From: a virus | DNA: 24,179 nucleotides | Reading direction: 5' to 3' (one strand) | UHGV virus genome: UHGV-0071260 | In this document: positions 1 to 24,179 of the stretch, piece after piece | How the letters are laid out: each line of letters begins with the position of its first letter | How positions within the stretch are numbered: the stretch's first letter is position 1 | The notes under the pieces: generated by a model | Database searches by the model: none | What the model saw: the letters and a program-made list of their open reading frames with translations, nothing else | Told to the model about the DNA's origin: nothing | Program-made: the position numbers and the translations under genes

Positions 1-8
1 TGAACAAG

Positions 9-197
9 ATGTGCAACGATCTTGAGCGCCCGCTATTGGTTAAATATCTGGACGGGGAAATCATAGAGCCACGCTACTTTGATGAGATTGAACTAAAGGC
101 CCGCAATGTTCGCGTTAAGCCGTTCCGGGCTTATGTTGAAGACCACTGGCGGAAATTGTTCGCCGGACTGAATGGGATGTTTGGCGTATGGCTATAA
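9..197 (+). CDS. hypothetical protein, possibly 5'-truncated (reading frame is open back to the window edge)
   Basis: ORF in supplied track; no stop between window start and the ATG at 9 in this frame; no recognisable motif. Confidence 0.35.
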   Translation: MCNDLERPLLVKYLDGEIIEPRYFDEIELKARNVRVKPFRAYVEDHWRKLFAGLNGMFGVWL

Positions 198-379
198 AAT
201 TAGTGAAAGTTAAAGACCTGAAAGGCGGCGAAAAGATCCGCACGTGGTATGGCTATAAATTTATTGTCGCTGCCTTTTCTTTCGGGCCTGGGGGTCAAGT
301 AACATTATTTGATGAAGAAGATGACGAGGTGGGTAAATGGCATCTTGAGCAATATGTCGAGGTGTTAAATGAAAATTAA
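188..379 (+). CDS. hypothetical small protein
   Basis: 63-aa ORF overlapping stop of upstream ORF; weak RBS. Confidence 0.4.
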   Translation: MAIKLVKVKDLKGGEKIRTWYGYKFIVAAFSFGPGGQVTLFDEEDDEVGKWHLEQYVEVLNEN

Positions 380-701
380 ATTCCATAAAGCATATGATAG
401 CGAAACAAACAAGCTATCACTATTTATTGAATTCGAACGCCGGATCGTGGTTGTTCCCTGGGCACGGCGCTTTAATGACGCCGCCGGGCGGCGACAATTC
501 GCGGTCGATATGCTGTTACGCGGTTGCGGCCTTATGCGCCCGCTATCTGATTTAAAACGGATGATGCCTGGATCGTTCGGTCAGATTGATGAAATAGAAA
601 TAAGCCAGGAAGAGCTAAAACGGGCGCGTGATTTATTCCTTTCAAGTGAAGGAAACCCGTTCAACCCAGAAACTGAAATGAAATGGCATCATCCACTATA
701 A
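369..701 (+). CDS. hypothetical protein
   Basis: 110-aa ORF with GAGGTG RBS about 6 nt upstream of ATG; overlaps upstream stop. Confidence 0.5.
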   Translation: MKIKFHKAYDSETNKLSLFIEFERRIVVVPWARRFNDAAGRRQFAVDMLLRGCGLMRPLSDLKRMMPGSFGQIDEIEISQEELKRARDLFLSSEGNPFNPETEMKWHHPL

Positions 702-713
702 AGGATAAATATC

Positions 714-1334
714 ATGAACGACATCAAAACGGCTTATTCACTCGGCAGCGAAGGCATGTTAATCACTCGCTACACTGAAGACGCAAGTTTTCATGAAGTA
801 GAAATTAAAGATTATCACGAAGTATTGAAAGATATGGAAGCTGGCAAGTATGACGCTGATTTGAATCTGGCGTTACAGATTGTTGATATTGTGATGGATG
901 CAAACATCCGCGATTATGTGTCTTTAAGTGCGGAAGAAAAAACATCGGTAGCTCGCTATGTCTTCTGTCTTGCTTTCGTAAAACGCATGGAAGAGGAATA
1001 TGGGCGCGTACCAGTGCCGGAAGATATTGACCCGCTTGCGTTCGGAAGCGCTGTTATCTTCCCGCTTGATGAAAAACGTATGGGAAGCATTGCGCTGTAT
1101 TCTATGCGTGGCATGATGAAAAAACTCTTTGAAGTTAAGGTGATGCAGAAATGTATTGATGAAGGCCACAAAGAGGAAGAAATAAAATTTTTCATGCCAT
1201 TGCTTTACGTTGAAATGGTCGGCAATGATATGCGTGCAAATGATCTAGGTGTACAGGCGGCTATTGCGGTGCTTAATGATGCACGGAAAAACTCACAGCC
1301 AATGCCTGAACCGGAAAAACGTGTACTGCATTAA
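714..1334 (+). CDS. hypothetical protein (206 aa)
   Basis: Long ORF with AAGGA RBS; no recognised motif. Confidence 0.55.
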   Translation: MNDIKTAYSLGSEGMLITRYTEDASFHEVEIKDYHEVLKDMEAGKYDADLNLALQIVDIVMDANIRDYVSLSAEEKTSVARYVFCLAFVKRMEEEYGRVPVPEDIDPLAFGSAVIFPLDEKRMGSIALYSMRGMMKKLFEVKVMQKCIDEGHKEEEIKFFMPLLYVEMVGNDMRANDLGVQAAIAVLNDARKNSQPMPEPEKRVLH

Positions 1335-1338
1335 CAGC

Positions 1339-1352
1339 GTGATTGCGATCAC
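1339..1352. promoter_or_regulatory. palindromic motif GTGAT-N4-ATCAC (copy 1 of 3), candidate operator
   Basis: Intergenic cGTGATtgcgATCACATAA; nested in a larger inverted repeat GCGATCAC(1345-1352)/GTGATCGC(1373-1380). Confidence 0.3.
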
Positions 1353-1432
1353 ATAAATATACATTTTGTGTTGTGATCGCGTATCCGTTTTGTAAACTGA
1401 AATTAAGAGGTTTACGGCACGGAGGAAACAAG

Positions 1433-1651
1433 ATGGAACGCGAATTGATGCTTTATTGCGTAGAAGGTGGCGTAGGTCACGATGCCTACGTCGCCGGGAA
1501 AGGCTACCCAGCCGATGAAGTGCTTTCTAATATGCACTTCAGAGAAAATGAAAGCCAGGTGTCTGTGTGGAAACGGTGCATTGATGGTATTGAGGTTGTA
1601 AGTATCGAACGGTATTTAGGCACGTTCGATTACGGTGTTATTGAGGCTTAA
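1433..1651 (+). CDS. hypothetical protein
   Basis: ATG at 1433 preceded by GGAGGAAACA RBS; the track ORF 1343-1651 is probably over-extended 5'. Confidence 0.5.
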   Translation: MERELMLYCVEGGVGHDAYVAGKGYPADEVLSNMHFRENESQVSVWKRCIDGIEVVSIERYLGTFDYGVIEA

Positions 1652-1653
1652 TT

Positions 1654-1746
1654 ATGGACGACACATTGTTTTATATGTGCTGTTGCTGGGGTTTTATTGC
1701 CTTATGTCTGTTTATCAGGTGGTTTATTGAATACCATATGAGGTGA
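1654..1746 (+). CDS. hypothetical hydrophobic Cys-rich mini-protein (30 aa)
   Basis: Read from sequence: MDDTLFYMCCCWGFIALCLFIRWFIEYHMR; fills the gap between flanking genes; below the 60-aa track cut-off. Confidence 0.25.
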   Translation: MDDTLFYMCCCWGFIALCLFIRWFIEYHMR

Positions 1747-1749
1747 GGC

Positions 1750-1944
1750 ATGGAACAGAAAACTGATTATAGAATACCTGACAACCTGAAGTTGGTTGGT
1801 ATTGGTTTTGGCTGTCATTTTGTATCTGACACAAACGGTGCAATTTATTTAGTGCGCATCATTGATGGCGTTCAGCATATAAGAAGGCTAGGACTTTACA
1901 TCAAAGCATTCAGAAGGGGTTATTTAAAAACTCATGAAATTTAA
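1750..1944 (+). CDS. hypothetical small protein
   Basis: 64-aa ORF with AGGTGAGG RBS. Confidence 0.45.
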   Translation: MEQKTDYRIPDNLKLVGIGFGCHFVSDTNGAIYLVRIIDGVQHIRRLGLYIKAFRRGYLKTHEI

Positions 1945-2137
1945 ACATTACATGGAATGGAAAATTCCAGAAGCAGCAACAAAGGCAGCGCCAGGAAATT
2001 ATTCTGGCGTTTATTTTTATATGGATGGCAAATGGTATTTCGGCAGCAGGCCGGATCACTATTATCAGGAAATATGCAAGCCTCACGTGTGGGATATTAA
2101 GGAACGCGTGCAAGGCGGTGTGATTGAGGATGTTTAG
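1934..2137 (+). CDS. hypothetical small protein
   Basis: 67-aa ORF overlapping upstream stop. Confidence 0.4.
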   Translation: MKFKHYMEWKIPEAATKAAPGNYSGVYFYMDGKWYFGSRPDHYYQEICKPHVWDIKERVQGGVIEDV

Positions 2138-2138
2138 A

Positions 2139-2366
2139 ATGATGCGTGCACTTATTGACTTCATCGTTGGCTGGTTATTTTGTTCTTTTTTCGTATTCTC
2201 ATGTATAGCCACTGTTTTTATTGGAATTTTATGCGGCGTGTCTTTTGTTACATGGGAACTACCAGAAATGCCATCACCTGATGATGCGCTTTATATGTTA
2301 AGGATCATTATTGCTTTTAGTGTATTTATTGGGTTCTTTTTCGCTGATTCTACTGATGATTTATGA
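2139..2366 (+). CDS. small membrane protein (two predicted TM helices)
   Basis: Hydrophobic stretches FIVGWLFCSFFVFSCIATVFIGILCGV and IIIAFSVFIGFFF; ATG at 2139 sits 8 nt after GAGGA; track start at 2124 is TTG. Confidence 0.45.
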   Translation: MMRALIDFIVGWLFCSFFVFSCIATVFIGILCGVSFVTWELPEMPSPDDALYMLRIIIAFSVFIGFFFADSTDDL

Positions 2367-2367
2367 A

Positions 2368-2601
2368 ATGGCTTTATTTAACCTGTCAGAGCCGCAATTC
2401 AACGCCGTAAAAACTGCCGCACGTGCGGCGCTTTCTGCCTGCAAAGCAGAGGTAGAAAGAAACGGCTACAGCGATAAAGCTACGCGGCTGATATTAGACA
2501 AGCATTATCGCAAGGTCGCCCCGCTAATCAGTATTGAGCGTTTTGTGTGGTTGGTGGGGTATCTGAATAACCGCTGGGGAACAGATCAGGATTATTTCTA
2601 A
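2368..2601 (+). CDS. hypothetical small protein
   Basis: ATG at 2368 immediately after upstream stop; track ORF 2311-2601 is over-extended. Confidence 0.45.
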   Translation: MALFNLSEPQFNAVKTAARAALSACKAEVERNGYSDKATRLILDKHYRKVAPLISIERFVWLVGYLNNRWGTDQDYF

Positions 2602-2610
2602 GGGGGCGTA

Positions 2611-3150
2611 ATGAAAAATGATTACGGCGGCAGCCATACGCCGAAAGAAATAAAAGACTTATGGCAAACGCCAAAACCCGTTTTTAGAGGAATGGATCGA
2701 GAATTCGAGTTCGTCGCGGATGTGGCGGCAAACAAGGCAAACGCATTAATACCGCGATATATAACCGAAGAAATGGACACGCTCCATTATCCGTGGGGAG
2801 CGGTGGCGATGCCTGGTGAGTATGTCTGGATGAATCCGCCATATTCTAATCCGGGGCCATTCGTTGATAAAGCGGCGCTTGAACACAGCCGAAATCATAT
2901 CGGATGCGTAATGTTATTGCCCGCTGACATTTCTGTTAGCTGGTTTATGAACGGCGTGGAGACGGCAAACGAATGCCGATTAATCACGCGCGGGCGGCTG
3001 GCGTTTATCAATGCTGCAACAGGGAAACCAGTAAGCGGGAACAATAAGGGGAGCTTGTTCCTGATCTGGCATCCACGATGCAGACATGAATGTATTTTCA
3101 CGCAGATAACACGTAAAGAGCTATATGCAAGAGGTGCAGAAAATGAATAA
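2611..3150 (+). CDS. DNA N6-adenine methyltransferase, phage Dam family
   Basis: NPPY catalytic motif (WMNPPYSNP) and N-terminal WQTP motif typical of the phage Dam family; AAGGGGG RBS. Confidence 0.8.
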   Translation: MKNDYGGSHTPKEIKDLWQTPKPVFRGMDREFEFVADVAANKANALIPRYITEEMDTLHYPWGAVAMPGEYVWMNPPYSNPGPFVDKAALEHSRNHIGCVMLLPADISVSWFMNGVETANECRLITRGRLAFINAATGKPVSGNNKGSLFLIWHPRCRHECIFTQITRKELYARGAENE

Positions 3151-3463
3151 AGCGGCTGAATTGCTGAGACTTGCGGCTGAAACTATCGAGGCAAGAGGGG
3201 AGCAAAACGGATACGATCGAAAAGAAGAAAAATCAGCGCCAAAAATAGCGGCTATTTTCAACGCTAAGATGAATGCGAATTTAACCCCACTTGATGTATG
3301 GGATCTAATGATTTGCCTCAAGGAAGCGCGTTTAGGGGCTATTCTCGCTAATGGAACTGATCCGCTCGACACTCTTATAGACCTTATTGCTTATAACGCG
3401 CTTAAGGCCGAACAGATATTAGCGTATCGGGAGGAAGAGCTAAATGAAGATGGTGGCAATTGA
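3143..3463 (+). CDS. hypothetical protein
   Basis: ATG at 3143 with GAGGTG RBS, overlapping Dam stop; the track ATG at 3125 lies inside Dam. Confidence 0.5.
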   Translation: MNKAAELLRLAAETIEARGEQNGYDRKEEKSAPKIAAIFNAKMNANLTPLDVWDLMICLKEARLGAILANGTDPLDTLIDLIAYNALKAEQILAYREEELNEDGGN

Positions 3464-3947
3464 CAGGTTATTAGCCTGCGTTTATGTCGCCGTTTTCGTT
3501 ATCATCAATCTTATTGTTAACCACTGTGGCCCGTGGGTAATTCCGATCACCACGGTAGCCGCCGTGTGTGTCAATATGATGATTCGTGATTTTCTGTTAT
3601 ATGACGGCGGCCTTAAATGGTCGGCTACAACATGCGCCGCCGCTGGCGCAATCACGGTGCTGATAAATTACGACGCCGGAATGGTGGCGATCGCCTCATT
3701 CGTCGCGGTTGTTTCCGGTTCGCTTATTTCTGGCGGCGTTTACCGGGTTTTACCTGGTGATTTCGATTCGAAACGCTGGCCTGCAAATATAGCGTCAGCC
3801 ATAGGCGATGCGTTGATTTTCCCTACACTATCGTTTATGGCGTTTATGCCGGAAATATCAGCGATGCAATTCATCTCAAAAATGGCAGCGGTAACGGTGA
3901 TCACTATCATCATGCGCCGCTATTTCACGTTTGAGGGAAGAAAATGA
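3444..3947 (+). CDS. compact polytopic inner-membrane protein (about 5-6 TM helices)
   Basis: Six hydrophobic segments in 167 aa; GGGAGGAAG RBS; stop overlaps the downstream ATG (ATGA). Confidence 0.6.
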   Translation: MKMVAIDRLLACVYVAVFVIINLIVNHCGPWVIPITTVAAVCVNMMIRDFLLYDGGLKWSATTCAAAGAITVLINYDAGMVAIASFVAVVSGSLISGGVYRVLPGDFDSKRWPANIASAIGDALIFPTLSFMAFMPEISAMQFISKMAAVTVITIIMRRYFTFEGRK

Positions 3948-4732
3948 GCAAGGGCAAACATTGGTTAAATAATTGGCTTAGAAGTTGGGTGGTGTGGTCG
4001 CTGTACGACGGCAGCGGGTACGCCGTTAAAGATTGGGCGGAAGCGGGATATAAGTGCTATTGCTTCAATTATGACGGTGCAAATCACGGCGATTATGAAG
4101 GCGTTAAAATCATTCATCCTAATATTGAATACGTTAACGTGTGGATTGACAGCCATTTCCTGGTAATGTTCTCGCCTGAATTGTCTTCTTATCCAGCACC
4201 TGACATTATATTGGGCTTTCCGCCGTGCGACGATCTCGCCGTTTCAGGCGCTCGCTGGTTCGCTGGTAAACGGGAAAAAGATCCTGCCTTCCAGGTAAAG
4301 GCGGCGTATAACGCAAAACTGGTAGAAAAACTGGCGAATATGTATAACGTGCCGTGGATGGTGGAAAATCCGGTGGGCGCACTGTCAACGTTATGGCGCA
4401 AACCTGATTTTATCTTCAACCCGTGCGCTTACGGTGGCTACCTGCCGGAAGACGATAAACACCCTGCTTTCCCTGAATACATAGCGGCCCGCGACGCATA
4501 CACGAAGAAAACTTGTATCTGGTGCGGGAATGGATTTAAGCAGCCGCTATTCCGGCCTGTGCCAATGCCTGATGAATGGGAAGACAGTAAGCAGCACGCT
4601 AAGTTAGGAGGAAAGTCGAAACGCACTAAGATGATCCGCTCACTAACGCCGCGCGGCTTTGCCCGTGCTGTATTCCTGGCTAACGACCGGGCCATCAATC
4701 GCACTACGCTTAACCGCGTTTTACCGGACTGA
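3944..4732 (+). CDS. C5-cytosine DNA methyltransferase-like protein, divergent (PCD in place of PCQ)
   Basis: Motif I-like DGSGY, motif IV-like GFPPCDD, motif VI-like VENPVG in canonical order; short C-terminal region; GAGGGAAG RBS. Confidence 0.55.
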   Translation: MSKGKHWLNNWLRSWVVWSLYDGSGYAVKDWAEAGYKCYCFNYDGANHGDYEGVKIIHPNIEYVNVWIDSHFLVMFSPELSSYPAPDIILGFPPCDDLAVSGARWFAGKREKDPAFQVKAAYNAKLVEKLANMYNVPWMVENPVGALSTLWRKPDFIFNPCAYGGYLPEDDKHPAFPEYIAARDAYTKKTCIWCGNGFKQPLFRPVPMPDEWEDSKQHAKLGGKSKRTKMIRSLTPRGFARAVFLANDRAINRTTLNRVLPD

Positions 4733-4755
4733 AATTTACAAAATGGCGCCATTGC

Positions 4756-4769
4756 GTGATGTGGATCAC
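4756..4769. promoter_or_regulatory. palindromic motif GTGAT-N4-ATCAC (copy 2 of 3), flanked by AATGGCGCCATT-type palindromes
   Basis: cGTGATgtggATCACATAA; perfect 12-bp palindrome AATGGCGCCATT at 4742-4753 and near-copy AATGGCGCTATT at 4772-4783. Confidence 0.3.
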
Positions 4770-4891
4770 ATAATGGCGCTATTCACTTTGTTCTGGTGTA
4801 TCCATTTTGTATGCTTCAAGCAAACGAAATGCTCTTTAAAAATCCGGCAGCGCTGAAATGCGTAGAAATCACCTGAAAAGGAGAGAGCATT

Positions 4892-5068
4892 ATGTCTTTT
4901 GATGATTACCAATGGCATGACGACTATGAACGAGAGAGCGTCATGCGTGCAATGTGCAATGTATGCAGCACAAAGAAAGGAGGCTGTAACGAGTGCAACG
5001 AATGCCTAGATCATTGGCTAATGGCCGGACACGCCGAAAGGCTGAACGAAACAGAGAATCAAAAATAA
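4892..5068 (+). CDS. small Cys-rich putative zinc-ribbon protein (58 aa)
   Basis: Read from sequence: MSFDDYQWHDDYERESVMRAMCNVCSTKKGGCNECNECLDHWLMAGHAERLNETENQK; GGAGAG RBS; below the track cut-off. Confidence 0.4.
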   Translation: MSFDDYQWHDDYERESVMRAMCNVCSTKKGGCNECNECLDHWLMAGHAERLNETENQK

Positions 5069-5082
5069 TCGGGGTGGTTTTT

Positions 5083-5688
5083 ATGCAGAACCCTAAAAAA
5101 CCCATAAGACGCCGTTGCAAATGCTGCGGCGTTTTTTTTGAGCCTAAATATCACAATCAAACGTGGTGCAGCGATGAATGTCTGGAAGAACTGAAGTTTG
5201 ATCAGCTATGCCGCGATCGTGAAAAGGCTATGAAGGCTATGGAACGAAAGAAACACCGTGATAGCCAGCGGGAAGAACGCAACCGGAAGCGGAAGCAGTT
5301 AAATCCGCGCAGCTACTGGATTAAACAGGCGCAAAACGTTTTTAACGCTTATATACGCGAGCGTGACGCGCGATTGCCGTGCATATCATGCGGGACTTAC
5401 TACGGTGAGCAATGCGGGTGGGATGCAGGCCATTACAGGACGGTAGCAGCCGCCGGACACCTTCGCTTCAACGAGGATAATTGTCACAAGCAATGCAGGC
5501 ACTGCAACCAGACACTAGACGGCAACATCGGAGGGTATCGCCCGGCGCTGATTCGAAAAATTGGCCTCGCCAGGGTGGTAGCTCTGGAGAACAACAACGA
5601 AACTCACAAATGGACGATTGCAGAATGTAAGGAGCTAATAAACATCTATCAGGCGAAATTGGACGCCTTAAGGAGAAAGGCAGCATGA
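5083..5688 (+). CDS. ninG: NinG/Rap-family recombination protein
   Basis: Close match to lambda NinG signature (PRSYWIKQAQ, FIRERD, LPCISCGT, WDAGHYRT, LRFNE, HKQC, CNQ, WTIAECK); ATG at 5083 follows a GGGGTGG RBS. Confidence 0.85.
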   Translation: MQNPKKPIRRRCKCCGVFFEPKYHNQTWCSDECLEELKFDQLCRDREKAMKAMERKKHRDSQREERNRKRKQLNPRSYWIKQAQNVFNAYIRERDARLPCISCGTYYGEQCGWDAGHYRTVAAAGHLRFNEDNCHKQCRHCNQTLDGNIGGYRPALIRKIGLARVVALENNNETHKWTIAECKELINIYQAKLDALRRKAA

Positions 5689-6086
5689 ATGAATATTCTT
5701 TTACCCTGCCTTACCCGCCATCGAACAATCGCTATTACCGACATTCGCGCGGTTTTCACTATATAAGCAAAGTGGGGAAGGAATATCGGGAACAAGTAAG
5801 AGACATCATCGAGCTATTAAATTTAAACATTAACCTACCTTGCCGACTGGCAATCGCCATCTATGCCGCGCCGCCGGATAACCGGATCAGAGATCTGGAT
5901 AATATCCCTAAATGCCTTTTTGATAGCCTTACCTATGCCGGATTTTGGAAGGATGACGGGCAAATTGACTCAATAAAAATTGTCCGCTGTCGGAAGGTAA
6001 AAGGCGGACGCTTGTTTATTAAGATCCGCGAACGCGGCGACCTGCTACCCGATATTGACGAATACGCAACGAATATATGGGGGTGA
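5685..6086 (+). CDS. rusA: RusA-family Holliday junction resolvase
   Basis: N-terminal FTLPYPPSNNRYYRH and RDLDN, GFWKDD, KGGRL motifs as in E. coli RusA; ATGA overlap with ninG. Confidence 0.9.
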   Translation: MNEYSFTLPYPPSNNRYYRHSRGFHYISKVGKEYREQVRDIIELLNLNINLPCRLAIAIYAAPPDNRIRDLDNIPKCLFDSLTYAGFWKDDGQIDSIKIVRCRKVKGGRLFIKIRERGDLLPDIDEYATNIWG

Positions 6087-6325
6087 CAATGGAGCTAATA
6101 AACATTGTTGTTAAATGTACTCAATCAAGCGTCGATTTTTTCACTGAAGGTAAAAAATATTCAGGTTTTATAAAGCATGGGTGCTTTGCTTTCATTCTAC
6201 AAGACGATCTTGTATCGGATTTCGACGACGCCTACGCATGGCGATTAGTCCAGTATTTCCCGTCAAAAAATGAGTATTTTTTGCAGGGTCATTTTAAAAC
6301 TCGGTTTAAGGTGGTGGAGAAATGA
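6077..6325 (+). CDS. hypothetical small protein
   Basis: 82-aa ORF overlapping rusA stop. Confidence 0.45.
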   Translation: MGVTMELINIVVKCTQSSVDFFTEGKKYSGFIKHGCFAFILQDDLVSDFDDAYAWRLVQYFPSKNEYFLQGHFKTRFKVVEK

Positions 6326-6504
6326 AAAACGAAGTTAAAGATCTGCAAATAGATATTCAGCGCGATGAGCATGATTTAGCTACAGTCCGACAAATCCAGG
6401 CTTTTCATATGCGCGAATTGCTTGCATTGAAAGAGCTTGAGAGGAAGTTAGTCCAGTCTATTTCTGATCGTAAACGCCTTATTGCTCGTTACGGGGGCAA
6501 ATAA
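6322..6504 (+). CDS. hypothetical small protein
   Basis: 60-aa ORF, start overlaps upstream stop. Confidence 0.4.
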   Translation: MKNEVKDLQIDIQRDEHDLATVRQIQAFHMRELLALKELERKLVQSISDRKRLIARYGGK

Positions 6505-7226
6505 TGAATCTGGAATCAATTCTTAAATTCCACTTCCCAAAATCACCGCGTTTGTCAGATGAAAGCCGGGGCACGTCCCCGGATGCGCTTAATACTACGG
6601 ATGCGCTAACTGCCGCTGGTATGGCGCAATCGCGCGTAGAGCTTGGTTATAGCGCTTTTCTGGGAAAGATGGAACTATCACAAGCCGAAAAACATAAGGC
6701 TGTAGTTTTGCTTACAGAGCGTTTAAGAGCTATGGCAAAAGATTACGAATACGTCATGGAGCTGGACGAGGACAAACGCAATGATCTTATTATTCTTGTT
6801 GCCGTTTTCGCGTTTCGGGATTACTGCCAGAGTGCCGCGACAGAAAAAACTTGTATGGATTGCGGCGGATATAAATTTACGTTTGACGACTACGGAGAAA
6901 AACACCTTTGCAAAAAATGCAAGGGGCATGGAAAAGTTCGCAATCATTGTAAACGATGCAAAGGGCGCGGCGAGATACCGGATAAAGCAGCCAGTGAAGC
7001 AGCGGAAATGCCAGTGTTCAAAACGTGCCAGCATTGCGGCGGGCGCGGGTACTCGCGTTTCCCTGTAGATCTTGTCCGGCGTGCGGTTAATCAGCTTGTA
7101 TTTCCGGTAAGCCGAACAACGTGGTGGAAGAAATACCGTGCTTTCTATGAAGACGCCATTACTGAATTGTTCAAAGAAGAGGCGCGGGCTGATAACGAAA
7201 TTAAACGAGTGACACGGGGTGAATAA
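6504..7226 (+). CDS. Q: late-gene antitermination protein Q-like, with an expanded DnaJ-type zinc-finger region
   Basis: Lies directly after ninG-rusA as in lambdoid phages; N-terminus MNLESILKFHFPKSP recalls Q82-type antiterminators; four CxxCxGxG-like repeats. Confidence 0.6.
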   Translation: MNLESILKFHFPKSPRLSDESRGTSPDALNTTDALTAAGMAQSRVELGYSAFLGKMELSQAEKHKAVVLLTERLRAMAKDYEYVMELDEDKRNDLIILVAVFAFRDYCQSAATEKTCMDCGGYKFTFDDYGEKHLCKKCKGHGKVRNHCKRCKGRGEIPDKAASEAAEMPVFKTCQHCGGRGYSRFPVDLVRRAVNQLVFPVSRTTWWKKYRAFYEDAITELFKEEARADNEIKRVTRGE

Positions 7227-7426
7227 TGAAACAACAAGAGATAAACATGAAAAAAGTGATTATTCTTTTTGAAGATTATAACGGTGAGGCATGGTGCAAG
7301 TATTTAAGCGGTGTTGAAGCACGGTTGGCGCTAACGTTTATTGCCGCACTGGATGAAGGGGATTTTAACGCTATTCCGGTTAAGCCAGTAGAAATCTATC
7401 GTCGCGAGGTGAAGGATGAAGCCTAA
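7226..7426 (+). CDS. hypothetical small protein
   Basis: ATG overlaps Q stop (TAATG); GGGGTG RBS. Confidence 0.4.
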   Translation: MKQQEINMKKVIILFEDYNGEAWCKYLSGVEARLALTFIAALDEGDFNAIPVKPVEIYRREVKDEA

Positions 7427-7685
7427 ATTAAAAGAACATCTATTCGCAAAGCTGGTTAATAATCTGACATTAACGGCGCGTGTGTGCAGTGATACGCAAC
7501 AATTAAGGGCGTGGATAGTAAGGGATTTAAGAAAATACATCGAGCCAGGCGGGCCAGGTGACGAGATGACTATGGACAAGGCCATCAAGCGCCGTTCGGC
7601 TGATTGGTCAGTAAGTAACACAGGATTAACCGGATACATCGAAGGCTATAACGACTGTTTACAGGATCATAGCGATGGCAAATAA
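7416..7685 (+). CDS. hypothetical protein
   Basis: GAGGTGAAGG RBS; overlaps upstream stop. Confidence 0.45.
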   Translation: MKPKLKEHLFAKLVNNLTLTARVCSDTQQLRAWIVRDLRKYIEPGGPGDEMTMDKAIKRRSADWSVSNTGLTGYIEGYNDCLQDHSDGK

Positions 7686-7974
7686 ACACTTACATTTGAA
7701 TTTAAAAGGTGAATACTTCCACGCCATCCGGGCAGGAAAGAAGGTGGAAGAATACCGGCTTTACAATGAATACTGGCGTAAACGCCTGGAGGGGCGGGAG
7801 TACACAAGATTAATCATTAAATGGGGTTATCCATCGGATGATGAGAAAGACCGGATTATCGTATTGCCTTACATGGGGTACGAAATCAAGTTGATTCAAC
7901 ATCCACTATTCGGCCCTGATCCGGTGAAGGTATTCGCAATAAAGTGTGATATTTACTGGCAATACAGATTTTAA
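7675..7974 (+). CDS. ASCH-domain-like protein
   Basis: GxKxxExR signature (AGKKVEEYR) near the N-terminus, 99 aa. Confidence 0.5.
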   Translation: MANKHLHLNLKGEYFHAIRAGKKVEEYRLYNEYWRKRLEGREYTRLIIKWGYPSDDEKDRIIVLPYMGYEIKLIQHPLFGPDPVKVFAIKCDIYWQYRF

Positions 7975-7987
7975 GGTTTGTTGAGCA

Positions 7988-8197
7988 ATGAAAAAAGCTG
8001 GCCTGTCAATTAGCCGCGTATTGTGCGGTGATGAAAACGAGATCCGCATAGAAATTAAATTTAGCACTGGTAAAGAGATAATTCTTTACACGACACCTGA
8101 AAACCTGACGCTGGCGCTTACTGGTAAATCTGAAACGCCGTGCGACGTCCGGTTGCGCAATATTAAAATTAAGGAATTAAGGAAGGGTGAAAAATGA
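7988..8197 (+). CDS. hypothetical small protein
   Basis: 69-aa ORF. Confidence 0.4.
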   Translation: MKKAGLSISRVLCGDENEIRIEIKFSTGKEIILYTTPENLTLALTGKSETPCDVRLRNIKIKELRKGEK

Positions 8198-8394
8198 AAA
8201 GTAGAATGAAACGCCTGGTAAGAGCTTACGACAAGGCTTTAATGGTTTTTAGTGACCTGCGGCACAATAAACGTGAGCGTCGTAAATGGGCGCGTTTATT
8301 TGCTAAAGAATGGCACGAAGATGATGCGACAATCGACTGCCAAAGAGACGCAGACGAATTAGCAGATGATAACGTTTACTATATGATGTGGTGA
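8194..8394 (+). CDS. hypothetical basic small protein, paralog A of a tandem pair
   Basis: GGAAGGGTG RBS; clear similarity to the next gene (MKSxxKRxxRAYDKALxxFxxL...KRxRRxxARL...WH...DAD..A.DN.YY). Confidence 0.5.
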   Translation: MKSRMKRLVRAYDKALMVFSDLRHNKRERRKWARLFAKEWHEDDATIDCQRDADELADDNVYYMMW

Positions 8395-8398
8395 CAAT

Positions 8399-8635
8399 AT
8401 GAAAAGTAACCGTAAGCGCATGATAAGAGCATATGATAAAGCGTTAATAGAATTTAACGAACTATCACGCAGTAAGCGCCGCCGCAGACAATTCGCGCGA
8501 CTTCTTTTTCATGTATGGCACGACGCTGATTTCTTTTTTGATGCCAGACATATAACACAGGAAGATGCGGATAATATAGCTTACGATAACATTTACTACA
8601 TATTGAGAAGGTGGGAATATGCAAATAATCATTGA
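8399..8635 (+). CDS. hypothetical basic small protein, paralog B of a tandem pair
   Basis: Shares the N-terminal and central motif with 8194-8394. Confidence 0.5.
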   Translation: MKSNRKRMIRAYDKALIEFNELSRSKRRRRQFARLLFHVWHDADFFFDARHITQEDADNIAYDNIYYILRRWEYANNH

Positions 8636-8984
8636 TTACCTTTGCCACGCTGCAAATACGCTTTTCGGTTTTTATCAGCATCCATTCCTGAAAGAATGGG
8701 ACGAAATGCTTAATGACATCATTGATAAAGGGTTAATAGTTGAAGTGGACGAGCTAACGATAAAATTCAATTACGAAGGCAAAGAATATGAAATATGGGT
8801 AGGGAATAGATGGTATTCATACGGGCATATTTATTCAATTGGCGGCAAATACATTAAACGGAGCCAGGAGTTTAGACCGCGATTCCGAACAATGCGCCGT
8901 CTGCGTGACCTGCATATGAATATATTTGAAGATCAGAAAGCGTGTGAACTATTCAAGATCTACGGTGATAAATCATGGAACTAA
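8619..8984 (+). CDS. hypothetical protein
   Basis: 121-aa ORF with AAGGTGGG RBS. Confidence 0.5.
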   Translation: MQIIIDYLCHAANTLFGFYQHPFLKEWDEMLNDIIDKGLIVEVDELTIKFNYEGKEYEIWVGNRWYSYGHIYSIGGKYIKRSQEFRPRFRTMRRLRDLHMNIFEDQKACELFKIYGDKSWN

Positions 8985-9205
8985 AAATCTGGCAGGCTAT
9001 CGACGTTGTTGATAACGAATTAACCATGTTTGCCACTGATGGAAAGCGCGTGGTGATCGCTACATGGACGCGCAACCATGATGATATAGCTTTTCGTCGC
9101 AAGGCTGCGGAGTGGCTTTTCTCTGATGAAGGCTACACGATGAATATCTCCCAGCTTGCCAGAATGAAGGATGAAAAGCTGGTAGATAGTTACACGACTG
9201 CATAG
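8975..9205 (+). CDS. hypothetical small protein
   Basis: 76-aa ORF. Confidence 0.4.
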   Translation: MELKIWQAIDVVDNELTMFATDGKRVVIATWTRNHDDIAFRRKAAEWLFSDEGYTMNISQLARMKDEKLVDSYTTA

Positions 9206-9215
9206 TGGGGCAAAT

Positions 9216-9449
9216 ATGCGTATCTATGAACACAAGCGGGATAAAACCCGCTTTTTTGTTCGTGCTGGCGTGGCGTACCAGTATCACGAATGTGGATATA
9301 TTGAGGTGCTTGCTTACAACCTGGATTTCGAACAAGAAAAAGAATGGTTTGACTTTAAGATTTACCGTAAGCGCAAGCCAACGCGCGACGAACGACACGC
9401 TATCCGGGACTTTTTAATCAGCATAGACCACTGGGAGGCAGACGAATGA
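9216..9449 (+). CDS. hypothetical small protein
   Basis: GTGGGG RBS, 77 aa. Confidence 0.45.
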   Translation: MRIYEHKRDKTRFFVRAGVAYQYHECGYIEVLAYNLDFEQEKEWFDFKIYRKRKPTRDERHAIRDFLISIDHWEADE

Positions 9450-9673
9450 AAGTTAAATTCTTGCACGATCACGGATACCAGTCATTGAAACAGGTTGTTG
9501 GTAAGGTCGTTAATGTCGTTCATAGCGATGATATTACTTGCATGATTAATGGTGCTGATCTCATTGCCGCTGGTGCTGATGACCATTACATCAATCCGGC
9601 GTGGTCGTATACGTTCAGCTTGGGCGATTTCGTCGGGGACAAGGGGCGCGGGCTTGAGATTGTAGAGGATTAA
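9446..9673 (+). CDS. hypothetical small protein
   Basis: GGGAGG RBS; ATGA overlap. Confidence 0.45.
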   Translation: MKVKFLHDHGYQSLKQVVGKVVNVVHSDDITCMINGADLIAAGADDHYINPAWSYTFSLGDFVGDKGRGLEIVED

Positions 9674-9677
9674 CGGT

Positions 9678-9893
9678 ATGGACGTTTACGAAGATCTCTA
9701 CCTACAGACCAATAGCCGCACTTTTTATTTTCTGAAAAGCGGCGTCGTATATCGCAGCGACAACGGGGTGATAATGAAAGAGTGTTTATTTAAGCGTAAA
9801 GACCTACTCGAAGATCTGGTTTTTGCCGGGATATTTCGTAAACGTCCGGCTAACCTGGAAGAAGAAATGTTGATCGACGAGGTGTTAAAATGA
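9678..9893 (+). CDS. hypothetical small protein
   Basis: GAGGA RBS. Confidence 0.45.
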   Translation: MDVYEDLYLQTNSRTFYFLKSGVVYRSDNGVIMKECLFKRKDLLEDLVFAGIFRKRPANLEEEMLIDEVLK

Positions 9894-10135
9894 AAGTGAA
9901 TTATTTCAGGGCAAAAGACAAGGCAACAGGAAAGCGGGTGGCTATCCTGGTTAATGAAGCAAATTATATGTTTGTTCTCCAGCCGTGGTGCATAGCTGAC
10001 TATAACGATGATTATCGCCGTCACGCTGCGCGGCGGGCGGTCGGGATGAAAGGCTGGCAGCCTCGCGACATGCTTAATTACTGCGACTGGAATCTGATAG
10101 CAAAATACACGGTCGATTATAAAGGGGTTTTCTGA
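9890..10135 (+). CDS. hypothetical small protein
   Basis: GAGGTG RBS; ATGA overlap. Confidence 0.45.
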   Translation: MKVNYFRAKDKATGKRVAILVNEANYMFVLQPWCIADYNDDYRRHAARRAVGMKGWQPRDMLNYCDWNLIAKYTVDYKGVF

Positions 10136-10347
10136 TGCAAGTTAAATGCTCATACTCAAGCAATGACAGTGTTTTCACGATTGGGAGTATTTATGACGTT
10201 CACATCGTTTATGGCAATGAAGCACACACAATGAGTAATTGCCTTGCCTTGATTGATAATCATGACGAAATATGGGTATTCAGGCCGAGCTATGAAGGCG
10301 GTGAAATATCCGGTGTAGGTTTTGCTGCCAGCTTTGAACGTTATTAA
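10135..10347 (+). CDS. hypothetical small protein, tandem paralog family member 1 of 4
   Basis: AAGGGG RBS; motifs FTIGSIYDV and IDNHDEIWVF shared with the next three genes. Confidence 0.5.
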   Translation: MQVKCSYSSNDSVFTIGSIYDVHIVYGNEAHTMSNCLALIDNHDEIWVFRPSYEGGEISGVGFAASFERY

Positions 10348-10357
10348 AGGGGCAACA

Positions 10358-10615
10358 ATGAAACATTTATATTTTGAGGTATTGCAGACGCGCGACCGCA
10401 ATATTTTTGAAGAAGGGAAGATCTATTGCGGCGTTCAACTCCACGGCGCACCGGGCGGTGATGGTGCAATGGCGATAACTGGCGATGATGATAAAGTTTA
10501 TTTCGCTTATGTTAGCCATATCAATAACGCCGCTGGTTTGTATATTTATCGCATAGTGCATGATTTCCGTGAGATCGCGGAGTTTTGCGCCCGCGAAGGC
10601 AGTAAACCGGAATGA
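10358..10615 (+). CDS. hypothetical small protein, tandem paralog family member 2 of 4
   Basis: AAGGGG RBS before ATG 10358; motifs FEEGKIYCGV and AITGDDDKVYFAY. Confidence 0.5.
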   Translation: MKHLYFEVLQTRDRNIFEEGKIYCGVQLHGAPGGDGAMAITGDDDKVYFAYVSHINNAAGLYIYRIVHDFREIAEFCAREGSKPE

Positions 10616-10625
10616 GTGAGGTGCT

Positions 10626-10865
10626 ATGAATCGGAAACATAGATACCAGTGCACATACTCACGATGCAGCGCGTTTTTTAAGAATGGCAAGATCTACGAG
10701 GTTGACGCGGCATTGGTTGACGCAAAGGATCAGGAATATATTCATGCCATTACTGACGACCAGGGGCAGTTATGGCGATTTTATAAGATGGGTTGTGGCA
10801 CGGCGCTTGTTTATGCGCGTGCTGGTGGTGGTGCTTTTGCTGCGTTTTCGTATGTAGGGGTATGA
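10626..10865 (+). CDS. hypothetical small protein, tandem paralog family member 3 of 4
   Basis: GAGTGAGGTG RBS; motifs FKNGKIYEV, AITDDQGQLWRFY, GAFAAFSY. Confidence 0.5.
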   Translation: MNRKHRYQCTYSRCSAFFKNGKIYEVDAALVDAKDQEYIHAITDDQGQLWRFYKMGCGTALVYARAGGGAFAAFSYVGV

Positions 10866-10867
10866 AA

Positions 10868-11086
10868 ATGATTTTAACGTGTAACGAATCGAAATTGGGC
10901 TGCTTTGAGGAAGGCGTACAGTACACGGCTGAAAAACCGATGGGATTGTCTCCTAAATTTCCGTTTATCGTCGTGACTGACACTTACGGTCACTTATGGT
11001 ATGCAGGGCCGCTAGGCGGTATTGGTCGTTATGTTGTCCGTAGTTCGGATGGGGCGATGAAGGTTACTTTTACGGAAGAAACGTAA
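10868..11086 (+). CDS. hypothetical small protein, tandem paralog family member 4 of 4
   Basis: ATG 10868 (or 10862) after AGGGG; motifs FEEGVQYTA and VVTDTYGHLWYAG. Confidence 0.5.
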   Translation: MILTCNESKLGCFEEGVQYTAEKPMGLSPKFPFIVVTDTYGHLWYAGPLGGIGRYVVRSSDGAMKVTFTEET

Positions 11087-11087
11087 A

Positions 11088-11103
11088 TGTGATCTGTATC
11101 ACA
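11088..11103. promoter_or_regulatory. CRP-consensus-like palindrome TGTGAT-N4-ATCACA (copy 3 of the GTGAT-N4-ATCAC motif)
   Basis: aaaTGTGATctgtATCACAagg matches the CRP consensus core TGTGA-N6-TCACA; intergenic, directly after a stop codon. Confidence 0.35.
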
Positions 11104-11112
11104 AGGTTTACG

Positions 11113-11144
11113 AAATGGCATTGTTTCGGCAGTGCCATTTTGTT
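11113..11144 (+). terminator. putative intrinsic terminator or regulatory hairpin
   Basis: 11-bp stem with one mismatch (AAATGGCATTG / CAGTGCCATTT), 6-nt loop, followed by TGTT. Confidence 0.4.
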
Positions 11145-11184
11145 ATAAAGAAGCTGAAGAGAGAACGATGCGGAGGGTAGAAAA

Positions 11185-11463
11185 ATGAAACGCTGGATTA
11201 ACAAAGAAGTCGAATCTCGCTTAAACGCATTTTGGGAGATGGTGGAGAAAGAAGACCCAGCACACGCTGCAAGCCCTTACCTGAACAACATCGAATATCA
11301 CTACATTGCAGCAAACAACGCGGAGTTCGAAGAAGAAGGTGGAGCCGACAAGTTCGCACAAAGCAACGCATTCAACAACGCAAACGAAATGATGATGGCA
11401 GTCATCGAACAGGCAGAGGAAGACTACGAATGCAAATCACTTGAATTTGCACGCATGGCATAA
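11185..11463 (+). CDS. hypothetical acidic protein
   Basis: GGAGGG RBS; 92 aa. Confidence 0.5.
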   Translation: MKRWINKEVESRLNAFWEMVEKEDPAHAASPYLNNIEYHYIAANNAEFEEEGGADKFAQSNAFNNANEMMMAVIEQAEEDYECKSLEFARMA

Positions 11464-11472
11464 GGGGGAACC

Positions 11473-11613
11473 ATGAACGCTAACGCTAAATATCCGGCCT
11501 GGGTTTTCGAACTATACGCCCGCTACTTTGAAGTATTGGCACCAGGTGAAGAAGCATTAAGCATTGACGAATACGCGGAGTGCTTAGGATTTAGAGGAGA
11601 CGAAGAAGCATAA
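11473..11613 (+). CDS. hypothetical small protein (46 aa)
   Basis: Strong AAGGGGGA RBS 5 nt before ATG; read from sequence, below the track cut-off. Confidence 0.4.
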   Translation: MNANAKYPAWVFELYARYFEVLAPGEEALSIDEYAECLGFRGDEEA

Positions 11614-11618
11614 AACAC

Positions 11619-11634
11619 GGGGCCGGATGGCCCC
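11619..11634 (+). other. GC-rich stem-loop (GGGGCC-GGAT-GGCCCC) in a short intergenic spacer
   Basis: Perfect 6-bp GC stem with tetraloop; no U-tract after it. Confidence 0.3.
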
Positions 11635-11656
11635 ATCAAATCAGAAGGGTGTAATC

Positions 11657-11950
11657 ATGAAAAGCGCTAAATTTATTGCTTGCTGTTTTGTTGAAGTTCC
11701 CTATAACGATGCGTTCTATCACGCTACTTTTACCGATAAGAATGGGAATGATCACGTTATTGTCGGCAAGCGTGGTGACTGGCTTTATATAACTGATGAT
11801 GATTGCATTTTCACTAAAAATCAGTTGCAAAAACTGGTTATCGGTAAACAGGAACAGGAAGACTATCAAATCATCCCGGTGGAAAGACTGAAAAGGGAGC
11901 AGAGAATTAAACGCGCTCAAGAGGAATTAAATAACATAAAGGGTATGTGA
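11657..11950 (+). CDS. hypothetical protein
   Basis: ATG 11657 with GAAGGGTG RBS; the track start at 11627 lies inside the hairpin. Confidence 0.5.
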   Translation: MKSAKFIACCFVEVPYNDAFYHATFTDKNGNDHVIVGKRGDWLYITDDDCIFTKNQLQKLVIGKQEQEDYQIIPVERLKREQRIKRAQEELNNIKGM

Positions 11951-11951
11951 T

Positions 11952-12206
11952 ATGAAAACAATCAGACTATGGCGCGGCAATAGCCGACTTGATGGTGAGT
12001 ACATCCGCGTGATTGAAGATGTTAATCGTGGTCGGTTTTATGAATTGGCATACAGCGAAAAAAGGGAGAAAGAATATCTGAACGAATCGACCCCTATGTG
12101 GTGTAAAGTGGCTGGCCTTGCCTCAATTCTGCGCCACGGGTTTTATGCAGATCATAACACGCTAATTGATGCCGAACTGGTGACAACTCTTTACGAAGGA
12201 GAATAA
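11952..12206 (+). CDS. hypothetical small protein
   Basis: AAGGG RBS; 84 aa. Confidence 0.5.
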   Translation: MKTIRLWRGNSRLDGEYIRVIEDVNRGRFYELAYSEKREKEYLNESTPMWCKVAGLASILRHGFYADHNTLIDAELVTTLYEGE

Positions 12207-12209
12207 ACA

Positions 12210-12533
12210 ATGAGTAAATTTATCAGCGTTAAGGTTTTCCGTGGCAATTTTCCAGAAGATAAAGAAATTGGACAATTCGCAGGTGAACGTGGCGTATGTT
12301 TCCGTGTAGCTACTGAAGACGATGCGCACGTTAAATGCTTTCACGTATCTGAACCGCCTTTTAATGCAGACCATCTTGAAGACCTGAATAGAATTAAAAG
12401 CCTTATTTTTGCCTATCTGGCGTTCCATGGCATAGCTGATGCTGATGTTGAATTGGTTGGGGCCGAACTGGTGGCAGAATACAAAATGACTGAAGGCGAA
12501 AACGGAGGGGTGGAAATTGAGCGCATCAAATAA
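12210..12533 (+). CDS. hypothetical protein
   Basis: AAGGAG RBS; 107 aa. Confidence 0.5.
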   Translation: MSKFISVKVFRGNFPEDKEIGQFAGERGVCFRVATEDDAHVKCFHVSEPPFNADHLEDLNRIKSLIFAYLAFHGIADADVELVGAELVAEYKMTEGENGGVEIERIK

Positions 12534-12768
12534 GCTGTATAAAGTCAGGTGTAAAGGCGAATACCCTGGCTTTACGGTTGGTTGCGAATATCTGGGCCAC
12601 ATTGGGTACGGCCCTTTCGGTGAGTTGGGAATGAATACGATTGACGACGACGGCGACAGCAGGACGCTCGATCTTGATACGGATGACTTCGAATATATCC
12701 CTCCAGTTACTTACCGTGCCGTAGATGATTTCCTGGCTGAACAAGAAGATGATGAAGAGGATGATTAA
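12517..12768 (+). CDS. hypothetical protein with acidic C-terminus
   Basis: Putative TTG start at 12517 preceded by GGAGGGGTGG; start codon uncertain. Confidence 0.4.
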   Translation: MSASNKLYKVRCKGEYPGFTVGCEYLGHIGYGPFGELGMNTIDDDGDSRTLDLDTDDFEYIPPVTYRAVDDFLAEQEDDEEDD

Positions 12769-12770
12769 CT

Positions 12771-12911
12771 ATGGATGACGAATACGTTAACAATTTTATT
12801 GTTATGTTTCTTAGTGAAAATTGGCGCATGTTTGAACATTATTGTTTTGAGCGCGGGGAAAATGCTGAAGAAATATATCAATATTTAGGCGGGGAGAAAG
12901 AGGATGATTGA
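12771..12911 (+). CDS. hypothetical small protein (46 aa)
   Basis: ATG directly after upstream stop; read from sequence, below the track cut-off. Confidence 0.3.
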   Translation: MDDEYVNNFIVMFLSENWRMFEHYCFERGENAEEIYQYLGGEKEDD

Positions 12912-13098
12912 ATGTCTTATCATTGCTGTGTTTCTCCTTTATATTGCTGGCGCTATCCTGATGTCTTGTTTTATCAAATCTAATGATCTCGATCGTGGTG
13001 GTCTTGAGATTCCTTTCTGGCCTGTAGCGGTGTTTATTGCTCTCGTAGATGCCGCGCGCGCGCAGATCAAAAGGGTTATTAAGGAGCGCAAGAAATGA
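12904..13098 (+). CDS. small membrane protein
   Basis: GGGGAGAAAGAGG RBS; hydrophobic N-terminal helix IIAVFLLYIAGAILMSCFI. Confidence 0.45.
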   Translation: MIECLIIAVFLLYIAGAILMSCFIKSNDLDRGGLEIPFWPVAVFIALVDAARAQIKRVIKERKK

Positions 13099-13277
13099 TT
13101 GAAGATGGTATATACGCCGTAACACTAATCGACAAGATGTTTTATCGCGTAGAGGGTGGTGATATTCGCGTTTGCGTTAGCGATGGTGAGTGGGTAGCGC
13201 CAATCATCAAGACGACGCGAGAAACAATTAAGATCTGGCTTGATAATGGCGATTTGGTGAAAGTTAGTGATTTGTAG
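13095..13277 (+). CDS. hypothetical small protein
   Basis: AAGGAG RBS; 60 aa. Confidence 0.45.
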   Translation: MIEDGIYAVTLIDKMFYRVEGGDIRVCVSDGEWVAPIIKTTRETIKIWLDNGDLVKVSDL

Positions 13278-13339
13278 CCATAATCGCGCATAAAAAACAA
13301 ATAGATTAAAATATTTCCTAACAATGCGAAATTGTAATT

Positions 13340-13362
13340 GCCCGGCCCGCGCCGGGTTTTTG
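13340..13362 (+). terminator. intrinsic terminator upstream of the holin gene (candidate tR'-like element)
   Basis: Stem CCCGGC / GCCGGG with loop CCGC followed by TTTTT; in a 104-bp AT-rich intergenic region. Confidence 0.55.
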
Positions 13363-13381
13363 CTTTGTTGGAGGTAAATCT

Positions 13382-13582
13382 ATGTTCGACAAAATACGGG
13401 AGGCGTGCGCGTATGCAGTAGGGGCCGTAACGGCCTTTTTTGGTGCGATAACCATTAATGATGTTGCTGTCTTTGTGGGTATCTTATCAACCGTAGGCAC
13501 ATTTGCCGTTAACTATTACTTCAAATCACAGGAGAACAAGCGAGCGCAAGAGGAACACGACGCGCGAATGGGGAATAAGTAA
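13382..13582 (+). CDS. class II holin (pinholin-like)
   Basis: 66 aa with two hydrophobic helices and a charged C-terminus (YFKSQENKRAQEEHDAR); directly upstream of a SAR endolysin. Confidence 0.7.
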   Translation: MFDKIREACAYAVGAVTAFFGAITINDVAVFVGILSTVGTFAVNYYFKSQENKRAQEEHDARMGNK

Positions 13583-13583
13583 C

Positions 13584-14075
13584 ATGATTAACCAATCGCT
13601 GAAAAACCGATTAACTAAGGCGGCGGCTGGTGGAGTATTAGCCATTGCATCCGTTTTGCTTGTATGGGTTGAGGGTACGGCTTACGAGCCTTATTACGAT
13701 ACCGGAGGCGTGCTAACTGTATGCAATGGCATAACTGGACCTGATGTTGTCCCAGGTAAGAGATACACACCGGATGAATGCGAGAGACTTTTACAAAAAC
13801 ACTTAGCCGTTTATAAAAAGGCGGTAGATCGTTATGTAAAAGTTGACATGAATGACTACCAACGCGCCGCGCTAATTAGCTTTTCATACAATATCGGGGT
13901 TGACGCTTTCAAAAAATCAACCTTGTTAAAAAAAATAAACAAAGGCGACTTTAAAGGGGCGTGTAAGGAGTTAGATCGCTGGGTATATGATAACGGGCGA
14001 TACATACAGGGCTTAAAAAATCGTCGCGATATTGAGCGCACCGTTTGTGAGTGGGGCGTAAATGATGGAAAGTGA
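13584..14075 (+). CDS. SAR endolysin (phage lysozyme, T4-lysozyme fold)
   Basis: N-terminal signal-anchor-release helix AAAGGVLAIASVLLVWV; catalytic E-x8-D-x5-T spacing (EGTAYEPYYDTGGVLT); close resemblance to P21 R; track ORF 13503 starts upstream of the likely ATG. Confidence 0.9.
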   Translation: MINQSLKNRLTKAAAGGVLAIASVLLVWVEGTAYEPYYDTGGVLTVCNGITGPDVVPGKRYTPDECERLLQKHLAVYKKAVDRYVKVDMNDYQRAALISFSYNIGVDAFKKSTLLKKINKGDFKGACKELDRWVYDNGRYIQGLKNRRDIERTVCEWGVNDGK

Positions 14076-14586
14076 TAATGAACTAAAACGAAAACTACAC
14101 TACGACCCGGCAACAGGTATTTTTACCTATAAAGTTAGCCCACACGGGAGGATCAAGGCGGGTAGTGTAGCCGGGTATAAACATAAAAGCGGGTATATAT
14201 ACATAGGAAGATATAAAGCGCATCGCCTCGCGTGGTTTTTCCATTATGGGGTGTGGCCCGAAAAGGACATTGATCATATTAATGGGATAAAAACAGACAA
14301 CAGGATAGTAAACCTTAGAGAAACAGATGATGCGCATAATTGCAGAAACAAGAAACATATTACCACTCATACATTGTCTGCATTCAGGGGCGTTAGCTAC
14401 CACAAAACGGATCGTGGTAATCCTAAGTGGCGGGTAAGAATTACTGACAATAACGGTAAACGTATATCTATTGGTTTATTTGACTCACTAGACGAAGCAA
14501 TCGCCGCTCGCATTTTGGCAGAAAACTTTTTCTATGGTGAATATGCACCTTCGATGGGTTGCGAGGGGGAAACGTGGACAAGATAA
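14062..14586 (+). CDS. HNH homing endonuclease with AP2-type DNA-binding domain
   Basis: HNH motif DHINGIKTDNRIVNLRETDDAHN and AP2-like segment FRGVSYHK...WRVRI; overlaps endolysin 3' end and Rz 5' end. Confidence 0.85.
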   Translation: MMESDNELKRKLHYDPATGIFTYKVSPHGRIKAGSVAGYKHKSGYIYIGRYKAHRLAWFFHYGVWPEKDIDHINGIKTDNRIVNLRETDDAHNCRNKKHITTHTLSAFRGVSYHKTDRGNPKWRVRITDNNGKRISIGLFDSLDEAIAARILAENFFYGEYAPSMGCEGETWTR

Positions 14587-15044
14587 AGGCGTTAATCATC
14601 GCCGTTGTTGTTTGCATTATTGCCGGACTGACCGCCGTAACGTGTTATTACCAGAGTGAGGCGGCAAGGTTACAGGAAGAAGTCACGGTGACGAAAGGCG
14701 CACTGAAAACGGCAAGTAACACTATTCAGCAGATGAAGGAGCGAAACGCCGAACTGTCAAAACTTGATAAGAGGTATCACGATGAGATTAAAGCTATCAG
14801 ATCTGACATTGCCGATCTGCGCACTGGCATTGATAACGGTACTATCCGGTTGCGCGTCAACGCAACACCTGTGCGAGTGTCCGACCCCACCGGATCCGCC
14901 AGCGCCATTGATGGAGCCGCCTGTAGACTCACTCCCGACGCTGAATCGGCTTATCTATCCCTCAGAGAACAACTAAAAGAGAAAGATGCGAAGATAACCG
15001 CACTTCAGAGCTACATCAAAACGCAGTGCTTACGCAAAGAATAA
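14574..15044 (+). CDS. Rz: i-spanin Rz
   Basis: N-terminal TM helix then coiled-coil-like region; embedded +1-frame lipoprotein ORF; probable GTG start at 14574 after GAGGGGGA (the track lists TTG 14559). Confidence 0.75.
   Translation: MDKIKALIIAVVVCIIAGLTAVTCYYQSEAARLQEEVTVTKGALKTASNTIQQMKERNAELSKLDKRYHDEIKAIRSDIADLRTGIDNGTIRLRVNATPVRVSDPTGSASAIDGAACRLTPDAESAYLSLREQLKEKDAKITALQSYIKTQCLRKE
14782..14976 (+). CDS. Rz1: o-spanin Rz1 (lipoprotein embedded within Rz)
   Basis: Lipobox LSGC after signal peptide MRLKLSDLTLPICALALITV; proline-rich mature part; AGAGGT RBS before ATG 14782. Confidence 0.7.
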   Translation: MRLKLSDLTLPICALALITVLSGCASTQHLCECPTPPDPPAPLMEPPVDSLPTLNRLIYPSENN

Positions 15045-15214
15045 CAGCGCGTGGACGTGTCGCCGTTTCTGCCAGCCAGCCATAACCGGGCCAATCCTTC
15101 CCGCGAGCGACGGCGGAAATTCAAAAACACGTAATACCGGGTAAACAACCTCATTAACAGGTCGGGCGCTACCTGGGTAGAAGAAAGCGCCATTCTCCAG
15201 TTTTATAAAATTCT

Positions 15215-15243
15215 AAAAACGGTACTCACTCAGCGCCGTTTTT
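15215..15243 (+). terminator. weak candidate hairpin/terminator in the Rz-downstream intergenic region
   Basis: AAAAACGG / CCGTTTTT 8-bp arms around a 13-nt loop; AT-rich stem, low stability. Confidence 0.2.
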
Positions 15244-15323
15244 AGTGTTTTATAGCTGTTTTCACTCCCTGCGGTGTCCAGTTTTGCGGGGGGTTATATT
15301 TTTCAGAATAGGAGATTATTCTG

Positions 15324-15851
15324 ATGGCTAAGGCTAAAGGCATTAAATTGCCTCAATTTAAGATCCCACTCTTTGAGCATACAACAGTTTTCTTTTGCCC
15401 GACCCGCGAGATGTTCTATGAATTTTGCGAAAAGGCAGGAATTCCGATTGAACCTGATTTCGAGTTGGCTGGAGGATTAACGCTTACTTGCACTGGCGAG
15501 AATGGTGGTAACTTCTACGTGATCGCAGTATTCAACAATGAGTTGGGAACGCTAACGCATGAAGTGGCACATGCCACATTTCATTGTTTAAGTGATGTTG
15601 GCGTAATGGCTACAACAGATCCAAGCCATCCGGCAAATGAAACTTACGCTTATATGATTGGACGTATGTTTGATGCTTTTTATCCTGTACTACTTGAAAG
15701 CATCGACGCACAAGCCGCAGCTATCAGGGCGCAACAAGCGCTAGAAGAAGCTGAAAGAAAAAAAGAAGCCAAAAGAAAAGCAAAAACAAAAGAGCCGCCG
15801 AAAGTGGGAAAATACATTATTGCGGGGCAAAGCCGTTATGCAATGGGATGA
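15324..15851 (+). CDS. hypothetical protein with HExxH motif (possible zinc-metallopeptidase-like)
   Basis: THEVAH motif; Lys/Glu-rich C-terminal tail; AGGAGA RBS. Confidence 0.45.
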   Translation: MAKAKGIKLPQFKIPLFEHTTVFFCPTREMFYEFCEKAGIPIEPDFELAGGLTLTCTGENGGNFYVIAVFNNELGTLTHEVAHATFHCLSDVGVMATTDPSHPANETYAYMIGRMFDAFYPVLLESIDAQAAAIRAQQALEEAERKKEAKRKAKTKEPPKVGKYIIAGQSRYAMG

Positions 15852-16323
15852 TTATTTCAGTTATAACCCAGAAACAGAGGATCTAATGTGGAAGGTATAC
15901 AGATCTCCCAACGCAAAACCAGGCGACATTATCAGGGGGACTAAATCTAGAAACAAGCACTTGAGAGTAAATTTAAACAGAAAATATTATCAAGTTCATT
16001 GCATTATATGGGAAATGCACAACGGCCCGATACCGGAAGGAATGGAGGTAGACCATATTGACCATGACAAATGGAATAATAGGTTGCCAAACTTAAGACT
16101 CGTTGACGATGAGGGTAATGCGCATAATATGAGCTTGTTTAAAACTAACACAAGCGGCGTTTCCGGTGTCGGATGGCATAGCCAGCGTAAAAAATGGCGA
16201 GCAACAATATGGCATAAATGCAAGCAAATATCTCTTGGGTTGTTTGATAATTTTGATGATGCTGTAATGGCGCGGCGTGAAGCTGAAATTAAATATGGCT
16301 ATCACCCAAATCATGGTCATTGA
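15838..16323 (+). CDS. HNH homing endonuclease with AP2-type domain (second copy)
   Basis: HNH motif DHIDHDKWNNRLPNLRLVDDEGNAHN and AP2-like segment SGVSGVGWH...WRATI; the track start at 15820 is TTG, ATG is at 15838. Confidence 0.85.
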   Translation: MQWDDYFSYNPETEDLMWKVYRSPNAKPGDIIRGTKSRNKHLRVNLNRKYYQVHCIIWEMHNGPIPEGMEVDHIDHDKWNNRLPNLRLVDDEGNAHNMSLFKTNTSGVSGVGWHSQRKKWRATIWHKCKQISLGLFDNFDDAVMARREAEIKYGYHPNHGH

Positions 16324-16340
16324 TTTAAACGAGGCTGATT

Positions 16341-16415
16341 ATGATTGACCCGCTAATCATCCTTTCTGCCTGCGTCGCTGTATGGCTGGCGATCATGATA
16401 TTCATTGAAAGCTGA
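16341..16415 (+). CDS. mini-ORF 1 of 7, single hydrophobic helix (24 aa)
   Basis: MIDPLIILSACVAVWLAIMIFIES; GAGG RBS; read from sequence. Confidence 0.35.
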   Translation: MIDPLIILSACVAVWLAIMIFIES

Positions 16416-16425
16416 AGGTATCAAC

Positions 16426-16500
16426 ATGAATATTTACGATCTCATCTGGTGGTCATTGGTCGCCGTCATTATCTATTTCTGGTGGAAGAATGTTGTATAG
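16426..16500 (+). CDS. mini-ORF 2 of 7, single hydrophobic helix (24 aa)
   Basis: MNIYDLIWWSLVAVIIYFWWKNVV; AAGG RBS. Confidence 0.35.
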   Translation: MNIYDLIWWSLVAVIIYFWWKNVV

Positions 16501-16508
16501 GTGAAAGC

Positions 16509-16598
16509 ATGAACGCATGCGAAATGCTATTGCTGGTGGCTGTAGTTGTAGTTATTGCCGTGGACGTATACCGGGAGATTAAAAATGAAATGGCTTGA
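16509..16598 (+). CDS. mini-ORF 3 of 7, single hydrophobic helix (29 aa)
   Basis: MNACEMLLLVAVVVVIAVDVYREIKNEMA; AGGTGA RBS. Confidence 0.35.
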   Translation: MNACEMLLLVAVVVVIAVDVYREIKNEMA

Positions 16599-16650
16599 TT
16601 TCTTTTTCCTGATTGTTGCGATTGTTATTACCATGACTGCGCTAACTTAA
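16585..16650 (+). CDS. mini-ORF 4 of 7, single hydrophobic helix (21 aa)
   Basis: MKWLDFFFLIVAIVITMTALT; overlaps mini-ORF 3 by 14 nt. Confidence 0.3.
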   Translation: MKWLDFFFLIVAIVITMTALT

Positions 16651-16661
16651 TAGGTGAGCGA

Positions 16662-16736
16662 ATGAACGCTATTGATATTATGTTGATCGTGTGTACCGTT
16701 GCGTTATTTATTGTCGGAGTGATTATCAATGTCTGA
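16662..16736 (+). CDS. mini-ORF 5 of 7, single hydrophobic helix (24 aa)
   Basis: MNAIDIMLIVCTVALFIVGVIINV; AGGTGAG RBS. Confidence 0.35.
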   Translation: MNAIDIMLIVCTVALFIVGVIINV

Positions 16737-16797
16737 CAGTGATTTCTTAATCATGGCTACATGCACGTTGTTAGTAGTTATCGTTTTCTTCGCATAA
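16729..16797 (+). CDS. mini-ORF 6 of 7, single hydrophobic helix (22 aa)
   Basis: MSDSDFLIMATCTLLVVIVFFA; ATGTCTGA overlap with mini-ORF 5. Confidence 0.3.
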   Translation: MSDSDFLIMATCTLLVVIVFFA

Positions 16798-16807
16798 AGG
16801 TTAAACA

Positions 16808-16891
16808 ATGAAGGAGCTATTCGATTGGTTGGAAGTATTAACATACTGCGCAAGTTTTGTGGCTTGCGTATATATCATCAATAAATATTGA
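16808..16891 (+). CDS. mini-ORF 7 of 7, single hydrophobic helix (27 aa)
   Basis: MKELFDWLEVLTYCASFVACVYIINKY; AAGG RBS; stop overlaps the terS leader. Confidence 0.35.
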   Translation: MKELFDWLEVLTYCASFVACVYIINKY

Positions 16892-16902
16892 GAGGTGAGA
16901 TT

Positions 16903-17388
16903 ATGGCCCGCACTAAAAAGGCAAATGCTGACGATAAAAAGCCAGCCGCCAAAAAGGTGGGCCGTCCGCATGGCTATACCGAAGAAAAGGCATTAGAGAT
17001 CTGTGAGCTGGTGGCGGACGGTCAAAGCGTTAACAAAATTTCGAAAATGCCAGGTATGCCAACACGTTCGACAATCCTTAAGTGGTTCCGTGATGTGCCG
17101 GAATTTTCGGACATGTACATGCGCGCGAAGGAGATCGGCTTTGAGGTATTGGCTGATGAGATCATCGATATAGCTGATGCAGCGGAGAACACTGATAAAG
17201 ATCAATTGCGCCGCCATCAACTGATGATTGAAACGCGTAAATGGTTACTGGCAAAACTGCAACCGCGTAAATACGGTGAACGCGTCACACAGGAGATTGT
17301 CGGCAATAGGGAGGAGGCGCCAGTACAGGTGGAAGTAACGAAAGAAGAGATCGCCCGCATCGTCCAGGAAGTAGAAGATGAGGTGTGA
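16903..17388 (+). CDS. terS: terminase small subunit
   Basis: Signature GRPHGYTEEKALEICELVADGQSVNKISKMPGMPTRSTILKWF...EFSDMYMRAKEIGFEVLADEIIDIAD typical of HTH-type small terminases; GAGAGGTGAG RBS before ATG 16903. Confidence 0.8.
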   Translation: MARTKKANADDKKPAAKKVGRPHGYTEEKALEICELVADGQSVNKISKMPGMPTRSTILKWFRDVPEFSDMYMRAKEIGFEVLADEIIDIADAAENTDKDQLRRHQLMIETRKWLLAKLQPRKYGERVTQEIVGNREEAPVQVEVTKEEIARIVQEVEDEV

Positions 17389-17390
17389 TT

Positions 17391-18869
17391 ATGTTGACAA
17401 TCAAAGAACGAGTTATTCAGTCCAAATGCGAAAAAGATGGCCTGTTTTTCAATCGCTACTTCTATAGGCAAGCGAACGGAACGAAGATGTTATTATCAGG
17501 CCATCATTTAGCTATCCGCGACGCACTGCAACGCGTTATTAAAGGTGAGATAACCCGACTCATCATTAACATCCCCCCGGGGTACGGCAAAACCATGATT
17601 GCCACTATCAATATGATGGCGCGGTCCCTCGCAATAAATCCCCGCACAAGATTCCTTCACGTTTCCTATTCCAACAACCTGGCGCTACTCAACTCCTCGA
17701 CTGTAAGGAACATGATCTGCACGCCTGAATATCAGGCAATGTGGCCCATGAAGATCCGCAACGATGCCAACTCAAAATCGATGTGGTGGACTGAATACGG
17801 TGGCGGCGTGTATGCAACGTCATCACTTGGTCAGGTTACTGGGTTCCGTGCAGGGTACATGGAACCAGGATTTAATGGCGCGTTAATCATCGACGACCCA
17901 TTAAAACCCGCTGACGCTTACTCTGACGTGGTGAGAAAGCAGGTGAACACCAACTATAACGATACGCTTGCATCGCGTCTGGCAGTGCAAACAACGCCTG
18001 TTATCGTCATCATGCAGCGCATCCACTACGATGATTTGTCCGGCTACCTGTTACGCGGCGGGAGCGGTGAAAAGTGGTATCACCTTAACCTGCCAGTGAA
18101 GATCGACAACAGCGTTGACTACCGGGATTTGTATCCTGAAAACGAGTTCGCCATCCCTATTCCTCACAACCTGCCAGACGGCTGGCTGTGGCCTAAAAAG
18201 CACAATGACGCCCATGAAGCCGGACTGAAAGCACACAGGCGGTCATTTGAGGCCCAGTACATGCAGCGCCCGCGTAAATTCGACGAAGAGGGTGCATTGT
18301 GGACTGAAGCCATGATAACCGCAGCGCACCGGATGCAGATAACGCAGGACAAGATCCGCACGGTGATAGCCATCGACCCTGCGACAACGTCATCTGATGA
18401 GTCAGACGAAACAGGGATTGTAGCCTGTTCCGCTTATGGTGGTGGCAAGAATGCTCAGTATTCTGTTGATGGCGACTATTCAGGCCGTATGTCACCTAAC
18501 GACTGGGCGCAAGCATCAATGAACGCTTATAACATCCATGAAGCTGACGCGATGGTTATCGAAACCAACCAGGGTGGTGATATGGCAGAGGCCACACTAC
18601 GCAATGCCGGATTTAAGGGCCGCATTGTTAAGGTGCACGCAAGCAAGGGTAAGTTCGCCCGTGCTGAACCAATATCTGCGCTATATGCACAAGGAAGGGT
18701 GGCACACACTGGTGAGCTATACACGCTGGAAAATCAAATGATGGAATACGTGCCAGCTACCGCTAAAAAATCCCCTGACCGTATGGACGCTATGGTGTGG
18801 GGCATCACTGAATTAAGCCAACCGCAGGCAATGGGCCTCATGTTACCGAAGCGCCTGCGCGGATTTTAA
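17391..18869 (+). CDS. terL: terminase large subunit
   Basis: Walker A-like PPGYGKT, Walker B-like ALIIDDP, acidic nuclease-type C-terminal half; directly downstream of terS; ATG 17391 after GAGGTG. Confidence 0.75.
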   Translation: MLTIKERVIQSKCEKDGLFFNRYFYRQANGTKMLLSGHHLAIRDALQRVIKGEITRLIINIPPGYGKTMIATINMMARSLAINPRTRFLHVSYSNNLALLNSSTVRNMICTPEYQAMWPMKIRNDANSKSMWWTEYGGGVYATSSLGQVTGFRAGYMEPGFNGALIIDDPLKPADAYSDVVRKQVNTNYNDTLASRLAVQTTPVIVIMQRIHYDDLSGYLLRGGSGEKWYHLNLPVKIDNSVDYRDLYPENEFAIPIPHNLPDGWLWPKKHNDAHEAGLKAHRRSFEAQYMQRPRKFDEEGALWTEAMITAAHRMQITQDKIRTVIAIDPATTSSDESDETGIVACSAYGGGKNAQYSVDGDYSGRMSPNDWAQASMNAYNIHEADAMVIETNQGGDMAEATLRNAGFKGRIVKVHASKGKFARAEPISALYAQGRVAHTGELYTLENQMMEYVPATAKKSPDRMDAMVWGITELSQPQAMGLMLPKRLRGF

Positions 18870-18907
18870 AAACCATCCCACAATCCCCCGCAAGTTTTTC
18901 TATTTTT

Positions 18908-18921
18908 CGCGTAGCTACGCG
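18908..18921. repeat. perfect 14-bp palindrome CGCGTAGCTACGCG in the terL-portal spacer
   Basis: Sequence is its own reverse complement. Confidence 0.4.
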
Positions 18922-18947
18922 TAAACATGTATTCAGGAGTAAACATT

Positions 18948-20318
18948 ATGCCATCCAATTTAGAATTGGCGGTTAATGCTGCCTTGTCACAACGCCAGGC
19001 GGCCTATGCCCGCTATGCAGCGGCACATCCGTTCACTATGGGGATAGATGCCAAACGTGATGCTGCGTGGAGCGAATACGGATTCAAAGAAGAGATCACG
19101 TATCACGATCTATACAAACTGTACAGACGCGGCGGCATCGCTCACGGTGCTGTAGAAAAGATTGTTACGACTTGCTGGCGCACCAAGCCAAAGATGATTG
19201 AAGGAACTGAAGACGAGAAAGCGAAAAAGGAAACACCGTGGGAAAGAGAAATCAAGAAGAAATTTAACAACAGATTTTGGCGCACTGTTGCTGAATGTGA
19301 TCGCCGCCGCCTCATTGGTCGTTACTCTGGTCTGTTAATTCATATCAGAGATAACAAGCCGTGGGATCAGCCAGTGACAAAAGGCGTAGGCATTGCAAAA
19401 TTTACCCCTGTGTGGGCTGGCGCTCTTACACCGAAGGACTTCGAAGAAAACCCGGATAATGAAAACTATGGCCTGCCAACGTGGTGGGAATACAAAGAAC
19501 GCATTAACAGTAAGACCATTGCCAGAAAGATCCACCCTGACCGCATATTCATCTTTGGCGACTATTCTGATGATGTCATCGCTTTCCTTGAACCTTCCTA
19601 CAACGCATTCGTATCACTGGAAAAAGTGGAAGGCGGTAGTGGTGAATCATTCCTGAAAAACGCAGCGCGTCAGCTTGCCATTTCGTTCGATAAAGAGATT
19701 GACTTCCGTTCCCTGGCTGCAACATACGATTGCGACGTTACAGAGTTACGCGAAAGATTCAATGAGGCTACGGCTGAAATGAATAAGGGTAATGACGTAA
19801 TGATGGCGTTACAGGGTGCGACAGTAAGCCCGCTGGTTACTGCCGTATCTGACCCGTCATCAACCTATGACGTAAACCTGCAAACCGCCGCCGCTGGTGT
19901 TGATATTCCAACCCGCATCTTGGTTGGGAACCAGCAGGGAGAACGCGCATCAACCGAAGACCTGCGTTACTTCAACAGCCGCTGCATGACCCGCAGGGAG
20001 GAAATCGGTGGCGAGATTGAAGATCTGTTCCGCAAGATGGCAGATCTACGCCTTATCAGTATGCCAGTAGATGTATCAGTGCTATGGGACGACCTTAACG
20101 CCATGACCAAAGCAGAGCTACTGGAAGCCGCAGACAAGATGGCGCAAATCAATCAGGCTTGTTTGGCTACTGGTGAAGAAATATTTAGCGGCGATGAGAT
20201 CCGCGAGGCTGCCGGATACGATGGCCCAGCCAGTGAAGTAGAAACGGAAGAGGATGACGATGATGAAGGTGAAGAAAATAATCAGGCGAATACCTCCAGC
20301 CGCGATAATGCCATCTAA
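18948..20318 (+). CDS. putative portal protein
   Basis: Position immediately after terL; about 457 aa; acidic C-terminal tail; AGGAG RBS before ATG 18948. Assigned by synteny only. Confidence 0.55.
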   Translation: MPSNLELAVNAALSQRQAAYARYAAAHPFTMGIDAKRDAAWSEYGFKEEITYHDLYKLYRRGGIAHGAVEKIVTTCWRTKPKMIEGTEDEKAKKETPWEREIKKKFNNRFWRTVAECDRRRLIGRYSGLLIHIRDNKPWDQPVTKGVGIAKFTPVWAGALTPKDFEENPDNENYGLPTWWEYKERINSKTIARKIHPDRIFIFGDYSDDVIAFLEPSYNAFVSLEKVEGGSGESFLKNAARQLAISFDKEIDFRSLAATYDCDVTELRERFNEATAEMNKGNDVMMALQGATVSPLVTAVSDPSSTYDVNLQTAAAGVDIPTRILVGNQQGERASTEDLRYFNSRCMTRREEIGGEIEDLFRKMADLRLISMPVDVSVLWDDLNAMTKAELLEAADKMAQINQACLATGEEIFSGDEIREAAGYDGPASEVETEEDDDDEGEENNQANTSSRDNAI

Positions 20319-21204
20319 CACCGAAGACCCGACCATGACAGGGAAGTTAAGGTCGGGAGCTATTAAGCGTTTTAAAGCCTGCCTGAAGAAAGTTGCGGAT
20401 CCGTATATCGCCATACTGGACAAAATACAATATAGCCTGGCTGTTAATAAGAAATATACCTTCCAGATTTACATGGATGAATTGCACGACATGCTGGAGG
20501 ACGCCAGCGACATGATTGATGAGATATTCGAGCTAACCGACCCGGAAAGTTTTTGGTTCTGGCAGGAATACGTGAAGGTCGCGTATCAGCGCGGCACTTC
20601 TCAGGAATATGCCAACCTCGCTAACCAGTCAGTCACATATTCCAGGGCTTACCCTGAAGTGTCGGCGGTATTAACCAGTCAGACATATCGCACACGCCTT
20701 GCCCTGGTTCGTACCCGTGTATTTGAAGAGATGCGCGGGCTGACCGCACAGATCAAAAAGGATATGGCCCGACGATTAACCGAAGGGATGGCCCGTGGCT
20801 TAAACCCACTTGAAATAGCGCGCACATTGCAGCAGGAAACGCAATTGCCTCTATACAGGTGCAAACGTATTGCCCGTACTGAAATATGCACAGCGTTGCG
20901 CACAGCGCGTATGGATGAGGCAGAGGCCGCATCGGATGAGCTTAACTTGCGCACTATGCAGATGCACATTTCGGCATTGTCGCCGACTACCAGGCTGTCA
21001 CACGCACAGCGGCACGGAAAAACGTACACCATAGAAGAGCAGCGCGAATGGTGGAGTAGATCCCCTAATTCAATTAACTGCAAATGTAGCACGATTACCG
21101 TATTAGTTGACGAAGACGGTAATATATTAAACGAAAGAATATTAGATCGGGCGCAAGAAAACTACAAAGTTGCGCACGCTAAATATGGCGAAGATTGGGA
21201 GTAA
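20254..21204 (+). CDS. putative head morphogenesis protein (Mu F / SPP1 gp7-like)
   Basis: Position after portal; central ARTE-containing region (CKRIARTEICTALRTAR); start codon uncertain because the 5' end overlaps the portal 3' end. Confidence 0.5.
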   Translation: MTMMKVKKIIRRIPPAAIMPSNTEDPTMTGKLRSGAIKRFKACLKKVADPYIAILDKIQYSLAVNKKYTFQIYMDELHDMLEDASDMIDEIFELTDPESFWFWQEYVKVAYQRGTSQEYANLANQSVTYSRAYPEVSAVLTSQTYRTRLALVRTRVFEEMRGLTAQIKKDMARRLTEGMARGLNPLEIARTLQQETQLPLYRCKRIARTEICTALRTARMDEAEAASDELNLRTMQMHISALSPTTRLSHAQRHGKTYTIEEQREWWSRSPNSINCKCSTITVLVDEDGNILNERILDRAQENYKVAHAKYGEDWE

Positions 21205-21209
21205 AAACC

Positions 21210-22478
21210 GTGAATAAAGAGCTGATTCAGGTTAATACCAAATTAACCGCTAATACCATCCGCCGGGAAACATATAACGGGCGTGAACACATTGTGGTCC
21301 CGTCATATACGTTGCCCTTCAATATCGTTATGAATCGGGAATATTACCCGGAAGCTGAAATCATTGCTAATTATCAATCTCTGGAAGGCACGCTCGCACC
21401 GCTGGGCCATCCTACGGTTGACGGTGAATTTGTTTCCGCATTTAGCCCGGAAGGTCTGAATATTGGCTTTTGTGGAGCGTGGAACAGAAATGTTGAATTA
21501 CGCGGCAATCGTGTTTATGTGGAAAAATGGGTGGATGTTGAAACCGCCAGCCATTCAGAACAAGGCCGCGAATTATTAAGCCGACTGGAAGCGCTGGAAA
21601 AAGGCGAAAGCAAAGATCCGATCTGGTCATCCGTAGCCGTATATCGTCAGCGTATGCCAGCCACCGAAGAAATGAAAGCCCAGGGTGCTGACAGCGTTGT
21701 CAAAATTATGTCGATTGACCATGACGCTATCTTATTGCACGAACCGCCTGCCGCATCGCCTGAACAGGGCGTTGGCCTGATGGTTAACACTGACCAGGCG
21801 AAGCCGTTAATGGCGGTGGCAATGAAAGAAAACAGCTATCGCACGCTTGAAAGACAACTTGAGGAAGCGGCGCGTAAACTGTTCCCCGATGCAGATTATG
21901 TCTATGTTGTGGACTTCACTGATAAAGAAGTGACTATTGCCACTAACGCTGAAAATGCTCAAGTTTGCACGTATGAAAAACAGGCTGATAAAATAATTCT
22001 CAATAATGGCGAGCTTGCAACCAATGAGGAAGGTAAATCCTGGTTCGCTCAGTTCGCTGAACACCTATCCAATCTTTTCTCACTGAATGAAAAAATTAAG
22101 GCCAATAAATCGGAGGACGATCCCATGCCTTTGACCAAAGAAGAACGCGCCGAACTGGTAAAAGAAATTAACGAAAGCATCACTGCAAATATGGCTAATG
22201 CAATCGCTGAAGCACTTAAACCAGTACAGGCAAGCGTTGAAGAATTACAGATCAACCAGAAAGCGATTAAAGAAGAGATCGCAGCAAACGCAAATAAAGA
22301 AGTAGCAGAAAAACGCGCCGCAGTAGCAAAAGTGCACGGCGAAATTGTTGCTAACGCATTAAATGGGGAAGCGTTAGAAGCAATGTTTAAATCCCTGGGC
22401 AACGCAACGCCGATGGCAACCAACGCAGCAAGCGAAGGTAAAAAAGGCGAAGTACCAGACTTTAACACTTATTTCTAA
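21210..22478 (+). CDS. putative scaffolding protein or prohead protease-scaffold fusion
   Basis: C-terminal third is Ala/Glu/Lys-rich and coiled-coil-like; position between morphogenesis protein and capsid gene; probable GTG start at 21210 after GGGAG. Confidence 0.45.
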   Translation: MNKELIQVNTKLTANTIRRETYNGREHIVVPSYTLPFNIVMNREYYPEAEIIANYQSLEGTLAPLGHPTVDGEFVSAFSPEGLNIGFCGAWNRNVELRGNRVYVEKWVDVETASHSEQGRELLSRLEALEKGESKDPIWSSVAVYRQRMPATEEMKAQGADSVVKIMSIDHDAILLHEPPAASPEQGVGLMVNTDQAKPLMAVAMKENSYRTLERQLEEAARKLFPDADYVYVVDFTDKEVTIATNAENAQVCTYEKQADKIILNNGELATNEEGKSWFAQFAEHLSNLFSLNEKIKANKSEDDPMPLTKEERAELVKEINESITANMANAIAEALKPVQASVEELQINQKAIKEEIAANANKEVAEKRAAVAKVHGEIVANALNGEALEAMFKSLGNATPMATNAASEGKKGEVPDFNTYF

Positions 22479-22494
22479 TTAAAAGGGGATCACA

Positions 22495-22908
22495 ATGTTT
22501 CGTTTTCGTCGTGTAAATATTGATGGTAAATCCATTACCGAAACACGCGCAGCAGGTGCTGAATTAAAACCGGGGACGCTGGTGGTGTTGAAAGACGGTA
22601 AGTTTGTGAACGCTGTCGATGGTGAGGCTGGCGAGAGTGCCACTGCTGCCAGTGATTATACCGCTGGTGCTCGCTTGTATATCGTTAATCCTGCTTATCA
22701 TGAAGGTAAAGGTATTGGTGATGCCATCGCAGTAGGTAACACAGTAGTTGCAGATTATGTAGAGCAGGGCCGAGAGTTCGCCATGCGCCTTAATACTGGT
22801 GCATATAAAAAAGACCAGGCCATTAAACTTGGTGAGGTCACTGTCGCTTATTGCCAGGAAGACGTAACCCTGGAAGCGGTTGATTTCGTCCGTGTTCGCG
22901 TCGCATAA
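22495..22908 (+). CDS. hypothetical head protein (possible decoration or accessory capsid protein)
   Basis: 137-aa ORF between scaffold and major capsid genes; AAAGGGGA RBS. Confidence 0.45.
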   Translation: MFRFRRVNIDGKSITETRAAGAELKPGTLVVLKDGKFVNAVDGEAGESATAASDYTAGARLYIVNPAYHEGKGIGDAIAVGNTVVADYVEQGREFAMRLNTGAYKKDQAIKLGEVTVAYCQEDVTLEAVDFVRVRVA

Positions 22909-22923
22909 AAAGAGGTATACATA

Positions 22924-23985
22924 ATGTATTTTACTAGAGAAAATTTAGCCACAAACGCCCGTATGCAAGCGCACTGGAGCGAACTGTGGGCGCAGCGCAA
23001 TATCTTTAATGCGCAGCATAACGCGATGATTGCAGCTAACCGCGCGAATATGACCGCTGAAATGCTGGCCTGTAACGCTGTTGGCGGCTTCGAAAAAGAA
23101 TTCTGGAAAGAAATCGATAATCAGATTATCGAACTGAGCCAGGAAGAAATCGGTATTGAGATCGTCAACGACCTGATGGCTGTGCAAACCGTACTGCCTA
23201 TCGGTAAAACGCTGAAAATGTACAGCGTAGCAGGCGATATCAACGATGAAGTCGTTATGTCTATGGATGGTCAAGCGCCACACGGCTTTGATCACACCGA
23301 ATACGGTAGCGATGGCGACCCGATTCCAATGTTCACCGCAGGTTACGGTGTTAACTGGCGTCACGCTGCTGGGTTAAATACCGTTGGTATTGACCTCGCC
23401 CTGGATAGCCAGCGCCTTAAATTGCGCCAGTTCAACAAACGCCGCGTTAAATTCTACCTTGAAGGGAATGACGCGATGGTCGTTGATGGTCATAAGGCGA
23501 TGGGCCTGAAAACCCACAAGAATACACAGAAATTGAGCCTGAAAACCGCGAAAATCGACCTGACTACCGCCACCTTTGACGTGCTGATTAAATTCTTCAC
23601 TACTGGTGCTTTCGGTGCTCTGGCCCGCGCTAACTTCGTAGCTAAGTACGATGTCATGTGGGTATCCCCTGAAATCATGGCTAACCTGGCTGCGCCTCAC
23701 ATCGTTAATGGCGCTGTTGTTGGTCGTGTTCTGGATGTTATCAAGCCATACCTCCCGGTTGGTGAAGTTCGCCAGACCTTCGCGCTGACAGGTAACGAAT
23801 TTATTGCCTACCAGCGCCAGAAATCAGTAATTAGCCCGCTGATCGGTATGACCACTGGTGTTGTTCCGCTGCCGCGCCAGATGCCGACTGATAACTACAA
23901 CTTCCGCATCATGTCTGCCGAGGGTCTACAGATCACTGCTGACATGGCTGGTCGTTCAGGTGTTGTCTTTGGTAGCGGTGAGTAA
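22924..23985 (+). CDS. putative major capsid protein
   Basis: 353 aa; last gene of the head module, followed by a strong terminator; AAGAGG RBS. Assigned by size and synteny. Confidence 0.55.
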   Translation: MYFTRENLATNARMQAHWSELWAQRNIFNAQHNAMIAANRANMTAEMLACNAVGGFEKEFWKEIDNQIIELSQEEIGIEIVNDLMAVQTVLPIGKTLKMYSVAGDINDEVVMSMDGQAPHGFDHTEYGSDGDPIPMFTAGYGVNWRHAAGLNTVGIDLALDSQRLKLRQFNKRRVKFYLEGNDAMVVDGHKAMGLKTHKNTQKLSLKTAKIDLTTATFDVLIKFFTTGAFGALARANFVAKYDVMWVSPEIMANLAAPHIVNGAVVGRVLDVIKPYLPVGEVRQTFALTGNEFIAYQRQKSVISPLIGMTTGVVPLPRQMPTDNYNFRIMSAEGLQITADMAGRSGVVFGSGE

Positions 23986-24005
23986 TTAGCATCTTCTCTG
24001 TAACT

Positions 24006-24033
24006 CCCCGGCGCGATGCCGGGGATTTTTTTT
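24006..24033 (+). terminator. rho-independent terminator after the capsid gene
   Basis: Stem CCCCGGC / GCCGGGG with loop GCGAT followed by eight T. Confidence 0.75.
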
Positions 24034-24050
24034 GTATGTGGAGCAAACAA

Positions 24051-24179
24051 ATGGTCACTACAGAACAGGCGCGGGAATATCTTGAAAGCCAGGGTATTGA
24101 CCTGCCAGACGTTATCTTATCTTTGCTGGTGGAGCAGGCAAACAGCGTTAACGAATGCCTTGATGCCAACTATCCGGCC
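24051..24179 (+). CDS. hypothetical protein, 3'-truncated at the window edge
   Basis: ATG 24051 after GGAG; reading frame open to the window end (MVTTEQAREYLESQGIDLPDVILSLLVEQANS...). Confidence 0.4.
   Translation, partial: MVTTEQAREYLESQGIDLPDVILSLLVEQANSVNECLDANYPA

Follow-up and report, generated by a model that had tools for sequence, protein, structure and literature searches.

What reads a short inverted repeat that recurs in the gaps between the genes of a temperate phage? The window, that is, the whole stretch of 24,179 nucleotides analyzed here (UHGV virus genome UHGV-0071260), carries the 14-bp sequence GTGATNNNNATCAC (GTGAT-N4-ATCAC) more than once, and a preliminary description had proposed that it is recognized by host CRP or, in addition or instead, by a phage-specific regulator. 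By its sequence, the window belongs to the mEp021/mEpimmI group of temperate coliphages and is approximately 87% identical to mEp044. The eight phage records nearest to it all come from E. coli, which encodes CRP. The literature found on this phage group makes no mention of the palindrome motif. We consider it slightly better than an even chance (probability roughly 0.55) that the three palindromes are host CRP binding sites of the class I type, located upstream of weak sigma-70-type promoters. By their position, the sites lie within the rightward early/delayed-early region of this mEp021-group genome, and the phage would probably tie the transcription of some early genes to the carbon status of its host.

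Occurrence and conservation of the palindrome

An exact-match scan of the window returned exactly three copies, at the positions reported earlier (copy 1, 1339–1352; copy 2, 4756–4769; copy 3, 11089–11102), and not one of 100 dinucleotide-preserving shuffles of the window yielded any match to GTGAT-N4-ATCAC. For the CRP core TGTGA-N6-TCACA with at most one mismatch, four matches were observed against 0.61 expected, a number that no shuffle reached, and three of the four are the palindromes. With at most two mismatches, no enrichment was found in the window (7 observed, 9.8 expected). The copies had been described as confined to intergenic gaps, and all three were found between plus-strand ORFs (gaps 1335–1432, 4733–4891, and 11087–11184); the non-coding share of the window is approximately 7.4%, which gives a naive chance of about 4 × 10⁻⁴ for three intergenic copies out of three. 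The claim that coding sequence has no full copy likewise holds for this window, but the relatives differ: they do have exact copies within genes (for example, mEp021 at 18908), and these in-gene copies are without the conserved flanks. The common right flank that had been noticed for copies 1 and 2 is ATCACATAA in both, and copy 3, which reads AAATGTGATCTGTATCACA, has the flanks formerly compared with the CRP consensus.

The substitutions among the relatives are informative as to what is preserved. In copy 2, all of the 48 related loci have an intact GTGA-N6-TCAC core, and substitutions are found in the N4 spacer and at positions 4 and 14; copies with a changed position 14 retain a perfect CRP core (for example, TGTGATGAATGTCACA). 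In the 34 loci that have the copy 3 module, the left-half core GTGA is kept throughout, and GTGATCT is kept in all but one; the right half is (C/T)CGCA rather than TCACA in about 12 of them and cannot pair with the left arm there. In copy 3, changes in one arm leave a perfect CRP half-site, AAATGTGATCT, in the other, which favors a protein site and disfavors a hairpin. The copy 1 module was found in 45 related loci, with an intact core in 30 and a degenerate one in 15. Overall, it is the CRP core that the substitutions spare, rather than the whole 14-mer, and this favors the CRP reading. Against it, conservation is higher at position 9 (T) than at position 4 (T), unlike in the typical CRP information profile.

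Promoter-like modules downstream of the three copies

The CRP consensus is AAATGTGATCTAGATCACATTT. Copies 1, 2, and 3 match this 22-mer at 14, 14, and 17 positions, respectively, as compared with 15 for the site of lac P1, and they have one, one, and no mismatch to the core TGTGA-N6-TCACA. A promoter-like element follows each copy, and the features of the three modules are as follows (those without a strand are unstranded).

Copy 1 module
1335–1356: putative CRP-type site of 22 bp, CAGCGTGATTGCGATCACATAA, containing palindrome copy 1
1371–1398, plus strand: promoter-like element, TTGTGA (1371–1376), 16-nt spacer, TAAACT (1393–1398)
1372–1380: inverted copy of the right arm of copy 1, TGTGATCGC, overlapping the −35-like element

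Copy 2 module
4752–4773: putative CRP-type site of 22 bp, TTGCGTGATGTGGATCACATAA, containing palindrome copy 2
4742–4783, plus strand: extended dyad of 42 nt, AATGGCGCCATTGCGTGAT-GTGG-ATCACATAATGGCGCTATT, annotated in mEp021 as the predicted terminator TERM_4/t4
4788–4815, plus strand: promoter-like element, TTGTTC (4788–4793), 16-nt spacer, TATGCT (4810–4815)
4830–4863, plus strand: nutR2, with boxA TGCTCTTTAAAAA (4830–4842) and the boxB hairpin GCGC-UGAAAU-GCGU (4850–4863)
5110–5139, plus strand: intrinsic terminator, CGCCG-N12-CGGCG followed by T8, within the 5′ end of ninG

Copy 3 module
11085–11106: putative CRP-type site of 22 bp, AAATGTGATCTGTATCACAAGG, containing palindrome copy 3, with a left half of 11/11
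11110–11143, plus strand: terminator-like hairpin ACGAAATGGCATTG-TTTCGG-CAGTGCCATTTTGT with a T tract, overlapping the promoter-like element
11121–11149, plus strand: promoter-like element, TTGTTT (11121–11126), 17-nt spacer, TGT-TATAAA extended −10 (hexamer 11144–11149)

In all three modules, the distance from the palindrome center to the first base of the −35-like TTGTnn element is 25.5 bp, which is equal to that in lac P1 (the lac P1 sequence used was checked and is 100% identical in E. coli C600), and a −10-like hexamer follows 16–17 bp after TTGTnn; the hexamers were picked by eye after the sequences had been seen, and they are not among the calls of the consensus scan. The core promoters score 7–8 out of 12, below the threshold of that scan, as is expected of activator-dependent promoters. 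In the orthologue alignments, no indel occurs between the palindrome and the −35-like element, though the intervening bases vary in copy 2. Class I CRP sites are centered near −61.5 (or −71.5, −82.5, −92.5), on the correct helical face and upstream of the −35 element. With the predicted starts as reference, the centers here have positions of about −59.5 to −60.5, 1–2 bp short of the canonical −61.5, because the spacers are 16–17 nt and that of lac is 18 nt. A class II arrangement, with the site at −41.5 across the −35 region and a −10 hexamer some 30 bp beyond the center, was rejected: the hexamers at center +29.5 to +34.5 are GATCGC, TCTGGT, and TTCGGC, none of which is −10-like.

The module of copy 1 is followed by a gene with its ATG at 1433. 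In some relatives, its −10-like hexamer has lost key positions and reads TAAGCC or TGAACT, and most of the degenerate copy 1 palindromes belong to this same group of relatives. The idea that copy 1 is nested inside an 8-bp inverted repeat proved wrong; instead, its right arm with part of the spacer, GCGATCACA (1345–1353), pairs with the downstream TGTGATCGC (1372–1380), which may offer an alternative partner for this arm. TGTGATCGC is not universal, since L015, L016, and L043 have another sequence at that place. Copy 3 precedes a gene with its ATG at 11185. Its layout in the relatives parallels that of mEp021 PR (GTATACAAAATGG, −35 hexamer, 17 nt, −10 hexamer). The genes upstream of copy 3 differ among the relatives, in which the module is retained; it is absent from mEp021, so copy 3 is dispensable. 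More than 40 small proteins of no known function are encoded near the copies, including a Cys-rich 58-aa NinF-like protein directly 3′ of copy 2.

Copy 2 has the most elaborate surroundings. The 12-bp palindrome that had been seen beside it is AATGGCGCCATT (4742–4753), and the near-copy AATGGCGCTATT (4772–4783) indeed lies 18 nt further on; copy 2 itself forms the tip of the predicted t4 hairpin. TTGT of the −35-like element is conserved in all relatives amid an otherwise variable stretch (TTGTT is invariant in 33 aligned copy 2 sequences, and TTGTC occurs in a few further loci), and the −10-like hexamer, TATACT in relatives, is conserved as well. nutR2 begins approximately 8 nt after the predicted start site. 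It lies downstream of the cytosine-methyltransferase gene, and the N-like protein Gp17 of mEp021 works through it as well as through nutL and nutR1 (PMC11893012). A promoter-like element precedes each of the other two nut sites of mEp021 (PL and PR), and no comparable promoter has been reported for nutR2. The terminator at 5110–5139 has a counterpart annotated as T6 in mEp044. The order of copy 2, nutR2, and this strong terminator suggests a CRP-activated, N-dependent internal transcription unit leading to the Q gene. The features that concern Q are given below; two of the three palindrome copies are upstream of its gene, and by the PF03589 match the late genes of this phage appear to be Q-controlled.

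6504–7226: Q antiterminator gene (PF03589)
approximately 13257–13365: candidate late promoter with terminator t5

The promoter-like module of fixed spacing, the link between copy 2 and nutR2, the placement of copy 2 at the t4 tip, and the identity of the phage go beyond the preliminary description. In the mechanism that we propose, a CRP-cAMP dimer would bind TGTGA-N6-TCACA at the lac P1 distance from the −35 element, about −60 from the predicted start, and, by way of the alpha C-terminal domain, would bring RNA polymerase to promoters that may work poorly by themselves on account of their −35 hexamers (TTGTnn). The copy 2 promoter would produce a transcript with nutR2 in its first 40 nt or so, followed by the strong terminator; to reach ninG, rusA, and the gene for the Q antiterminator, polymerase would have to be modified by Gp17. 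Transcription from the promoters at copies 1 and 3 would cover short series of small genes of no known function, and copy 2 would also encode the t4 tip on transcripts arriving from upstream. If this is true, the third nut site of the group, so far unexplained, gains its own promoter, and part of Q expression depends on carbon status.

Possible alternatives: hairpins, other regulators, and mosaic junctions

The palindromes may be considered as hairpins of RNA (or single-stranded DNA), namely intrinsic terminators or attenuator-like structures punctuating an N-antiterminated operon, copy 2 being t4. The three regions do fold far better than shuffled controls (z = −3.2, −5.0, and −5.8); the 42-nt dyad of copy 2 folds at −23.1 kcal/mol (z = −5.4), and the hairpin at 11110–11143, which carries a terminator annotation in mEp044, mEp010, and mEp554 and encloses the −35-like element of copy 3, folds at −19.5 kcal/mol (z = −6.3). 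Such strong structure at all three regions counts against the CRP reading, since part of the conservation may have another cause. In addition, the T tract after the copy 2 dyad, interrupted in the window (CTATTC), is CTTTT in most relatives; one variant lineage alters both pairing partners of copy 1 (ATCGC with GCGATCGC); and several arm substitutions keep G-U pairs. However, copies 1 and 3 are stems of 5–6 bp without a T tract after them and are not terminators, the copy 3 left arm persists where the right arm is unpairable, the GTAAT...ATCAC variants break a pair, and there is no reason for three independent hairpins to have one stem sequence while their loops vary. The covariation in the copy 2 dyad is not beyond chance (a score as high was reached in 478 of 500 shuffles), and no Rfam family was matched. 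We regard hairpins as an improbable explanation of the shared sequence; the hairpin and CRP readings are nevertheless compatible, and both may be true for copy 2.

It is rather unlikely that the palindrome is the operator of another dimeric regulator, either a phage-encoded activator or repressor or a different host factor, which would turn on or shut off the three internal promoters when infection reaches a certain stage, or in the prophage, in the manner of P2 Ogr, Mu Mor/C, or T1 Pir. Phage activators binding dyads near −55 are established, and the conserved arms, the freely varying spacer, and the fixed distance to the promoter-like element would suit one. The better conservation of T9 and, mostly, of A14 than of T4 suggests a GTGAT core, and such a regulator could be one of the small uncharacterized proteins encoded nearby, the NinF-like one included. 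On the other hand, a Pfam scan of 40 window proteins (covering approximately 1–13.3 kb) detected no DNA-binding domain, PHROGs gave nothing for ten of these, and a PDB sequence search gave nothing for the 206-aa protein. Changes at position 14 leave the CRP core perfect, as seen above; the A-rich left flank of copy 3 and its CT fit the extended CRP consensus and would not be needed by a reader of GTGAT only; and the identical pattern occurs in a CRP-regulated promoter of the host (azuC, see below). Thus, of the two proposals in the preliminary description, recognition by CRP is supported computationally by the core, the spacing, the substitution pattern, and the azuC pattern, and the phage-specific operator gained no positive support.

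That the segments are merely conserved junctions at mosaic boundaries, used for homologous recombination of gene modules with the palindrome as a passenger, seems very improbable. The changing genes upstream of the retained copy 3 module, the lack of copy 3 in mEp021, and the decay of copy 1 in one clade would accord with it, but it leaves unexplained the selective conservation (arms kept, spacers and neighboring bases changed), the equal spacing at three unrelated junctions, and the match to the consensus of one host regulator. Two further candidates were rejected. An immunity operator of the Rep021/Cro or CI/Cro type is contradicted by the complete mEp021 genome, which has no copy (at most one mismatch) in the immunity/PL/PR region at 10.8–12.4 kb. 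A Q-binding element is a single site without dyad symmetry; it belongs to the late promoter, beyond the Q gene, and a pause site and a terminator come after it. Here two copies precede the Q gene, and a separate candidate late promoter exists.

Comparison with known systems

The modules resemble lac P1 and other class I CRP promoters in the 22-bp site, the TGTGA-N6-TCACA core, the 25.5 bp to the −35 element, the imperfect core promoter, and the E. coli host. They differ in the shorter −35/−10 spacers (16–17 nt versus 18 nt), in the weaker −35 hexamers (TTGTnn), and in being phage-borne and internal to an antiterminated operon, where copy 2 doubles as the tip of a terminator hairpin and the promoter-like element of copy 3 overlaps a terminator-like hairpin; CRP binding and activation in the phage are predicted. 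Among the genome matches to the extended pattern are many intergenic sites of Enterobacterales, Vibrionales, and Pasteurellales, and a second CRP-like site is often found beside them. The azuC promoter of E. coli contains GTGATTTGCATCACATAA, that is, the 18-nt pattern GTGAT-N4-ATCACATAA of copies 1 and 2. For azuC (azuCR), repression by CRP was shown genetically, and the CRP sites were predicted (PMC8915982). By our reading of the sequence, the azuC site is approximately 14.5 bp from the −35 element, with a second one overlapping the core promoter, which leads to repression, whereas each phage module has a single site at what would be an activating distance.

The late promoters of P2, 186, and P4, with the Ogr/Delta/B dyad TGT-N12-ACA near −55, are similar in that a dyad 55–60 bp or so upstream of weak promoters is repeated within one phage genome. 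The dyad here is TGT-N10-ACA with the full CRP core, the sites are in the early region with two of them upstream of Q, and no Ogr-like protein was detected in the window proteins scanned; late-gene expression in the present phage seems to be governed by Q. In the lambda pR-nutR-tR1 and pL-nutL units, as in the order proposed for copy 2, a promoter and boxA/boxB are followed by a terminator passed only by N-modified polymerase; the copy 2 promoter would belong to a third, internal unit under a host activator, not a phage repressor. Precedent for host cAMP-CRP control of phage promoters is given by a temperate T1-like coliphage, in which cAMP-CRP controls the pir, dam, and recE promoters (Laganenka et al. 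2019, PMC6737242). There, phage promoters are read by the CRP of the host, so that phage development is coupled to carbon status, and the same coupling is predicted for the present phage. The T1-like phage is unrelated to the mEp021 group, and CRP represses there, acting on a regulator of the lysis-lysogeny decision; from the geometry found here, we infer activation, and the proposed target is an internal unit with a nut site.

Occurrence and placement of the palindrome

An exact-pattern scan of the 24,179-bp window found GTGAT-N4-ATCAC exactly three times, at 1339, 4756 and 11089, just where the preliminary description, made from the sequence alone, had placed it. None of 100 dinucleotide-preserving shuffles contained any copy. 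The recurrence is confirmed and is clearly non-random. When the core of the binding site for CRP, the E. coli cAMP receptor protein (TGTGA-N6-TCACA), was allowed at most one mismatch, four matches were found against 0.61 expected, and three of the four are the palindromes; at two mismatches, this core was not enriched in the window. The genes of the window are close-packed and all on the + strand, and only about 7% of the window is non-coding. All three copies lie in gaps, as had been claimed, and occupy three of the eight gaps of at least 40 nt:

1339-1352: copy 1, after the gene of a 206-aa protein of unknown function
4756-4769: copy 2, after a cytosine-methyltransferase-like gene and before ninF, ninG, rusA and the gene of a 240-aa Q antiterminator (PF03589)
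11089-11102: copy 3, upstream of the lysis cassette and flanked by small genes of unknown function

The flanks of the copies also match their earlier description. The nesting of copy 1 within a larger inverted repeat did not hold up, because the palindrome is not enclosed by the repeat; instead, GCGATCACA (1345-1353), the right arm, pairs with a downstream TGTGATCGC (1372-1380).

The first 12 kb of the window showed 87% identity over 66-84% of the length to the Escherichia phages mEp044, MagusPhagus, mEp010, mEp554, mEp013, mEp021 and mEp515. These phages make up the "mEpimmI" group, which consists of Nus-dependent, non-lambdoid temperate coliphages from human faeces (PMC11893012). The papers on this group and the deposited annotations mention neither the palindrome nor a promoter in the copy-2 gap; for these intergenic regions, the annotations hold predicted terminators only.

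Several other features were seen in the window. Each palindrome contains a GATC (Dam) site (1347-1350, 4764-4767 and 11091-11094), which is retained in most relatives, and the phage has its own Dam-like methyltransferase gene at 2611-3150; methylation of these sites could modulate protein binding. A terminator-like hairpin with a T run (1987-2011) lies within a 67-aa ORF (1934-2137), where mEp021 has its predicted t3, and would stop transcripts from a copy-1 promoter after two small genes. A G+C-rich hairpin at 11617-11636, with a T tract on the minus strand only, resembles a terminator of leftward transcription, although the window shows no evident genes on that strand. At 13257-13365, a candidate late (Q-dependent) promoter region precedes a strong terminator, GCCCGGCCCGCGCCGGGT with a T run, and shortly after it comes the holin gene (13382); this terminator is the counterpart of the experimentally shown mEp021 t5. 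Finally, 564 nt without a convincing ORF (16324-16887), upstream of the small terminase gene, may be a packaging site or a regulatory region.

Promoter-like modules downstream of the palindromes

Each palindrome forms the upstream end of a longer module with constant spacing, in which the -35-like and -10-like hexamers were picked by eye, as a consensus scan did not call them:

Copy 1: 18 bases from ATCAC to -35-like TTGTGA, 16-nt spacer, -10-like TAAACT
Copy 2: 18 bases from ATCAC to -35-like TTGTTC, 16-nt spacer, -10-like TATGCT (TATACT in every relative examined)
Copy 3: 18 bases from ATCAC to -35-like TTGTTT, 17-nt spacer, TGT-TATAAA (extended -10)

Measured from the palindrome centre, the -35-like hexamer begins 25.5 bp downstream in all three copies. 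The same distance, 25.5 bp, separates the CRP site from TTTACA in lac P1, the class I CRP-dependent reference promoter, as measured on a sequence confirmed to be 100% identical to that of E. coli C600. The lac CRP site is centred at -61.5; the phage palindromes are centred at about -59.5 to -60.5 relative to the predicted starts, because their spacers are 16-17 nt as against 18 nt in lac. The candidate core promoters match the consensus at only 7-8 of 12 positions and escaped a simple consensus scan, a poor match that fits activator dependence. In the match to the 22-bp CRP consensus, copies 1, 2 and 3 score 14, 14 and 17 positions, and lac scores 15. FNR sites read TTGA, and it is the G of GTGA that sets CRP sites apart. 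The palindromes most likely act as class-I-type CRP sites at three weak internal promoters (probability about 0.55). Class II CRP geometry was also considered and was rejected, since no -10-like hexamer lies in the required place.

Another shared element, CCRTTTTGTW, stands just before or inside the -10 region of all three modules. It occurs four times in the window against 0.37 expected (1385, 4737 on the - strand, 4802 and 11135) and 13 times in mEp021; many copies are intergenic, in sense orientation and precede genes. In mEp021, GTATACAAAATGG directly precedes the PR -35 hexamer; it also occurs in copy 3 of the relatives, where the layout (GTATACAAAATGG, -35 hexamer, 17 nt, -10 hexamer) resembles that of PR. 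These elements could act as UP-like or alpha-CTD elements, or be bound by another factor.

A genome-wide scan for GTGAT-N5-TCACATAATGG yielded chance matches for the most part. Among the matches listed, about 19 of 80 were intergenic and came from Enterobacterales, Vibrionales and Pasteurellales, often with a second CRP-like site nearby. One match is the azuC promoter; E. coli azuC holds GTGATTTGCATCACATAA, the pattern of copies 1 and 2, and is a CRP-repressed gene with predicted CRP sites (PMC8915982). In the E. coli azuC promoter (locus L171, 150-215), GTGATTTGCATCACATAA is accompanied by a second CRP-like site overlapping the -10 region, and orthologous tandem sites are present in Citrobacter and Dryocola.

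Conservation, RNA structure and rival explanations

An IMG/VR scan with the Q-like protein provided 46 related loci with 10-kb flanks, which together with mEp021 and mEp044 make 48 relatives. All 48 loci covering the region (the window counted) carry the copy-2 module, and every one has an intact GTGA-N6-TCAC. The four central bases of copy 2 occur in ten or more versions, C or T is found at position 4, and A or G at position 14; with G at position 14, TGTGA-N6-TCACA is perfect. The -35-like TTGT and TATACT are kept, the bases flanking TTGT(T/C) vary, and no indels occur between the palindrome and TTGTT among the relatives. Copy 3, found in 34 loci, retains the left half-site core GTGA in all 34 and GTGATCT in all but one. 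Its right arm is (C/T)CGCA, not TCACA, in about 12 loci; pairing with the left arm is lost there, and the arm still resembles a weaker CRP half-site. Copy 1 occurs in 45 loci with the core intact in only 30. The degenerate copies belong mostly to a clade with a decayed -10-like hexamer as well (TAAGCC in place of TAAACT), and copy 1 therefore looks dispensable, or on its way to loss, in part of the group. In INPHARED, a distant blastn search placed the copy-2 and copy-3 modules in the mEpimmI group only, and a protein-seeded scan of GTDB genomes found no more distant relatives.

Copy 3 is absent from mEp021. That genome carries five one-mismatch copies (two of them coding) against about 1.5-2 expected by rough estimate. 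The intergenic ones, at 37692, 44002 and 26607, closely precede the tape-measure, tail-L and terS genes; one of them comes after CCATTTTGTATAAAAT and so stands where a repressor site might, beyond a -10-like hexamer. These copies may be chance matches.

The main rival explanation, to which we attach a low probability, is that a dimeric phage or host regulator other than CRP reads the palindromes. Within the complete mEp021 genome, the immunity/PL/PR region is free of copies even when one mismatch is allowed, so the palindrome is not a repressor or Cro operator. Pfam found no DNA-binding domain in 40 window proteins (about 1-13.3 kb), nor did PHROGs on ten proteins or a PDB sequence search on the 206-aa protein; these failed searches are negative evidence against a phage-encoded CRP-like or HTH protein, not proof of its absence. 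Likenesses to DnaA-box, IHF, LexA, GalR/LacI-type and HipB sites, judged by eye, were set aside because the matching bases are unconserved or the spacing is wrong. That the segments are passive mosaic-junction sequence seems very improbable and is the least likely explanation; in its favour, the genes upstream of copy 3 vary between relatives, with the module itself retained.

A purely RNA-structural role is next after the dimeric regulator, and we consider it somewhat less probable still. Predicted folding is much stronger in all three regions than in shuffled controls. A 42-nt dyad (4742-4783, -23 kcal/mol), annotated in mEp021 as the predicted terminator TERM_4/t4, has copy 2 at its tip and is followed by CTTTT in most relatives, as against CTATTC in the window. 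Downstream of copy 3 lies a distinct hairpin of 14-15 bp (11110-11143) with a T tract; this hairpin overlaps the proposed -35 element and is annotated as a terminator in three relatives. No known RNA families or tRNAs were found. The covariation in the copy-2 structure was no better than in shuffles; with nearly every pair invariant, this result is uninformative rather than a refutation. Hairpins by themselves account neither for the common stem sequence of the three copies, nor for the missing T tract at copies 1 and 3, nor for copy 3 retaining one arm where the other has changed. On balance, the copy-2 dyad probably does have a terminator role, which is compatible with a CRP site on the DNA.

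Copy 2, the nut site and expression of Q

Copy 2 is the universally conserved site; it is linked to nutR2 and would be linked to Q expression. In the mEp021 group, the N-like protein Gp17 acts on three nut sites, of which nutR2 lies "downstream of the methyltransferase gene" (PMC11893012). This location falls in the copy-2 gap, where the following order was found:

near 4822: predicted start of the copy-2 promoter
4830-4842: nutR2 boxA, TGCTCTTTAAAAA
4850-4863: nutR2 boxB hairpin, GCGC-UGAAAU-GCGU
4892: start of ninF
5110-5139: strong intrinsic terminator CGCCG-N12-CGGCG with T8, within the start of ninG, about 250 nt from nutR2

The other two nut sites of mEp021 lie downstream of the PL-like TTGATC-16-TAAACT and the PR-like TTGACT-17-TATATT, and an internal copy-2 promoter would explain the third nut site of the group. 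A more specific and clearly more tentative proposal is that mEpimmI phages possess a host-CRP-gated, N-dependent internal operon, in which a CRP site, a weak promoter, nutR2 and the terminator would lead to ninG, rusA and Q. Here nutR2 would serve a carbon-status promoter feeding the late-gene switch, and the 14 bp of copy 2 would have two roles, one as a CRP site in the DNA and one as the tip of t4 in RNA transcribed from upstream.

Should these promoters indeed be activated by CRP, host cAMP would be sensed directly at internal promoters in a widespread group of gut coliphages, and one of those promoters would feed the Q late-gene regulator via its own nut site. The reported arrangement of three nut sites in mEp021 would then have a concrete explanation that can be tested, and there would be a defined path from carbon source to lysis timing or lysogeny. 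The practical gain would be modest: better annotation of regions currently marked as terminators only, and three compact natural CRP-responsive promoter modules.

The order of promoter, nut site and terminator is like that of lambda, here in the delayed-early region and with a predicted promoter. CRP control of phage promoters is already a known kind of system, the promoters of another temperate coliphage being under host cAMP-CRP control (PMC6737242), and is undescribed for the mEpimmI group. A CRP-type site combined with a nut site of its own would be a modestly novel arrangement.

Follow-up and report, generated by a model that had tools for sequence, protein, structure and literature searches.

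The membrane protein encoded within the four-gene block near the left end of UHGV-0071260 is, according to profile comparisons, a compact, divergent, six-helix homologue of the YhhQ/QPTR transporters. It appears to belong to a branch of phage VUT transporters without DpdA; in another branch, which is much larger, the transporter gene is almost always paired with a dpdA-like gene. The initial annotation had read the four genes as a DNA modification module with a membrane protein suggestive of precursor or cofactor import. A single pathway in which the transporter feeds the second, cytosine-methyltransferase-like enzyme is not supported by the present data. We favour another interpretation and consider the chances that it is right to be about even: the block would be a set of co-transcribed accessory genes of the early-right operon, comprising two anti-restriction methylases and a transporter which acts independently of them.

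Results

Genome setting and organization of the block

The analysed window (the whole 24,179-nucleotide stretch of UHGV-0071260) comes from a phage of the mEp021/mEpimmI group of temperate, Nus-dependent coliphages. The mEp021-type phages were described under the group name 'non-lambdoid, Nus-dependent' and were reported to be as frequent in human gut E. coli as the lambdoid phages (PMC11893012). The region of approximately 2.5 kb around the block is 87–90% identical at the nucleotide level to the corresponding regions of MagusPhagus, mEp021, mEp010, mEp013, mEp044, mEp515 and mEp554. A NinF-like ORF, NinG, RusA and then Q are encoded 3' of the four genes, which agrees with the description of this part of the genome as a nin-like region. 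The window gave no matches in searches for Rfam families and tRNAs, and hence no preQ1 riboswitch was detected in it. The paper on the mEpimmI phages (PMC11893012) gives nothing functional on the four genes, and existing annotations of the block do not go beyond 'membrane protein' and 'hypothetical'.

Table 1 Features of the four-gene block and the adjoining intergenic stretch
Feature	Coordinates	Strand	Predicted product or content
g1	2611..3150	+	Phage Dam-family DNA N6-adenine methyltransferase, 179 aa
g2	3143..3463	+	DUF6378 protein, 106 aa, predicted all-helical, short form
g3	3444..3947	+	Compact divergent VUT_1/COG1738/YhhQ-family member, 167 aa, about six transmembrane helices, without DpdA or Que partner
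g4	3944..4732	+	Compact cytosine-C5 DNA methyltransferase-fold protein, Dnmt3-like, 262 aa
Intergenic stretch ending the block	4733..4891	+	boxA-like TGCTCTTTA at 4830-4838 (sequence inspection)

Direct reading of the sequence confirmed four ORFs on the plus strand which overlap at every junction (Table 1). The overlap of g1 and g2 is 8 nt long (ATGAATAA), and GAGGTG is located just 5' of the g2 start codon ATG at 3143; translation from this codon provides the protein of 106 aa, and the alternative start at 3125 would extend it to 112 aa. The overlap of g2 and g3 comprises 20 nt, with GGGAGGAAG just 5' of the g3 ATG at 3444, and the stop of g3 and the start of g4 share the ATGA at 3944–3947. 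A purine-rich, Shine–Dalgarno-like stretch precedes each of the g2, g3 and g4 starts. No strong promoter was predicted inside the block, and the sole terminator in the corresponding stretch of the mEp021 annotation is that after the C5-methyltransferase gene (predicted t4). The nutR2 site of mEp021 is also located downstream of this gene (PMC11893012). Overlapping starts and stops were found in 9 of the 32 adjacent gene pairs in the mEp021 annotation. Since they are common in a genome of this type, they are weak evidence of functional coupling and point to co-transcription more than to shared function.

Two methyltransferases of widespread families

The product of g1 is, as originally annotated, a predicted phage Dam-type m6A methyltransferase. 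It matched Pfam PF05869 (E = 1.9e-51; 174.5 bits, cut-off 28.1; profile positions 1–167 of 169) and the NCBIfam equivalog TIGR01712 (140.9 bits, cut-off 97.05), was assigned to phrog_111 and contains the NPPY catalytic motif (MNPPYS).

The model of the g4 protein shows a compact fold of the Dnmt3-like C5-cytosine methyltransferase type, the catalytic motifs are intact, and the predicted structure and the motifs both uphold its original designation as C5-methyltransferase-like. Motif I (LYDGSG), motif IV with the catalytic Pro-Cys (FPPCDD), an ENV-type motif VI (ENP) and the C-terminal RSLTPRGFA were all recognized, the target-recognition region is very short and no target-recognition domain was detectable. 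No Pfam family, DNA_methylase PF00145 included, was matched by g4 at E ≤ 1, and PF00145 was carried by 2 of 120 g4 homologues among the matches listed. The phmmer search of the PDB gave no match, the comparison of the g4 profile with DNMT3B was not significant (E ~0.5) and hhalign found no significant match with E. coli Dcm. Since these searches were not significant, the assignment of the fold rests on the predicted structure.

Both proteins are clear members of known families, g1 of the PF05869/TIGR01712 Dam family and g4 of the phrog_757 C5-methylase family. The latter comprises more than 7700 clusters and is also found in phages without any VUT gene; we know of no member with a published specificity. 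The two methylases are ordinary in the sense that they are orphan phage enzymes of widespread families.

The DUF6378 protein

The 106-aa protein between the Dam methylase and the membrane protein, originally called unknown, is not entirely so: g2 matched Pfam PF19905 (DUF6378) above the threshold (37.3 bits, cut-off 27.1; profile positions 2–79 of 81). Nothing functional was found in the literature on DUF6378. The homology and structure searches proposed for this protein brought the Pfam match and no counterpart in the PDB, where sequence and profile searches gave nothing credible. The AF2 model, which was built from a shallow alignment, consists of four helices and is poor (pLDDT 63.6), and Foldseek found no PDB match to it below E = 2. 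A C-terminal tail of approximately 60 aa, present in most g2 relatives, is missing in the short form encoded in the window. Among the related contigs, 11 carry the short, 8 the mid and 25 the long form, and a protein with the same length of 106 aa occurs in E. coli prophages (P0279).

DUF6378 is spread over 226 records of diverse phages. In the Dhillonvirus 'welsh' it is encoded in one early region together with Dam and a C5-methylase, although not adjacent to them, and it forms the C-terminal portion of a larger protein close to the portal gene in 9NA. A MazG-like nature of DUF6378 was not supported, as hhalign against the MazG-like neighbour in contig L091 gave a probability of 0.3%. The PHROG label of g2 is 'phosphofructokinase', which looks like a propagated misannotation.

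Assignment of g3 to the VUT/YhhQ family

A membrane protein with about six transmembrane helices had been proposed at this position, and both the Kyte–Doolittle scan of g3, which gave about six hydrophobic segments, and the mEp021 record, in which six helices are given for the counterpart of g3 (TMHMM/Phobius), agree with it. The direct match of g3 to Pfam PF02592 (Vut_1) is weak but of full length (13.5 bits, below the cut-off of 27.2; E = 0.094; profile positions 6–149 of 152). A word-index search brought no more than the mEp clade and a single protein with 54% identity, and an exhaustive profile search with g3-family sequences returned 260 relatives. PF02592 was matched by 56 of 60 aligned relatives (E ≤ 1e-3), the best at 2.5e-15. 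The alignment of the g3 family was matched by hhalign to E. coli YhhQ over 141 columns with a probability of 93.4% (E = 2.4e-7); a narrow profile of the mEp clade (A1) was too shallow to detect YhhQ. The comparison with the VUT/YhhQ family suggested in the initial annotation has thus revealed homology at the profile level.

The core residues of the family kept in g3 are N22, R48-D49, A82/S85, N115, D122, F131 and K146. The g3 subclade carries changes at near-invariant family positions, DS to DA and GG to AA. Relatedness to a different, well-characterised family, such as that of superinfection exclusion proteins, was considered as well, and no such family was matched: g3 has no similarity to known exclusion proteins, and its only PHROG match is phrog_4899, a family of unknown function.

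DpdA-paired and DpdA-less phage transporters

The scan of IMG/VR detected compact VUT genes in more than 540 viral loci, the best 80 of which were analysed. The VUT gene adjoins a gene of one family of approximately 245-aa proteins in 66 of 79 of these loci, and this neighbour is located directly upstream in 62; because the scan pattern was drawn from the main VUT clade, the figure of 66/79 describes this main clade. The neighbour family gave no Pfam or PDB sequence match. It corresponds to phrog_887, 'queuine tRNA-ribosyltransferase', and is hence DpdA-like. Pairs of VUT and DpdA-like genes are also present in cultured phages, namely Phleasolo of the Rogunavirinae (hhalign 100%), Pectobacterium phage PEAT2 and an Acinetobacter phage, and a VUT gene followed by dpdA with an ATGA-type junction is a common arrangement. 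The yhhQ genes of the phages CAjan and Vid5 are located inside dpdA/que clusters (PMC7544227, PMC6266253). This pairing and the published clusters tie the VUT family strongly to 7-deazaguanine DNA modification. Essentially no Dam, DUF6378 or C5-methyltransferase genes were found beside the distant VUT genes in the best 80 loci.

The closest relatives of g3 outside the mEp phages (34–45% identity) are encoded on viral contigs of 117–141 kb (enterobacterial phages). The 6 kb around these relatives are free of DpdA, Que, Dam and C5-methylase genes; one contig carries an N4/N6 methylase two genes off and one has a MazG-like neighbour, and a consistent methylase neighbour is lacking. In a neighbour-joining tree, constructed without support values, the mEp clade, the divergent contig L003 and the 117–141-kb contigs group together on a branch separate from that of the DpdA-linked majority. 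For P0136, the search for its context brought no viral contig.

This branch bears on the possibility, which we consider unlikely but worth serious attention, that g3 is a VUT-fold protein no longer carrying Q precursors, and that it transports another substrate or serves as a membrane effector in host takeover or superinfection exclusion. The substrates of the VUT/YhhQ family known to us are Q precursors only. The six-helix layout and most of the family-conserved residues are retained in g3 as well, which together with the lack of similarity to exclusion proteins argues against a changed function. On the other hand, the subclade is divergent, falls below the Pfam threshold and carries the DS to DA and GG to AA changes, and the substrate may have changed since this subclade (L003 and the 117–141-kb phages included) forms its own branch and was not once seen beside DpdA, Que or other Q/deazaguanine genes. 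Substrate specificity does shift within the family, as E. coli YhhQ imports preQ0 and preQ1 and the Chlamydia YhhQ imports queuine (PMC11130926).

Conservation and selection

The order Dam, DUF6378, membrane protein, C5-methyltransferase is kept in 7 isolated phages, in 46 IMG/VR contigs, in 35 of the 5426 E. coli genomes that are complete and also in the divergent contig L003, in which the proteins share 51–66% amino-acid identity with those of the window. The integrity of the individual genes differs. Each of the 46 mEp021-like IMG/VR contigs carries an intact g3 (as do all 7 isolates and, with 52% identity, L003), and 44 of the 46 carry an intact g1. Among the 44 in which g4 was assessable, 37 have the gene in its full length, 6 have a truncated or split copy and 1 lacks it. 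An HNH endonuclease occupies the g4 position in the STEC306–308 prophages, in which g3 is intact, and an HNH gene is inserted 3' of g3 in E21845/O/A. Purifying selection acts on each of the four genes and is strongest on g3: the dN/dS values of g3 against the relatives are 0.025–0.046 (at dS 0.29–0.42), in comparison with 0.05–0.09 for g1, 0.11–0.13 for g2 and 0.07–0.16 for g4.

These values are relevant to the notion that g3 is a decaying, functionless remnant of an ancestral VUT–DpdA cassette in which the transglycosylase was replaced. Such an origin would fit the common VUT–DpdA order with the ATGA-type junction, since the slot following the VUT gene is filled here by the unrelated gene g4. 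The strong purifying selection and the intact ORF in every contig and isolate argue that g3 is not a dead remnant, and we regard this explanation as extremely improbable.

Absence of 7-deazaguanine genes

The observation that the window lacks the genes of 7-deazaguanine synthesis and insertion was confirmed by HMM searches, annotation and PHROG scans. The window, the contigs L001 and L003 and the complete genome of MagusPhagus were searched with the DpdA-like HMM (--max), and none gave a match. No DpdA or Q-pathway genes are annotated in the complete MagusPhagus genome or in the mEp021 region, and the window ORFs on either side of the block showed no Que-type genes when scanned against PHROGs. 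Two other candidates were rejected. The large hypothetical proteins of MagusPhagus, among which a DpdA might be hidden elsewhere in the phage, are DnaB, integrase, repressor and similar proteins, and hhalign of g4 with the DpdA-like profile, by which g4 could be a disguised DpdA, gave a probability of 0.2%.

An integrated hypermodification module would have the transporter import a base or cofactor precursor which g4 and/or g2 then install without DpdA; in one version of this model, the C5-methyltransferase-like g4 uses a non-SAM cofactor. The translational coupling of the four genes, the conservation of their order down to L003 and the link of the g3 family to DNA 7-deazaguanine modification elsewhere are in accord with such a module. 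Several observations are against it. The transporter persists where the HNH gene has taken the place of g4 or where g4 is split or missing (7/44 contigs and several prophages), the huge g4 family does without VUT genes in other phages, and the VUT relatives pair with DpdA-like genes and almost never adjoin Dam, DUF6378 or C5-methyltransferase genes; a consistent methylase neighbour is also lacking in the 117–141-kb relatives. Moreover, every known 7-deazaguanine DNA modification uses a DpdA-type transglycosylase (PMC10516641), none is present here and g4 is not related to one. The module is accordingly improbable in our view. Even less credence is given to the specific route in which g3 and its sister group on the 117–141-kb contigs would supply a compound to be inserted in DNA by a non-TGT enzyme, either g4 or DUF6378. 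If true, DpdA-independent insertion would represent a new route to DNA hypermodification.

Discussion

The interpretation as co-transcribed accessory genes, with two anti-restriction methylases and an independent transporter, would proceed as follows. The layout of the block and the mEp021 data suggest that it is transcribed early under N antitermination. Judging by their families and motifs, g1 and g4 would methylate the phage DNA during lytic growth and thereby blunt host restriction. Orphan phage methylases are generally assumed to counter host restriction. In the BASEL study, resistance to restriction was not linked in a simple way to the presence of methylases of this kind (PMC8594841).

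By homology, g3 would be inserted in the inner membrane and import preQ0, preQ1 or queuine. As the phage encodes no transglycosylase, the only known consumer of these precursors would be the host Tgt, and since DpdA and Que genes are lacking, g3 probably acts independently of the methylases. We suggest tentatively, and with clearly less than even confidence, that g3 supplies the host Tgt with a larger pool of precursors and thereby increases the queuosine content of host tRNA during infection. That g3 by itself is below the Vut_1 threshold speaks against this import model. The benefit of an additional importer is also doubtful because E. coli synthesizes preQ1 itself and has its own YhhQ. A boost of host Q was proposed for phages which carry Q-pathway genes but no DpdA (PMC6884629). 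Deletion of yhhQ in CAjan left the DNA modification unaffected in rich medium (PMC7544227).

Phage-encoded YhhQ homologues, for which there is published precedent (PMC7544227, PMC6266253, PMC6884629), and orphan phage methylases were already known, and it is their context that is unusual here. The new findings are the assignment of g3 to its family, the strong pairing of VUT with DpdA elsewhere and the association of a DpdA-less branch with a common group of gut coliphages. If g3 is a YhhQ-type importer, a temperate gut coliphage may tune the queuosine-precursor supply of its host and yet place no 7-deazaguanine in its own DNA. The VUT–DpdA pairing offers a means of annotating phage loci in metagenomes, of which there are hundreds.

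In comparison with known systems, g3 shares the six hydrophobic helices with E. coli YhhQ and with the phage homologues of CAjan and Vid5, and the conserved N, RD, ASF, D and K positions with E. coli YhhQ, than which it is shorter (167 and 221 aa, respectively). The CAjan and Vid5 genes are parts of dpdA/que clusters, whereas g3 is located between methyltransferase genes in a phage without a transglycosylase. The transporters of the VUT–DpdA pairs of Phleasolo/Opt-719, PEAT2 and the IMG/VR loci are of the same compact family as g3 (30–37% identity) and are likewise encoded among early genes, NinB, RusA and replication genes being close by, but they have the DpdA-like gene directly adjacent, which the lineage of the window lacks. 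The likeness of g4 to the catalytic domains of Dnmt3A/3B (11–19% identity) is one of fold and motifs and not of family membership. Orphan Dam and short C5 methylases of the g1 and g4 families are also encoded by Dhillonvirus, Jersey-like, Drexlerviridae and rV5-like phages; there the two genes are non-contiguous and no transporter gene lies between them, whereas in the window they form part of a contiguous block.

Neighbours of the transporter gene

Of 79 viral loci with a compact VUT (VUT/YhhQ-family membrane protein) gene, 66 have a member of one family of about 245 aa encoded immediately beside it, a count taken from the best 80 of more than 540 IMG/VR loci and with a scan pattern drawn from the main VUT clade. 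According to PHROGs (phrog_887), this neighbour is a predicted DpdA-like protein. No Pfam match was found for the family at E <= 0.01, and sequence comparison with the PDB gave zero matches. The motifs DNGAF and GSSG are invariant in the family; in the Phleasolo record, the gene is labelled merely 'hypothetical'.

In the 120-140 kb phages bearing the closest relatives of the window's transporter gene (g3), a gene for a MazG/PRA-PH-like pyrophosphohydrolase lies nearby, either adjoining the transporter gene (with an overlap in L091) or 2 kb off. Nucleotide-pool enzymes may be connected with this transporter clade. Several VUT relatives (P0152, P0158, P0159, P0162, P0168 and others) are about 300 aa long, the transporter domain being N-terminal; an extra stretch of some 140 aa at the C-terminus has no Pfam match and looks beta-rich judging by its composition.

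Coordinates of the features described
Feature	Source	Position	Remark
~245-aa VUT neighbour	L007	3621-4358	example
~245-aa VUT neighbour	L051	4168-4995	example
~245-aa VUT neighbour	L086	3962-4792	Phleasolo
MazG/PRA-PH-like pyrophosphohydrolase	L091	6461-7198	
MazG/PRA-PH-like pyrophosphohydrolase	L089	3360-4073	
DUF6378 gene	window	3143-3463	g2
DUF6378 gene	L001	6744-7241	
DUF6378 gene	L002	5992-6504	
HNH endonuclease gene	L097	4011-4538	E. coli STEC308 prophage
HNH endonuclease gene	L098	3018-3545	E21845/O/A
110-aa early protein	window	369-701	phrog_34371; upstream of block
206-aa early protein	window	714-1334	phrog_1515; upstream of block
80-aa ORF, strongly hydrophobic	window	2124-2366	phrog_14059; upstream of gp29 counterpart
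mEp021 gp29 counterpart	window	2368-2601	phrog_303; directly 5' of Dam
Intergenic region	window	4733-4891	3' of g4
Repeat copies	window	about 4742-4753, 4771-4782	
boxA-like element	window	4830-4838	

Variation within and around the block

Three forms of the DUF6378 gene occur in mEp021-like phages: short (about 106-116 aa; 11 contigs), middle (8 contigs) and long (about 165-176 aa; 25 contigs). The window's g2 is the short form and is devoid of the C-terminal tail of about 60 aa, which terminates in the conserved motif NRLDL..FDRSE..DKRYDPN..KGDN.

In some prophages, the C5-methylase slot directly after the transporter gene is taken or broken up by an HNH endonuclease gene, and the NinG-RusA interval holds a second one. 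Such an arrangement has the look of homing-endonuclease traffic through the region.

Upstream of the block, the gp29 counterpart corresponds to a mEp021 gene annotated as 'ipe, inducer of pleiotropic effects'. mEp021, MagusPhagus and the STEC308 prophage all carry conserved versions of the 206-aa and 110-aa early proteins, to which no function is assigned.

The intergenic region after the C5-methylase gene (g4) contains two near-identical copies of AATGGCGC(C/T)ATT and the boxA-like TGCTCTTTA. With these elements, it matches the published location of nutR2 and predicted terminator t4, which were placed at the corresponding site in the mEpimmI paper (PMC11893012).

Follow-up and report, generated by a model that had tools for sequence, protein, structure and literature searches.

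The window, a stretch of 24,179 nucleotides from the viral genome UHGV-0071260, corresponds to the early-to-late region of a temperate coliphage from the mEp021 ("mEpimmI") group, and its bases 3442-4800 share 87-91% identity with six mEp phages and with phage MagusPhagus. The genes follow in the order Dam, DUF6378, membrane protein, cytosine methyltransferase, NinG, RusA, and Q antiterminator, with lysozyme, terminase, and portal genes further downstream; mEp021 and an E. coli prophage show an identical gene order. The gene for the Dam-type N6-adenine DNA methyltransferase (positions 2611-3150, plus strand; Pfam PF05869, E 1.9e-51) belongs to the early transcription unit that it shares with the C5 gene. 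The latter occupies positions 3944-4732 of the plus strand, stop codon included, starts with ATG, and encodes a protein of 262 amino acids, exactly as described in the initial annotation. Its ATG overlaps the stop codon of the upstream ORF within the tetranucleotide ATGA (3944-3947), and a Shine-Dalgarno-like GAGGGA lies 5′ of the start. Since dN/dS between methyltransferase alleles of the mEp021 group is 0.08-0.15, this is a real gene under purifying selection.

The upstream ORF (3444-3947, plus strand; PHROG 4899, E 4.7e-46) encodes a 167-aa multi-pass membrane protein, whose mEp021 counterpart is annotated with six transmembrane segments. It matches Pfam Vut_1 over the full length but weakly (E 0.094, below the cut-off). 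The idea that it is a general functional partner of the methyltransferase, acting as a Vut/YhhQ-type transporter of a cofactor or a base precursor, was rejected because the Vut_1 match is below the cut-off and because the gene is confined to mEp021-like phages, being missing beside the methyltransferase in Drexlerviridae. A restriction-modification pair was rejected as well: no endonuclease-like neighbour was found among the scanned ORFs of the window or in the mEp021 and E. coli prophage neighbourhoods, and the methyltransferase is thus an orphan. A simple terminator scan directly 3′ of the gene gave nothing convincing in the window; mEp021 has an annotated terminator and a nutR2 site at this place, the latter also placed just downstream of the gene in the mEp021 paper, where the gene is counted among the probable phage functions.

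Several blocks of the protein resemble motifs of C5 methyltransferases, and three of them had been recognized in the initial annotation in their correct order. Motif I, the AdoMet-binding loop S19-L-Y-D-G-S-G-Y26, was located by profile alignments at positions 3998-4021 and contains YDGSGY as residues 21-26 (4004-4021). In the enterobacterial-phage subgroup G23, S24, and G25 show no or almost no variation, while in the wider family the middle glycine, Gly23, varies and D22 and G25 are kept. Motif IV, G91-F-P-P-C95-D96-D-L-A-V-S-G-A103 (4214-4252), is defined by profile alignments and conservation and begins with GFPPCDD (residues 91-97, 4214-4234); the codons across PPCDD are CCG CCG TGC GAC GAT. 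It carries Cys95 (4226-4228), the catalytic nucleophile, which aligns with C82 of K42 Dcm (see below), followed by the variant position Asp96 (4229-4231). Cys95 is at least 90% conserved and G102 is invariant (alignment A1), with cysteine at position 95 in 102 of the 111 aligned sequences that have a residue there. Motif VI, of the ENV type, reads M139-V-E141-N-P-V-G145 (4358-4378) and includes VENPVG as residues 140-145 (4361-4378); it was assigned by conservation and by alignment with the LENV of Dcm, and in the family E141 and N142 are conserved at 90% or more, P143 being invariant.

Further downstream, conservation and the structure model described below delimit a motif VIII-like strand, R183-D-A-Y-T-K188-K189-T-C-I-W-C-G-N-G-F198 (4490-4537), in which D184, Y186, K188, T190, and W193 are each at least 90% conserved. 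The strand that may correspond to the Arg-x-Arg position of motif VIII carries K188-K189-T-C-I-W. This strand is followed by a variable loop (residues 199-221, 4538-4606), a candidate minimal target-recognition region, and by a conserved C-terminal block, G222-G-K-S-K-R-T-K-M-I-R232-S-L-T-P-R-G-F-A-R-A-V-F-L-A-N247 (4607-4684), after which comes the last helix. Aside from the motif residues, K109, A120, R232, P236, G238, and A242 are near-invariant family-wide, the last four at 90% or more. All these features lie on the plus strand.

A C5-methyltransferase fold had been proposed from the order of the motifs, and their register with known enzymes agrees with this proposal: in profile alignments motifs I and IV fall in register with those of E. 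coli Dcm, DNMT3A, and CmoX, and motif VI with that of Dcm. The alignment with E. coli Dcm pairs its FAGIGG, PCQ, and ENV with motifs I, IV, and VI. In the DNMT3A profile alignment (E 2.8e-4), SLFDG lies on SLFDG and PPCTDLA on SPCNDLS, and in that with CmoX (E about 1e-4), motif IV is paired with PPCSAFS. Around motif I, Y21-D-G23-S-G25 is aligned with SLFDGIATG of DNMT3A, STFAGGGG of CmoX, and DLFAGIGG of Dcm.

Direct Pfam and NCBIfam scans of the 262-aa protein, the PF00145 model included, yielded no match, and a single-sequence phmmer search against PDB sequences returned chance matches only. When relatives were considered, PF00145 was the only Pfam family that recurred among the members, in 9 of 86 and weakly, with a best E of 2e-5. 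A profile of these 86 diverse family members, compared with the PDB, stayed below threshold in its hits to DNMT2 (E 0.2) and to M.HaeIII (E 0.8), both of which are confined to the N-terminal half and place PPC on PPC. Overall, the profile evidence linking the protein to canonical enzymes is weak (E 1e-4 to 0.8) and limited to the N-terminal half.

An AF2 model built on the 86-member family alignment has a mean pLDDT of 91.0 and a pTM of 0.88, and the first 50 Foldseek matches to it in the PDB are DNMT3A/B/C and 3g7u, with E values down to 3e-7 (DNMT3B). Its BFVD neighbours are phage "DNA-cytosine methylases". Because the AF2 model, the Foldseek matches, and the viral structure neighbours agree, the question of the fold may be regarded as settled: the predicted structure is a class I AdoMet-methyltransferase fold of the C5 type.

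The second point raised by the initial annotation was that an invariant glutamine after the catalytic Pro-Cys is replaced by aspartate. The replacement is there, while the supposed invariance does not hold. Human DNMT3A has PCN (its sequence is 100% identical to PDB 5yx2), the phage enzyme SpCmoX and all 120 of its 120 PF00145-positive relatives have PCS, and the consensus of motif IV in the family of the window protein is FPPC-T-D. Since DNMT3A, CmoX, and this family carry PCN, PCS, and PCT, the post-nucleophile position is polar but variable in active enzymes, and glutamine after Pro-Cys is not truly a defining feature of C5 methyltransferases.

Within the family, Asp occurs at this place in about 5-7% of members, mEp021 included. 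The 120 closest clusters comprise 112 with PPCT and 6 with PPCD; at position 96, the 111 aligned sequences with a residue there show T in 93, D in 8, and E in 3, and N is also tolerated in the family; the 268 family sequences that were fetched contain T in 204 cases and D in 13. The mEp021 group itself is mixed, with PCD in the window, mEp021 gp33, P0001, and P0002, and PCT in P0003. Asp96 is also found in clusters of 626 and 559 member sequences. Asp96 is a minority variant of a threonine consensus.

The family to which the protein belongs is compact and abundant. PHROG 757, "DNA methyltransferase", matches residues 5-255 with E 1.6e-88. Of 8,000 candidates scored, 7,719 were related protein clusters; at 50% identity, 1,259 representatives of the family were found, and its members are usually 225-260 aa long. 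It was found in 1,513 of 50,697 phage records (~3%), and its carriers include Drexlerviridae, rV5-like phages, Kagunavirus, Dhillonvirus, and Klebsiella siphoviruses. Thus, a very common family stays invisible to Pfam and NCBIfam; it is also without a solved structure. The window gene is a minority Asp96 allele within this abundant family of compact orphan phage C5 enzymes, which was already known and in part characterised.

The partly characterised member is the Dcm of phage KarlJaspers (Bas06). The product of bas06_0055, a 711-bp gene annotated as "Dcm-like C5 cytosine methyltransferase", is alignable with the window protein end to end at 60% identity (E 1e-102). The 711-bp dcm gene that has been studied is a near-identical allele from phage K42, a KarlJaspers strain with 95.4% genome identity (bioRxiv 10.1101/2023.08.16.553469). 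Mutants of this phage that escaped the retron Ec86 (Eco1) all disrupted dcm (bioRxiv 10.1101/2023.08.16.553469; published as Wang et al., Cell Rep 2024;43:114857), and expression of K42 dcm was toxic only in retron-carrying cells. LC-MS against a 5mC standard revealed high C5 methylation of the Ec86 msDNA with wild-type K42 Dcm and low methylation with the C82A/E128A/K175A/K176A mutant and with the empty vector; K175 and K176 were taken by the authors as substrate-binding residues after superposition on DNMT3A (bioRxiv 10.1101/2023.08.16.553469). A close relative of the window gene has thus already been characterised as a trigger of retron Ec86.

KarlJaspers Dcm carries C82, E128, K175, and K176 exactly at the positions reported for K42 Dcm; their counterparts in the window protein are C95, E141, K188, and K189, in an alignment with ungapped flanks. 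Because the four residues align at an overall identity of 60%, the window protein is placed in a family with demonstrated 5mC-forming activity. The two proteins have in common the SL(F/Y)DGSG, FPPCxDLA, ENPVG, and IRSLTPRGFARAVF blocks, their small size (236 aa in KarlJaspers and 262 aa here), and their status of orphan phage genes. They differ in the residue after the nucleophile (PCT there, PCD here), in the N-terminal helix of 13 residues and the C-terminal tail of roughly 15 residues that the window protein has in addition, and in the variable loop, which is of the NPGW type in KarlJaspers Dcm and of the SxQxxKLGG type in the window protein. Moreover, KarlJaspers is a virulent Drexlerviridae phage, whereas the window phage is temperate and mEp021-like. 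The experimentally tested allele, for which the sequence of KarlJaspers Dcm stands in, has PCT and not PCD, and by extrapolation from it the Asp96 allele would be active.

As for the target sequence, mutation of CCTGG in the msDNA stem abolished defence in assays carried out in MG1655, and the CCWGG specificity quoted for K42 Dcm was assumed from E. coli Dcm and not mapped (bioRxiv 10.1101/2023.08.16.553469). A literature search found no papers that map the recognition sequence of the compact family, which has apparently never been mapped directly. MG1655 is dcm+ and carries its own Dcm, so the low-5mC controls do not fix the true site of the K42 enzyme.

E. coli Dcm, M.HhaI, and M.HaeIII (PF00145) have the same motif order, with motifs I, IV, and VI in register, and they share with the K42 homologue the product 5mC. 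They differ in having PCQ and a length of 327-472 aa; a large target-recognition domain parts their motif VIII from motif IX, and motifs IX and X are distinct. In the window protein, the motif VIII-like strand has Lys in place of Arg and the conserved C-terminal block is a single one, and the PF00145 model does not detect the protein. DNMT3A and DNMT3B (PDB 6u8p, 4u7t, 5yx2) resemble it in the identical SLFDG of motif I, in a motif IV of the form PC-x-DL with a non-Gln residue after the cysteine (PCN), in an ENV-type motif VI, and in a short target-recognition region. The identity is only 12-16%, however, and these are eukaryotic, CpG-specific enzymes that work as oligomers and possess a clear motif X (GRSWSVP).

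The initial annotation had also remarked that such a small protein leaves little room for target recognition, and the AF2 model bears this out. After its last sheet strand (residues 190-195) the model has only about 55 more ordered residues, namely a coil, a pair of short helices, and the final helix at 237-252; a helix is also predicted at 226-233. Residues about 199-221 form the least conserved internal stretch, which occurs in at least two alternative types, NPGWxKxGG and GYSxQxxKLGG. Loop types are swapped between alleles otherwise 88-94% identical, the window and P0001 having one and mEp021 and P0002 the other. This pattern suggests that the loop, some 25-30 residues long, serves as the minimal element of target recognition. 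The single conserved C-terminal block, IRSLTPRGFARAVF, resembles motif IX of Dcm (RRLTPRECARLMGF), and it also pairs with motif X of CmoX in a weak alternative hhalign alignment; between motif IX and motif X, neither the hhalign alternatives nor a C-terminal HMM gave a clear preference. In this family, about 230 residues with a very small recognition loop suffice for a C5 methyltransferase to function.

Taken together, it is highly probable that the product of the gene is an active DNA cytosine-C5 methyltransferase of the compact "phage Dcm-like" family, dependent on AdoMet and standing alone as an orphan. For the window protein itself, the fold, the conservation of motifs, the family membership, and the purifying selection were observed here, while 5mC formation and its dependence on four residues were demonstrated elsewhere on the 60%-identical homologue and would extend to it by analogy. 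In the proposed mechanism, Cys95 would attack C6 of a flipped-out cytosine, Glu141 of the ENP motif would protonate N3, and Lys188 together with Lys189 would replace the motif VIII arginines in holding the base. AdoMet, presumably bound by the SLYDGSG loop, would then give its methyl group to C5, and sequence recognition would be supplied by the variable loop. The enzyme is likely to be expressed from the early rightward operon of the mEp021-like temperate coliphage together with the Dam-type methyltransferase, and its most likely role is to protect the phage DNA from restriction enzymes of the host by methylating it beforehand. The protein may incidentally act as a trigger sensed by retron Ec86 (Eco1).

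An unlikely alternative is that Asp96 alleles are catalytically weakened or inactive and are kept for DNA binding, for regulation, or so that retron Ec86 is not triggered. Asp is indeed the minority residue at position 96 and directly adjoins the nucleophile, and loss of activity could be selected because methylation by the family triggers an abortive-infection system. Against this, the remaining catalytic and near-invariant residues are all intact in the Asp96 protein, the dN/dS values match the expectation for an enzyme, and Asp96 alleles are abundant. Moreover, T, D, E, and N are all found at this position within the family, and active enzymes of other families have Q, N, or S there.

Still less likely is a different chemistry at C5, a possibility raised in the initial annotation with hydroxymethylation as the example. 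The same covalent cysteine mechanism would then serve to attach a non-methyl group, either hydroxymethyl or carboxymethyl taken from the Cx-SAM of the host. Nothing points to hydroxymethylation here, and the proposal of another chemistry is left without support. CmoX is a DNA cytosine C5-carboxymethyltransferase that takes the carboxymethyl group from Cx-SAM; its selectivity rests on Arg350, which binds the carboxylate of Cx-SAM and lies at the position of Asn304 in M.HhaI, and its relatives are defined by SPPC and that arginine, with cmoA and an amide ligase gene usually adjoining (PMC12783734). SpCmoX of Synechococcus phage S-B43 (PDB 8yf3; PMC12783734), whose gene is flanked by cmoA and cmoY, resembles the window protein in the non-Gln residue after Pro-Cys (PCS) and in motifs I-IV, which align with E about 1e-4; it differs in being 372 aa long and PF00145-positive.

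In a weak alignment, the nearly invariant Arg232 of the window protein adjoins the position paired with Arg350 of CmoX. E. coli makes Cx-SAM. However, this alignment, a weak hhalign alternative devoid of statistical support, puts Ser233 opposite Arg350 and Arg232 opposite the Gly before it, while global hhalign against the CmoX-family profile gave a meaningless alignment and the local mode covered motifs I-IV only, at 57% probability. The window protein has FPPC and not the SPPC that defines CmoX (position 92 is F in 98 and S in 3 of the 111 aligned sequences that have a residue there), and Asp96 is not at any position known to select the cofactor. No cmoA, cmoY, or amide-ligase gene was found among the scanned ORFs of the window or in the neighbourhoods of the homologues. 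Finally, the K42 enzyme, a homologue with 60% identity, led to an increase of 5mC when assayed in E. coli MG1655.

A bolder variant, to be given just as little credence, is that the Asp96 sub-clade, or even the whole compact family, is not a simple copy of Dcm: the swappable loop might direct it to a short or unusual non-CCWGG target, and at the extreme Asp might alter the chemistry so that a non-methyl group is placed on C5. That the protein acts on RNA and not on DNA, perhaps on tRNA as DNMT2 does, is the least credible reading of all, since DNA methyltransferases score higher, the K42 homologue methylated the DNA part of msDNA, and the gene adjoins that of the Dam DNA methyltransferase in the phage DNA-metabolism region.

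With DNA cytosine-C5 methylation as the preferred activity, the gene predicts for its phage a sensitivity to hosts with retron Ec86/Eco1 and 5mC marks on the phage DNA. The mEp021 copy is annotated as a "putative DNA cytosine methyltransferase", and the (putative) DNA cytosine methyltransferase annotation is already known for BASEL phages and for RefSeq E. coli prophages as well. Of 5,426 complete E. coli genomes, 32 carry related alleles at 84-95% nucleotide identity, which are annotated either as "DNA cytosine methyltransferase" or as "hypothetical protein".

The compact Dcm-like methyltransferase of the window carries a variable loop at residues 199–221 (window 4538–4606; compare positions 5503–6261 of L001, the comparison locus for methyltransferase alleles), which occurs in two alternative forms, NPGWxKxGG and GYSxQxxKLGG. 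These forms are exchanged among alleles that are 88–94% identical elsewhere, a sequence pattern suggesting that a minimal target-recognition element is swapped in a cassette-like manner. The loop is followed by a single conserved C-terminal block, IRSLTPRGFARAVF (residues 222–247, window 4607–4684), which resembles canonical motif IX (Dcm RRLTPRECARLMGF) and stands at the position expected for motif X and the final helix. Either motif IX or motif X may have been merged or lost in the compact family (PHROG 757 relatives).

As to the sequence recognized by this family, MG1655 is a dcm+ strain, and the preprint describing K42 Dcm, the homologous enzyme of phage K42, is silent on dcm status. That work took the CCWGG specificity of K42 Dcm over from E. 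coli Dcm as an assumption and used MG1655 as the assay host, and low 5mC was present on the control msDNA (bioRxiv 10.1101/2023.08.16.553469). For these reasons taken together, it appears that no direct mapping of the compact family's recognition sequence has ever been made. A compact methyltransferase-family domain also occurs fused to a 1,397-aa protein of an uncultured phage (BFVD entry A0A6J5SE15), the N-terminal domain of which is of the helicase/UvrB type.

The methyltransferase gene is translationally coupled, through an ATGA overlap, to the gene of a 167-aa multi-pass membrane protein (window 3444–3947, + strand). This protein matches PHROG 4899 (function unknown) and aligns over its full length, though weakly and below threshold (E 0.094), with Pfam Vut_1, the family of YhhQ-type precursor transporters. 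Its relatives form only 12 clusters among 5.8 billion proteins, all of them apparently from mEp021-like phages; in T1-like phages, this protein is missing from the position next to the methyltransferase.

Further upstream, the DUF6378 ORF (window 3125–3463, + strand) encodes 112 aa, whereas its counterparts in mEp021 and the E. coli prophage L010 have 164–165 aa. The window gene is a divergent or shortened allele, since nucleotide similarity to the mEp phages begins only at about window 3442. Downstream of the methyltransferase, a Cys-rich NinF-like ORF of 58 aa (window 4892–5068, + strand) lies just upstream of NinG, whose mechanically listed ORF (window 4993–5688, + strand) has a GTG start and 231 aa, as against 201 aa in mEp021. 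The Pfam match within it starts at residue 35, and the true start is probably an internal ATG (MQNPKK...). Finally, an ORF of the homing-endonuclease type with HNH_3 and AP2 domains follows the lysozyme gene (window 14062–14586, + strand), while a similar ORF in the related prophage L010 (5732–6208) is located elsewhere, in the NinG–RusA interval; this differing placement suggests a mobile insertion.

Follow-up and report, generated by a model that had tools for sequence, protein, structure and literature searches.

A lambda-type late-gene antiterminator with four cysteine knuckles and its putative pre-holin target in an mEp021-like coliphage

The window, that is the whole stretch of DNA analysed here (24,179 nucleotides of the virus genome UHGV-0071260), derives from an mEp021-like (mEp-immI) temperate coliphage, with mEp013, mEp554, mEp044, mEp010, mEp021, mEp515 and MagusPhagus as closest records (84-91% identity). 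The open reading frame (ORF) at the centre of this analysis follows the genes for NinG and RusA, with two small ORFs in between, and precedes a long run of small genes that ends shortly before the lysis genes.

4993-5688, upstream of Q: NinG gene (PF05766, 1.3e-66)
5685-6086, upstream of Q: RusA gene (PF05866, 3.5e-15)
6322..6504, + strand: conserved companion ORF of 60 aa, its stop overlapping the Q start (phrog_18514, 1.2e-26)
6504..7226, + strand: Q-lambda-family antiterminator gene, ATG start, 240 aa
7226..13277, + strand: small co-directional ORFs in close succession, from Q to the late-gene control block, about 6.1 kb (from the ORF lists)
13307-13312, + strand: candidate late promoter -10 element TAAAAT, in a layout like that of lambda pR'
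13320-13325, + strand: hexamer AACAAT after a 7-nt spacer (ATTTCCT), resembling a pause element; putative sigma-dependent pause element
13340..13365, + strand: intrinsic terminator from the terminator scan (stem-loop at 13340-13357, then a T-tract), corresponding to mEp021 t5
13382..13582, + strand: holin, the first late gene (PF16080, 6.7e-16), with the ribosome-binding site GGAGG at 13370-13374
after the holin: endolysin (lysozyme; PF00959, 1.5e-41)
late region: Rz spanin (PF03245, 3e-25)
late region: Sf6-type small terminase (2.5e-37)

The first-pass annotation had read an ORF with four cysteine motifs at 6504-7226, placed it at the Q position after ninG-rusA and remarked on the lack of intergenic space behind it, all of which agrees with the sequence: the motifs read exactly as claimed, NinG and RusA are recognised upstream by Pfam, and the last base of the stop codon TAA (7224-7226) is also the first of the ATG (7226-7228) of the next ORF. 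Its observation that no promoter-terminator unit adjoins Q was equally accurate; a candidate cassette lies 6.1 kb downstream instead. An ORF of 61 aa is found at the position equivalent to that of the companion ORF ahead of Q in two diverged mEp-like relatives (L052 and L055).

To which family does this protein belong? Against Pfam it matches PF03589, "Antitermination protein Q", with 104.6 bits at a cut-off of 26.7 (E=3.1e-30), and against PHROGs it matches phrog_127, "anti-termination protein Q-like", over its full length (8e-79). The best match in the PDB by phmmer is lambda Q itself (7ubm_Q, E=9e-40), in a two-piece alignment in which residues 1-122 correspond to lambda Q 1-123 and residues 148-238 to lambda Q 117-207. 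The protein also has the fold of the Q-lambda family, a four-helix body with helix-turn-helix and a zinc-ribbon arm. The earlier annotation had instead likened the N-terminus to Q82-type antiterminators. The three Q families, Q-lambda (PF03589), Q21 (PF06530) and Q82 (PF06323), share no sequence similarity, nor does Q21 resemble Q-lambda in structure (Yin et al., 2022, PMC9388147). PF06323 and PF06530 gave no match to the protein at E<=0.01, PF03589 and PF00684 being the only families reported by Pfam, and its N-terminus, MNLESILKFHFPKSP..., corresponds to MRLESVAKFHSPKSP... of lambda Q. The match to lambda Q together with the lack of a PF06323 or PF06530 match thus means that the likeness to Q82 was wrong, although assignment to a Q family as such was right. 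A Q82/QuuD-type antiterminator with additional cysteine pairs, for which speak that supposed likeness and the position after ninG-rusA and nothing else, has a negligible probability in the face of full-length homology and a fold match to lambda Q and of three families without common sequence. The NCBIfam model TIGR02642 reached 32.4 bits at a cut-off of 101.4 and matched the C-terminal part alone; PF27659 (CHP02642) is also found among the precomputed domains of the homologues, faint or weak where a strength is given. Judged by its sequence, the protein represents the common four-knuckle form of the Q-lambda family and is an ordinary member of it.

Laid against lambda Q, the protein divides into the following segments.

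6504..6635, + strand: codons 1-44, equivalent of the nozzle (torus) segment, 57% identical to lambda Q 1-44
6852..6947, + strand: codons 117-148, inserted cassette with knuckles 1 and 2, absent from lambda Q
6948..7052, + strand: codons 149-183, zinc-ribbon arm equivalent to that of lambda by alignment, with knuckles 3 and 4 and the tip S164-E168
7053..7217, + strand: codons 184-238, C-terminal half of the body with helix-turn-helix, 35% identical to lambda Q 153-207

The N-terminal segment, which in lambda Q refolds with NusA into a nozzle at the RNA exit channel (PMC9388147), is the best conserved part of the protein, identity elsewhere being 32-36%; the invariant G39 is retained and V6 is replaced by I. 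Also retained from lambda Q are L58 and S110-A112, T237 corresponds to lambda T206, and in the AF2 model the C-terminal body is formed by helices 188-198 and 204-237. Lambda Q has a single zinc site, C118, C121, C144 and C147, described as a "type I shuffled zinc ribbon" within an arm that comprises residues 114-152; the Q-binding element is touched at positions 11-13 by residues close to the zinc, sigma region 4 by the tip (133-137, with E134 among them) and the beta-prime zinc-binding domain by the base (110-112, 117, 122-126) (PMC9388147). C149, C152, C175 and C178 of the protein described here align to these four cysteines with an identical spacing of 26 residues, and E165 corresponds to E134, the sigma region 4 contact. 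The cassette of about 32 residues (117-148) sits between the SAA motif and the first knuckle shared with lambda, which in the alignment is the base or hinge of the arm and not its tip.

The eight cysteines are arranged in four knuckles:

6852-6875: knuckle 1, CMDCGGYK (C117/C120)
6909-6932: knuckle 2, CKKCKGHG (C136/C139)
6948-6971: knuckle 3, CKRCKGRG (C149/C152)
7026-7049: knuckle 4, CQHCGGRG (C175/C178)

In an alignment of 33 homologues with identities down to 32% all eight are invariant, so the pattern is not due to chance. Since lambda Q's own knuckles read CRDCHGTG and CGRCKGVG, the CxxCxGxG motif is native to the Q-lambda family, and it is the number of knuckles alone that differs from lambda. 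Across the family the distance from knuckle 2 to 3 is fixed at 13 and that from 3 to 4 at 25 or 26 residues; the distance from 1 to 2 varies between 13 and 62 (19/13/26 in this protein), which suggests a variable loop at the tip of a separate ribbon. The AF2 model has a strand-helix-strand unit between knuckles 3 and 4 (157-159, 161-167, 172-174) like B1-H3-B2 of lambda Q. Between knuckles 1 and 2 it has a pair of short strands (125-127, 133-135) that fit a hairpin joining these two knuckles. Nature has also provided a deletion: the 200-aa, two-knuckle protein P0053 is 85% identical outside the arm to the 269-aa, four-knuckle protein P0044, keeps exactly the knuckle 3-4 unit of the latter (CRCNGTGK...KTCxxCDGRGYA) and is devoid of the entire 67-residue knuckle 1-2 unit. 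The 3-4 unit would therefore be a self-sufficient ribbon of the lambda type and knuckles 1 and 2 would form the other site. Taken together, secondary structure, spacing and this deletion pair make two tandem ribbons, 1+2 and 3+4, the most likely arrangement, with two zinc ions held by the eight cysteines.

The resemblance to DnaJ, to which the first-pass annotation had likened the repeats, leads to a different expectation, namely a DnaJ-type cysteine-rich domain, homologous or borrowed, with interleaved zinc centers 1+4 and 2+3 and possibly a chaperone-like or thiol-redox activity. Four CxxCxGxG motifs are indeed present as in DnaJ, PF00684 matches residues 136-183 with E=1.1e-05, weak or faint precomputed PF00684 matches occur in many homologues, and phage "CR-type" and anti-TRAP-like zinc proteins in BFVD show short, non-significant stretches of local similarity. 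The four CxxCxGxx motifs that had been pointed out are thus real, but comparison with the DnaJ zinc-finger profile, the check proposed at the time, yielded 26.0 bits at a PF00684 cut-off of 32.7. The DnaJ models of NCBIfam scored 9-23 bits with cut-offs of 338-619, no J domain was found by Pfam and no structural match to the DnaJ fold was obtained for the protein; the fold search against BFVD gave no strong full-length match, only non-significant matches of 33-42 residues to small zinc-knuckle proteins. The attribution to DnaJ consequently fails like that to Q82, the likeness being one of motifs only. For the zinc pairing the model and the sequence comparisons favor two tandem ribbons, which we regard as likely, over the interleaved arrangement of DnaJ, which appears improbable.

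How common is the four-knuckle form? In a census of 1.84 billion cluster representatives, which returned 182 hits and was seeded with a four-knuckle query and is hence biased towards such proteins, the proteins of at least 190 aa comprised 29 with four knuckles (and three more with an extra unrelated cysteine pair) versus 12 with two; with the same four-knuckle seed a wider set contained 43 versus 13. Despite this bias the four-knuckle form is clearly common in the Q-lambda family. Homologues of 240-283 aa from E. coli, Citrobacter, Pantoea, Pectobacterium, Xenorhabdus and Serratia, named "antitermination protein (Q)" at their source, keep the eight cysteines, with knuckle 3 often reduced to CxC and knuckle 1 sometimes widened to CxxxxC. 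The expansion of a zinc-binding module that had been proposed for this protein is therefore real in that two knuckles are added relative to lambda Q, but it is not unusual, being the majority state among the family representatives. Two-knuckle proteins are scattered, which implies loss or gain of the cassette on several occasions; lambda Q shares 54% identity in the body with its closest four-knuckle relative, and P0053 shares 85% with its own. Lambda's two-knuckle Q is best explained, as far as such comparisons reach, as a reduced version of the common four-knuckle form. In the non-subscription literature searched, no prior description of double-zinc Q proteins or of a second ribbon was found.

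The gene as such is already annotated as an antitermination protein and is carried by a known phage group. Its counterpart in mEp021 is gp37, "putative late gene regulator Q" (AXN54156.1); it is present in 35 of 5,426 complete E. coli genomes, always in the chromosome and annotated "antitermination protein (Q)", and one cluster, 95% identical, counts 981 member sequences. The paper on the mEp-immI phages calls the protein merely Q-lambda-like, discusses neither the zinc module nor a qut site nor a late promoter, and describes an N-like (Gp17) antitermination system with three nut sites (PMC11893012). The distance between Q and the pre-holin block is about 2 kb in mEp021, 6.1 kb in the window and in MagusPhagus and 3.0-6.7 kb in relatives from IMG/VR, and in all these phages the small co-directional ORFs adjoin Q with no gap, whereas a gap of 112 nt or shorter lies ahead of the holin. 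Conventional lambdoid prophages of Pantoea, Serratia and Citrobacter with a four-knuckle Q have a gap of 130-530 bp right after Q, and the displacement is therefore a trait of the mEp-like group and not of the four-knuckle arm.

If Q does not act next to its own gene, where does it load? The terminator before the holin is a strong one; its counterpart is annotated as TERM_5 in the mEp021 record, and t5 has been described as experimentally demonstrated (PMC11893012). The approximately 45 nt upstream of it are non-coding and almost invariant in seven phages, with divergent sequence further upstream, and in 43 IMG/VR loci the pre-holin block is at least 95% conserved, exceeding the adjacent holin coding sequence. 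Every locus that extends far enough encodes a Q of matching type upstream (3.0-6.7 kb) on the strand of the block. Within the block a -10 element is followed after 6-7 nt by a hexamer AAYRAT, 14 nt ahead of the terminator in the window, and this layout is common to the window, lambda and five other cassettes of the Q-lambda family (given below as -10 element, spacer and hexamer).

lambda pR': TAAATT, TGACTC, AACGAT
Serratia (L059): TAATTT, CTTTCT, AACGAT
Citrobacter (L061): TAATCT, GAAACC, AATGAT
Pantoea (L057): CATTAT, CACGCC, AATGAT
L055: TAAAAT, ATCCTC, AACAAT
L052 (Q 49% identical): TATAAT, TCCCTC, AATAAT

In lambda the AACGAT hexamer begins where transcription starts and is the -10-like, sigma-dependent pause element of the late promoter. 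On the + strand of the window the bipartite pattern occurs twice (at 13307 and, inside a structural gene, at 21989) versus 2.6 occurrences expected; within a given 40-nt interval the chance expectation is 0.004, and the pattern scan found no other such site between Q and holin. The -35 region is poor (TCGCGC in the window, TTGTGG in the mEp021-type variants), and the consensus promoter scan missed the TAAAAT site. What that scan did propose, GTGAAA-16-CATAAT at 13257-13284, exists as a pair only in the flank variant of the window and MagusPhagus and was dismissed as not being the conserved element. A nut-like reading of the block was likewise discarded, as there is no boxA and merely a weak AU hairpin; the known nutR2 region, at about 4831-4870, combines a boxA-like GCTCTTTAAAAA with an A-loop hairpin. 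None of the known RNA families reached its gathering score in the window, the only hit near the block being rnk_pseudo (18 bits versus 55), and no tRNAs were found in the window. In one prophage of Pantoea (P0014) Q has the recognition helix QPTWSR as in lambda and the promoter spacer contains a lambda-like TGAATAAAAT, the sole such case. From these comparisons the conserved block 13307-13365 is probably the target of Q.

Conservation of the block could, however, have another origin. It might reflect RNA structure, such as an extended terminator or masking of the holin in read-through transcripts, while Q loads elsewhere, a reading that we consider doubtful. A long-range helix is predicted in which AACAAUGCGAAA pairs with the U-tract of the terminator and the pyrimidine stretch just upstream pairs with the Shine-Dalgarno sequence of the holin gene. 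Minimum-free-energy folds of the window, of L055 and of the diverged L052 show this helix (z = -3.8 to -5.4), RNAalifold keeps it in 13 of 13 distinct versions and the canonical Serratia cassette lacks it; the weak -35 of the candidate promoter points the same way, and pairing with the U-tract of the terminator and the ribosome-binding site of the holin could likewise account for the conservation of AACAATGCGAAA. Yet nearly all pairs are invariant or changed on one side, with little variation overall and a covariation term of just -0.66 kcal/mol, and the commonest variant (ATTACCT) breaks one of the Shine-Dalgarno pairs. The layout of -10, 6-7 nt and AAYRAT recurs in the cassettes of lambda, Serratia, Citrobacter and Pantoea, which are without the helix, and there is no alternative site of this layout between Q and holin. 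The helix thus agrees with the data without being proven, and a loading site and an RNA helix in the same block are compatible with each other. Since the anti-Shine-Dalgarno stretch precedes the putative start, only transcripts that come in from upstream would contain it, and one might speculate that the helix masks holin translation early and is absent from Q-modified late transcripts. It could also be imagined that Q is decayed or re-purposed and no longer an antiterminator, serving for example as a DNA-binding regulator, with the late genes reached by N-like (Gp17) read-through. Such a state would fit a Q gene that adjoins no promoter-terminator unit, an N-like system with three nut sites and small ORFs behind Q that would be transcribed from upstream. 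It is very unlikely, since the N-terminal nozzle segment, which in lambda is needed for antitermination alone, is the best conserved part, the zinc ligands are all invariant, Q and block co-occur wherever there is enough DNA, and an experimentally shown terminator stands directly before the late genes.

The ORF 6504-7226 would accordingly encode the late-gene antiterminator Q of an mEp021-like temperate coliphage, equipped with every module of lambda Q: the nozzle segment, the four-helix body with helix-turn-helix and the zinc-ribbon arm with E165 at its tip. To these would be added the cassette 117-148 at the base of the arm, a position that in lambda adjoins the residues touching the beta-prime zinc-binding domain of RNA polymerase, so that knuckles 1+2 and 3+4 would make two tandem ribbons with two zinc ions. 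Q would load at 13307-13325 and read through the terminator at 13340-13365 into the holin and the other late genes. As best overall explanation we put a Q-lambda-family Q with tandem double ribbon and the putative target 13307-13365 at a probability of roughly 0.8. A further proposal is tentative and, in our estimation, rather unlikely: the second ribbon may, from the base of the arm, make an additional functional contact to the beta-prime zinc-binding domain or to promoter DNA and thereby change loading of Q. In mEp-like phages Q could then load at a late promoter pared down to its minimum, in which the -35 is all but missing, the pause element lies at +1 and a terminator follows after about 20 nt, while the upstream anti-Shine-Dalgarno stretch would keep the holin untranslated in early read-through. 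Were this true, the lambda structures would represent only a stripped-down version of the family mechanism.

Everything known about structure and mechanism in this family derives from the two-knuckle Q of lambda, and most of the clusters sampled carry the extra ribbon. For annotation, the lead is corrected to a lambda-type Q, neither of the Q82 type nor DnaJ-like, for which four cysteine pairs are normal. The mEp021-like coliphages have been reported to occur in human faeces as often as lambdoid phages, and in them 2-7 kb of variable accessory genes separate Q from its presumed loading site. The block packs the candidate promoter, the putative pause element and the terminator into about 60 bp before the holin and offers a compact candidate for a Q-dependent cassette.

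Among known systems, the Q82 (PF06323) and Q21 (PF06530) antiterminators resemble the protein in regulatory role and in genomic neighbourhood within lambdoid phages, but have no sequence similarity to it. With the cysteine-rich zinc domain of DnaJ (PF00684) it shares four CxxCxGxG motifs and probably the binding of two zinc ions, whereas the pairing is interleaved in DnaJ (1+4, 2+3) and most likely tandem in Q (1+2, 3+4), the spacings differ and Q has neither a J domain nor the architecture of an Hsp40. The mEp-immI group (PMC11893012) has the Q gene in the matching place with 84-91% nucleotide identity and a four-knuckle protein of 240-242 aa, and has the conserved pre-holin block and the terminator t5 in common with the window. 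The four-knuckle Q proteins of lambdoid prophages (Pantoea P0014, Serratia P0030, Citrobacter P0013) are alike in the four invariant knuckles and the spacings of 13 and 25/26; they differ in a loop of 35-59 aa between knuckles 1 and 2, as compared to 19 here, in a knuckle 3 that is often CxC, and in a promoter, pause and terminator cassette directly downstream of the gene, as in lambda. With lambda Q itself (PDB 4MO1, 7UBJ-7UBN; PF03589) family, fold, nozzle segment, helix-turn-helix body and zinc-ribbon arm are common to both, and what lambda Q is devoid of is the 32-residue cassette that adds two knuckles at the base of the arm. The recognition helix reads SRTTWWKK here and TQPTWSRT in lambda Q, because of which the Q-binding element would differ from that of lambda and is not readable by analogy to it. 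The terminator starts about 20 nt after the presumed start of transcription in the window as opposed to about 190 nt in lambda, and the Q gene, only 44 bp away from its target in lambda, lies 6.1 kb from the presumed target here.

The neighbourhood of Q, the lambda-type late-gene antiterminator gene with four Cys-pair knuckles, and of the downstream late-control block (13307-13365), the candidate Q target, contains the following features in the window.

about 4831-4870, + strand: boxA-like GCTCTTTAAAAA, then a small hairpin (AGCGCUGAAAUGCGU) whose loop is A-rich
6322-6504, + strand: 60-aa ORF (phrog_18514), whose stop shares one base with the Q start
7226-13277, + strand: about 25 tightly packed, co-directional small ORFs, spanning the 6.1 kb from Q to the late-control block
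8194-8394 and 8399-8635, + strand: adjacent paralogue pair within this array
9234-9253, + strand: terminator-like hairpin (7 bp, 5 GC, T-tract) within the start of ORF 9216-9449

The 60-aa ORF may be a conserved companion of the Q type found here. Comparison of loci places a 61-aa ORF at the equivalent site ahead of Q in both diverged mEp-like loci, L055 and also L052, where Q identity is only 49%. Further upstream, the boxA-like sequence and hairpin occupy the gap separating the cytosine methyltransferase gene from ninF, and this site is probably the counterpart of nutR2 in the antitermination system of the N-like protein Gp17 of mEp021. Downstream of Q, most of the approximately 25 small ORFs have no known family. 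The stretch that they occupy ranges in length from about 2 kb up to 6.7 kb across relatives and so behaves as a hypervariable accessory-gene region. The hairpin at 9234-9253 lies in the middle of the array.

The late-control block and the genes beyond it add five features.

13313-13375, + strand: predicted long-range RNA helix surrounding the late terminator
14062-14586, + strand: HNH_3 plus AP2-domain gene of the homing-endonuclease type
14764-14976, + strand: ORF with a lipoprotein-type signal (…LSGCAS…), nested within the Rz gene (14559-15044) in a different reading frame
15820-16323, + strand: second HNH_3 plus AP2-domain gene of this type
21989-22007, + strand: TAAAAT-AATTCTC-AATAAT, inside a structural gene

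In the predicted helix the pyrimidine stretch UUUCC pairs with the holin Shine-Dalgarno sequence GGAGG, and an equivalent helix of different sequence is predicted for L055 and the diverged L052; covariation is sparse. The -10 / 7 nt / AAYRAT pattern has two matches on the plus strand of the window, the second of which (21989-22007) is probably due to chance. The embedded ORF and Rz constitute the usual Rz/Rz1 spanin arrangement. Rz is separated from the endolysin gene by the insertion of the HNH_3 plus AP2 gene at 14062-14586; this position is empty in mEp021, mEp013 and MagusPhagus.

A further promoter was found in a Pantoea prophage (locus L057), directly 3' of the gene for its four-knuckle Q, P0014.

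L057 3870-3915: promoter with TGAATAAAAT between -35 and -10

The TGAATAAAAT arrangement resembles lambda's Q-binding element region, and P0014 has the recognition-helix start QPTWSR in common with lambda Q. These sequences suggest that the extra zinc ribbon would leave the body/arm geometry of the DNA site unchanged.

Follow-up and report, generated by a model that had tools for sequence, protein, structure and literature searches.

A tandem pair of PHROG 8758 genes in an mEp021-like coliphage: ancient paralogs in a one-or-two-copy accessory slot downstream of Q

Two adjacent small genes, here called copy A and copy B, occupy positions 8194 to 8635 of the window, the 24,179-nucleotide stretch of virus genome UHGV-0071260 that was analysed. 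Both are real coding genes, and sequence comparison indicates that they are anciently diverged paralogs representing an old two-cassette state that has been reshuffled by recombination between phages. The fuller account, in which functional ancient paralogs sit in a fixed slot downstream of Q that takes one or two cassettes, taken together with the recombination, timing and function proposed below, has in our judgement an even chance of being right. The pair comprises the following features.

8194..8394, + strand: copy A, 66 aa, ATG start, the ‘type 1’ allele of PHROG 8758
8254..8295, + strand: arginine-rich stretch of A, codons 21-34, DLRHNKRERRKWAR, covering a loop and the first half of predicted helix 2
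8296..8343, + strand: allele-defining central segment of A, codons 35-50, covering the end of predicted helix 2 and a loop
8389..8401, + strand: junction of A and B, TGG-TGA-caat-ATG, by direct reading of the sequence
8399..8635, + strand: copy B, 78 aa, ATG start, the ‘B’ lineage
8459-8500, + strand: arginine-rich stretch of B, ELSRSKRRRRQFAR, the equivalent of A codons 21-34
8501-8560, + strand: central segment of B, 4 residues longer than in A
8612..8635, + strand: C-terminal extension of B (W-EYANNH-stop), by direct reading of the sequence

A preliminary description of this DNA had reported adjacent ORFs of 66 and 78 aa that align over most of their length, and both are present exactly as described, at 8194-8394 and 8399-8635, on the same (+) strand and with a gap of 4 nt between them. 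Formal alignment with BLASTP gave 34 identities in 69 positions (49%), 68% positives, a single 4-residue gap and E=3e-21, which upholds the paralogy; no other pair among the 24 ORFs of the surrounding block comes close to them in similarity (E=5e-15 within the block). The motifs listed earlier are all present, and they are the conserved columns of a wider family: MKS, KR, RAYDKAL, F, L, KR-x-RR, AR, WH, DAD and A-x-DN-x-YY. Across this family, residues K26, R29, R30, A33 and R34 either never vary or reach a conservation of 90% or more. The start ATG of copy A overlaps the stop codon of g69 (ATGA at 8194-8197), and its C-terminus is the family-typical ...DNVYYMMW-TGA. Copy B carries TGG-GAA where other alleles carry TGG-TGA; reading continues through EYANNH, so that B shares 17 nt with the beginning of g121 (ATG 8619). 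Other members of the B lineage have different C-termini (..REWD and ..SECN). The copy A protein recurs unchanged in E. coli FAH and in loci L007-L010, and an identical copy B protein has been recorded from 152 contigs.

The selection signal rules out a reading of these ORFs as spurious. Between the two copies pN is 0.29 against a saturated pS of 0.75, and alleles of one type, compared in each of the three gene regions, give a pN/pS of 0.04-0.19, which establishes A and B as real genes. The central segment, the part of the protein that differs most between alleles, is itself under purifying selection within types (pN/pS 0.04-0.13), and this shows it to be type-specific and not unconstrained. 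Copy A compared with its relative in L044 gave a pN/pS of 0.08.

The window belongs to an mEpimmI (mEp021-like) temperate phage of E. coli, a group described in PMC11893012. Megablast of positions 7000-12000 returned matches solely to phages of this group at 84-87% identity (mEp044, mEp010, mEp013, mEp554, mEp021, mEp515 and MagusPhagus), and the whole window found prophage matches in 35 of 5426 complete E. coli genomes. Copies A and B lie in a block of about 24 close-packed small ORFs, all on the + strand, that runs from a Q-like antiterminator to the lysis cassette, between these two landmarks.

6504-7226: Q-like antiterminator (Pfam Antiterm, E=3e-30)
13382: holin gene, in the lysis cassette past the end of the small-ORF block

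Intergenic space in the block is almost nil, and the Q stop codon already overlaps the start of the next gene (ATGA). The genes neighbouring A and B all belong to PHROGs without a function, except for the Q antiterminator and a sub-threshold ASCH match, and an Rfam scan of 6000-14000 returned no RNA family.

We assembled related loci from IMG/VR (43) together with phage and E. coli records, and ran an HMM of the family over every ORF in them. Among 50 related loci, about 39 have a single family gene and 11 have two, fractions that are rough since the loci are partly redundant. Gene order is fixed as Q, g66a, an optional ORF, g89, an ASCH-like gene, the optional g69, one or two family genes, g121, g76 and g77, so that in all 50 loci the slot lies between the ASCH-like gene (or g69) on one side and g121 on the other. 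Judged by match length, about 4 of the 35 complete E. coli genomes with the prophage hold a tandem, two of which (FAH and Ecol_244) were confirmed by hmmsearch. The prophage of E. coli M1/5, 99.8% identical to the window, has the pair, and phage mEp044 has one copy. A collection with one genome per species yielded no locus, and its candidate stretches encoded no relative. Two phages of the group, mEp021 and mEp515, have no family gene, and in mEp021 Q is followed directly by g76. The absence from mEp021 means that the gene is dispensable for growth, and the two-copy state is a polymorphism found in a minority of loci. In the published account of the mEpimmI group (PMC11893012) there is no mention of a duplication, of paralogs or of a tandem two-copy state. 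Pseudogenisation and in-frame fusions to neighbouring genes were also observed in related genomes.

The family genes in this slot fall into at least eight discrete allele types. All have in common the N-terminal 34 residues and the C-terminal ...Q-x-DAD-x-x-A-x-DNVYYMMW, and they diverge, indels included, in residues 35-55. Between types, nucleotide identity is 42-72% in the central segment versus 60-90% in the flanks. Type 1, the type of copy A, is found unpaired too (L044-L049), and in L047-L049 the single gene is one residue off copy A of the window, with 97-98% protein identity. The B lineage, recognised by the signature MIRAYDKALIEF..SKRRRR..F-ARxxFHxWHDADFFFDAR, was found only in the second position of pairs in all loci examined. 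Its first-position partners are of type 1 (the window and L007-L010), type 3 (L006, L011 and L012), type 4 (L054-L059) and an L005-type allele (L005). Pairs that do not involve B exist as well: E. coli FAH has a type 1 with a type 5 allele, and L023 a degenerate 62-aa copy with a type 2 allele.

The junctions suggest how the slot may be filled. The GGTGA ribosome-binding sequence of copy B is supplied by the last codons of copy A and is followed by a 4-nt spacer and then the start of B. Every non-B allele likewise ends in GTTTAYTATATGATG-TGG-TGA with a 4-nt spacer (yAAy) and an ATG, and this ATG begins either g121 (ATGCAAATAATC) or a second family copy (ATGAAAAGTAAC). Single-copy relatives have the same GGTGA-yAAy-ATG junction between the family gene and g121. 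Because the junction is common to single- and two-copy loci, the extra copy is an exact start-to-start cassette. Upstream of most first copies is a similar motif, GGTGA-AAA-ATG, and in L023 it is this 5'-type junction that joins the two copies; given the other junction type in L023, at least two independent events gave rise to tandems. The short repeats of GGTGA, 3-4 nt and ATG at both ends of the gene would be the sites of unequal or inter-phage recombination, and cassettes would be gained and lost by recombination at these ribosome-binding and start repeats. Near-identical tandem copies would be expected to recombine out, which may be why only well-diverged pairs persist.

The preliminary description took the pair as a sign that the region evolves by local gene duplication, and this part of it did not hold. 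A and B are adjacent, on one strand, 4 nt apart and clearly similar, and these properties speak for a tandem duplication that arose recently and in place within this lineage. However, the two genes have only 63% nucleotide identity and a pS of saturation level, none of 200 bootstraps joined them as sisters, and each is nearer to alleles of other phages than to the other. The B clade and the type-1 (A) clade were each recovered in 100% of bootstraps and both include genes of other phages, and orthologues of B stand behind four different first-copy alleles. Since synonymous sites are saturated, the sister grouping is never recovered and nearer alleles exist elsewhere, A and B do not appear to be a duplication made in this phage; recent in-situ duplication is rejected on these data, and we give it hardly any credence. 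The neighbour-joining tree was built from about 70 columns and its deep branching is weak, as in the grouping of B with type 2 at 47% bootstrap. One ancient duplication with many losses and repeated stacking of cassettes are histories that are not separable on about 70 columns.

The same earlier reading had drawn support from a four-member family at 10135-11086. Here the relationship itself stood in part and is much weaker than that between A and B: the members at 10135 and 10626 match one another with E=2e-5 in pairwise comparison, but this is the only such pair, its value falls to 0.002 within the block, and the set has 17-26% identity to its first member in a multiple alignment. The family may thus be real but very old, with no sign of ongoing local duplication.

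The ancient-paralog reading of A and B gives the two positions of the slot different characters. The first position would hold a universal, multi-allelic gene and the second an optional extra paralog, here of the B lineage, under relaxed constraint. Within its clade the B lineage has a pN/pS of 0.40-0.56, and in L010 codon 31 of B is a stop (CAA to TAA), making it a pseudogene beside an intact copy A. Such a pattern fits B as an additional copy that is partly redundant and less constrained, although adaptive change at a faster rate may account for it as well. The L010 pseudogene also bears on whether the two copies form an obligate two-component pair, a heterodimer or a toxin-antitoxin-like system in which each copy needs the other. 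The close spacing suggests translational coupling, and dipolar proteins could join head to tail. Nevertheless, about 80% of related phages and all lytic homologues examined are single-copy, a near-identical A stands alone in L047-L049, and B is lost in L010 while A is intact. On the prevalence of single copies and the L010 pseudogene we rejected an obligate two-gene system, which seems to us very remote.

We searched for the wider family of A and B. Both proteins match phrog_8758, A over residues 1-65 (E=2.3e-24) and B over residues 1-70 (E=1.3e-24), so the homology search proposed in the preliminary description yielded a family for both copies at E about 1e-24. Each covers positions 71-151 of the 151-position profile, and positions 1-70 have no matching residues in A or B. 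Those first 70 positions may derive from members with a fusion or a wrongly assigned start, one example being the ASCH-family chimera P0037, which is longer than the other homologues through fusion to an ASCH-family protein. The PHROG includes gp14 of Salmonella phage Sasha and VIPECOTH07_00006 of a Kagunavirus, and all of its members are annotated ‘hypothetical protein’; they share with A and B their size, the MKS start, RAYDK, KR-x-RR and DAD...YY. A family HMM search of 1.84 billion cluster representatives gave 12 matches, and a word-seeded profile search of 5.8 billion clusters gave 68 (clusters at 90% identity), almost all of 62-78 aa. All 68 are unnamed or ‘hypothetical’ and come from E. 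coli and phage-sized contigs. No literature on phrog_8758 was found. Scans of A and B against Pfam, NCBIfam and PADLOC returned no match (for PADLOC, no family at E up to 1), and PDB sequences searched with a profile yielded nothing above noise, with E 0.14 or worse. The family is therefore already catalogued, narrow and without an assigned function, and membership gives no mechanism.

The distribution of the family beyond the mEpimmI group does say something about how the gene travels. Lytic Salmonella Sashavirus, the E. coli phages PDP46 and PJ16, and one Kagunavirus each have one copy, and in these phages the gene sits among unrelated small ORFs, with no neighbour in common between the lytic-phage homologues and the mEpimmI loci. 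That the gene moves alone in this manner suggests a product with no need of a dedicated partner gene.

The structure predicted for the two proteins is a compact three-helix bundle. AlphaFold modelled copy A from a 49-sequence alignment with pLDDT 89.6 and pTM 0.78, and copy B from a 4-sequence alignment with pLDDT 86.1 and pTM 0.76. The helices of A span residues 4-23, 26-40 and 50-65, and the variable central segment is the block of lowest pLDDT (75-78). The basic N-terminal half noted earlier was confirmed, with a net charge of +11 over residues 1-38 of A and +10 in the N-terminal half of B; the remainder of A carries -9 and the C-terminal half of B -5. In the model the basic residues fall on the two-helix hairpin formed by helices 1 and 2. 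Residues L8/V9, Y12, A15/L16 and F19 of the first helix and W32/A33, L36 and W40 of the second would make up a hydrophobic face, with most Lys and Arg probably exposed, and helices 1 and 2 would present about 13 Lys/Arg on the surface of a bundle whose helix 3 is acidic.

These properties suggest a function in which the family protein acts alone, because distant phages retain none of the genes next to it, and in which the arginine-rich hairpin attaches to a polyanion, with RNA or DNA as the likeliest target. Specificity for the partner or target would be tuned by the central segment, which differs from allele to allele. A nucleic-acid-binding basic helix, as proposed in the preliminary description, is plausible and compatible with the evidence, although we hold it only tentatively. 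Neither by sequence nor by fold did A or B match DNA- or RNA-binding families, and they show neither a helix-turn-helix profile match nor the helix-turn-helix geometry of small Cro/Xis-like phage regulators. Inside the bundle, the basic hairpin could instead be neutralised by the invariant acidic residues that helix 3 carries, so that no basic surface is free. The most distant family members (P0013, P0066 and P0067) are without the Arg-Arg pair and keep the C-terminal Q-x-DAD-x-x-A...YY helix, which points to the acidic helix as what may be the most conserved functional surface.

The allele types can also be read in terms of a protein target. According to this explanation the gene is a specificity cassette whose product serves host takeover or anti-defence by binding to a protein that varies; the central segment would pick the variant bound, and two tandem alleles would widen the range of hosts or competitors that can be handled. 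The at least eight types differ mainly in residues 35-55 and are each under purifying selection, pairs are always of unlike types, the gene is accessory and absent from mEp021, it travels by itself among temperate and lytic phages, and it sits in a block of about 24 small, early ORFs of no assigned function; all of these observations agree with such a role. Against it, neither PADLOC models nor annotated viral structures were matched, and no signal of positive selection was seen, the between-type comparison being saturated and within-type pN/pS low. The variable segment is also the least confident part of the model and could be a tolerant loop that drifted long ago. We regard this explanation as rather doubtful.

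Whichever target the proteins may have, the A/B slot is a small documented case of how a phage accessory array evolves, with one or two copies drawn from many alleles, cassette boundaries that lie exactly on ribosome-binding and start motifs, and an extra copy under relaxed constraint, and the simple ‘local duplication’ reading is thereby corrected. For functional tests the slot also offers a ready set, comprising at least eight natural alleles, phages with single and double copies, and mEp021 as a natural knock-out. If either nut-site RNA binding or the specificity cassette proved true, the genes would represent a new small family of regulators or counter-defence factors in common gut coliphages.

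The timing of A and B is suggested by two further features near the end of the block.

13257-13284, + strand: promoter-like site just upstream of the holin gene, from a consensus scan
13340-13357, + strand: strong intrinsic terminator, the strongest of the region, just before the holin gene (13382)

In mEp021 the annotated terminator TERM_5 lies at the same place as the terminator at 13340-13357. We take TERM_5 to be t5, which is among the terminators demonstrated experimentally in this group (PMC11893012 section 3.5). A and B would belong to the early operon transcribed rightward, with the N-like antiterminator Gp17 allowing read-through, and because the late promoter and terminator sit 5 kb further downstream, by the holin gene, they are probably delayed-early and not late genes. 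This timing is based on consensus scans and on synteny with mEp021.

Comparison with structures of known function offered topology alone. Foldseek returned nothing below E=5, and none of the PDB or BFVD fold analogues of A and B carries an annotation. The C-terminal domain of Sld7 (3x38) and the SRI domain of Set2 (2a7o) resemble the bundle in topology only, at 5-14% identity; both are eukaryotic and they are functionally unrelated to each other.

A more specific resemblance is to the antiterminator of the same phage group. Gp17 of mEp021, as translated, has the arginine-rich motif DSKLNARERRRIKR at residues 11-24, and the best ungapped match of the family proteins to Gp17 always falls in the same register, with family residues 21-34 on Gp17 residues 11-24. 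Stretch DLRHNKRERRKWAR of copy A thereby aligns to the Gp17 motif without a gap, and family residues R27, R29, R30 and R34 fall on R17, R19, R20 and R24, with the variable position 31 on R21. In Gp17, R17, R19, R20 and R24 are fully conserved and R21 is less so (PMC11893012 section 3.5), such that the conserved arginines coincide and the less conserved positions do as well. The best 10-mer match score was reached in 4 (type 5, which reads NKRMRRRIAR within the arginine-rich stretch), 40 (copy A) and 127 (type 2) of 1000 shuffles, figures that are optimistic since whole-sequence, composition-preserving shuffles destroy the arginine clustering of the protein. The motif RDRRRIARW of HK022 Nun also resembles the family pattern R-x-RR-[KR]-[WIF]-AR. 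We consider the register of helix 2 with the Gp17 motif a weak lead.

From this lead the family could be Nun-like or anti-N, with helix 2 binding boxB-type RNA hairpins and either competing with Gp17 or imitating it, so that early transcription is shut down or other Nus-dependent phages are disturbed, much as with HK022 Nun. The coincidence of the arginines and the shuffle scores favour this reading, which nonetheless appears improbable. Arginine-rich motifs have little length or complexity, the most distant members are without the Arg-Arg pair, and allelic variation falls outside the motif. The motif is also kept in lytic Kagunavirus and Sashavirus, which are not known to have an N/nut system. 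An extension of the proposal, in which the bundle is a folded carrier whose central segment sets specificity and tandem alleles broaden it, is likewise a long shot.

Gp17, lambda N and HK022 Nun each have an Arg-rich helix, and the spacing of the family arginines (i, i+2, i+3, i+7) is in register with that of Gp17, with which the family also has the phage group and the early transcription programme in common. In contrast, overall homology of the family to Gp17, N or Nun was not detectable and there was no match to an N-family Pfam entry. Lambda N and HK022 Nun are largely disordered, whereas the family proteins are predicted to form a compact bundle with an acidic third helix and are present in lytic phages as well.

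The arrangement of the genes, rather than the proteins, has its closest counterpart in phage lambda. The promoter-like site and terminator at 13257..13357 are similar to lambda pR'/tR', but lie about 6 kb downstream of Q. Searches with Pfam and PHROGs gave no sequence relationship between the nin proteins and A or B, and the likeness to the lambda nin region is one of organization: that region, too, consists of close-packed, translationally coupled ORFs of 45-120 aa that are mosaic and individually dispensable, in the rightward early operon. The lambda nin-type block stands upstream of Q, whereas the block that holds A and B stands downstream of Q and before the late promoter.

In-frame chimeras of the family gene (PHROG 8758; copies A, 8194-8394, and B, 8399-8635) with one of its neighbours are present in other genomes, for example in four related proteins whose parts have counterparts at 7416-7685, 7675-7974, 8194-8635, 8619-8984 and 8975-9205 of the window.

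Chimeric relatives of the family gene
P0037: N-terminus from the ASCH-like gene, then family; joined at a common RKRL
P0010: N-terminus from the neighbour g89, C-terminus from family
P0009: N-terminus from family, C-terminus from the neighbour g121
P0007: N-terminus from family, C-terminus from the neighbour g76

These chimeras are products of deletions between the two genes. The junctions in P0007, P0009, P0010 and P0037 are microhomologies of 1-4 residues, which suggests that illegitimate recombination is frequent, with in-frame products surviving. In L010, a related phage locus, codon 31 of the orthologue of copy B (L010:4001-4237; window 8399-8635) has changed from CAA to the nonsense codon TAA while the upstream A copy is intact; the L010 B copy is a natural pseudogene.

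Two genes upstream of the pair vary in presence among the related loci.

Genes upstream of the A/B pair
7675-7974: ASCH-like gene, 99 aa, two positions upstream of the pair
7988-8197: 69-aa gene, phrog_1222, directly upstream of copy A

The product of 7675-7974 matches phrog_625 and gives a sub-threshold Pfam ASCH match (E=0.01, 17 bits vs a cutoff of 21.2); some RefSeq prophages label the gene 'RNA-binding protein', and it is missing in several relatives (L014, L032, L034, L036-L038). The 7988-8197 gene is a presence/absence polymorphism, carried by about 20 of the 50 loci. Along the block, identity changes abruptly from gene to gene, as in L004, where g81 at 100% adjoins g66a at 51%, and these jumps show mosaic exchange at gene boundaries.

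The preliminary description had also placed a four-member family at 10135-11086. Only one pair reaches E=2e-5; the family as a whole is weakly supported, at 17-26% identity. By eye, an 83-aa ORF at 12517-12768 appears to have the same F-x-x-G-x-x-Y ... DD-x-G pattern and is possibly a further member.

Outside the block, 18927-20318 most probably encodes the portal protein: its product matches Pfam Phage_portal_3 (E=8e-19), and the gene is flanked by those for terminase and a minor head protein. RefSeq names its orthologue from related prophages 'anti-CBASS protein Acb1 family protein', a label that is probably misleading.

Q and a hairpin downstream of it
6504-7226: Q-like antiterminator, Antiterm domain
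9234-9253: terminator-like hairpin and T-run (AAGCGGGATAAAACCCGCTT TTTTGT), mid-operon

Apart from this domain, the Q-like antiterminator gives a below-cutoff match to Pfam DnaJ_CXXCXGXG (E=1e-5), a zinc-finger-like CXXCXGXG segment of DnaJ type. Between Q and a pR'/tR'-like promoter-terminator pair (13257-13357), directly upstream of the holin gene, 7226-13277 is filled by about 24 small ORFs, almost all of unassigned function, against only 8 ORFs in this interval of the related phage mEp021. The hairpin lies within the first codons of one of them, a 77-aa ORF (9216-9449). The run of small ORFs thus separates Q by about 6 kb from the site where it presumably acts, an arrangement that lambda does not have.

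Follow-up and report, generated by a model that had tools for sequence, protein, structure and literature searches.

A tandem array of four divergent, paralogous small genes lying between the Q and lysis genes of an mEpimmI-type temperate coliphage

The DNA analyzed here (the window, a stretch of 24,179 nucleotides) belongs to an mEp021-type (mEpimmI) E. coli temperate phage or prophage, in agreement with an earlier note that had taken it for phage from its letters alone. Between the gene for the Q antiterminator and the lysis genes lies an array of four short open reading frames, with Dam, NinG, RusA and Q encoded on the upstream side and holin and lysozyme on the downstream side. All four frames described in the earlier note are present on the + strand, and they are listed below with the associated features.

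6077-6325, + strand: a fifth, dispersed member of the family (82 aa), between rusA and Q, with an insertion at the DDxG hairpin
10135-10347, + strand: P1, open reading frame of 70 aa, pI 4.6, its start overlapping the stop codon of the upstream gene 9890-10135
10358-10615, + strand: P2, open reading frame of 85 aa, pI 5.5, with a longer C-terminal part and without the conserved strand-1 Cys
10626-10865, + strand: P3, open reading frame of 79 aa, pI 8.8, the hub of the family and the member used for modelling
10862-11086, + strand: P4, open reading frame of 74 aa, pI 5.7, the most divergent of the array, with an ATGA overlap with P3
11110-11146, + strand: terminator-like hairpin and U-rich tract directly 3' of P4, closing the array (RNA fold -25.4 kcal/mol, z -4.8)
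12517-12768, + strand: a sixth, dispersed member (83 aa), with a family-like N-terminal half (FTVGCEY...IDDDGD) and a strongly acidic C-terminal tail (net charge -16)

The proposed close packing and translational coupling of the array are borne out by its junctions: P1 is coupled to a conserved upstream gene through the overlap TGATG, P3 and P4 overlap by ATGA, and the P1/P2 and P2/P3 spacers are 10 nt each and contain the Shine-Dalgarno-like GGGG and GAGG. No promoter-like site was found when the + strand upstream of the array was scanned. At its other end, the site homologous to the hairpin at 11110-11146 carries the annotation of a Rho-independent terminator in the phages mEp044, mEp010 and mEp554, and a promoter-like site followed by a terminator lies directly before the holin gene, which suggests a late promoter downstream of the array.

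The motif strings on which a common family had been proposed were all found in the translations, including the G-x-F-A-A-x-F ending common to P1 and P3. Smith-Waterman scores compared with those of 5000 shuffles supported the relationship for P1-P3 (p ~2e-4), P3-P4 (p ~0.004) and P2-P3 (p ~0.012), whereas P1-P2, P1-P4 and P2-P4 gave no significant score when taken alone. Raw pairwise support for paralogy is partial, and it is the profile tests that settle the question. When the subfamily alignment of each gene, built from E. coli prophage orthologues, was compared by hhalign with a profile of all other subfamilies, the match was significant for all four: P1 (P = 5.2e-9), P2 (1.8e-5, linked chiefly via P3), P3 (5.3e-10) and P4 (4.3e-4, or 8e-5 for the single P4 sequence, over 43-51 collinear columns). 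Two further types found in related phages, M5 (4e-6) and V (1.4e-8), behaved likewise, while among 20 unrelated small proteins of the same window none did (best P 0.048, at most 27 columns). The family alignment is collinear along its full length. P4 is the weakest member and is bridged to the rest by P0102, a 64-aa relative that is 34% identical to P4 along its full length and carries the P1/P3-type motif FTSGKIYVV. Similarity in register also persists in the DNA, at the FxxGKIY motif between P2 and P3 (22 nt, 77%) and at the GxFAA ending between P1 and P3 (17 nt, 82%). The duplications are old, the paralogues being 16-28% identical to one another.

The family is wider than the four genes originally described, a count that holds for the array itself and is incomplete beyond it: the window contains two additional members, sister phages contribute four additional types, and T1-like phages have relatives. 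The product of 6077-6325 matches the family profile with P 6.1e-7 (probability 92%, 56 columns; hhalign) and E 3.4e-5 (hmmsearch), and that of 12517-12768, which also matches phrog_25234, with P 1.3e-4 across 42 columns (hhalign). In two natural hybrids, P0066 and P0071, other members are fused in register to the acidic tail of 12517-12768 at the DDxGD motif. Other small genes near the array (11627-11950, 13095-13277, 9446-9673 and others) are not family members (hhalign P >=0.02).

The view of the family as unrecognized holds up against the databases searched. Scans of Pfam and NCBIfam gave no match (sub-threshold Pfam matches to Caskin1-CID and DUF6436 were judged noise), PADLOC-DB defence models did not match any of the six window members at E <= 0.1, and the PHROG matches are all of unknown function. 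Of the array, P1 (8e-5) and P3 (8e-7) match phrog_31142 over part of their length and phrog_4927 faintly, and P2 and P4 match no PHROG. Among the remote members, P0086 is a full match to phrog_31142 (5e-40), and P0086, a 67-aa protein of T1-like phages and a 212-aa two-domain protein are full members of phrog_31142, 4927 and 10580. PHROGs 31142, 4927, 9122, 10580 and 11551, all labelled "unknown function", are sequence relatives of the array family, so that PHROG clustering splits a group that is one superfamily by profile comparison. A single-protein scan of GTDB representative genomes returned no close P3 relative.

An HMM scan of 36 related loci found from 0 to 5 array copies, always in the order (M5 | V | W-X)-P1-P2-P3-P4. 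At least eight member types occur in these phages (P1-P4 together with M5, V, W and X), the subsets differing from phage to phage; frameshifted and fused copies occur, and P4 exists as two allelic types, a and b, that are ~57% identical. mEp021 and mEp515 have no copies at this locus. The array is dispensable, and because these prototypes lack every copy at the locus, any function it has must be conditional. It is part of a variable accessory block lying between Q and the lysis genes in mEpimmI-type temperate coliphages. The mEpimmI genome paper (PMC11893012) assigns most variable genes to this neighbourhood, its "regulation cluster"; it does not discuss the array genes, and the word "paralog" is absent from it. 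Natural variants with 0, 1, 2, 3, 4 and 5 copies exist, some being cultured phages (mEp021, mEp554, mEp013, mEp010, mEp044 and MagusPhagus).

That the four frames are non-homologous, their motifs having arisen by chance or composition from a generic beta-hairpin pattern, is scarcely credible: three of six raw pairwise comparisons do fall below significance, and the F-x-x-G...D-x-G-x-W pattern also yields spurious summed matches to beta-propeller repeat proteins, but the profile tests with their controls, the full-length collinearity, the bridging intermediates, the in-register hybrids, and an adjacency and order kept in more than 30 loci all argue against it, and we rejected it on the profile tests. 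The propeller matches themselves (Reg_prop PF07494, NHL, BNR and PQQ-like designed "Cake" proteins), which head the results of both the exhaustive profile search and the sequence search of the PDB, we treat as an artefact of summing weak repeats. Each repeat contributes ~6 bits with an individual E-value of ~100, and the low E arises from the addition of 6-24 repeats in proteins of 335-3288 aa, whereas the array proteins are single units of ~75 aa. Propeller blades share with the family a local F-x-x-G ... D-x-G-x-[LIV]-[WY] pattern typical of beta-meanders; propellers consist of several tandem blades, whereas the array proteins are modelled as closed barrels. We consider it highly probable that P1-P4 form a tandem array of anciently duplicated genes within a phage-restricted family of single-domain proteins (~65-95 aa), the modelled member of which would be a six-stranded barrel.

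The earlier note had also read the retention of four copies as a sign of diversifying selection, and as worded this finds no support in orthologue comparisons (up to 7 pairs per gene). Whole-gene dN/dS is 0.09-0.23 for P1, 0.06-0.17 for P2, 0.08-0.24 for P4 and 0.05-0.24 for P1-P4 overall, similar to that of the flanking genes, so each copy is conserved; P1-P4 are real genes under purifying selection. Whole-gene dN/dS gave no positive selection in any of P1-P4, in contrast to arms-race genes, where it is often seen. Only the middle of P1 approaches neutrality, residues 27-48 having a pN/pS of 0.7-1.0, never above 1, as compared with 0.04-0.3 in the remainder of the gene.

A confident structural model was obtained for P3 only. 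Built by AlphaFold2 on the whole-family alignment (pLDDT 84, pTM 0.73), it has six strands with a long loop after strand 1, and this predicted beta-barrel with its prominent strand 1-2 loop matches the fold that Gp54 of phage Bas11 adopts, well ahead of every other structural match. The family would thus be no structural orphan, but a model of P4 on its own subfamily alone (8 sequences) failed, with a pLDDT of 49 and strands only in the C-terminal half, and is too poor for fold comparison. The crystal structure of Gp54 (9axb) was released in 2024, after the AlphaFold2 training date, and could not have been part of the predictor's training. When the P3 model was searched against the PDB with Foldseek, no match reached significance and 9axb did not appear in the list. 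Structural neighbours in BFVD are uncharacterized small proteins of T1-like phages (TM-scores ~0.6-0.87). Identity with the SH3 domain was rejected, as that barrel has five strands with RT and n-Src loops and a 3-10 helix whereas the P3 fold has a sixth strand and the long strand 1-2 loop, and its scores were far below the Gp54 match. The residues conserved across the family are a Cys in strand 1, the F-x-x-G-x-x-Y opening strand 2, the D-D-x-G turn followed by W/Y, and the last Phe in strand 6; because they fall at strand starts, the tight turn and the last strand of the P3 model, we read them as probable scaffold. Elsewhere the sequence differs from copy to copy.

Gp54 (PDB 9AXB) is the second trigger of the defence protein CapRelSJ46 (Zhang et al., Nature 2024, PMC11578894); it unfolds in part and then engages this host protein through strand pairing. 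No other protein with this fold has been studied experimentally, and Gp54 is known only as a CapRel trigger. At the level of sequence, P1-P4 gave no match to the Gp54-family Pfam PF25180 even at E <= 1, no family member matched phrog_7421, to which the Gp54 homologues belong, and when the family alignment (35 sequences) was compared by hhalign with 11 homologues of Gp54, whose identity was checked against 9AXB (E 2e-13), the result was P 0.33 over only 12 columns, around F-x-x-G. The one stretch of Gp54 that is aligned there with the invariant F-x-x-G of the family is FKKG (G24, I25), which lies at the CapRel interface and in which G24D is an escape mutant; even close homologues of Gp54 fail to activate CapRel (PMC11578894). 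T1-like phages with Gp54 also carry members of the array family, in the same small-gene block.

As to function, we tentatively favour, at somewhat less than an even chance, a role of the products as accessory small binders with host factors as their targets. The timing is taken from promoter and terminator matches at consensus level, which would make the genes probably delayed-early, upstream of the late promoter, and the copies would be expressed together in lytic growth as part of the antiterminated rightward transcript. The products would be soluble, mostly acidic proteins. Through a variable surface of its own on the shared barrel, each might have a separate binding target among host proteins or the proteins of a competing element, and the array would serve as a set of binders for host takeover or counter-defence. 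The variable patch of P1 was counted in support of such binding; since no family was matched and the pI is 4.6-5.7 in three of the four array members, the proteins give no sign of an enzymatic, membrane or nucleic-acid role. The earlier suggestion of anti-defence or host-takeover proteins is a reasonable one, and we treat the function as putative.

Two other roles seem improbable to about the same degree. In the first, the products would be small nucleic-acid-binding barrels (SH3-, Sm- or OB-like) with a part in regulating the phage or in DNA transactions, as for other nin/Q-region genes. The acidity of P1, P2 and P4, the lack of matches to nucleic-acid-binding families, conserved residues that are hydrophobic, Gly or Asp with no basic patch, and a best structural match that is a protein binder all weigh against this, and a copy number of 0 to 5 is ill-suited to a core regulator. 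In the second, which we rate no higher, the array would be cargo expressed from the prophage (a moron, superinfection exclusion or defence) that serves the lysogen rather than lytic growth, a role that would suit genes that are accessory and variable, precede a strong terminator-like hairpin and occupy a region in which cargo is common among temperate phages. The empty promoter scan, the coupling of P1 to the conserved upstream gene, the absence of PADLOC matches and the presence of relatives in strictly lytic T1-like phages speak against it. Less probable still is that the products are minor virion-associated or assembly proteins. Remote members weakly match phrog_14592, "virion structural protein" (E 1e-3 to 2e-6), one neighbour in BFVD bears the label "putative minor capsid protein", the mEp021 homologue of 9678-9893 (the second gene upstream of P1) has a virion structural protein annotation, and a mass-spectrometry analysis of mEp021 virions has been reported (PMC11893012). 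However, mEp021 and mEp515 form virions with no copy at the locus, the genes lie outside the structural module in numbers from 0 to 5, and those PHROG matches come from members other than P1-P4.

Returning to accessory binders, a broader and more speculative proposal, which we consider unlikely though worth stating, is that the Gp54-type barrel is a general phage binder scaffold. The array would then be a combinatorial battery in which each paralogue neutralizes, or is detected by, a separate host protein (immune or physiological), strand pairing being made through the variable middle of the barrel and cassettes being shuffled or lost according to host defences. If true, this would give Gp54 its missing role and would predict new trigger/inhibitor pairs for systems such as CapRel. 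If the array products are counter-defence or host-takeover binders, they would offer that field a new protein scaffold; if they are not binders, the array is one more phage accessory gene block. The natural variants with 0-5 copies provide a ready comparison for what such barrels do.

Among known systems, the small accessory genes that lambdoid phages carry in blocks (the nin region and Q-to-lysis cargo) have the same neighbourhood and the same mosaic presence and absence as the array. The known nin genes encode unrelated proteins, unlike the paralogues described here, and we know of no multi-copy paralogous array described for the nin region. The comparison with Gp54 bears on a protein from the small number of phage proteins for which direct sensing by a bacterial immune protein has been shown. 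The locus suggests that this rare fold spans a phage superfamily of far greater size and divergence, missed by sequence libraries and split by PHROGs, which in one group of gut temperate coliphages would have expanded to a tandem array of 0-5 interchangeable cassettes. Gp54 and the array family share the fold in the P3 model, with no detectable sequence relationship and in different PHROGs, and the D-D-x-G-x-x-W hairpin and strand-1 Cys are features of the array family and not of Gp54. Finally, Gp54 is encoded by a single-copy gene of lytic Drexlerviridae, whereas the array is carried in 0-5 tandem copies by temperate mEpimmI phages.

The four genes lie on the plus strand at the coordinates reported in the earlier note, and all of the motifs it quoted are found in them. 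Together with the hairpin that follows, the array consists of:

10135-10347, + strand, P1, ORF of 70 aa
10358-10615, + strand, P2, ORF of 85 aa
10626-10865, + strand, P3, ORF of 79 aa
10862-11086, + strand, P4, ORF of 74 aa
11110-11146, directly 3' of P4, hairpin with a U-rich tail (-25.4 kcal/mol, z -4.8)

These genes, three-quarters of which encode acidic proteins, are packed into a rightward operon and coupled to a conserved upstream gene, whose stop overlaps the P1 start (TGATG). The P1/P2 and P2/P3 spacers are 10 nt each and carry Shine-Dalgarno-like sequence, and P3 and P4 overlap (ATGA). The hairpin has a 15 bp stem flanked on both sides by A- and U-tracts, and its homologous site is an annotated Rho-independent terminator in phages mEp044, mEp010, and mEp554; no terminator is annotated at the equivalent position in mEp021 and mEp515, which lack the array.

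Raw pairwise comparison (5000 shuffles) was only partly convincing as evidence of homology: P1-P3 (p ~2e-4), P3-P4 (p 0.004), and P2-P3 (p 0.012) were similar, and P1-P2, P1-P4, and P2-P4 showed no significant similarity. Orthologues were therefore collected for profile tests. A profile search of a 5.8-billion-protein collection yielded 80 proteins, none with a Pfam domain and all of those with a named source from E. coli or its phages. They were divided into six subfamilies (P1, P2, P3, P4, M5, a 94-aa type located before P1 in MagusPhagus, and V, a 72-aa type found in mEp044), and each was tested against a profile built from the other five. The resulting P values were 5e-9 (P1), 1.8e-5 (P2), 5e-10 (P3), 4e-4 (P4; 8e-5 for the single P4 sequence), 4e-6 (M5), and 1.4e-8 (V), as compared to a best value of 0.048, over short stretches only, among 20 other small proteins of the window. 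With every subfamily significant and no control better than this, the four genes are true paralogues, and chance similarity among them is rejected. The sequences align collinearly along their whole length, conserving a strand-1 Cys (absent from P2), F-x-x-G-x-x-Y, [IV]-x-D-[DN]-x-G-x-x-[WY], and a final Phe. The family's weakest member, P4, is linked to the others by P0102, a 64-aa database protein with 34% full-length identity to P4 and a P1/P3-type motif (FTSGKIYVV). This tandem paralogy is real, and it is not described in curated libraries or in the literature searched.

Exhaustive profile and PDB sequence searches were topped, at very low E-values, by beta-propellers (Reg_prop, NHL, BNR, and designed 'Cake' propellers), a kinship that we rejected. 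Each repeat contributes ∼6 bits (individual E ∼100) and the totals sum 6-24 such weak repeats; the family motif resembles a generic propeller-blade meander, and we read these matches as no evidence of homology. Such summed E-values are a pitfall for automated annotation.

The paralogy noticed earlier thus stands, but the family is not restricted to the four genes, as there are more types elsewhere and two dispersed members in the window:

6077-6325, member of 82 aa between rusA and Q (hhalign P 6e-7, 56 columns)
12517-12768, member of 83 aa, N-terminal half family-like (P 1.3e-4), tail strongly acidic

Phage mEp013 has no counterpart of the first between rusA and Q. The tail of the second (net charge -16, ending EDDEEDD) could be a separate functional module; in two natural hybrids in the databases (P0066 and P0071), M5 or V is joined to a tail of this type exactly at D-D-x-G-D. 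Truncated or fused versions of family members are frequent in the databases, among them deletion fusions of one member to another or to a neighboring gene. A family HMM scan covered 36 related loci (7 phages, 4 complete E. coli genomes, 23 IMG/VR contigs, the window, and others) and distinguished at least eight member types, including two further ones, W and X, in the invariable order (M5 / V / W-X)-P1-P2-P3-P4.

Table. Family copies at the array locus
0 copies: mEp021, mEp515
1 copy: mEp554
2 copies: mEp013
3 copies: mEp010, mEp044, E. coli strain MLI107
4 copies: the window
5 copies: MagusPhagus; E. coli strains 09-00049, PAR, 2017C-4173W12

Because the IMG/VR loci were chosen for the presence of P3, the copy-number distribution across loci is biased toward occupied arrays. 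Sister phages differ in their complement of copies and can do without the set altogether. Frameshifts split P1 in E. coli strain PAR (L010 4008-4234) and P4 in two IMG/VR contigs (L024 and L025, 4162-4420), and the sequences point to an array in ongoing decay and recombination. No close relative of P3 was found in 185,579 GTDB species-representative genomes.

The earlier note had also proposed diversifying selection, which is not seen at the gene level. Orthologue dN/dS was 0.09-0.23 for P1, 0.06-0.17 for P2, 0.05-0.22 for P3, and 0.08-0.24 for P4, similar to that of flanking genes (∼0.03 to 0.43 where divergence of the pair was sufficient); purifying selection acts on P1-P4, which are functional coding genes. 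Outside the conserved positions the copies diverge throughout, and each is conserved among its orthologues. P4 occurs as two allelic types, ∼57% identical. Within P1, pN/pS between allelic types reached 0.7-1.0, never exceeding 1, at residues 27-48 (a stretch running from the loop behind strand 2 through strand 3 to the DxxG hairpin) versus 0.04-0.3 across the remainder, hinting at a surface patch that varies.

Among Escherichia phages, MagusPhagus and mEp044 share 84-88% identity with the region, and mEp013, mEp010, mEp554, mEp021, and mEp515 match it in part. Prophages in E. coli chromosomes (e.g., that of strain MS 21-1) are 99.8% identical to it, and 30 of 5426 complete E. coli genomes had some match. 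The window and these relatives belong to the mEpimmI phages, Nus-dependent, non-lambdoid temperate siphophages described in 2025. Most of their variable genes were assigned to the 'regulation cluster' in which the array lies; genes of the P1-P4 type are not discussed in that genome paper (PMC11893012). Upstream of the array are Dam, NinG, RusA, and the Q antiterminator, and Q is followed by ∼25 small genes, then holin, lysozyme, an HNH endonuclease, and terminase. Features bearing on its transcription are:

6504-7226, Q antiterminator (PF03589)
13279-13284, promoter-like site (-10 CATAAT) upstream of the holin gene
13340-13357, GC-rich hairpin with T-run, immediately 5' of the holin start (13382)

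The last two look like a lambdoid late promoter/terminator pair. If this reading holds, the small-gene block at 7226-13277 (∼6 kb after Q), array included, would be delayed-early rather than late. The block contains a second duplicated pair, the adjacent genes 8194-8394 and 8399-8635 (66 and 78 aa; 49% identity, E 3e-22), unrelated to the P1-P4 family. Two genes upstream of P1, in the regulatory region, 9678-9893 encodes a 71-aa protein whose mEp021 homologue (mEp021_41) carries the annotation of a virion structural protein. The HNH endonuclease (14062-14586) has an AP2-like domain and lies between the lysis and terminase genes, the usual place of terminase-associated HNH in cos-type phages.

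With a 35-sequence family alignment, AlphaFold2 gave an all-beta model of P3 (pLDDT 84, pTM 0.73) with six strands (5-12, 23-31, 38-43, 49-56, 59-63, and 70-78) and a long loop after the first. The conserved positions fall at strand starts, a tight turn, and the last strand of the model and may be read as scaffold residues. A P4 model from its own subfamily was too poor for use (pLDDT 49); a common fold for all four would rest on sequence homology to the modeled P3 rather than on four independent models. A Foldseek search of BFVD with the P3 model found many uncharacterized small proteins encoded by enterobacterial phages, T1-like ones among them (TM-scores ∼0.6-0.87), and a search of the PDB found nothing significant and did not list 9axb, the structure of Gp54 of phage Bas11.

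These small proteins matched no enzyme, membrane, or nucleic-acid-binding family. Because Gp54, which alone among proteins of this fold has been studied, binds an immune protein of the host (PMC11578894), the best-supported mechanism, which we favor tentatively and at somewhat less than even odds, is that the copies are small binding proteins expressed together, with a separate target for each in the host or a competing element, and with host takeover or counter-defense as the outcome. Minor virion proteins are weakly hinted at by phrog_14592 and by the annotation of the 9678-9893 homologue, but mEp021 and mEp515 have no copy at the array locus. The terminator-like hairpin after the array would suit cargo expressed in the lysogen, yet no promoter-like site was found upstream of the array on the + strand, and relatives are present in lytic T1-like phages. 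The acidic pI and the absence of matching motifs argue against nucleic-acid-binding barrels. Accessory small-gene blocks are common in phages, and we infer the binder role of this one; the family has expanded as a combinatorial array in a newly defined gut coliphage group.

A broader profile search added 63-67-aa members from more T1-like phages, all 'hypothetical' and without a Pfam domain, and PHROGs scatters the relatives among families of unknown function that include 31142, 4927, 9122, 10580, and 11551. A 212-aa protein of T1-like phages (bas13_0070, L014 15468-16106; L003 6001-6639) contains the family domain twice in tandem and ends in a hydrophobic C-terminal tail resembling a membrane anchor, so at least one relative may act at the membrane. 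Three family members, the 212-aa protein among them, share one small-gene run with a Gp54 homologue both in Tunavirus Bas13 (LeonhardEuler) and in a metagenomic T1-like contig. Gp54 itself sits in a separate PHROG (7421), its Pfam domain (PF25180) did not match P1-P4 at E ≤ 1, and profile-profile comparison of the family with 11 Gp54 homologues (checked against the 9AXB sequence, E 2e-13) detected no sequence relation (P 0.33). Only 12 columns were aligned by hhalign, placing the family F-x-x-G-x-x-Y on Gp54 F21-K-K-G24-I25, each at the start of strand 2, a suggestive correspondence without statistical support. In Gp54, G24 and I25 form part of the CapRel interface and the G24D mutation allows escape; binding proceeds by unfolding of the terminal two strands, after which the middle strands pair with the sheet of the target (PMC11578894). 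P1-P4 are very probably a paralogous family with a Gp54-like fold. In terms of fold, this family seems to be a branch that has diverged from other Gp54-type barrels, and the array offers a concrete, testable way into the biology of Gp54-like proteins.

Follow-up and report, generated by a model that had tools for sequence, protein, structure and literature searches.

The stretch of DNA analysed here, 24,179 nt of the virus genome UHGV-0071260 (the window), is by its sequence an E. coli prophage of the mEpimmI type (mEp021-like, Nus-dependent) and shows 83% to 88% identity to mEp554, mEp044, mEp010, mEp013, mEp021, mEp515, and MagusPhagus. The mEpimmI phages are non-lambdoid, Nus-dependent temperate coliphages whose N-like antiterminator Gp17 acts at nutR1, nutR2, and nutL (PMC11893012). 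All genes of the window lie on the plus strand, and a gene for a Q-like antiterminator is followed by ca. 6 kb of small genes and then by the genes for holin and lysozyme, terminase, and head proteins. Within the block of small genes, a gap of 98 nt (11087-11184) reaches from the stop codon of a 72-aa gene (11084-11086) to the ATG at 11185. The four elements of a preliminary description of this locus, i.e., the gap itself, a palindrome, a hairpin, and a pair of promoter-like hexamers, are all present at or close to where it had put them, and the features of the locus are the following:

6504-7226, plus strand: Q-like antiterminator gene (PF03589 and PHROG 127)
10868-11086, plus strand: upstream gene of 72 aa, the stop codon of which abuts the conserved module described below
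11088-11103, without strand: CRP-type palindrome TGTGATCTGTATCACA with its centre at 11095.5, matching TGTGA-N6-TCACA at 10/10 positions
11110-11143, plus strand: RNA hairpin of a predicted terminator, ACGAAAUGGCAUUGU-UUCG-GCAGUGCCAUUUUGU, with 15 pairs, 3 of them G-U, at -19.4 kcal/mol
11121-11149, plus strand: weak sigma-70-like hexamers TTGTTT (11121-11126) and TATAAA (11144-11149) separated by 17 nt, with a TG at 11141-11142 in the extended -10 position
11138-11146, plus strand: T-tract TTTTGTTAT, the first bases of which pair with the upstream A-tract
11171-11187, plus strand: RBS GGAGGG (11171-11176) and ATG of the downstream gene of 92 aa (11185-11463, PHROG 7287)

Such gaps are rare in the small-gene block, as the preliminary description had pointed out. 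In the ORF chain of our analysis, only two gaps of at least 40 nt lie between 7226 and 13278, and the other one (12534-12630) is probably coding sequence. The upstream 72-aa gene (10868-11086) corresponds to the RefSeq CDS WP_021516875.1 in strain M1/5, and a search for family matches returned none. On the same strand and upstream of the gap lies the boxA of nutR2, TGCTCTTTAA, at 4830-4839, while the gp17 gene is located outside the window. The order of genes, with the gap 3′ of nutR2 and Q and 5′ of the lysis genes, places the locus within the early-right operon. A nut site (boxA/boxB) in the gap itself was considered and rejected, given that the only boxA of the window is the one at 4830 and that the UUCG loop is not A-rich. 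A Q-dependent late promoter in the gap was rejected as well, based on the absence of the module from mEp021 and a better candidate at 13278-13381. The latter segment, directly before the holin gene, carries a conserved GATTAAAATATTTCCTAACAATGCGAAATTGTAATT followed by a strong terminator (13340-13357) and has a TAAAAT and then a -10-like AACAAT in the initial transcribed region; it resembles lambda PR′/tR′ and is a candidate target for the Q-like protein encoded at 6504-7226. Another G+C-rich hairpin of the small-gene block, ACGGGGCCGGATGGCCCCAT at 11617-11636 just 5′ of a 107-aa gene (11627-11950), has no T-tract on the plus strand and a terminator-like tail on the minus strand, and it is also present in mEp021, mEp554, and mEp044.

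The hairpin of the gap had been described as an 11-bp stem with a T-rich tail at 11113-11144. Hairpin and tail are indeed there, but the stem is larger and comprises 15 pairs at 11110-11143. Its plus-strand fold reaches a z-score of -5.9 (0/200 shuffles fold as well), whereas the minus strand of the same region folds at only -10.2 compared to -19.4 kcal/mol, a roughly two-fold asymmetry. Directly 3′ of the stem, the transcribed strand continues with the U-rich tract UUUUGUUAU, and the predicted release zone lies at about 11143-11150. The locus carries all sequence hallmarks of an intrinsic terminator, i.e., a stem-loop, a U-tract, and a structure that is conserved on the strand of the genes, and, with a nut site 5′ of it and an N-like protein acting on the operon, it is placed as expected of a terminator subject to N-type antitermination.

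Conservation of the hairpin was assessed in 34 aligned distinct homologs, which keep 99.4% of the stem cells paired. Eight pairs are without variation and six change on one side only, staying paired through switches between A-U and G-U, while all four positions of the loop vary freely and the TTTTGTT of the T-tract (alignment columns 57-63, window 11138-11144) shows no variation at all. The frequent changes in the stem are all from A-U to G-U and thus compatible with pairing in plus-strand RNA only; the internal U-G pair, which likewise can form only in plus-strand RNA, is invariant. This strand-specific mode of pairing agrees with the two-fold asymmetry of the folding energies. Double compensatory changes in the stem are absent from the 34 homologs and the shuffle control for covariation was not significant, so that the statistical case for selection on the structure is modest. 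We found 23 variants of the hairpin, and 20 of the 21 variants belonging to the module of this gap (site C below) fold at -15.7 to -20.2 kcal/mol, with the remaining one at -11.7.

Automated annotation gives a mixed picture of the same segment. Depositors of three GenBank records used ARNold to annotate a rho-independent terminator here (T7 in mEp044, T10 in mEp554, and T8 in mEp010). Our strict terminator scan of the window did not list the hairpin at 11110-11143, probably because its stem runs into the T-tract, and in a crude terminator scan the upper stem ranks only ca. 14th in the window. A search with the outer-stem pattern in one genome per species retrieved only unrelated generic terminators from other phyla. 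Across the whole window, Rfam gave no match at gathering score, and the sole match with E ≤ 1 was a spurious mir-33 on the hairpin. A small ORF across the hairpin (ATG at 11116, 21 codons) was rejected for lack of a consistent RBS and of coding-like variation, and the CDSs annotated over the hairpin in mEp010 (L019, 988-1098), mEp044 (L002, 7861-8067), and MagusPhagus (L020, 975-1223) are probably overcalls of gene-calling programs.

We conclude from its sequence that the core function of the module is very probably that of a rightward intrinsic terminator. The hairpin with its T-tract forms the conserved core of all 44 distinct copies of the module and is specific to one strand, which, together with the ARNold terminators of the three GenBank records, supports the earlier suggestion of a transcriptional boundary. 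The accompanying idea that hairpin formation could occlude a promoter is not supported, because it is in the RNA of transcripts arriving from upstream that the hairpin forms. A cruciform switch at the level of DNA is likewise without support, as the invariant G-U pairs make for an imperfect inverted repeat.

The module was detected by BLAST and pattern scans in mEp044, mEp554, mEp010, and MagusPhagus and, among 5,426 complete E. coli genomes, in 32; many IMG/VR contigs of the mEpimmI-like type, mostly of roughly 54 kb, contain it as well. Seven complete E. coli genomes, with M1/5 among them, show 100% identity over the 69 nt around it. From all sources, 44 distinct variants were recovered, 34 of which were aligned. 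The module was not found in mEp021, mEp013, and mEp515 and is therefore dispensable. Where present, its ca. 75 nt follow the ends of at least nine unrelated genes and precede at least four different ones, and conservation sets in precisely at the upstream stop codon. With so many pairs of cassettes joined by a single element, the module behaves as a portable junction.

This arrangement, in which roughly 75 nt join many cassettes on either side and are conserved from the stop codon onward, would also be expected of a sequence that serves mainly as a conserved linker for cassette exchange by homologous recombination, with the palindrome and the hexamers having no regulatory role. We consider this very unlikely as a full account of the module, since a linker evolving neutrally would not be expected to retain a hairpin specific to one strand, with a variable loop and with stem changes that G-U pairing tolerates, nor to have an exact 54-nt register in common with two other junctions (see below). 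A role as linker is compatible with that of a terminator, and the one does not exclude the other.

The palindrome at the start of the gap follows the CRP motif N3-TGTGA-N6-TCACA-N3, which at class I promoters is located at -61.5 (PMC10199772). Directly behind the stop codon and with a core of 10/10, it is as perfect as the preliminary description had it, and 11088-11103 is the only perfect TGTGA-N6-TCACA of the window. Including its flanks (AAATGTGATCTGTATCACAAGG), it matches the 22-bp CRP consensus at 17/22 positions. Matches to the CRP core with at most one mismatch occur four times in the window compared to 0.61 expected, and no shuffle gave four.

Among relatives, the two halves of the palindrome behave differently. 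The left half GTGA, usually as GTGATCT, is present in 34/34 aligned copies. An intact right half TCAC, by contrast, is found in only 13 of 44 distinct variants (ca. 30%), so that the CRP-like site is real and perfect in the window but not a constant part of the module. Its alternatives are TCGCA, CCGCA, TCTCA, CTTCA, CAGCA, and one homopolymer of 14 C. This homopolymer, in E. coli MFDS1019527 (L016, ca. 985-1000), stands in place of the right half and is possibly the product of slippage or an assembly artefact. Even so, of the two C of the right half, the second never changes and the first is retained in at least 31/34 homologs, and these positions pair with G residues that are contacted by CRP. 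Judged by the tolerance of CRP for imperfect sites, many of the degenerate alleles might still be weaker CRP sites. For the allele of the window, we regard it as likely that the perfect palindrome binds cAMP-CRP.

Other readings of the palindrome were less satisfactory. A conserved RNA hairpin was rejected because only 74.5% of its cells are paired and its outer and inner pairs are broken in one-third to two-thirds of homologs. By inspection, the half-sites do not fit LexA, FNR, or LacI-type operators, and neither a class II CRP register nor a leftward promoter finds a usable -10 at the required distance. All members of the group share one immunity (PMC11893012), and the conserved arms could hence reflect a common phage regulator, with the palindrome as the target of the MarR-like HTH protein gp14, a Cro-like protein, or the immunity-I repressor at secondary operators. 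We view this as highly improbable, given that the PL and PR regions of mEp021, where the repressor must bind, are devoid of the GTGAT-N4-ATCAC palindrome. Furthermore, the arms equal the CRP half-site GTGA/TCAC exactly, and it is the G in the half-site that separates CRP sites from FNR sites.

Downstream of the palindrome, the pair of TTGTTT-N17-TATAAA that had been noted as sigma70-like exists and stands in a lac-like class I register, but it is weak. The -35 matches at 3/6 positions and is situated in the hairpin, and the -10 has no T at -7; in all 34 homologs the corresponding hexamer is TATAAA or TATATA, with the last base A and never T. These deviations, a -35 of 3/6 and a -10 without terminal T, explain why the hexamers at 11121-11149 were not listed by our consensus promoter scan. 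A transcription start at about 11156-11157 would put the centre of the palindrome at -60.5 to -61.5, a register that holds only if TATAAA at 11144-11149 is the -10. The distance from the 16-mer to the -35 is 17 nt. At lac P1, there are likewise 17 nt between the CRP 16-mer and the -35, and CRP is centred at -61.5. The hexamers nevertheless fall short of the core elements of a class I CRP-dependent sigma-70 promoter (a -35, a spacer of 16-18 nt, and a -10 with A2/T6). With the CRP site being only partly conserved in addition, we do not file this locus among such promoters, and a CRP-dependent restart promoter for the small genes from 11185 onward is, to us, a tentative proposal that we somewhat doubt.

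The geometry of palindrome and hexamers recurs at two further junctions of the window, so that the locus discussed above can be called site C:

Site A, 1338: palindrome CGTGATTGCGATCACA in a 98-nt gap between a 206-aa gene and the next gene
Site B, 4755: palindrome CGTGATGTGGATCACA followed by 17 nt, TTGTTC, 16 nt, and TATGCT

All three sites have in common the 16-mer, 17 nt, TTGT, 13 nt, and TTTTG (inside CCRTTTTG). As a composite pattern of 54 nt, GTGAT-N4-ATCACA-N17-TTGT-N13-TTTTG, this architecture occurs three times in the window (1339, 4756, and 11089) compared to 0.00 expected, and 68 matches in IMG/VR are all of the A, B, or C site types in mEpimmI-like contigs, mostly of roughly 54 kb. 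The sequences between the shared elements are not alignable among A, B, and C, and local RNA structure differs, with the right arm pairing downstream at A, the palindrome forming the tip of a longer hairpin at B, and palindrome and hairpin lying apart at C. Identical linear spacing despite differing RNA structure makes an architecture at the level of DNA the simpler reading. The recurrence of CRP-type sites with one and the same lac-like spacing is a real and non-random pattern, and the register common to site C and its two paralogs is, like the sequence features of the gap, their conservation, and the strand asymmetry of the hairpin, a matter of direct observation. Each of the three palindromes contains a GATC (11091-11094, 1347-1350, and 4764-4767). 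The phage has its own genes for a Dam-like N6-adenine methyltransferase (2611-3150) and for a cytosine methyltransferase (3944-4732).

What follows 3′ of TTTTG is TAAACT at site A, TATGCT at site B, and, one base later, TATAAA at site C. Relatives of site B, gathered with an anchor that excludes the palindrome, keep GTGAT/TCACA in 32/32 distinct variants around a hypervariable centre, TTGT in 32/32, and TATACT in 31/32. The site lies just upstream of the nutR2 boxA (4830-4839) and the boxB-like hairpin GCGCUGAAAUGCG in a region spanning 4755-4865 and, though labelled only as TERM_4 in the mEp021 record, looks like an internal promoter that would feed nutR2 and might depend on CRP. At site A (1338-1398), alternative hairpins arise from pairing of the right arm GCGATCACA with TGTGATCGC (1372-1380), and these are followed by CCGTTTTGT. 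The hexamer at its -10 position varies among relatives (TAAACT, TAAGCC, TAAACC, TAAACA, and TGAACT) and is thus unlike a selected -10.

Similar elements are found around the main early promoters of the group. The PL region of mEp021 consists of TTGATC-N16-TAAACT followed by nutL and has a CCATTnTG-TAAACT segment in common with these sites. The best PR candidate, TTGACT-17-TATATT, has directly next to its -35 a 15-nt stretch that also occurs in site C (AAGTATACAAAATGG, then ATTG). We further noticed a recurrent motif, CCRTTTTGTAWACT, at 1549-1600 and 2424-2467 of mEp021 (L022) and at 4738-4746 (minus strand), 4802-4810, 1385-1393, and 11135-11143 of the window. It is placed in the -10 region of PL, on the minus strand abutting the -35 of PR, and in inverted pairs at sites B and C. 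In the window, CCRTTTTGT is found five times versus 0.48 expected, and the crude terminator scan has it after a hairpin at A (plus strand), B (minus strand), and C (plus strand), so that it could be a motif of terminator U-tracts rather than of promoter spacers. From the arrangement of their elements and the similarities to PL and PR, it is plausible that A, B, and C form a family of promoter-like elements, of which B would be the strongest candidate and C the weakest.

If this promoter-like character were what matters, the module would mainly serve as a class I promoter activated by CRP and belong to a set of three (A, B, and C) that start or boost early-right transcription, and the hairpin would be secondary, e.g., as an insulator. 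The identical register of the three sites, equal to the spacing at lac P1, speaks for this, as do the conserved TATACT and TTGT of site B just 5′ of nutR2, the similarity of the -10 region to PL, and the combination of invariant palindrome arms with a hypervariable centre that is expected of a site for a dimer. There is also precedent in temperate phage T1, several promoters of which are governed by host CRP (PMC6737242). At site C, however, no variant has a T at -7 and the -35 remains at 3/6, ca. 70% of variants have lost the right half-site but practically none the hairpin, and the -10 of site A is not conserved. We therefore find it unlikely that the module is primarily a promoter.

Our preferred reading, to which we incline by a small measure, sees in the gap a module of mEpimmI prophages that is portable between gene junctions and combines a Gp17-antiterminated terminator with a CRP-type site and a possible restart promoter. 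RNA polymerase without Gp17/Nus modification would form the hairpin at 11110-11143 and release its transcript at TTTTGTTAT, whereas complexes modified at nutR1 or nutR2 would pass through the module as they do at tR2-tR4 in the nin region of lambda. Being located 3′ of Q, the module would control just the accessory genes that begin at 11185 and the read-through toward the lysis region. At high cAMP, CRP bound to the palindrome might activate a weak extended -10 promoter that overlaps the 3′ arm of the terminator, and a start near 11156-11157 would yield a 28-nt leader carrying the RBS. With no nut site downstream, such restart transcripts would be expected to end at the strong terminator at 13340-13357. 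For termination, read-through with Gp17, CRP binding, and promoter activity alike, we argue here from sequence and from what is established for related systems. An extended version, in which the junctions at 1338, 4755, and 11088 would all be wired to host cAMP-CRP, each through a CRP site in the lac class I register that overlaps with terminator-like RNA structure, such that unmodified transcription stops and restarts in a CRP-dependent manner, with one of the restarts feeding nutR2, strikes us as decidedly unlikely.

The firm result, as far as sequence can tell, is an ordinary but well-conserved terminator module that is portable and belongs to a prophage family described only recently. The mEpimmI phages are reportedly as common as lambdoid phages in human faecal E. 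coli isolates, and experimental characterisation has so far been limited to their N-like antitermination system; CRP is mentioned zero times in the paper on the group (PMC11893012). If the CRP sites work, a prevalent family of gut coliphages would read the carbon status of the host at defined points of the early operon, which would provide a testable link from diet or cAMP signalling to prophage gene expression. Wiring of all three junctions to CRP would couple lytic progression, or the expression of accessory genes in the lysogen, to the carbon state of the host in the gut. If only the terminator works, the module would be an ordinary lambda-like tR element whose value lies mainly in annotation, given the spurious ORFs across it in several GenBank records.

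Among known systems, the closest parallel to the predicted terminator are tR2-tR4 of phage lambda, which are likewise intrinsic terminators in a delayed-early rightward operon, 3′ of nut sites and among small non-essential genes, and the phage that carries the module is, like lambda, a temperate coliphage that depends on Nus factors and has an N-like protein, Gp17. Unlike its lambda counterparts, the module lies downstream of the Q-like gene and so cannot gate the expression of Q, is absent from some members of its group such as mEp021, belongs to a non-lambdoid phage, and has no sequence similarity to them.

Class I promoters of the lac P1 type share with the module the TGTGA-N6-TCACA, the 17 nt to the -35, a weak -35, and an inferred centre of the CRP site at -60.5 to -61.5. 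They differ from it in that the module has no T at -7 of its -10, a terminator hairpin between CRP site and -10, a right half-site that is not conserved in relatives, and a putative start. Direct control of a temperate coliphage by host cAMP-CRP has been demonstrated experimentally for phage T1 of E. coli, where it represses the promoters pir, dam, and recE (PMC6737242). As in T1, cAMP-CRP acting directly on promoters of a temperate coliphage would link their expression to the carbon state, though the geometry of the module suggests activation where CRP represses in T1, and the two phage families are unrelated.

Finally, the module resembles morons and the cassette boundaries of lambdoid phages as a short conserved intergenic segment with terminator and/or promoter signals between interchangeable accessory genes. 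Whereas a classical moron consists of one gene with a promoter and a terminator of its own on either side, the module has the reverse layout of a predicted terminator followed by a putative promoter, forming one junction that serves many cassettes.

Follow-up and report, generated by a model that had tools for sequence, protein, structure and literature searches.

An HNH-AP2 endonuclease gene and a linked endolysin allele at the endolysin-spanin junction of an mEp021-like coliphage

The lysis cassette of the virus genome UHGV-0071260 (24,179 nucleotides, analyzed at full length and called the window here) carries a free-standing HNH-AP2 endonuclease gene between its endolysin and Rz genes, where related phages have nothing. 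The gene is part of a larger block that also includes most of a foreign endolysin, and its reading frame runs out in the last codons of the resident endolysin that was displaced. We consider it probable that a lineage of free-standing homing endonucleases specialized on the endolysin-spanin junction entered this cassette, together with the linked endolysin, by co-conversion. Cleavage and homing by the HNH protein are putative.

Results

The lysis cassette and its HNH-AP2 gene

The window is an mEp021-like (mEpimmI) coliphage, with 87-89% identity to this group over 69-82% of its length; the group is that of PMC11893012, where HNH genes are not mentioned. The outer genes of its lysis cassette (Table 1) are of the resident type, with a holin of ~90% nucleotide identity to those of mEp013, mEp021, and MagusPhagus and an Rz gene that is 89-93% identical to the relatives from position 14559 on and starts with GTG in the window and with ATG in L024 and mEp021. 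The endolysin is a hybrid. Its first ~8-17 codons are of the resident type and the remainder is of an imported type that has a complete end of its own (...V C E W G V N D G K stop), and the protein is 54% identical in amino acid sequence to the lysozyme R of mEp013. The hairpin that ends the cassette is followed by a U-run and corresponds to the annotated terminator T11 of mEp013; it was missed by the consensus terminator scan. Two E. coli prophages (STEC308, L004 2740-3342; MLI107, L005 2736-3338) have a 200-aa hypothetical gene directly 3' of Rz and overlapping its end, which is absent from the window and the mEp phages.

Table 1. Coordinates of the lysis-region features and of the second HNH gene in the window
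Feature	Position	Strand	Basis and remarks
Class II (HP1-family) holin, resident type	13382-13582	+	Pfam Phage_holin_2_3, E 6.7e-16
SAR endolysin (GH24 phage lysozyme), hybrid, 163 aa	13584-14075	+	Pfam Phage_lysozyme, E 1.5e-41
Imported block (endolysin body and HNH gene)	13634-14559	+	blastn breakpoints 13633 and 14559 against L001-L003; alignments; sliding identity profile
Free-standing HNH-AP2 endonuclease ORF, 174 aa	14062-14586	+	Intact; start ATG 14062 or 14065
HNH (beta-beta-alpha-metal) nuclease core	14212-14340	+	Residues 51-93
AP2-fold DNA-binding domain	14380-14544	+	Residues 107-161; three strands and a helix
Remnant of displaced resident endolysin 3' end	14560-14586	+	Codon-by-codon junction table
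Rz i-spanin, resident type, 156 aa	14574-15044	+	Pfam Phage_lysis, E 3e-25; GTG start
Rz1 o-spanin lipoprotein, within Rz in another frame	14782-14976	+	Pfam Rz1, E 2.3e-8; lipobox LSGC
Terminator-like hairpin ending the lysis cassette	15198-15258	+	RNA fold dG -23.7 kcal/mol, z -8.8
Second HNH-AP2 gene, distant paralog	15838-16323	+	Pfam HNH_3, E 3.2e-19; 38% identity to the first HNH

An earlier note on this DNA had described a free-standing HNH endonuclease with an AP2-type domain that lies between endolysin and Rz and overlaps the ends of both, and each part of that description is borne out. The HNH reading frame takes up the whole interval from the endolysin stop to the Rz start, overlapping the former (TGA 14073-14075) by 14 nt and the latter (GTG 14574) by 13 nt before it stops at TAA 14584-14586. 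Its start is preceded by GGGG at 14053-14056, which is provided by the C-E-W-G codons of the imported endolysin. The nuclease core matches Pfam HNH_3 (PF13392) at 52.1 bits (cut-off 24.8) over residues 51-93 and has the beta-beta-alpha-metal fold. A PDB profile search matched the protein to 1u3e (I-HmuI; E 1.4e-6), with Asp71 and His72 aligned to the DH of I-HmuI, and D71, H72, N80, N84, N93, and N96 are invariant across 120 aligned homologs. The match to AP2 (PF00847, residues 107-153) falls below threshold, at 24.6 bits against a cut-off of 33.3 (E 3.1e-5), and the paralog scores 23.1 bits against the same cut-off; the domain does have a three-stranded sheet on a helix that is superposable on solved AP2/ERF domains. 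The protein matches PHROG 99, "HNH endonuclease," at E 4e-61.

A scan of 13300-16500 with Rfam at E up to 1 returned no RNA family and no group I intron. A group I intron or intein was ruled out as the carrier of the gene on this result and on the lack of space outside the reading frame. A consensus scan of the cassette for a promoter or terminator belonging to the HNH gene found none above shuffled expectation.

The HNH gene is evidently under purifying selection, with its function maintained. Its dN/dS is 0.06, 0.12, and 0.12 against the variants L024, L133, and L134, respectively, at dS of 0.46-0.75, and the values for the endolysin are similar (0.04-0.14). The reading frame is full length and intact in every HNH copy except one (L145, 1349-1860), in which a one-base insertion in a T-run (+1 frameshift) splits it; the 119-aa remainder carries the NCBI annotation "Fis family transcriptional regulator." This frameshift may be decay or a homopolymer sequencing error. 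The gene is also mosaic among E. coli variants (L133, 2501-3028; L134, 2501-3019; equivalent to window 14240-14450). In a sliding identity profile, the L133 gene is 98-100% identical to that of the window in its 5' half and 70-88% in its 3' (AP2) half, and the identity of the L134 gene falls to 65-72% in the linker and first AP2 strands, which suggests exchange or rapid change in the DNA-binding part.

Empty sites and a replaced block

Empty sites, on whose existence the insertion proposed in the earlier note depended, are common. The temperate coliphages compared (mEp021, mEp010, mEp013, mEp044, mEp515, mEp554, and MagusPhagus) all have holin, endolysin, and Rz with nothing between them, as do 35 complete E. 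coli genomes, and the holin and Rz flanks of these 7 phages and 35 prophages are homologous to those of the window, so that presence and absence are compared at the same locus. Across the 5,426 complete RefSeq genomes of E. coli, which include the 35 with an empty cassette, the HNH-carrying block does not occur. Empty and filled haplotypes coexist, the empty one being much commoner in complete genomes; the filled allele is in the minority and has clearly not swept.

Nucleotide homology to the empty alleles is lost at 13608-13633 (endolysin codons 9-17), within a conserved endolysin stretch, and is regained at 14559/14560, 27 nt ahead of the resident endolysin stop. Between these breakpoints, the relatives have 411 bp of resident endolysin and the window has 925 bp. 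The rearrangement is a replacement of a block consisting of endolysin body and HNH gene and not a clean insertion of the HNH gene alone. A donor search at the DNA level among phage records returned only short matches of 70-78% and no donor. An allele with the window-type endolysin but without the HNH gene was found neither in IMG/VR nor in complete E. coli genomes, nor among the ~35 non-redundant places shown for exact or 93-95% identical endolysins (at least 70 contigs). Comparison with HNH-less relatives, by which the earlier note had meant to define the insertion boundaries, therefore placed the edges of the block (about 13608/13634 and 14559) but not those of the HNH gene, which are not definable in this phage group because this endolysin type and the HNH gene are never found apart.

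The right junction lies inside the HNH reading frame. In the window, this frame ends GGT TGC GAG GGG GAA ACG TGG ACA AGA TAA (G C E G E T W T R stop), of which all but the first codon (TGC GAG GGG GAA ACG TGG ACA AGA TAA, C E G E T W T R stop) makes up the remnant at 14560-14586. The HNH-less endolysin ends GTT TGC GAA TGG GGG GAA ACG TGG ACA AGG TGA (V C E W G E T W T R stop; mEp013), and the HNH gene of L133 ends GGT TGT GAA TGG GGG GAA ACG TGG ACA AGA TAA (G C E W G E T W T R stop), the TGG codon of the remnant being missing in the window and kept in L133. On this codon-by-codon agreement, the HNH reading frame closes with eight or nine codons and a stop that the resident endolysin left behind from its 3' end, still read in their original frame; the number is uncertain because the Cys codon may be native to the HNH clade, all members of which read ...APSxGC at this point. 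Since the HNH tail consists of HNH-less endolysin codons in the same frame, the HNH-carrying arrangement is derived from the HNH-less one. The remnant holds the Rz Shine-Dalgarno sequence (GAGGGGG) and the Rz start, and the tail is disordered in the structure model (residues 172-174, pLDDT below 50). The view of the earlier note that the insertion had kept translational coupling in the cassette agrees with this anatomy, in which the overlaps that permit coupling are present and the HNH gene closes on the last codons and stop of the resident endolysin.

With the C-E-W-G codons of the imported endolysin on one side and the remnant on the other, two copies of TGY GAR (TGG) GG flank the HNH gene. 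Because L133 keeps a near-intact resident junction sequence downstream of its HNH gene, a target confined to those 27 nt is unlikely.

The block is near-identical across prophages whose holin and Rz diverge by 4-9%, and the end points of the near-identical tracts around it vary among prophages; these loci had been chosen for an exact match to either the HNH or the endolysin protein, and decay of identity with distance is expected on that basis anyway. A reading of the near-identity as a recent sweep was downgraded for this reason. L024 has the same arrangement in an evenly diverged form (~9%).

A clade at the endolysin-spanin junction

The exact 174-aa HNH protein occurs on contigs in 160 index blocks of an assembly collection, and the exact endolysin in 31. 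In every context read, a holin gene is followed by genes for an endolysin of 163 aa, an HNH protein of 174 aa, and an Rz of 156 aa, and the mEp021-like prophages concerned differ in their other regions. HNH variants of 95% (L024), 89% (L133), 84% (L134), and 74% (L038) identity are in the same place in the same phage group, where the E. coli variants at this slot comprise L024, L038, L133, L134, and L136-L144, and endolysins 93-95% identical to that of the window are likewise adjoined by an HNH gene.

In unrelated prophages, more distant members (53-61% identity) again lie directly 3' of a Phage_lysozyme gene and 5' of a spanin-type gene. They come from a lambdoid contig that carries NinG and Q (L035), from Yersinia enterocolitica with DUF2570 as the next gene (L036), from Morganella phage IME1369_02 and a Morganella genome (L034 and L042), from two Providencia genomes (L040 and L041), and from Pantoea (L043). 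All examined clade members at 53-91% identity are in the endolysin-spanin slot, in five genera (Escherichia, Yersinia, Morganella, Providencia, and Pantoea) and in unrelated phage backgrounds with differing holins and spanins. HNH_3 matches at 45% identity or below in the same scans had no endolysin within 2.5 kb. Identities of endolysin and HNH protein co-vary across the clade (73/74, 53/53, 54/56, and 58/60%), and the two genes behave as one module, for whose movement plain modular recombination could suffice.

The HNH protein of the distant member L035 ends in ...NRREVEREVCLMR (in longer form, ...GCMKESENRREVEREVCLMR), with NRREVEREICNW as the end of its own endolysin, and that of L036 ends in ...GCMERELCLAG; both HNH ends look like displaced endolysin tails. 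In Pantoea, the endolysins of L043, which has the HNH gene, and L100, which does not, are 87% identical, and homology between the two loci is lost 70 nt ahead of the endolysin stop and comes back ~130 nt into Rz. The two loci make up a further presence/absence pair, independent of the first, and their flanks diverge on either side.

A leader of ~100-150 nt separates endolysin and HNH gene in distant members (L035, 2360-2506; L036, 2360-2506; L034, 2888-2985). In L035 and L036, the Shine-Dalgarno sequence (AAGGAG/AAGGAA) is paired within a long hairpin formed by the leader (z -2.7 and -2.9), and the Morganella leader has a terminator-like hairpin with a U-run. The window lacks a leader of this kind and, unlike L035 and L036, has no leader hairpin.

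The HNH-linked endolysins all carry TVC[NAD]GITG (for example, TVCNGITG), whereas the HNH-less mEp types carry TVCYGHTG. The motif was considered as a mark of cleavage immunity, with a target in the catalytic-site codons, and was dropped, as 15 HNH-less endolysins from IMG/VR have G[IV]TG. Because of these and of the HNH-less L100 endolysin, 87% identical to that of L043, the motif is a lineage trait and not diagnostic.

A second HNH gene and other endonuclease slots

The second, paralogous HNH-AP2 gene that the earlier note had placed downstream is indeed present and, like the first, polymorphic: mEp013 has it (mEp013_67), and mEp021 and MagusPhagus lack it. It overlaps the stop of its upstream gene (15324-15851, PHROG 1365) by 14 nt, the same geometry as that of the first HNH gene. 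In mEp021 and MagusPhagus, ~212 bp stand in place of window 15680-16321, and the 3' end of the upstream gene is longer there and differs from that in the window. The second HNH gene likewise arrived with a swapped 3' end of its neighbor. Further HNH_3 genes of mEp021-like prophages lie in the terS-terL gap (L009, 9299-9802) and upstream of rusA (L012, 1-466); the group has several polymorphic endonuclease slots. Between the second HNH gene and terS, the gap in the window (16341-16891) is filled by seven tandem tiny reading frames (22-31 aa), each of about one hydrophobic helix, for example MIDPLIILSACVAVWLAIMIFIES and MNIYDLIWWSLVAVIIYFWWKNVV; the sets of the relatives are partly different.

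Discussion

The arrangement in the window would be explained if an ancestral holin-endolysin-Rz cassette had received the HNH gene and a linked foreign endolysin allele together, likely from a phage with the HNH gene, through gene conversion or the repair of a double-strand break. On the left, the crossover would have fallen in the conserved first ~8-17 codons of the endolysin; on the right, the junction would have fallen 27 nt before the resident stop. The product is a hybrid endolysin followed by an HNH reading frame that runs into the leftover codons and stop of the old endolysin, and the leftover retains the ribosome-binding site and start codon of Rz. That Rz initiation was left unchanged in this way, and that the four lysis-region genes were kept tightly packed on the late transcript, we hold to be probable as part of this explanation. 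The enzyme would nick or cleave HNH-less endolysin/Rz alleles in a mixed infection or an infected lysogen, and repair would copy the HNH gene and flanking endolysin into the cut alleles, as in intronless homing with co-conversion. The hybrid endolysin and the variable tract ends fit co-conversion, although a gradient is expected anyway among loci picked by exact protein identity. The homing-endonuclease insertion put forward in the earlier note thus survives in part: the gene is of a homing type and empty sites exist, whereas what changed is a whole endolysin-plus-HNH block, and homing would be the route by which it came.

Against homing, the complete linkage of endolysin and HNH gene would also be explained by ordinary recombination of a two-gene block without nuclease drive. 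The block could be a passive mosaic module, exchanged by homologous or microhomology recombination at conserved gene boundaries, in which the HNH gene rides along with no drive, or no longer any, in this phage group. The two genes have not been found separated in ~35 non-redundant places and diverge together, the empty haplotype is the much commoner of two that coexist, the left junction lies in a conserved stretch as is typical of mosaic boundaries, and there is more mosaicism inside the HNH gene itself (L133 and L134). We nevertheless regard this alternative as rather unlikely, for a passive passenger does not call for function as the low dN/dS (0.06-0.12) and the invariant catalytic residues do, and it leaves aside that the same slot is filled in unrelated phages with different holins and spanins, that the Pantoea pair differs by the HNH gene within a single endolysin type, and that displaced endolysin tails are seen at three different junctions.

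The selection on the gene could also mean that the nuclease has been domesticated and is useful to the phage, through late nicking or degradation of competitor or host DNA or as an aid to packaging. HK97 gp74-type HNH proteins are short, are encoded next to terminases, and assist DNA packaging, and the HNH gene of the window would be expressed from the late operon, a short way ahead of the terminase genes (terS at 16888 and terL at 17385). Its absence from most relatives, including all six mEp phages that grow on K-12, means that it is not essential, however; the HNH_3 plus AP2 architecture is that of putative homing endonucleases (PMC10448857) and not of the short gp74 type, the terminase is of the Sf6/Terminase_6 type, and the clade follows the endolysin gene and not the terminase gene. 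A beneficial role of this kind is therefore quite improbable. A packaging HNH protein of the gp74 type in particular was ruled out, as the gene is missing in mEp021, mEp010, mEp554, mEp044, and MagusPhagus and has the wrong architecture. The least credible alternative, to which we give hardly any weight, is a decaying relic, that is, an inactive pseudogene kept only for the 3' end that supplies the Rz start region. The foreign C-terminal tail, disordered in the model, and the frameshifted L145 copy would suit it, but every other copy is intact and full length, no catalytic residue has been lost, and dN/dS stays far below 1 at dS values of up to 0.75; the L145 frameshift, being in a homopolymer, may be an error of sequencing.

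A more far-reaching form of the homing explanation, which we offer as possible but doubtful, is that endolysin and HNH gene make up a two-gene selfish module, an "endolysin drive." The nuclease would attack the resident endolysin or endolysin-Rz alleles of co-infecting phages or prophages, and the linked endolysin would be the cleavage-resistant replacement. The nuclease reading frame, without a 3' end of its own, would be built to land in phase in the last endolysin codons of its victim, leaving spanin translation undisturbed. If this were true, the lysis cassette would be a regular battleground and a route of endolysin exchange in enterobacterial temperate phages.

The window offers a clean and testable natural example of how a tightly packed operon with translational coupling can take up a free-standing endonuclease gene and stay intact. 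Along with the element comes a replacement for the upstream gene, and its reading frame continues into the tail of the old one, which still starts the next gene. Homing endonucleases could also be a cause of endolysin allele exchange among temperate enterobacterial phages. Homing crosses and cleavage mapping should be straightforward, since E. coli K-12 supports growth of the mEpimmI phages and the site is known in both its empty and its filled form. There is also a warning for annotation, as this "HNH endonuclease" ends in eight or nine residues that do not belong to the enzyme.

The nearest solved relative of the HNH protein is I-HmuI of Bacillus phage SPO1 (PDB 1u3e), which is 21% identical to it. 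I-HmuI is encoded within a group I intron and has a C-terminal DNA-binding region of the helix-turn-helix type, whereas the protein of the window is free-standing, without an intron, and has an AP2-fold C-terminal domain. Proteins that combine an N-terminal HNH with a C-terminal AP2 domain are described in PMC10448857 (citing Magnani et al. 2004) as a recognized family, present in phages, cyanobacteria, and protists, whose members are putative homing endonucleases. The window protein has the same domain order as these enzymes (the "IPA-HNH" of Barth et al. 2023; PHROG 99) and, like them, is free-standing, has a patchy distribution, and is encoded beside essential phage genes. Published members are concentrated around the genes for DNA polymerase, ribonucleotide reductase, and terminase in lytic phages (PMC10448857), whereas the clade of the window sits at the endolysin-spanin junction of temperate phages. 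The HNH-AP2 element itself is of an ordinary kind, and its location at the lysis junction is unreported: in the literature, we found no description of an HNH gene or clade tied to the endolysin-spanin junction of temperate phages, and none of a displaced tail reused as the start region of the next gene.

We propose that the mode of spread may be that of the free-standing endonucleases of T4, which, according to PMC2790892 and PMC2988022, home without an intron and co-convert their flanks, so that the neighboring allele travels along. SegF, SegG, and mobE of T4 resemble the HNH gene of the window in being free-standing nuclease genes between or overlapping conserved genes, and the co-conversion of donor flanks, as described in PMC2790892, matches the linked foreign endolysin seen here. 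The T4 enzymes are of the GIY-YIG or other HNH types, are found in lytic T-even phages, and have demonstrated cleavage, whereas cleavage by the HNH protein of the window is putative; the neighbor inherited with it is only 54% identical to the allele replaced.

In anatomy, the closest counterparts are the mobile endonuclease ORFs (mORFs) of fungal mitochondria, known from atp6 of Allomyces macrogynus and from atp6, atp9, cox2, and nad3 of Glomus (PMC3630166). These have the same succession of host gene core, foreign C-terminal part, endonuclease reading frame, and displaced native remnant, partly in phase (PMC3630166). Their enzymes are of the LAGLIDADG or GIY-YIG type and reside in organelle genomes, whereas that of the window is an HNH-AP2 protein in a phage operon. 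Unlike in the mORFs, nearly the whole host gene has been replaced in the window, and the remnant doubles as the translation-start region of the next gene.

What the first reader, a model, noticed from the sequence alone, without database searches (positions are those of the whole stretch)
16341..16891. Tandem array of seven single-helix mini-proteins wedged between an HNH endonuclease and terS
Seven consecutive ORFs of 21-29 codons fill 550 bp that the supplied track leaves empty. Each has its own purine-rich Shine-Dalgarno sequence 5-9 nt upstream. Each encodes a short polar head (M-x-x-x-D/E) followed by 17-20 hydrophobic residues, that is, one transmembrane helix. Two pairs overlap out of frame (3/4 by 14 nt, 5/6 by the ATGTCTGA junction) and the last stop overlaps the terS leader, which implies translational coupling. 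Seven SD-ATG-helix-stop units in a row are unlikely by chance. They resemble type I toxin or holin-modulator-like membrane peptides but match no family I recognise; functions such as superinfection exclusion or membrane depolarisation are speculation.
Basis: seen in the sequence. Interest (0 to 1): 0.85.

Follow-up and report, generated by a model that had tools for sequence, protein, structure and literature searches.

The report
Hidden array of tiny membrane-protein genes
A 550-base stretch that gene annotation leaves blank in a common group of gut E. coli viruses holds seven real, tightly packed genes for 21-29-residue proteins that are little more than one membrane-spanning helix each. Related viruses carry 3 to 13 of them in ever-changing combinations, and their job is unknown.

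Summary
Seven + strand ORFs of 24, 24, 29, 21, 24, 22 and 27 codons fill 16341-16891. Dinucleotide shuffles give a mean of 0.09 such units (maximum 3 in 5000).

The window belongs to the mEpimmI (mEp021-like) temperate coliphages. I examined 69 relatives: 7 phages, 14 E. coli prophages and 48 IMG/VR contigs. All carry the array upstream of terS, with 3-13 units from about 20 peptide families in a fixed order and 45 different architectures.

The reading frames are under purifying selection. Pooled pN/pS is 0.27, against 0.92 and 1.45 in the shifted frames and 0.20 for terS. Only about 3 of 645 copies are disrupted.

The peptides are uniformly hydrophobic, with acidic N-tails and often basic C-tails, which predicts an N-out/C-in single-pass topology. 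They match nothing in Pfam, PHROGs, NCBIfam, PADLOC or Rfam. They are absent from more distant prophages with related TerL.

They lie in the same-strand gene string downstream of a two-TMD holin (pinholin-like), SAR-endolysin and Rz cassette. My best guess, at about 0.35, is that they act in the inner membrane to tune membrane energisation and lysis timing. I rate this a new variant of a known kind, small phage membrane proteins.

The parts
16341..16415 (+). Mini-gene 1 (family F04), 24 aa, MIDPLIILSACVAVWLAIMIFIES; core member of the array
   Evidence: ORF with GAGG SD. Intact in 66 of 69 relatives, pN/pS 0.28.
16426..16500 (+). Mini-gene 2 (F05), 24 aa, MNIYDLIWWSLVAVIIYFWWKNVV; accessory member with Trp/Tyr belts at both ends of the helix
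   Evidence: Present in 47 of 69 relatives, pN/pS 0.35. Paralogue of F03 and F07.
16509..16598 (+). Mini-gene 3 (F07), 29 aa, MNACEMLLLVAVVVVIAVDVYREIKNEMA; core member with a basic C-tail
   Evidence: Present in 67 of 69 relatives, pN/pS 0.16. The exact sequence is in nr only as DAZ29734.1, hypothetical protein.
16585..16650 (+). Mini-gene 4 (F09), 21 aa, MKWLDFFFLIVAIVITMTALT; overlaps gene 3 by 14 nt; core member
   Evidence: Present in 65 of 69 relatives, pN/pS 0.21. Paralogue of F08, F12 and F11.
16662..16736 (+). Mini-gene 5 (F10), 24 aa, MNAIDIMLIVCTVALFIVGVIINV
   Evidence: Present in 51 of 69 relatives, pN/pS 0.39.
16729..16797 (+). Mini-gene 6 (F11), 22 aa, MSDSDFLIMATCTLLVVIVFFA; its start overlaps the stop of gene 5 (ATGTCTGA)
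   Evidence: The -8 overlap is seen at 53 junctions across relatives. pN/pS 0.29. Length variants are in-frame.
16808..16891 (+). Mini-gene 7 (F14), 27 aa, MKELFDWLEVLTYCASFVACVYIINKY; core member; its stop abuts the terS Shine-Dalgarno
   Evidence: Present in at least 66 of 69 relatives. It ends 10-11 nt before the terS ATG in 59 of 69. Invariant residues M1 K2 L4 Y13 A15 C20 Y22 I23.
16903..17388 (+). Terminase small subunit (Sf6-type), immediately downstream and probably translationally coupled
   Evidence: PF20901 Sf6_terminase, E = 2.5e-37.
15820..16323 (+). HNH_3 + AP2 homing-type endonuclease; an optional insertion at the junction between the upstream gene and the array, not part of the array
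   Evidence: Pfam. Present at this site only in the window and mEp013. The junction TTTAAACGAGGCTGATT-ATG after its stop is the same one that follows the upstream gene in other genomes.
15324..15851 (+). 175-aa protein with a HEVAH motif (phrog_1365, unknown function); the usual upstream neighbour of the array
   Evidence: In 66 of 69 genomes the first mini-ORF starts 2 nt after the stop of the upstream gene of at least 120 aa. Where annotation was inspected, that gene is this one's homologue.
13382..15044 (+). Lysis cassette upstream on the same strand: a 66-aa two-TMD holin (13382-13582), a SAR endolysin (13584-14075), an inserted HNH-AP2 gene (14062-14586) and an Rz-like spanin (14559-15044)
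   Evidence: The endolysin aligns with phage 21 R (3hde/3hdf) and RrrD (4zpu), including the N-terminal SAR segment, E about 1e-44.
13340..13357 (+). Strong intrinsic terminator just upstream of the holin; marks the start of the lysis-packaging gene string that contains the array
   Evidence: 7-bp stem with 6 GC pairs plus a T-run. No promoter or terminator enrichment between it and terS.

Best explanation
**Shown.** The 550 bp hold seven genuine protein-coding genes. They belong to a lineage-specific, polycistronic array found upstream of terS in every mEpimmI (mEp021-like) coliphage examined. The array has 3-13 units drawn from about 20 paralogous families in a fixed order. Units are packed with overlaps of 4, 8 or 14 nt or spacers of 2-17 nt, and each has its own SD. 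Each product is essentially one hydrophobic helix, with an acidic N-tail and a neutral or basic C-tail.

**Inferred from established rules.**
- Topology. The positive-inside rule predicts N-out/C-in. The short acidic N-tails resemble those of Pf3 coat protein, whose insertion depends on YidC and the proton-motive force.
- Insertion. At 20-30 aa the peptides leave the ribosome before the helix emerges, so insertion must be post-translational.
- Transcription. The genes have no conserved promoter or terminator of their own. They sit in one same-strand string with the holin, SAR endolysin, Rz, terS and terL genes, so they are probably made late, together with the lysis and packaging proteins.

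**Hypothesis (about 0.35).** The peptides accumulate in the inner membrane late in infection and act there by helix-helix contacts. The partners could be each other, the two-TMD holin (pinholin-like by architecture), or the membrane-embedded SAR segment of the endolysin. This would shift membrane energisation or SAR release and so set the time of lysis. Gain and loss of units by recombination at the conserved junctions would give a quick way to retune that timing.
For: **Coding.**
- 7 units are observed against a mean of 0.09 in shuffles.
- The same ORFs are kept in 69 genomes.
- pN/pS is 0.27 in frame, 0.92 and 1.45 out of frame, and 0.20 for terS.
- Variable sites by codon position are 151/111/259, p = 2e-15.
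- About 3 of 645 copies are disrupted, and indels are in-frame.
- 630 of 634 starts are ATG, and 575 of 634 have an SD.

**Coupling.** Junctions are -4 (110 cases), -8 (53) and -14 (12). A median of 91% of the interval is mini-ORF.

**Membrane character.** Mean Eisenberg hydrophobicity is 0.6-1.0 and hydrophobic moment is 0.01-0.22. N-tails are net negative in 197 of 238 distinct peptides (2 are positive). C-tails are net positive in 114 and net negative in 32.

**Paralogy.** 19 of 190 family pairs reach p <= 0.01, where 1.9 are expected.

**Late and lysis context.**
- All neighbours are on the + strand, a strong terminator lies at 13340-13357 before the holin, and there are no conserved internal + strand promoters.
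- The endolysin is of the phage-21 SAR type. It is preceded by a 66-aa two-TMD holin.
- SAR release is sensitive to the proton-motive force (established knowledge).

**Precedents for extra membrane proteins that tune lysis.**
- Mu releasin gp25 (PMC9239132).
- BSPM4 ORF52 (PMC11657625).
- P1 LydA-D (PMC9025707, abstract).
Against: - No expression or phenotype data exist.
- The canonical lysis set (holin, endolysin, spanin) is already complete.
- The array is separated from the cassette by about 280 nt of non-coding DNA, a 175-aa gene and, in this window, an HNH gene.
- Thirteen different peptides and 45 architectures in 69 genomes look more like an arms-race or accessory locus than a timing device.
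- The peptides do not resemble the Ala/Gly-rich holin TMDs, and most lack the charged C-terminal domain typical of holins.
- F14 is very conserved and usually abuts terS, which hints at a link to packaging rather than lysis.
- Late transcription is inferred from gene order only.
Confidence: 0.35

Rival explanations
1. A membrane-level conflict locus. Each mini-protein is a helix-sized binder that neutralises a particular membrane protein of the host or of a rival prophage. Targets could be transmembrane effectors of abortive-infection systems or exclusion proteins. Alternatively, the peptides themselves exclude competing phages. Rapid reshuffling of units would track the varying defence repertoires of E. 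coli strains.
For: - 45 architectures in 69 genomes and 3-13 units. A conserved core (F04, F07, F09, F14, F02) is accompanied by a fast-changing accessory set, yet each unit is under purifying selection.
- This is the pattern typical of accessory conflict loci.
- TM-only proteins can bind specific TM partners (BPV E5 and 'traptamers', bacterial MgrB/AcrZ/MgtS; own knowledge and the review PMC12648545 listed).
Against: - No conserved own promoter exists, so expression from the prophage is unlikely, and late expression is too late for most defences.
- There is no PADLOC match.
- Superinfection exclusion in this phage group is already assigned to Lpp lipoproteins (PMC11893012).
- No co-variation with any defence system was tested.
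Confidence: 0.22
2. Host-takeover modulators. The peptides bind and inhibit or redirect housekeeping inner-membrane machines late in infection, independently of lysis. Candidate targets are FtsH, YidC/SecYEG, transporters, respiratory complexes and divisome proteins.
For: - Size, topology and TM-only build match bacterial small membrane regulators (review PMC12648545 listed).
- ssRNA-phage single-gene lysis proteins of about 35-37 aa inhibit membrane enzymes (own knowledge).
Against: - No partner has been identified.
- The high turnover of units is odd if the targets are conserved housekeeping proteins.
- There is no homology to any known regulator.
Confidence: 0.15
3. A packaging-linked role. 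The last unit (F14), and perhaps others, serve terS. They would either act purely as a translational relay delivering ribosomes to terS, or as a membrane tether for the terminase or procapsid.
For: - F14 is near-universal and ends 10-11 nt before the terS ATG in 59 of 69 genomes. Its stop abuts the terS SD.
- In the first 22 genomes its pN/pS was 0.01.
Against: - A relay needs no conserved amino-acid sequence or hydrophobic helix.
- Nine genomes insert a soluble 47-48-aa ORF between F14 and terS.
- Related TerL phages with other terS types have no array.
- Tailed-phage packaging is not known to need a membrane anchor.
Confidence: 0.08
4. Type I toxin-antitoxin-like addiction modules. These would be toxic membrane peptides held in check by antisense RNAs.
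For: - The peptides have the size and hydrophobicity of Ibs, ShoB, DinQ and TisB (family definition in PMC2887945; DinQ in PMC3567139; both listed).
- One weak antisense promoter-like site (16750->16722) is kept in 40 of 46 genomes.
Against: - The units have no promoters or 5' UTRs of their own and overlap one another.
- There is no Rfam antitoxin RNA.
- There is no Pfam or NCBIfam toxin family match.
- The one conserved antisense site lies in conserved codons and matches only 9 of 12 positions.
- Promoter-like sites are not above chance (11 found, 12.7 expected).
Confidence: 0.03
5. Not genes. The region would be a T-rich non-coding stretch, a pac/cos site, an RNA element or a set of attenuator leaders that happens to contain hydrophobic ORFs.
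For: - The + strand is T-rich (AT skew -0.12 to -0.17).
- Most annotation pipelines call nothing here.
- 6 of the 7 exact peptides are absent from a 15-billion-protein collection.
Against: - The selection signal is frame-specific.
- Only about 3 of 645 copies are disrupted.
- Shuffles give 0.09 units.
- The RNA fold z-score is +0.47, and there is no Rfam family at threshold.
- There is no terminator enrichment.
- Content varies from 3 to 13 units, which a cis site would not tolerate.
- terS is the Sf6 headful type.
Confidence: 0.03

Closest known systems
Type I toxins of E. coli (Ibs, ShoB, DinQ, TisB, Ldr, Hok)
   Same: Peptides of 18-50 aa that are essentially one inner-membrane helix. They occur in multiple tandem paralogous copies in a genome (ibs, ldr) and were long missed by annotation. 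Family definition: PMC2887945. DinQ: PMC3567139.
   Different: Each type I locus has its own promoter, a structured 5' UTR and an antisense RNA. Here the units are packed into one polycistron with overlaps and no conserved promoters or antisense RNAs. There is no sequence-family match.
Holins, antiholins and accessory lysis membrane proteins (phage 21 pinholin, P1 LydA-D, Mu releasin gp25, BSPM4 ORF52)
   Same: Small phage membrane proteins made late that set lysis timing by acting in the inner membrane. SAR-endolysin systems respond to membrane energisation. Several phages carry extra membrane proteins beyond the basic holin (PMC9025707, PMC9239132, PMC11657625).
   Different: Known examples are 60-220 aa with charged cytoplasmic domains and lie next to the endolysin gene. 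These peptides are 20-47 aa, mostly without soluble tails, and lie 2.3 kb downstream of the endolysin beyond Rz and another gene. A separate 66-aa holin is present. There are no holin family hits apart from a weak E = 0.04 for F13.
Arrays of small membrane-protein genes in actinobacteriophages (Arthrobacter clusters AM/AU, Rhodococcus Pepy6/Poco6)
   Same: Runs of many small genes for putative membrane proteins of unknown function, noted as an unusual genome feature (PMC5513430, PMC5679793).
   Different: Those proteins average about 137 aa with 1-5 helices, are annotated genes, lie downstream of the tail genes, and occur in Gram-positive hosts. They are not TM-only peptides of 20-30 aa and are not described as translationally coupled.
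Filamentous phage Ff genes VII and IX (own knowledge)
   Same: Adjacent genes for 33- and 32-aa hydrophobic proteins. They are translationally coupled with overlapping stop and start codons, and the products insert into the inner membrane without signal peptides.
   Different: Those proteins are virion cap proteins of a phage assembled at the membrane. mEpimmI phages are tailed siphoviruses with no membrane assembly step. There is no sequence similarity, and Ff has two units rather than 3-13.
Bacterial small membrane regulators (MgrB, AcrZ, MgtS, KdpF, CydX) and viral TM-only proteins (BPV E5)
   Same: Single-helix proteins of under 50 aa that act solely by helix-helix binding to a larger membrane protein (review PMC12648545; E5 from own knowledge).
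   Different: Those are single genes with known partners. Here no partner is known and the genes form a variable array.
Staphylococcus aureus psm-alpha operon (own knowledge)
   Same: Four tandem ORFs of 20-22 codons, each with its own SD, overlooked by annotation.
   Different: PSMs are amphipathic, secreted surfactant peptides. These peptides have a very low hydrophobic moment and high hydrophobicity, which marks them as membrane-spanning.

Membership tests
Type I toxin-antitoxin | Small (<60 aa) hydrophobic peptide with one predicted TM helix | tested here: met
   21-29 aa, mean hydrophobicity 0.6-1.0, hydrophobic moment <= 0.22.
Type I toxin-antitoxin | Antisense or overlapping small RNA antitoxin with its own promoter | tested here: inconclusive
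   No Rfam antitoxin was found. Antisense promoter-like sites are not conserved, except one weak 9/12 site at 16750->16722 that lies inside conserved codons. The count of promoter-like sites is at the chance level. No transcript data exist.
Type I toxin-antitoxin | Independent transcription unit with its own promoter and a regulatory 5' UTR | tested here: not met
   Units overlap or lie 2-17 nt apart, and there are no conserved + strand promoters.
Type I toxin-antitoxin | Sequence membership of a known toxin family (Hok, Ldr, Ibs, TisB, ShoB and others) | tested here: not met
   No Pfam or NCBIfam hit at E <= 1 to any toxin family.
Type I toxin-antitoxin | Toxicity or depolarisation on over-expression | not testable with these tools
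   Needs experiment.
Holin / antiholin | At least one TM domain | tested here: met
Holin / antiholin | Hydrophilic, highly charged C-terminal cytoplasmic domain | tested here: not met
   C-tails are 0-8 residues. Only F07 and (elsewhere) F13 have short basic tails.
Holin / antiholin | Gene adjacent to the endolysin gene in the lysis cassette | tested here: not met
   A 66-aa two-TMD holin sits directly before the endolysin (13382-13582). The array starts 2.3 kb after the endolysin.
Holin / antiholin | Match to a holin family profile | tested here: not met
   None of the seven matches. F13 of relatives gives only E = 0.04 to phrog_920.
Holin / antiholin | Controls lysis timing or membrane permeabilisation | not testable with these tools
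   Needs deletion and expression experiments.
Cis-acting packaging site (pac/cos) | Nucleotide sequence conserved irrespective of reading frame and present in every genome | tested here: not met
   Conservation is frame-specific. Content varies from 3 to 13 units, and one genome keeps only 318 bp. terS is the Sf6 headful type, PF20901.
Structured RNA / attenuator leader peptides | Conserved secondary structure or terminator-antiterminator hairpins after the leader ORFs | tested here: not met
   The fold z-score is +0.47. No Rfam hit reaches threshold; the best is the S15 leader at 19.9 bits against a 39.5-bit gathering score. Terminator-like sites are at the chance level.
Lipoprotein (colicin-lysis or Rz1-like) | Basic n-region, hydrophobic h-region and a lipobox L-[AS]-[GA]-C | tested here: not met
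   ORF1 contains LSAC, but its N-tail is acidic. Relatives have LSVC, LSLC or LFLC at this place.
Small single-pass membrane regulators (MgrB/AcrZ/MgtS type) | Specific binding to a larger membrane protein | not testable with these tools
   Size and topology fit. No partner can be inferred from sequence.

The most novel reading that the evidence does not exclude
The array is a natural combinatorial library of minimal transmembrane binders. Each 20-30-residue helix has evolved to dock onto a different membrane protein. Targets could be host defence effectors, rival-phage exclusion proteins, or the phage's own holin and SAR endolysin. The phage would reshuffle units by recombination at the conserved SD/stop junctions to match the host strain it meets. 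That would be a new class of phage weapon, working entirely inside the lipid bilayer and invisible to current gene finders.
Probability: 0.15. Interest if true: 0.85.

Novelty: new variant of a known kind. Interest (0 to 1): 0.6.

Why it matters
mEpimmI phages are reported to be as prevalent as lambdoid phages in a collection of coliphages isolated from human faeces (PMC11893012). Every genome examined hides 3-13 genes that standard annotation misses. Six of the seven peptides here are absent as exact sequences from a collection of about 15 billion predicted proteins.

These genes are as constrained as the terminase small subunit, yet their combinations differ between almost any two phages. 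That pairing, strong selection on each unit and fast turnover of the set, is unusual for proteins that are nothing more than a membrane helix.

The system is experimentally easy. mEp021 grows on E. coli K-12 and has only five units, so it could show what TM-only micro-proteins do for a virus. It is also a warning that minimum-length cut-offs in gene finders systematically remove a class of phage genes.

Tried and rejected
**Family searches.** The seven peptides and several relatives gave nothing meaningful in PHROGs, Pfam, NCBIfam or PADLOC.

**RNA and DNA-element searches.**
- An Rfam scan at E <= 1 gave one sub-threshold chance hit.
- Tandem and direct-repeat searches found no DNA-level periodicity, so the paralogues are old.
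- The RNA fold of the whole array is no more stable than shuffles.
- The promoter and terminator scan was at the chance level.
- A scan for conserved antisense or sense promoters across 69 arrays found one weak antisense site explained by codon conservation.

**Homologue and locus searches.**
- A homologue search with the 47-aa member F13 found only close relatives, all unnamed.
- A locus search with an F14 alignment recovered the same phage group only.
- The next terS relatives share only about 40% identity. HK620 and Pseudomonas H66 showed no array.
- TerL relatives at 67-71% identity occur in prophages of several Enterobacterales genera. The four whose loci I fetched (Pectobacterium, Raoultella, Cronobacter, Hafnia) have other terS types and no array.

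**Literature.**
- The mEpimmI paper does not mention the region.
- No paper in the library contains the peptide sequences.

**Ideas considered and dropped.**
- Lipoprotein signal (the LSAC in ORF1). The N-tail is acidic and the -1 position varies.
- ilv-type attenuator leaders. There are no hairpins.
- Co-translational membrane targeting of the late mRNA. The peptides are too short to emerge from the ribosome before release.
- RiPP precursor peptides served by the upstream HExxH protein. There is no leader/core organisation, and the peptides are uniformly hydrophobic.

**Not run.**
- Metagenome and GTDB-wide scans, because the added breadth would not bear on function.
- Structure prediction, because the window peptides are below the 30-aa limit and a lone helix is uninformative.
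Full report
**1.

Reading 15900-17300 and listing all ORFs of at least 20 codons shows seven + strand ORFs at:
- 16341-16415
- 16426-16500
- 16509-16598
- 16585-16650
- 16662-16736
- 16729-16797
- 16808-16891

They have 24, 24, 29, 21, 24, 22 and 27 codons. All start with ATG and have a purine-rich GAGG/AAGGT/AGGTGA/GGGAG/GGAG motif 4-9 nt upstream. ORFs 3/4 overlap by 14 nt and ORFs 5/6 by the 8-nt ATGTCTGA. The last stop abuts the GAGGTGAG Shine-Dalgarno of terS, whose ATG is at 16903.

I defined a unit as an SD tetramer, ATG, 18-35 codons with a 15-residue Kyte-Doolittle window of at least 1.7, and a stop. By that definition the region has 7 units. In 5000 dinucleotide-preserving shuffles the mean was 0.09 and the maximum 3. 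The other 23.6 kb of the window, on both strands, has only two such units.

- D/E is exactly at position 5 in five of the seven.
- The uncharged cores are 13-19 residues rather than 17-20.
- The HNH gene is incidental (see section 2).

**2. Where the window comes from and what surrounds the array.**

Megablast of the region and of the whole window finds only the mEp021-like temperate coliphages. These are mEp021, mEp010, mEp013, mEp044, mEp515, mEp554 and MagusPhagus, at 87-89% identity over 51-82% of the window. This is the 'mEpimmI' group described in PMC11893012, a paper that does not mention this region.

All large ORFs in the window are on the + strand. The order upstream of the array is:
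- a strong intrinsic terminator (13340-13357);
- a 66-aa two-TMD holin (13382-13582);
- an endolysin that aligns over its whole length, including the Gly/Ala-rich N-terminal SAR segment, with the phage 21 SAR endolysin (3hde/3hdf) and RrrD (4zpu) at E about 1e-44;
- an inserted HNH_3+AP2 gene (14062-14586);
- an Rz-like spanin (14559-15044);
- about 280 nt of non-coding DNA;
- a 175-aa protein with a HEVAH motif (phrog_1365, unknown function);
- a second HNH_3+AP2 gene (15820-16323).

Downstream are an Sf6-type terS (PF20901), terL and the head genes.

Only this window and mEp013 have the second HNH gene. After its stop comes the same TTTAAACGAGGCTGATT-ATG junction that follows the 175-aa gene in other genomes. 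It is therefore a homing-type insertion, and 'wedged between HNH and terS' is an accident of this genome.

**3. The ORFs are genes.**

I collected the interval upstream of terS from three sources:
- 7 phage records;
- 14 E. coli prophages, drawn from the 35 of 5426 complete genomes that carry it;
- 48 IMG/VR contigs found through terS.

All 69 usable genomes have the array. The evidence for coding is as follows.

*Array composition.*
- Each genome has 3-13 units, with a mode of 9.
- The units fall into about 20 peptide families that always appear in the same order.
- There are 45 different architectures. The window's own (F04-F05-F07-F09-F10-F11-F14) is unique in the sample.
- Core families are F04 (66 of 69), F07 (67), F09 (65), F14 (at least 66) and F02 (60).

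*Selection.*
- Nei-Gojobori counts pooled over families give pS 0.315 and pN 0.084, a ratio of 0.27, in the proposed frame.
- The same nucleotides read one or two bases out of frame give 0.92 and 1.45.
- terS from the same genomes gives 0.20.
- Variable sites fall 151/111/259 on codon positions 1/2/3, chi-square p = 2e-15.

*Integrity.*
- A nucleotide-level search for damaged copies found 9 candidates among about 645 occurrences.
- Six of these are intact ORFs with an in-frame length change.
- Only three are truly broken: one frameshift, one nonsense and one lost start.

*Translation signals and packing.*
- Of 634 units, 630 start with ATG and 575 have an SD tetramer.
- Junctions are -4 (ATGA, 110 cases), -8 (53), -14 (12), or mostly 2-17 nt.
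- A median of 91% of the interval is mini-ORF.

**4. What the products look like.**

Consensus peptides have a mean Eisenberg hydrophobicity of 0.6-1.0 and a hydrophobic moment of 0.01-0.22. That marks them as membrane-spanning rather than surface-amphipathic helices.

Among 238 distinct peptides:
- the first seven residues are net negative in 197 and net positive in 2;
- the last eight residues are net positive in 114 and net negative in 32.

By the positive-inside rule this predicts N-out/C-in. Short acidic N-tails are the kind translocated with the help of the proton-motive force and YidC, as in Pf3 coat protein (established knowledge). At 20-30 residues the chains are released before the helix leaves the ribosome, so insertion must be post-translational (inference).

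Families are paralogous. N-terminally anchored comparison gives 19 of 190 family pairs at shuffle p <= 0.01, where 1.9 are expected. The clear groups are {F03, F05, F07}, {F08, F09, F12, F11}, {F06, F10, F02b} and {F01c, F02}. This shuffle null is generous, because all peptides share a polar-head, hydrophobic-tail layout, but the top pairs have 7-9 identities in 21 positions. No DNA-level repeat remains, so the duplications are old.

**5. What it is not.**

- *Not a known protein family.* There is no match in Pfam, PHROGs, NCBIfam or PADLOC.
- *Not a structured RNA.* No Rfam family reaches threshold, and the fold z-score is +0.47.
- *Not a set of separate transcription units.* Promoter-like and terminator-like sites are at the chance level. 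No + strand promoter is conserved. One weak antisense site (16750->16722, 9 of 12 positions) is conserved in 40 of 46 genomes, but it lies in conserved codons.
- *Not a pac/cos site.* The content of the interval varies from 318 bp to over 1.1 kb, and terS is the Sf6 headful type.

These points argue against type I toxin-antitoxin loci, attenuator leaders and a packaging site.

**6. Distribution.**

- F13 (47 aa) has only close, unnamed relatives among 5.8 billion clusters.
- F14 patterns recover the same IMG/VR contigs as terS.
- The next terS relatives are only about 40% identical: P22-like and Pseudomonas phages.
- HK620 and H66 have no array.
- TerL relatives at 67-71% identity occur in prophages of other Enterobacterales. 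The four loci I fetched (Pectobacterium, Raoultella, Cronobacter and Hafnia) have different terS genes and no array.

The array is therefore specific to the mEpimmI lineage.

Annotation largely misses it:
- The mEp021 record and PGAP leave the interval empty.
- PHANOTATE-based records call some units, sometimes fused or in another frame.
- Six of the seven window peptides are not present as exact sequences among about 15 billion predicted proteins. ORF3 exists only as a 'hypothetical protein' of a Caudoviricetes MAG.
- No paper in the searchable library contains the sequences.

**7. How it most likely works.**

*Shown:* these are real, co-oriented, tightly coupled genes for TM-only peptides.

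*Inferred:* they are expressed late on the transcript that also carries the lysis and packaging genes, they insert post-translationally in an N-out/C-in orientation, and they act inside the bilayer, because they have nothing outside it.

*Hypothesis (about 0.35):* they modulate membrane energisation or bind the holin or SAR helices, and so tune lysis time. Three considerations support this:
- This phage uses a SAR endolysin preceded by a two-TMD, pinholin-like holin. In such a system endolysin release depends directly on the state of the membrane.
- There are precedents for extra membrane proteins that tune lysis: Mu releasin (PMC9239132), BSPM4 ORF52 (PMC11657625) and P1 LydA-D (PMC9025707).
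- Adding or removing units would be a simple rheostat.

Against the hypothesis:
- The basic lysis set is already complete.
- The array is not adjacent to the endolysin gene.
- Forty-five architectures in 69 genomes look more like an arms-race locus.

The rivals are:
- a membrane-level conflict or host-range library (0.22);
- modulators of host housekeeping membrane machines (0.15);
- a terS-linked role for F14 (0.08);
- type I TA (0.03);
- not genes (0.03).

The remaining probability is for something not listed here.

**8. Comparison with what is known.**

Functionally the peptides look most like type I toxins or small membrane regulators, and by context like accessory lysis proteins. Formally they most resemble two known gene arrangements:
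- the translationally coupled Ff genes VII/IX;
- the overlooked tandem psm-alpha ORFs.

Runs of small membrane-protein genes of unknown function have been remarked on in Arthrobacter and Rhodococcus phages (PMC5513430, PMC5679793). Those proteins are several times larger and already annotated.

Membership of the type I toxin and holin families fails on tested defining features (see the membership table). I therefore class the finding as a new variant of a known kind, namely small phage membrane proteins. It is neither a member of a named family nor categorically new.

**9. Verdict.**

- The coding and membrane interpretation is supported.
- The function is open.
- Interest is 0.6: a solid, previously undescribed and experimentally tractable gene array, with an unusual combination of strong constraint and rapid reshuffling.

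Noticed in passing
window 14062-14586 and 15820-16323: The window has two separate HNH_3 + AP2 homing-type endonuclease genes. One is inserted between the SAR endolysin and Rz. The other lies between the 175-aa gene and the array. Among the relatives whose upstream gene I examined, only mEp013 has one at the second site.
   Followed up: partly
window 1654-1746 (+): A solitary 30-codon SD-ATG-hydrophobic ORF (MDDTLFYMCCCWGFIALCLFIRWFIEYHMR) sits right after ORF 1343-1651. It is built in the same style as the array units, with an acidic head, a helix and a basic tail. The region is conserved in all seven phage genome records. It may be another unannotated membrane mini-gene.
   Followed up: partly
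window 12904-13098 (+): A 64-aa predicted two-helix membrane protein lies upstream of the terminator and holin. Its N-terminus (MIECLIIAVFLLY...) resembles the array peptides in style. It could be a distant paralogue or another lysis-related membrane protein.
   Followed up: no
window 15324-15851 (+): The usual upstream neighbour of the array has a HEVAH zinc-metallopeptidase-like motif but no Pfam or PDB sequence match (phrog_1365, unknown function). In more distant prophages (L120, L121) the gene just before terS is PF18894 PhageMetallopep, possibly an analogue.
   Followed up: partly
L018 2066-2212; L019 2295-2438 (and 7 other genomes): In 9 of 69 genomes the gap between the last mini-gene (F14) and terS is 163-166 nt instead of 10-11 nt. 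In the two I translated, the gap holds an extra 47-48-aa acidic, soluble ORF (MVSNEELKMADEIRKALDAAENNETVYFSEREVEKMMDEFKLKFEKDN).
   Followed up: partly
window 16750->16722 (- strand): A weak sigma-70-like site (TTAAGA-17-GATAAT, 9 of 12 positions) points antisense across mini-gene 5. It is conserved in 40 of 46 genomes with F11. It lies in conserved codons, so the conservation may be a by-product.
   Followed up: partly
L001 (MagusPhagus) 1566-1769 and 1747-1839; L011 1290-1679 (-): Deposited annotations of the array are inconsistent. PHANOTATE calls fuse units or use other frames. PGAP in one O157:H7 genome calls a 129-aa antisense 'hypothetical protein' across the first units, which is probably spurious.
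   Followed up: no
L054 (IMGVR_UViG_3300045988_084845), about 2180-2500: This is the smallest array seen. Only three units (F01, F02, F14) lie in a 318-bp interval, which shows that most of the array is dispensable for phage persistence.
   Followed up: no
window 13340-13357 (+): A strong GC-rich intrinsic terminator (GCCCGGC...GCCGGGT + T-run) lies 25 nt before the holin start. It recalls lambda tR' and implies that lysis, array and packaging genes depend on antitermination or on a promoter just downstream.
   Followed up: no
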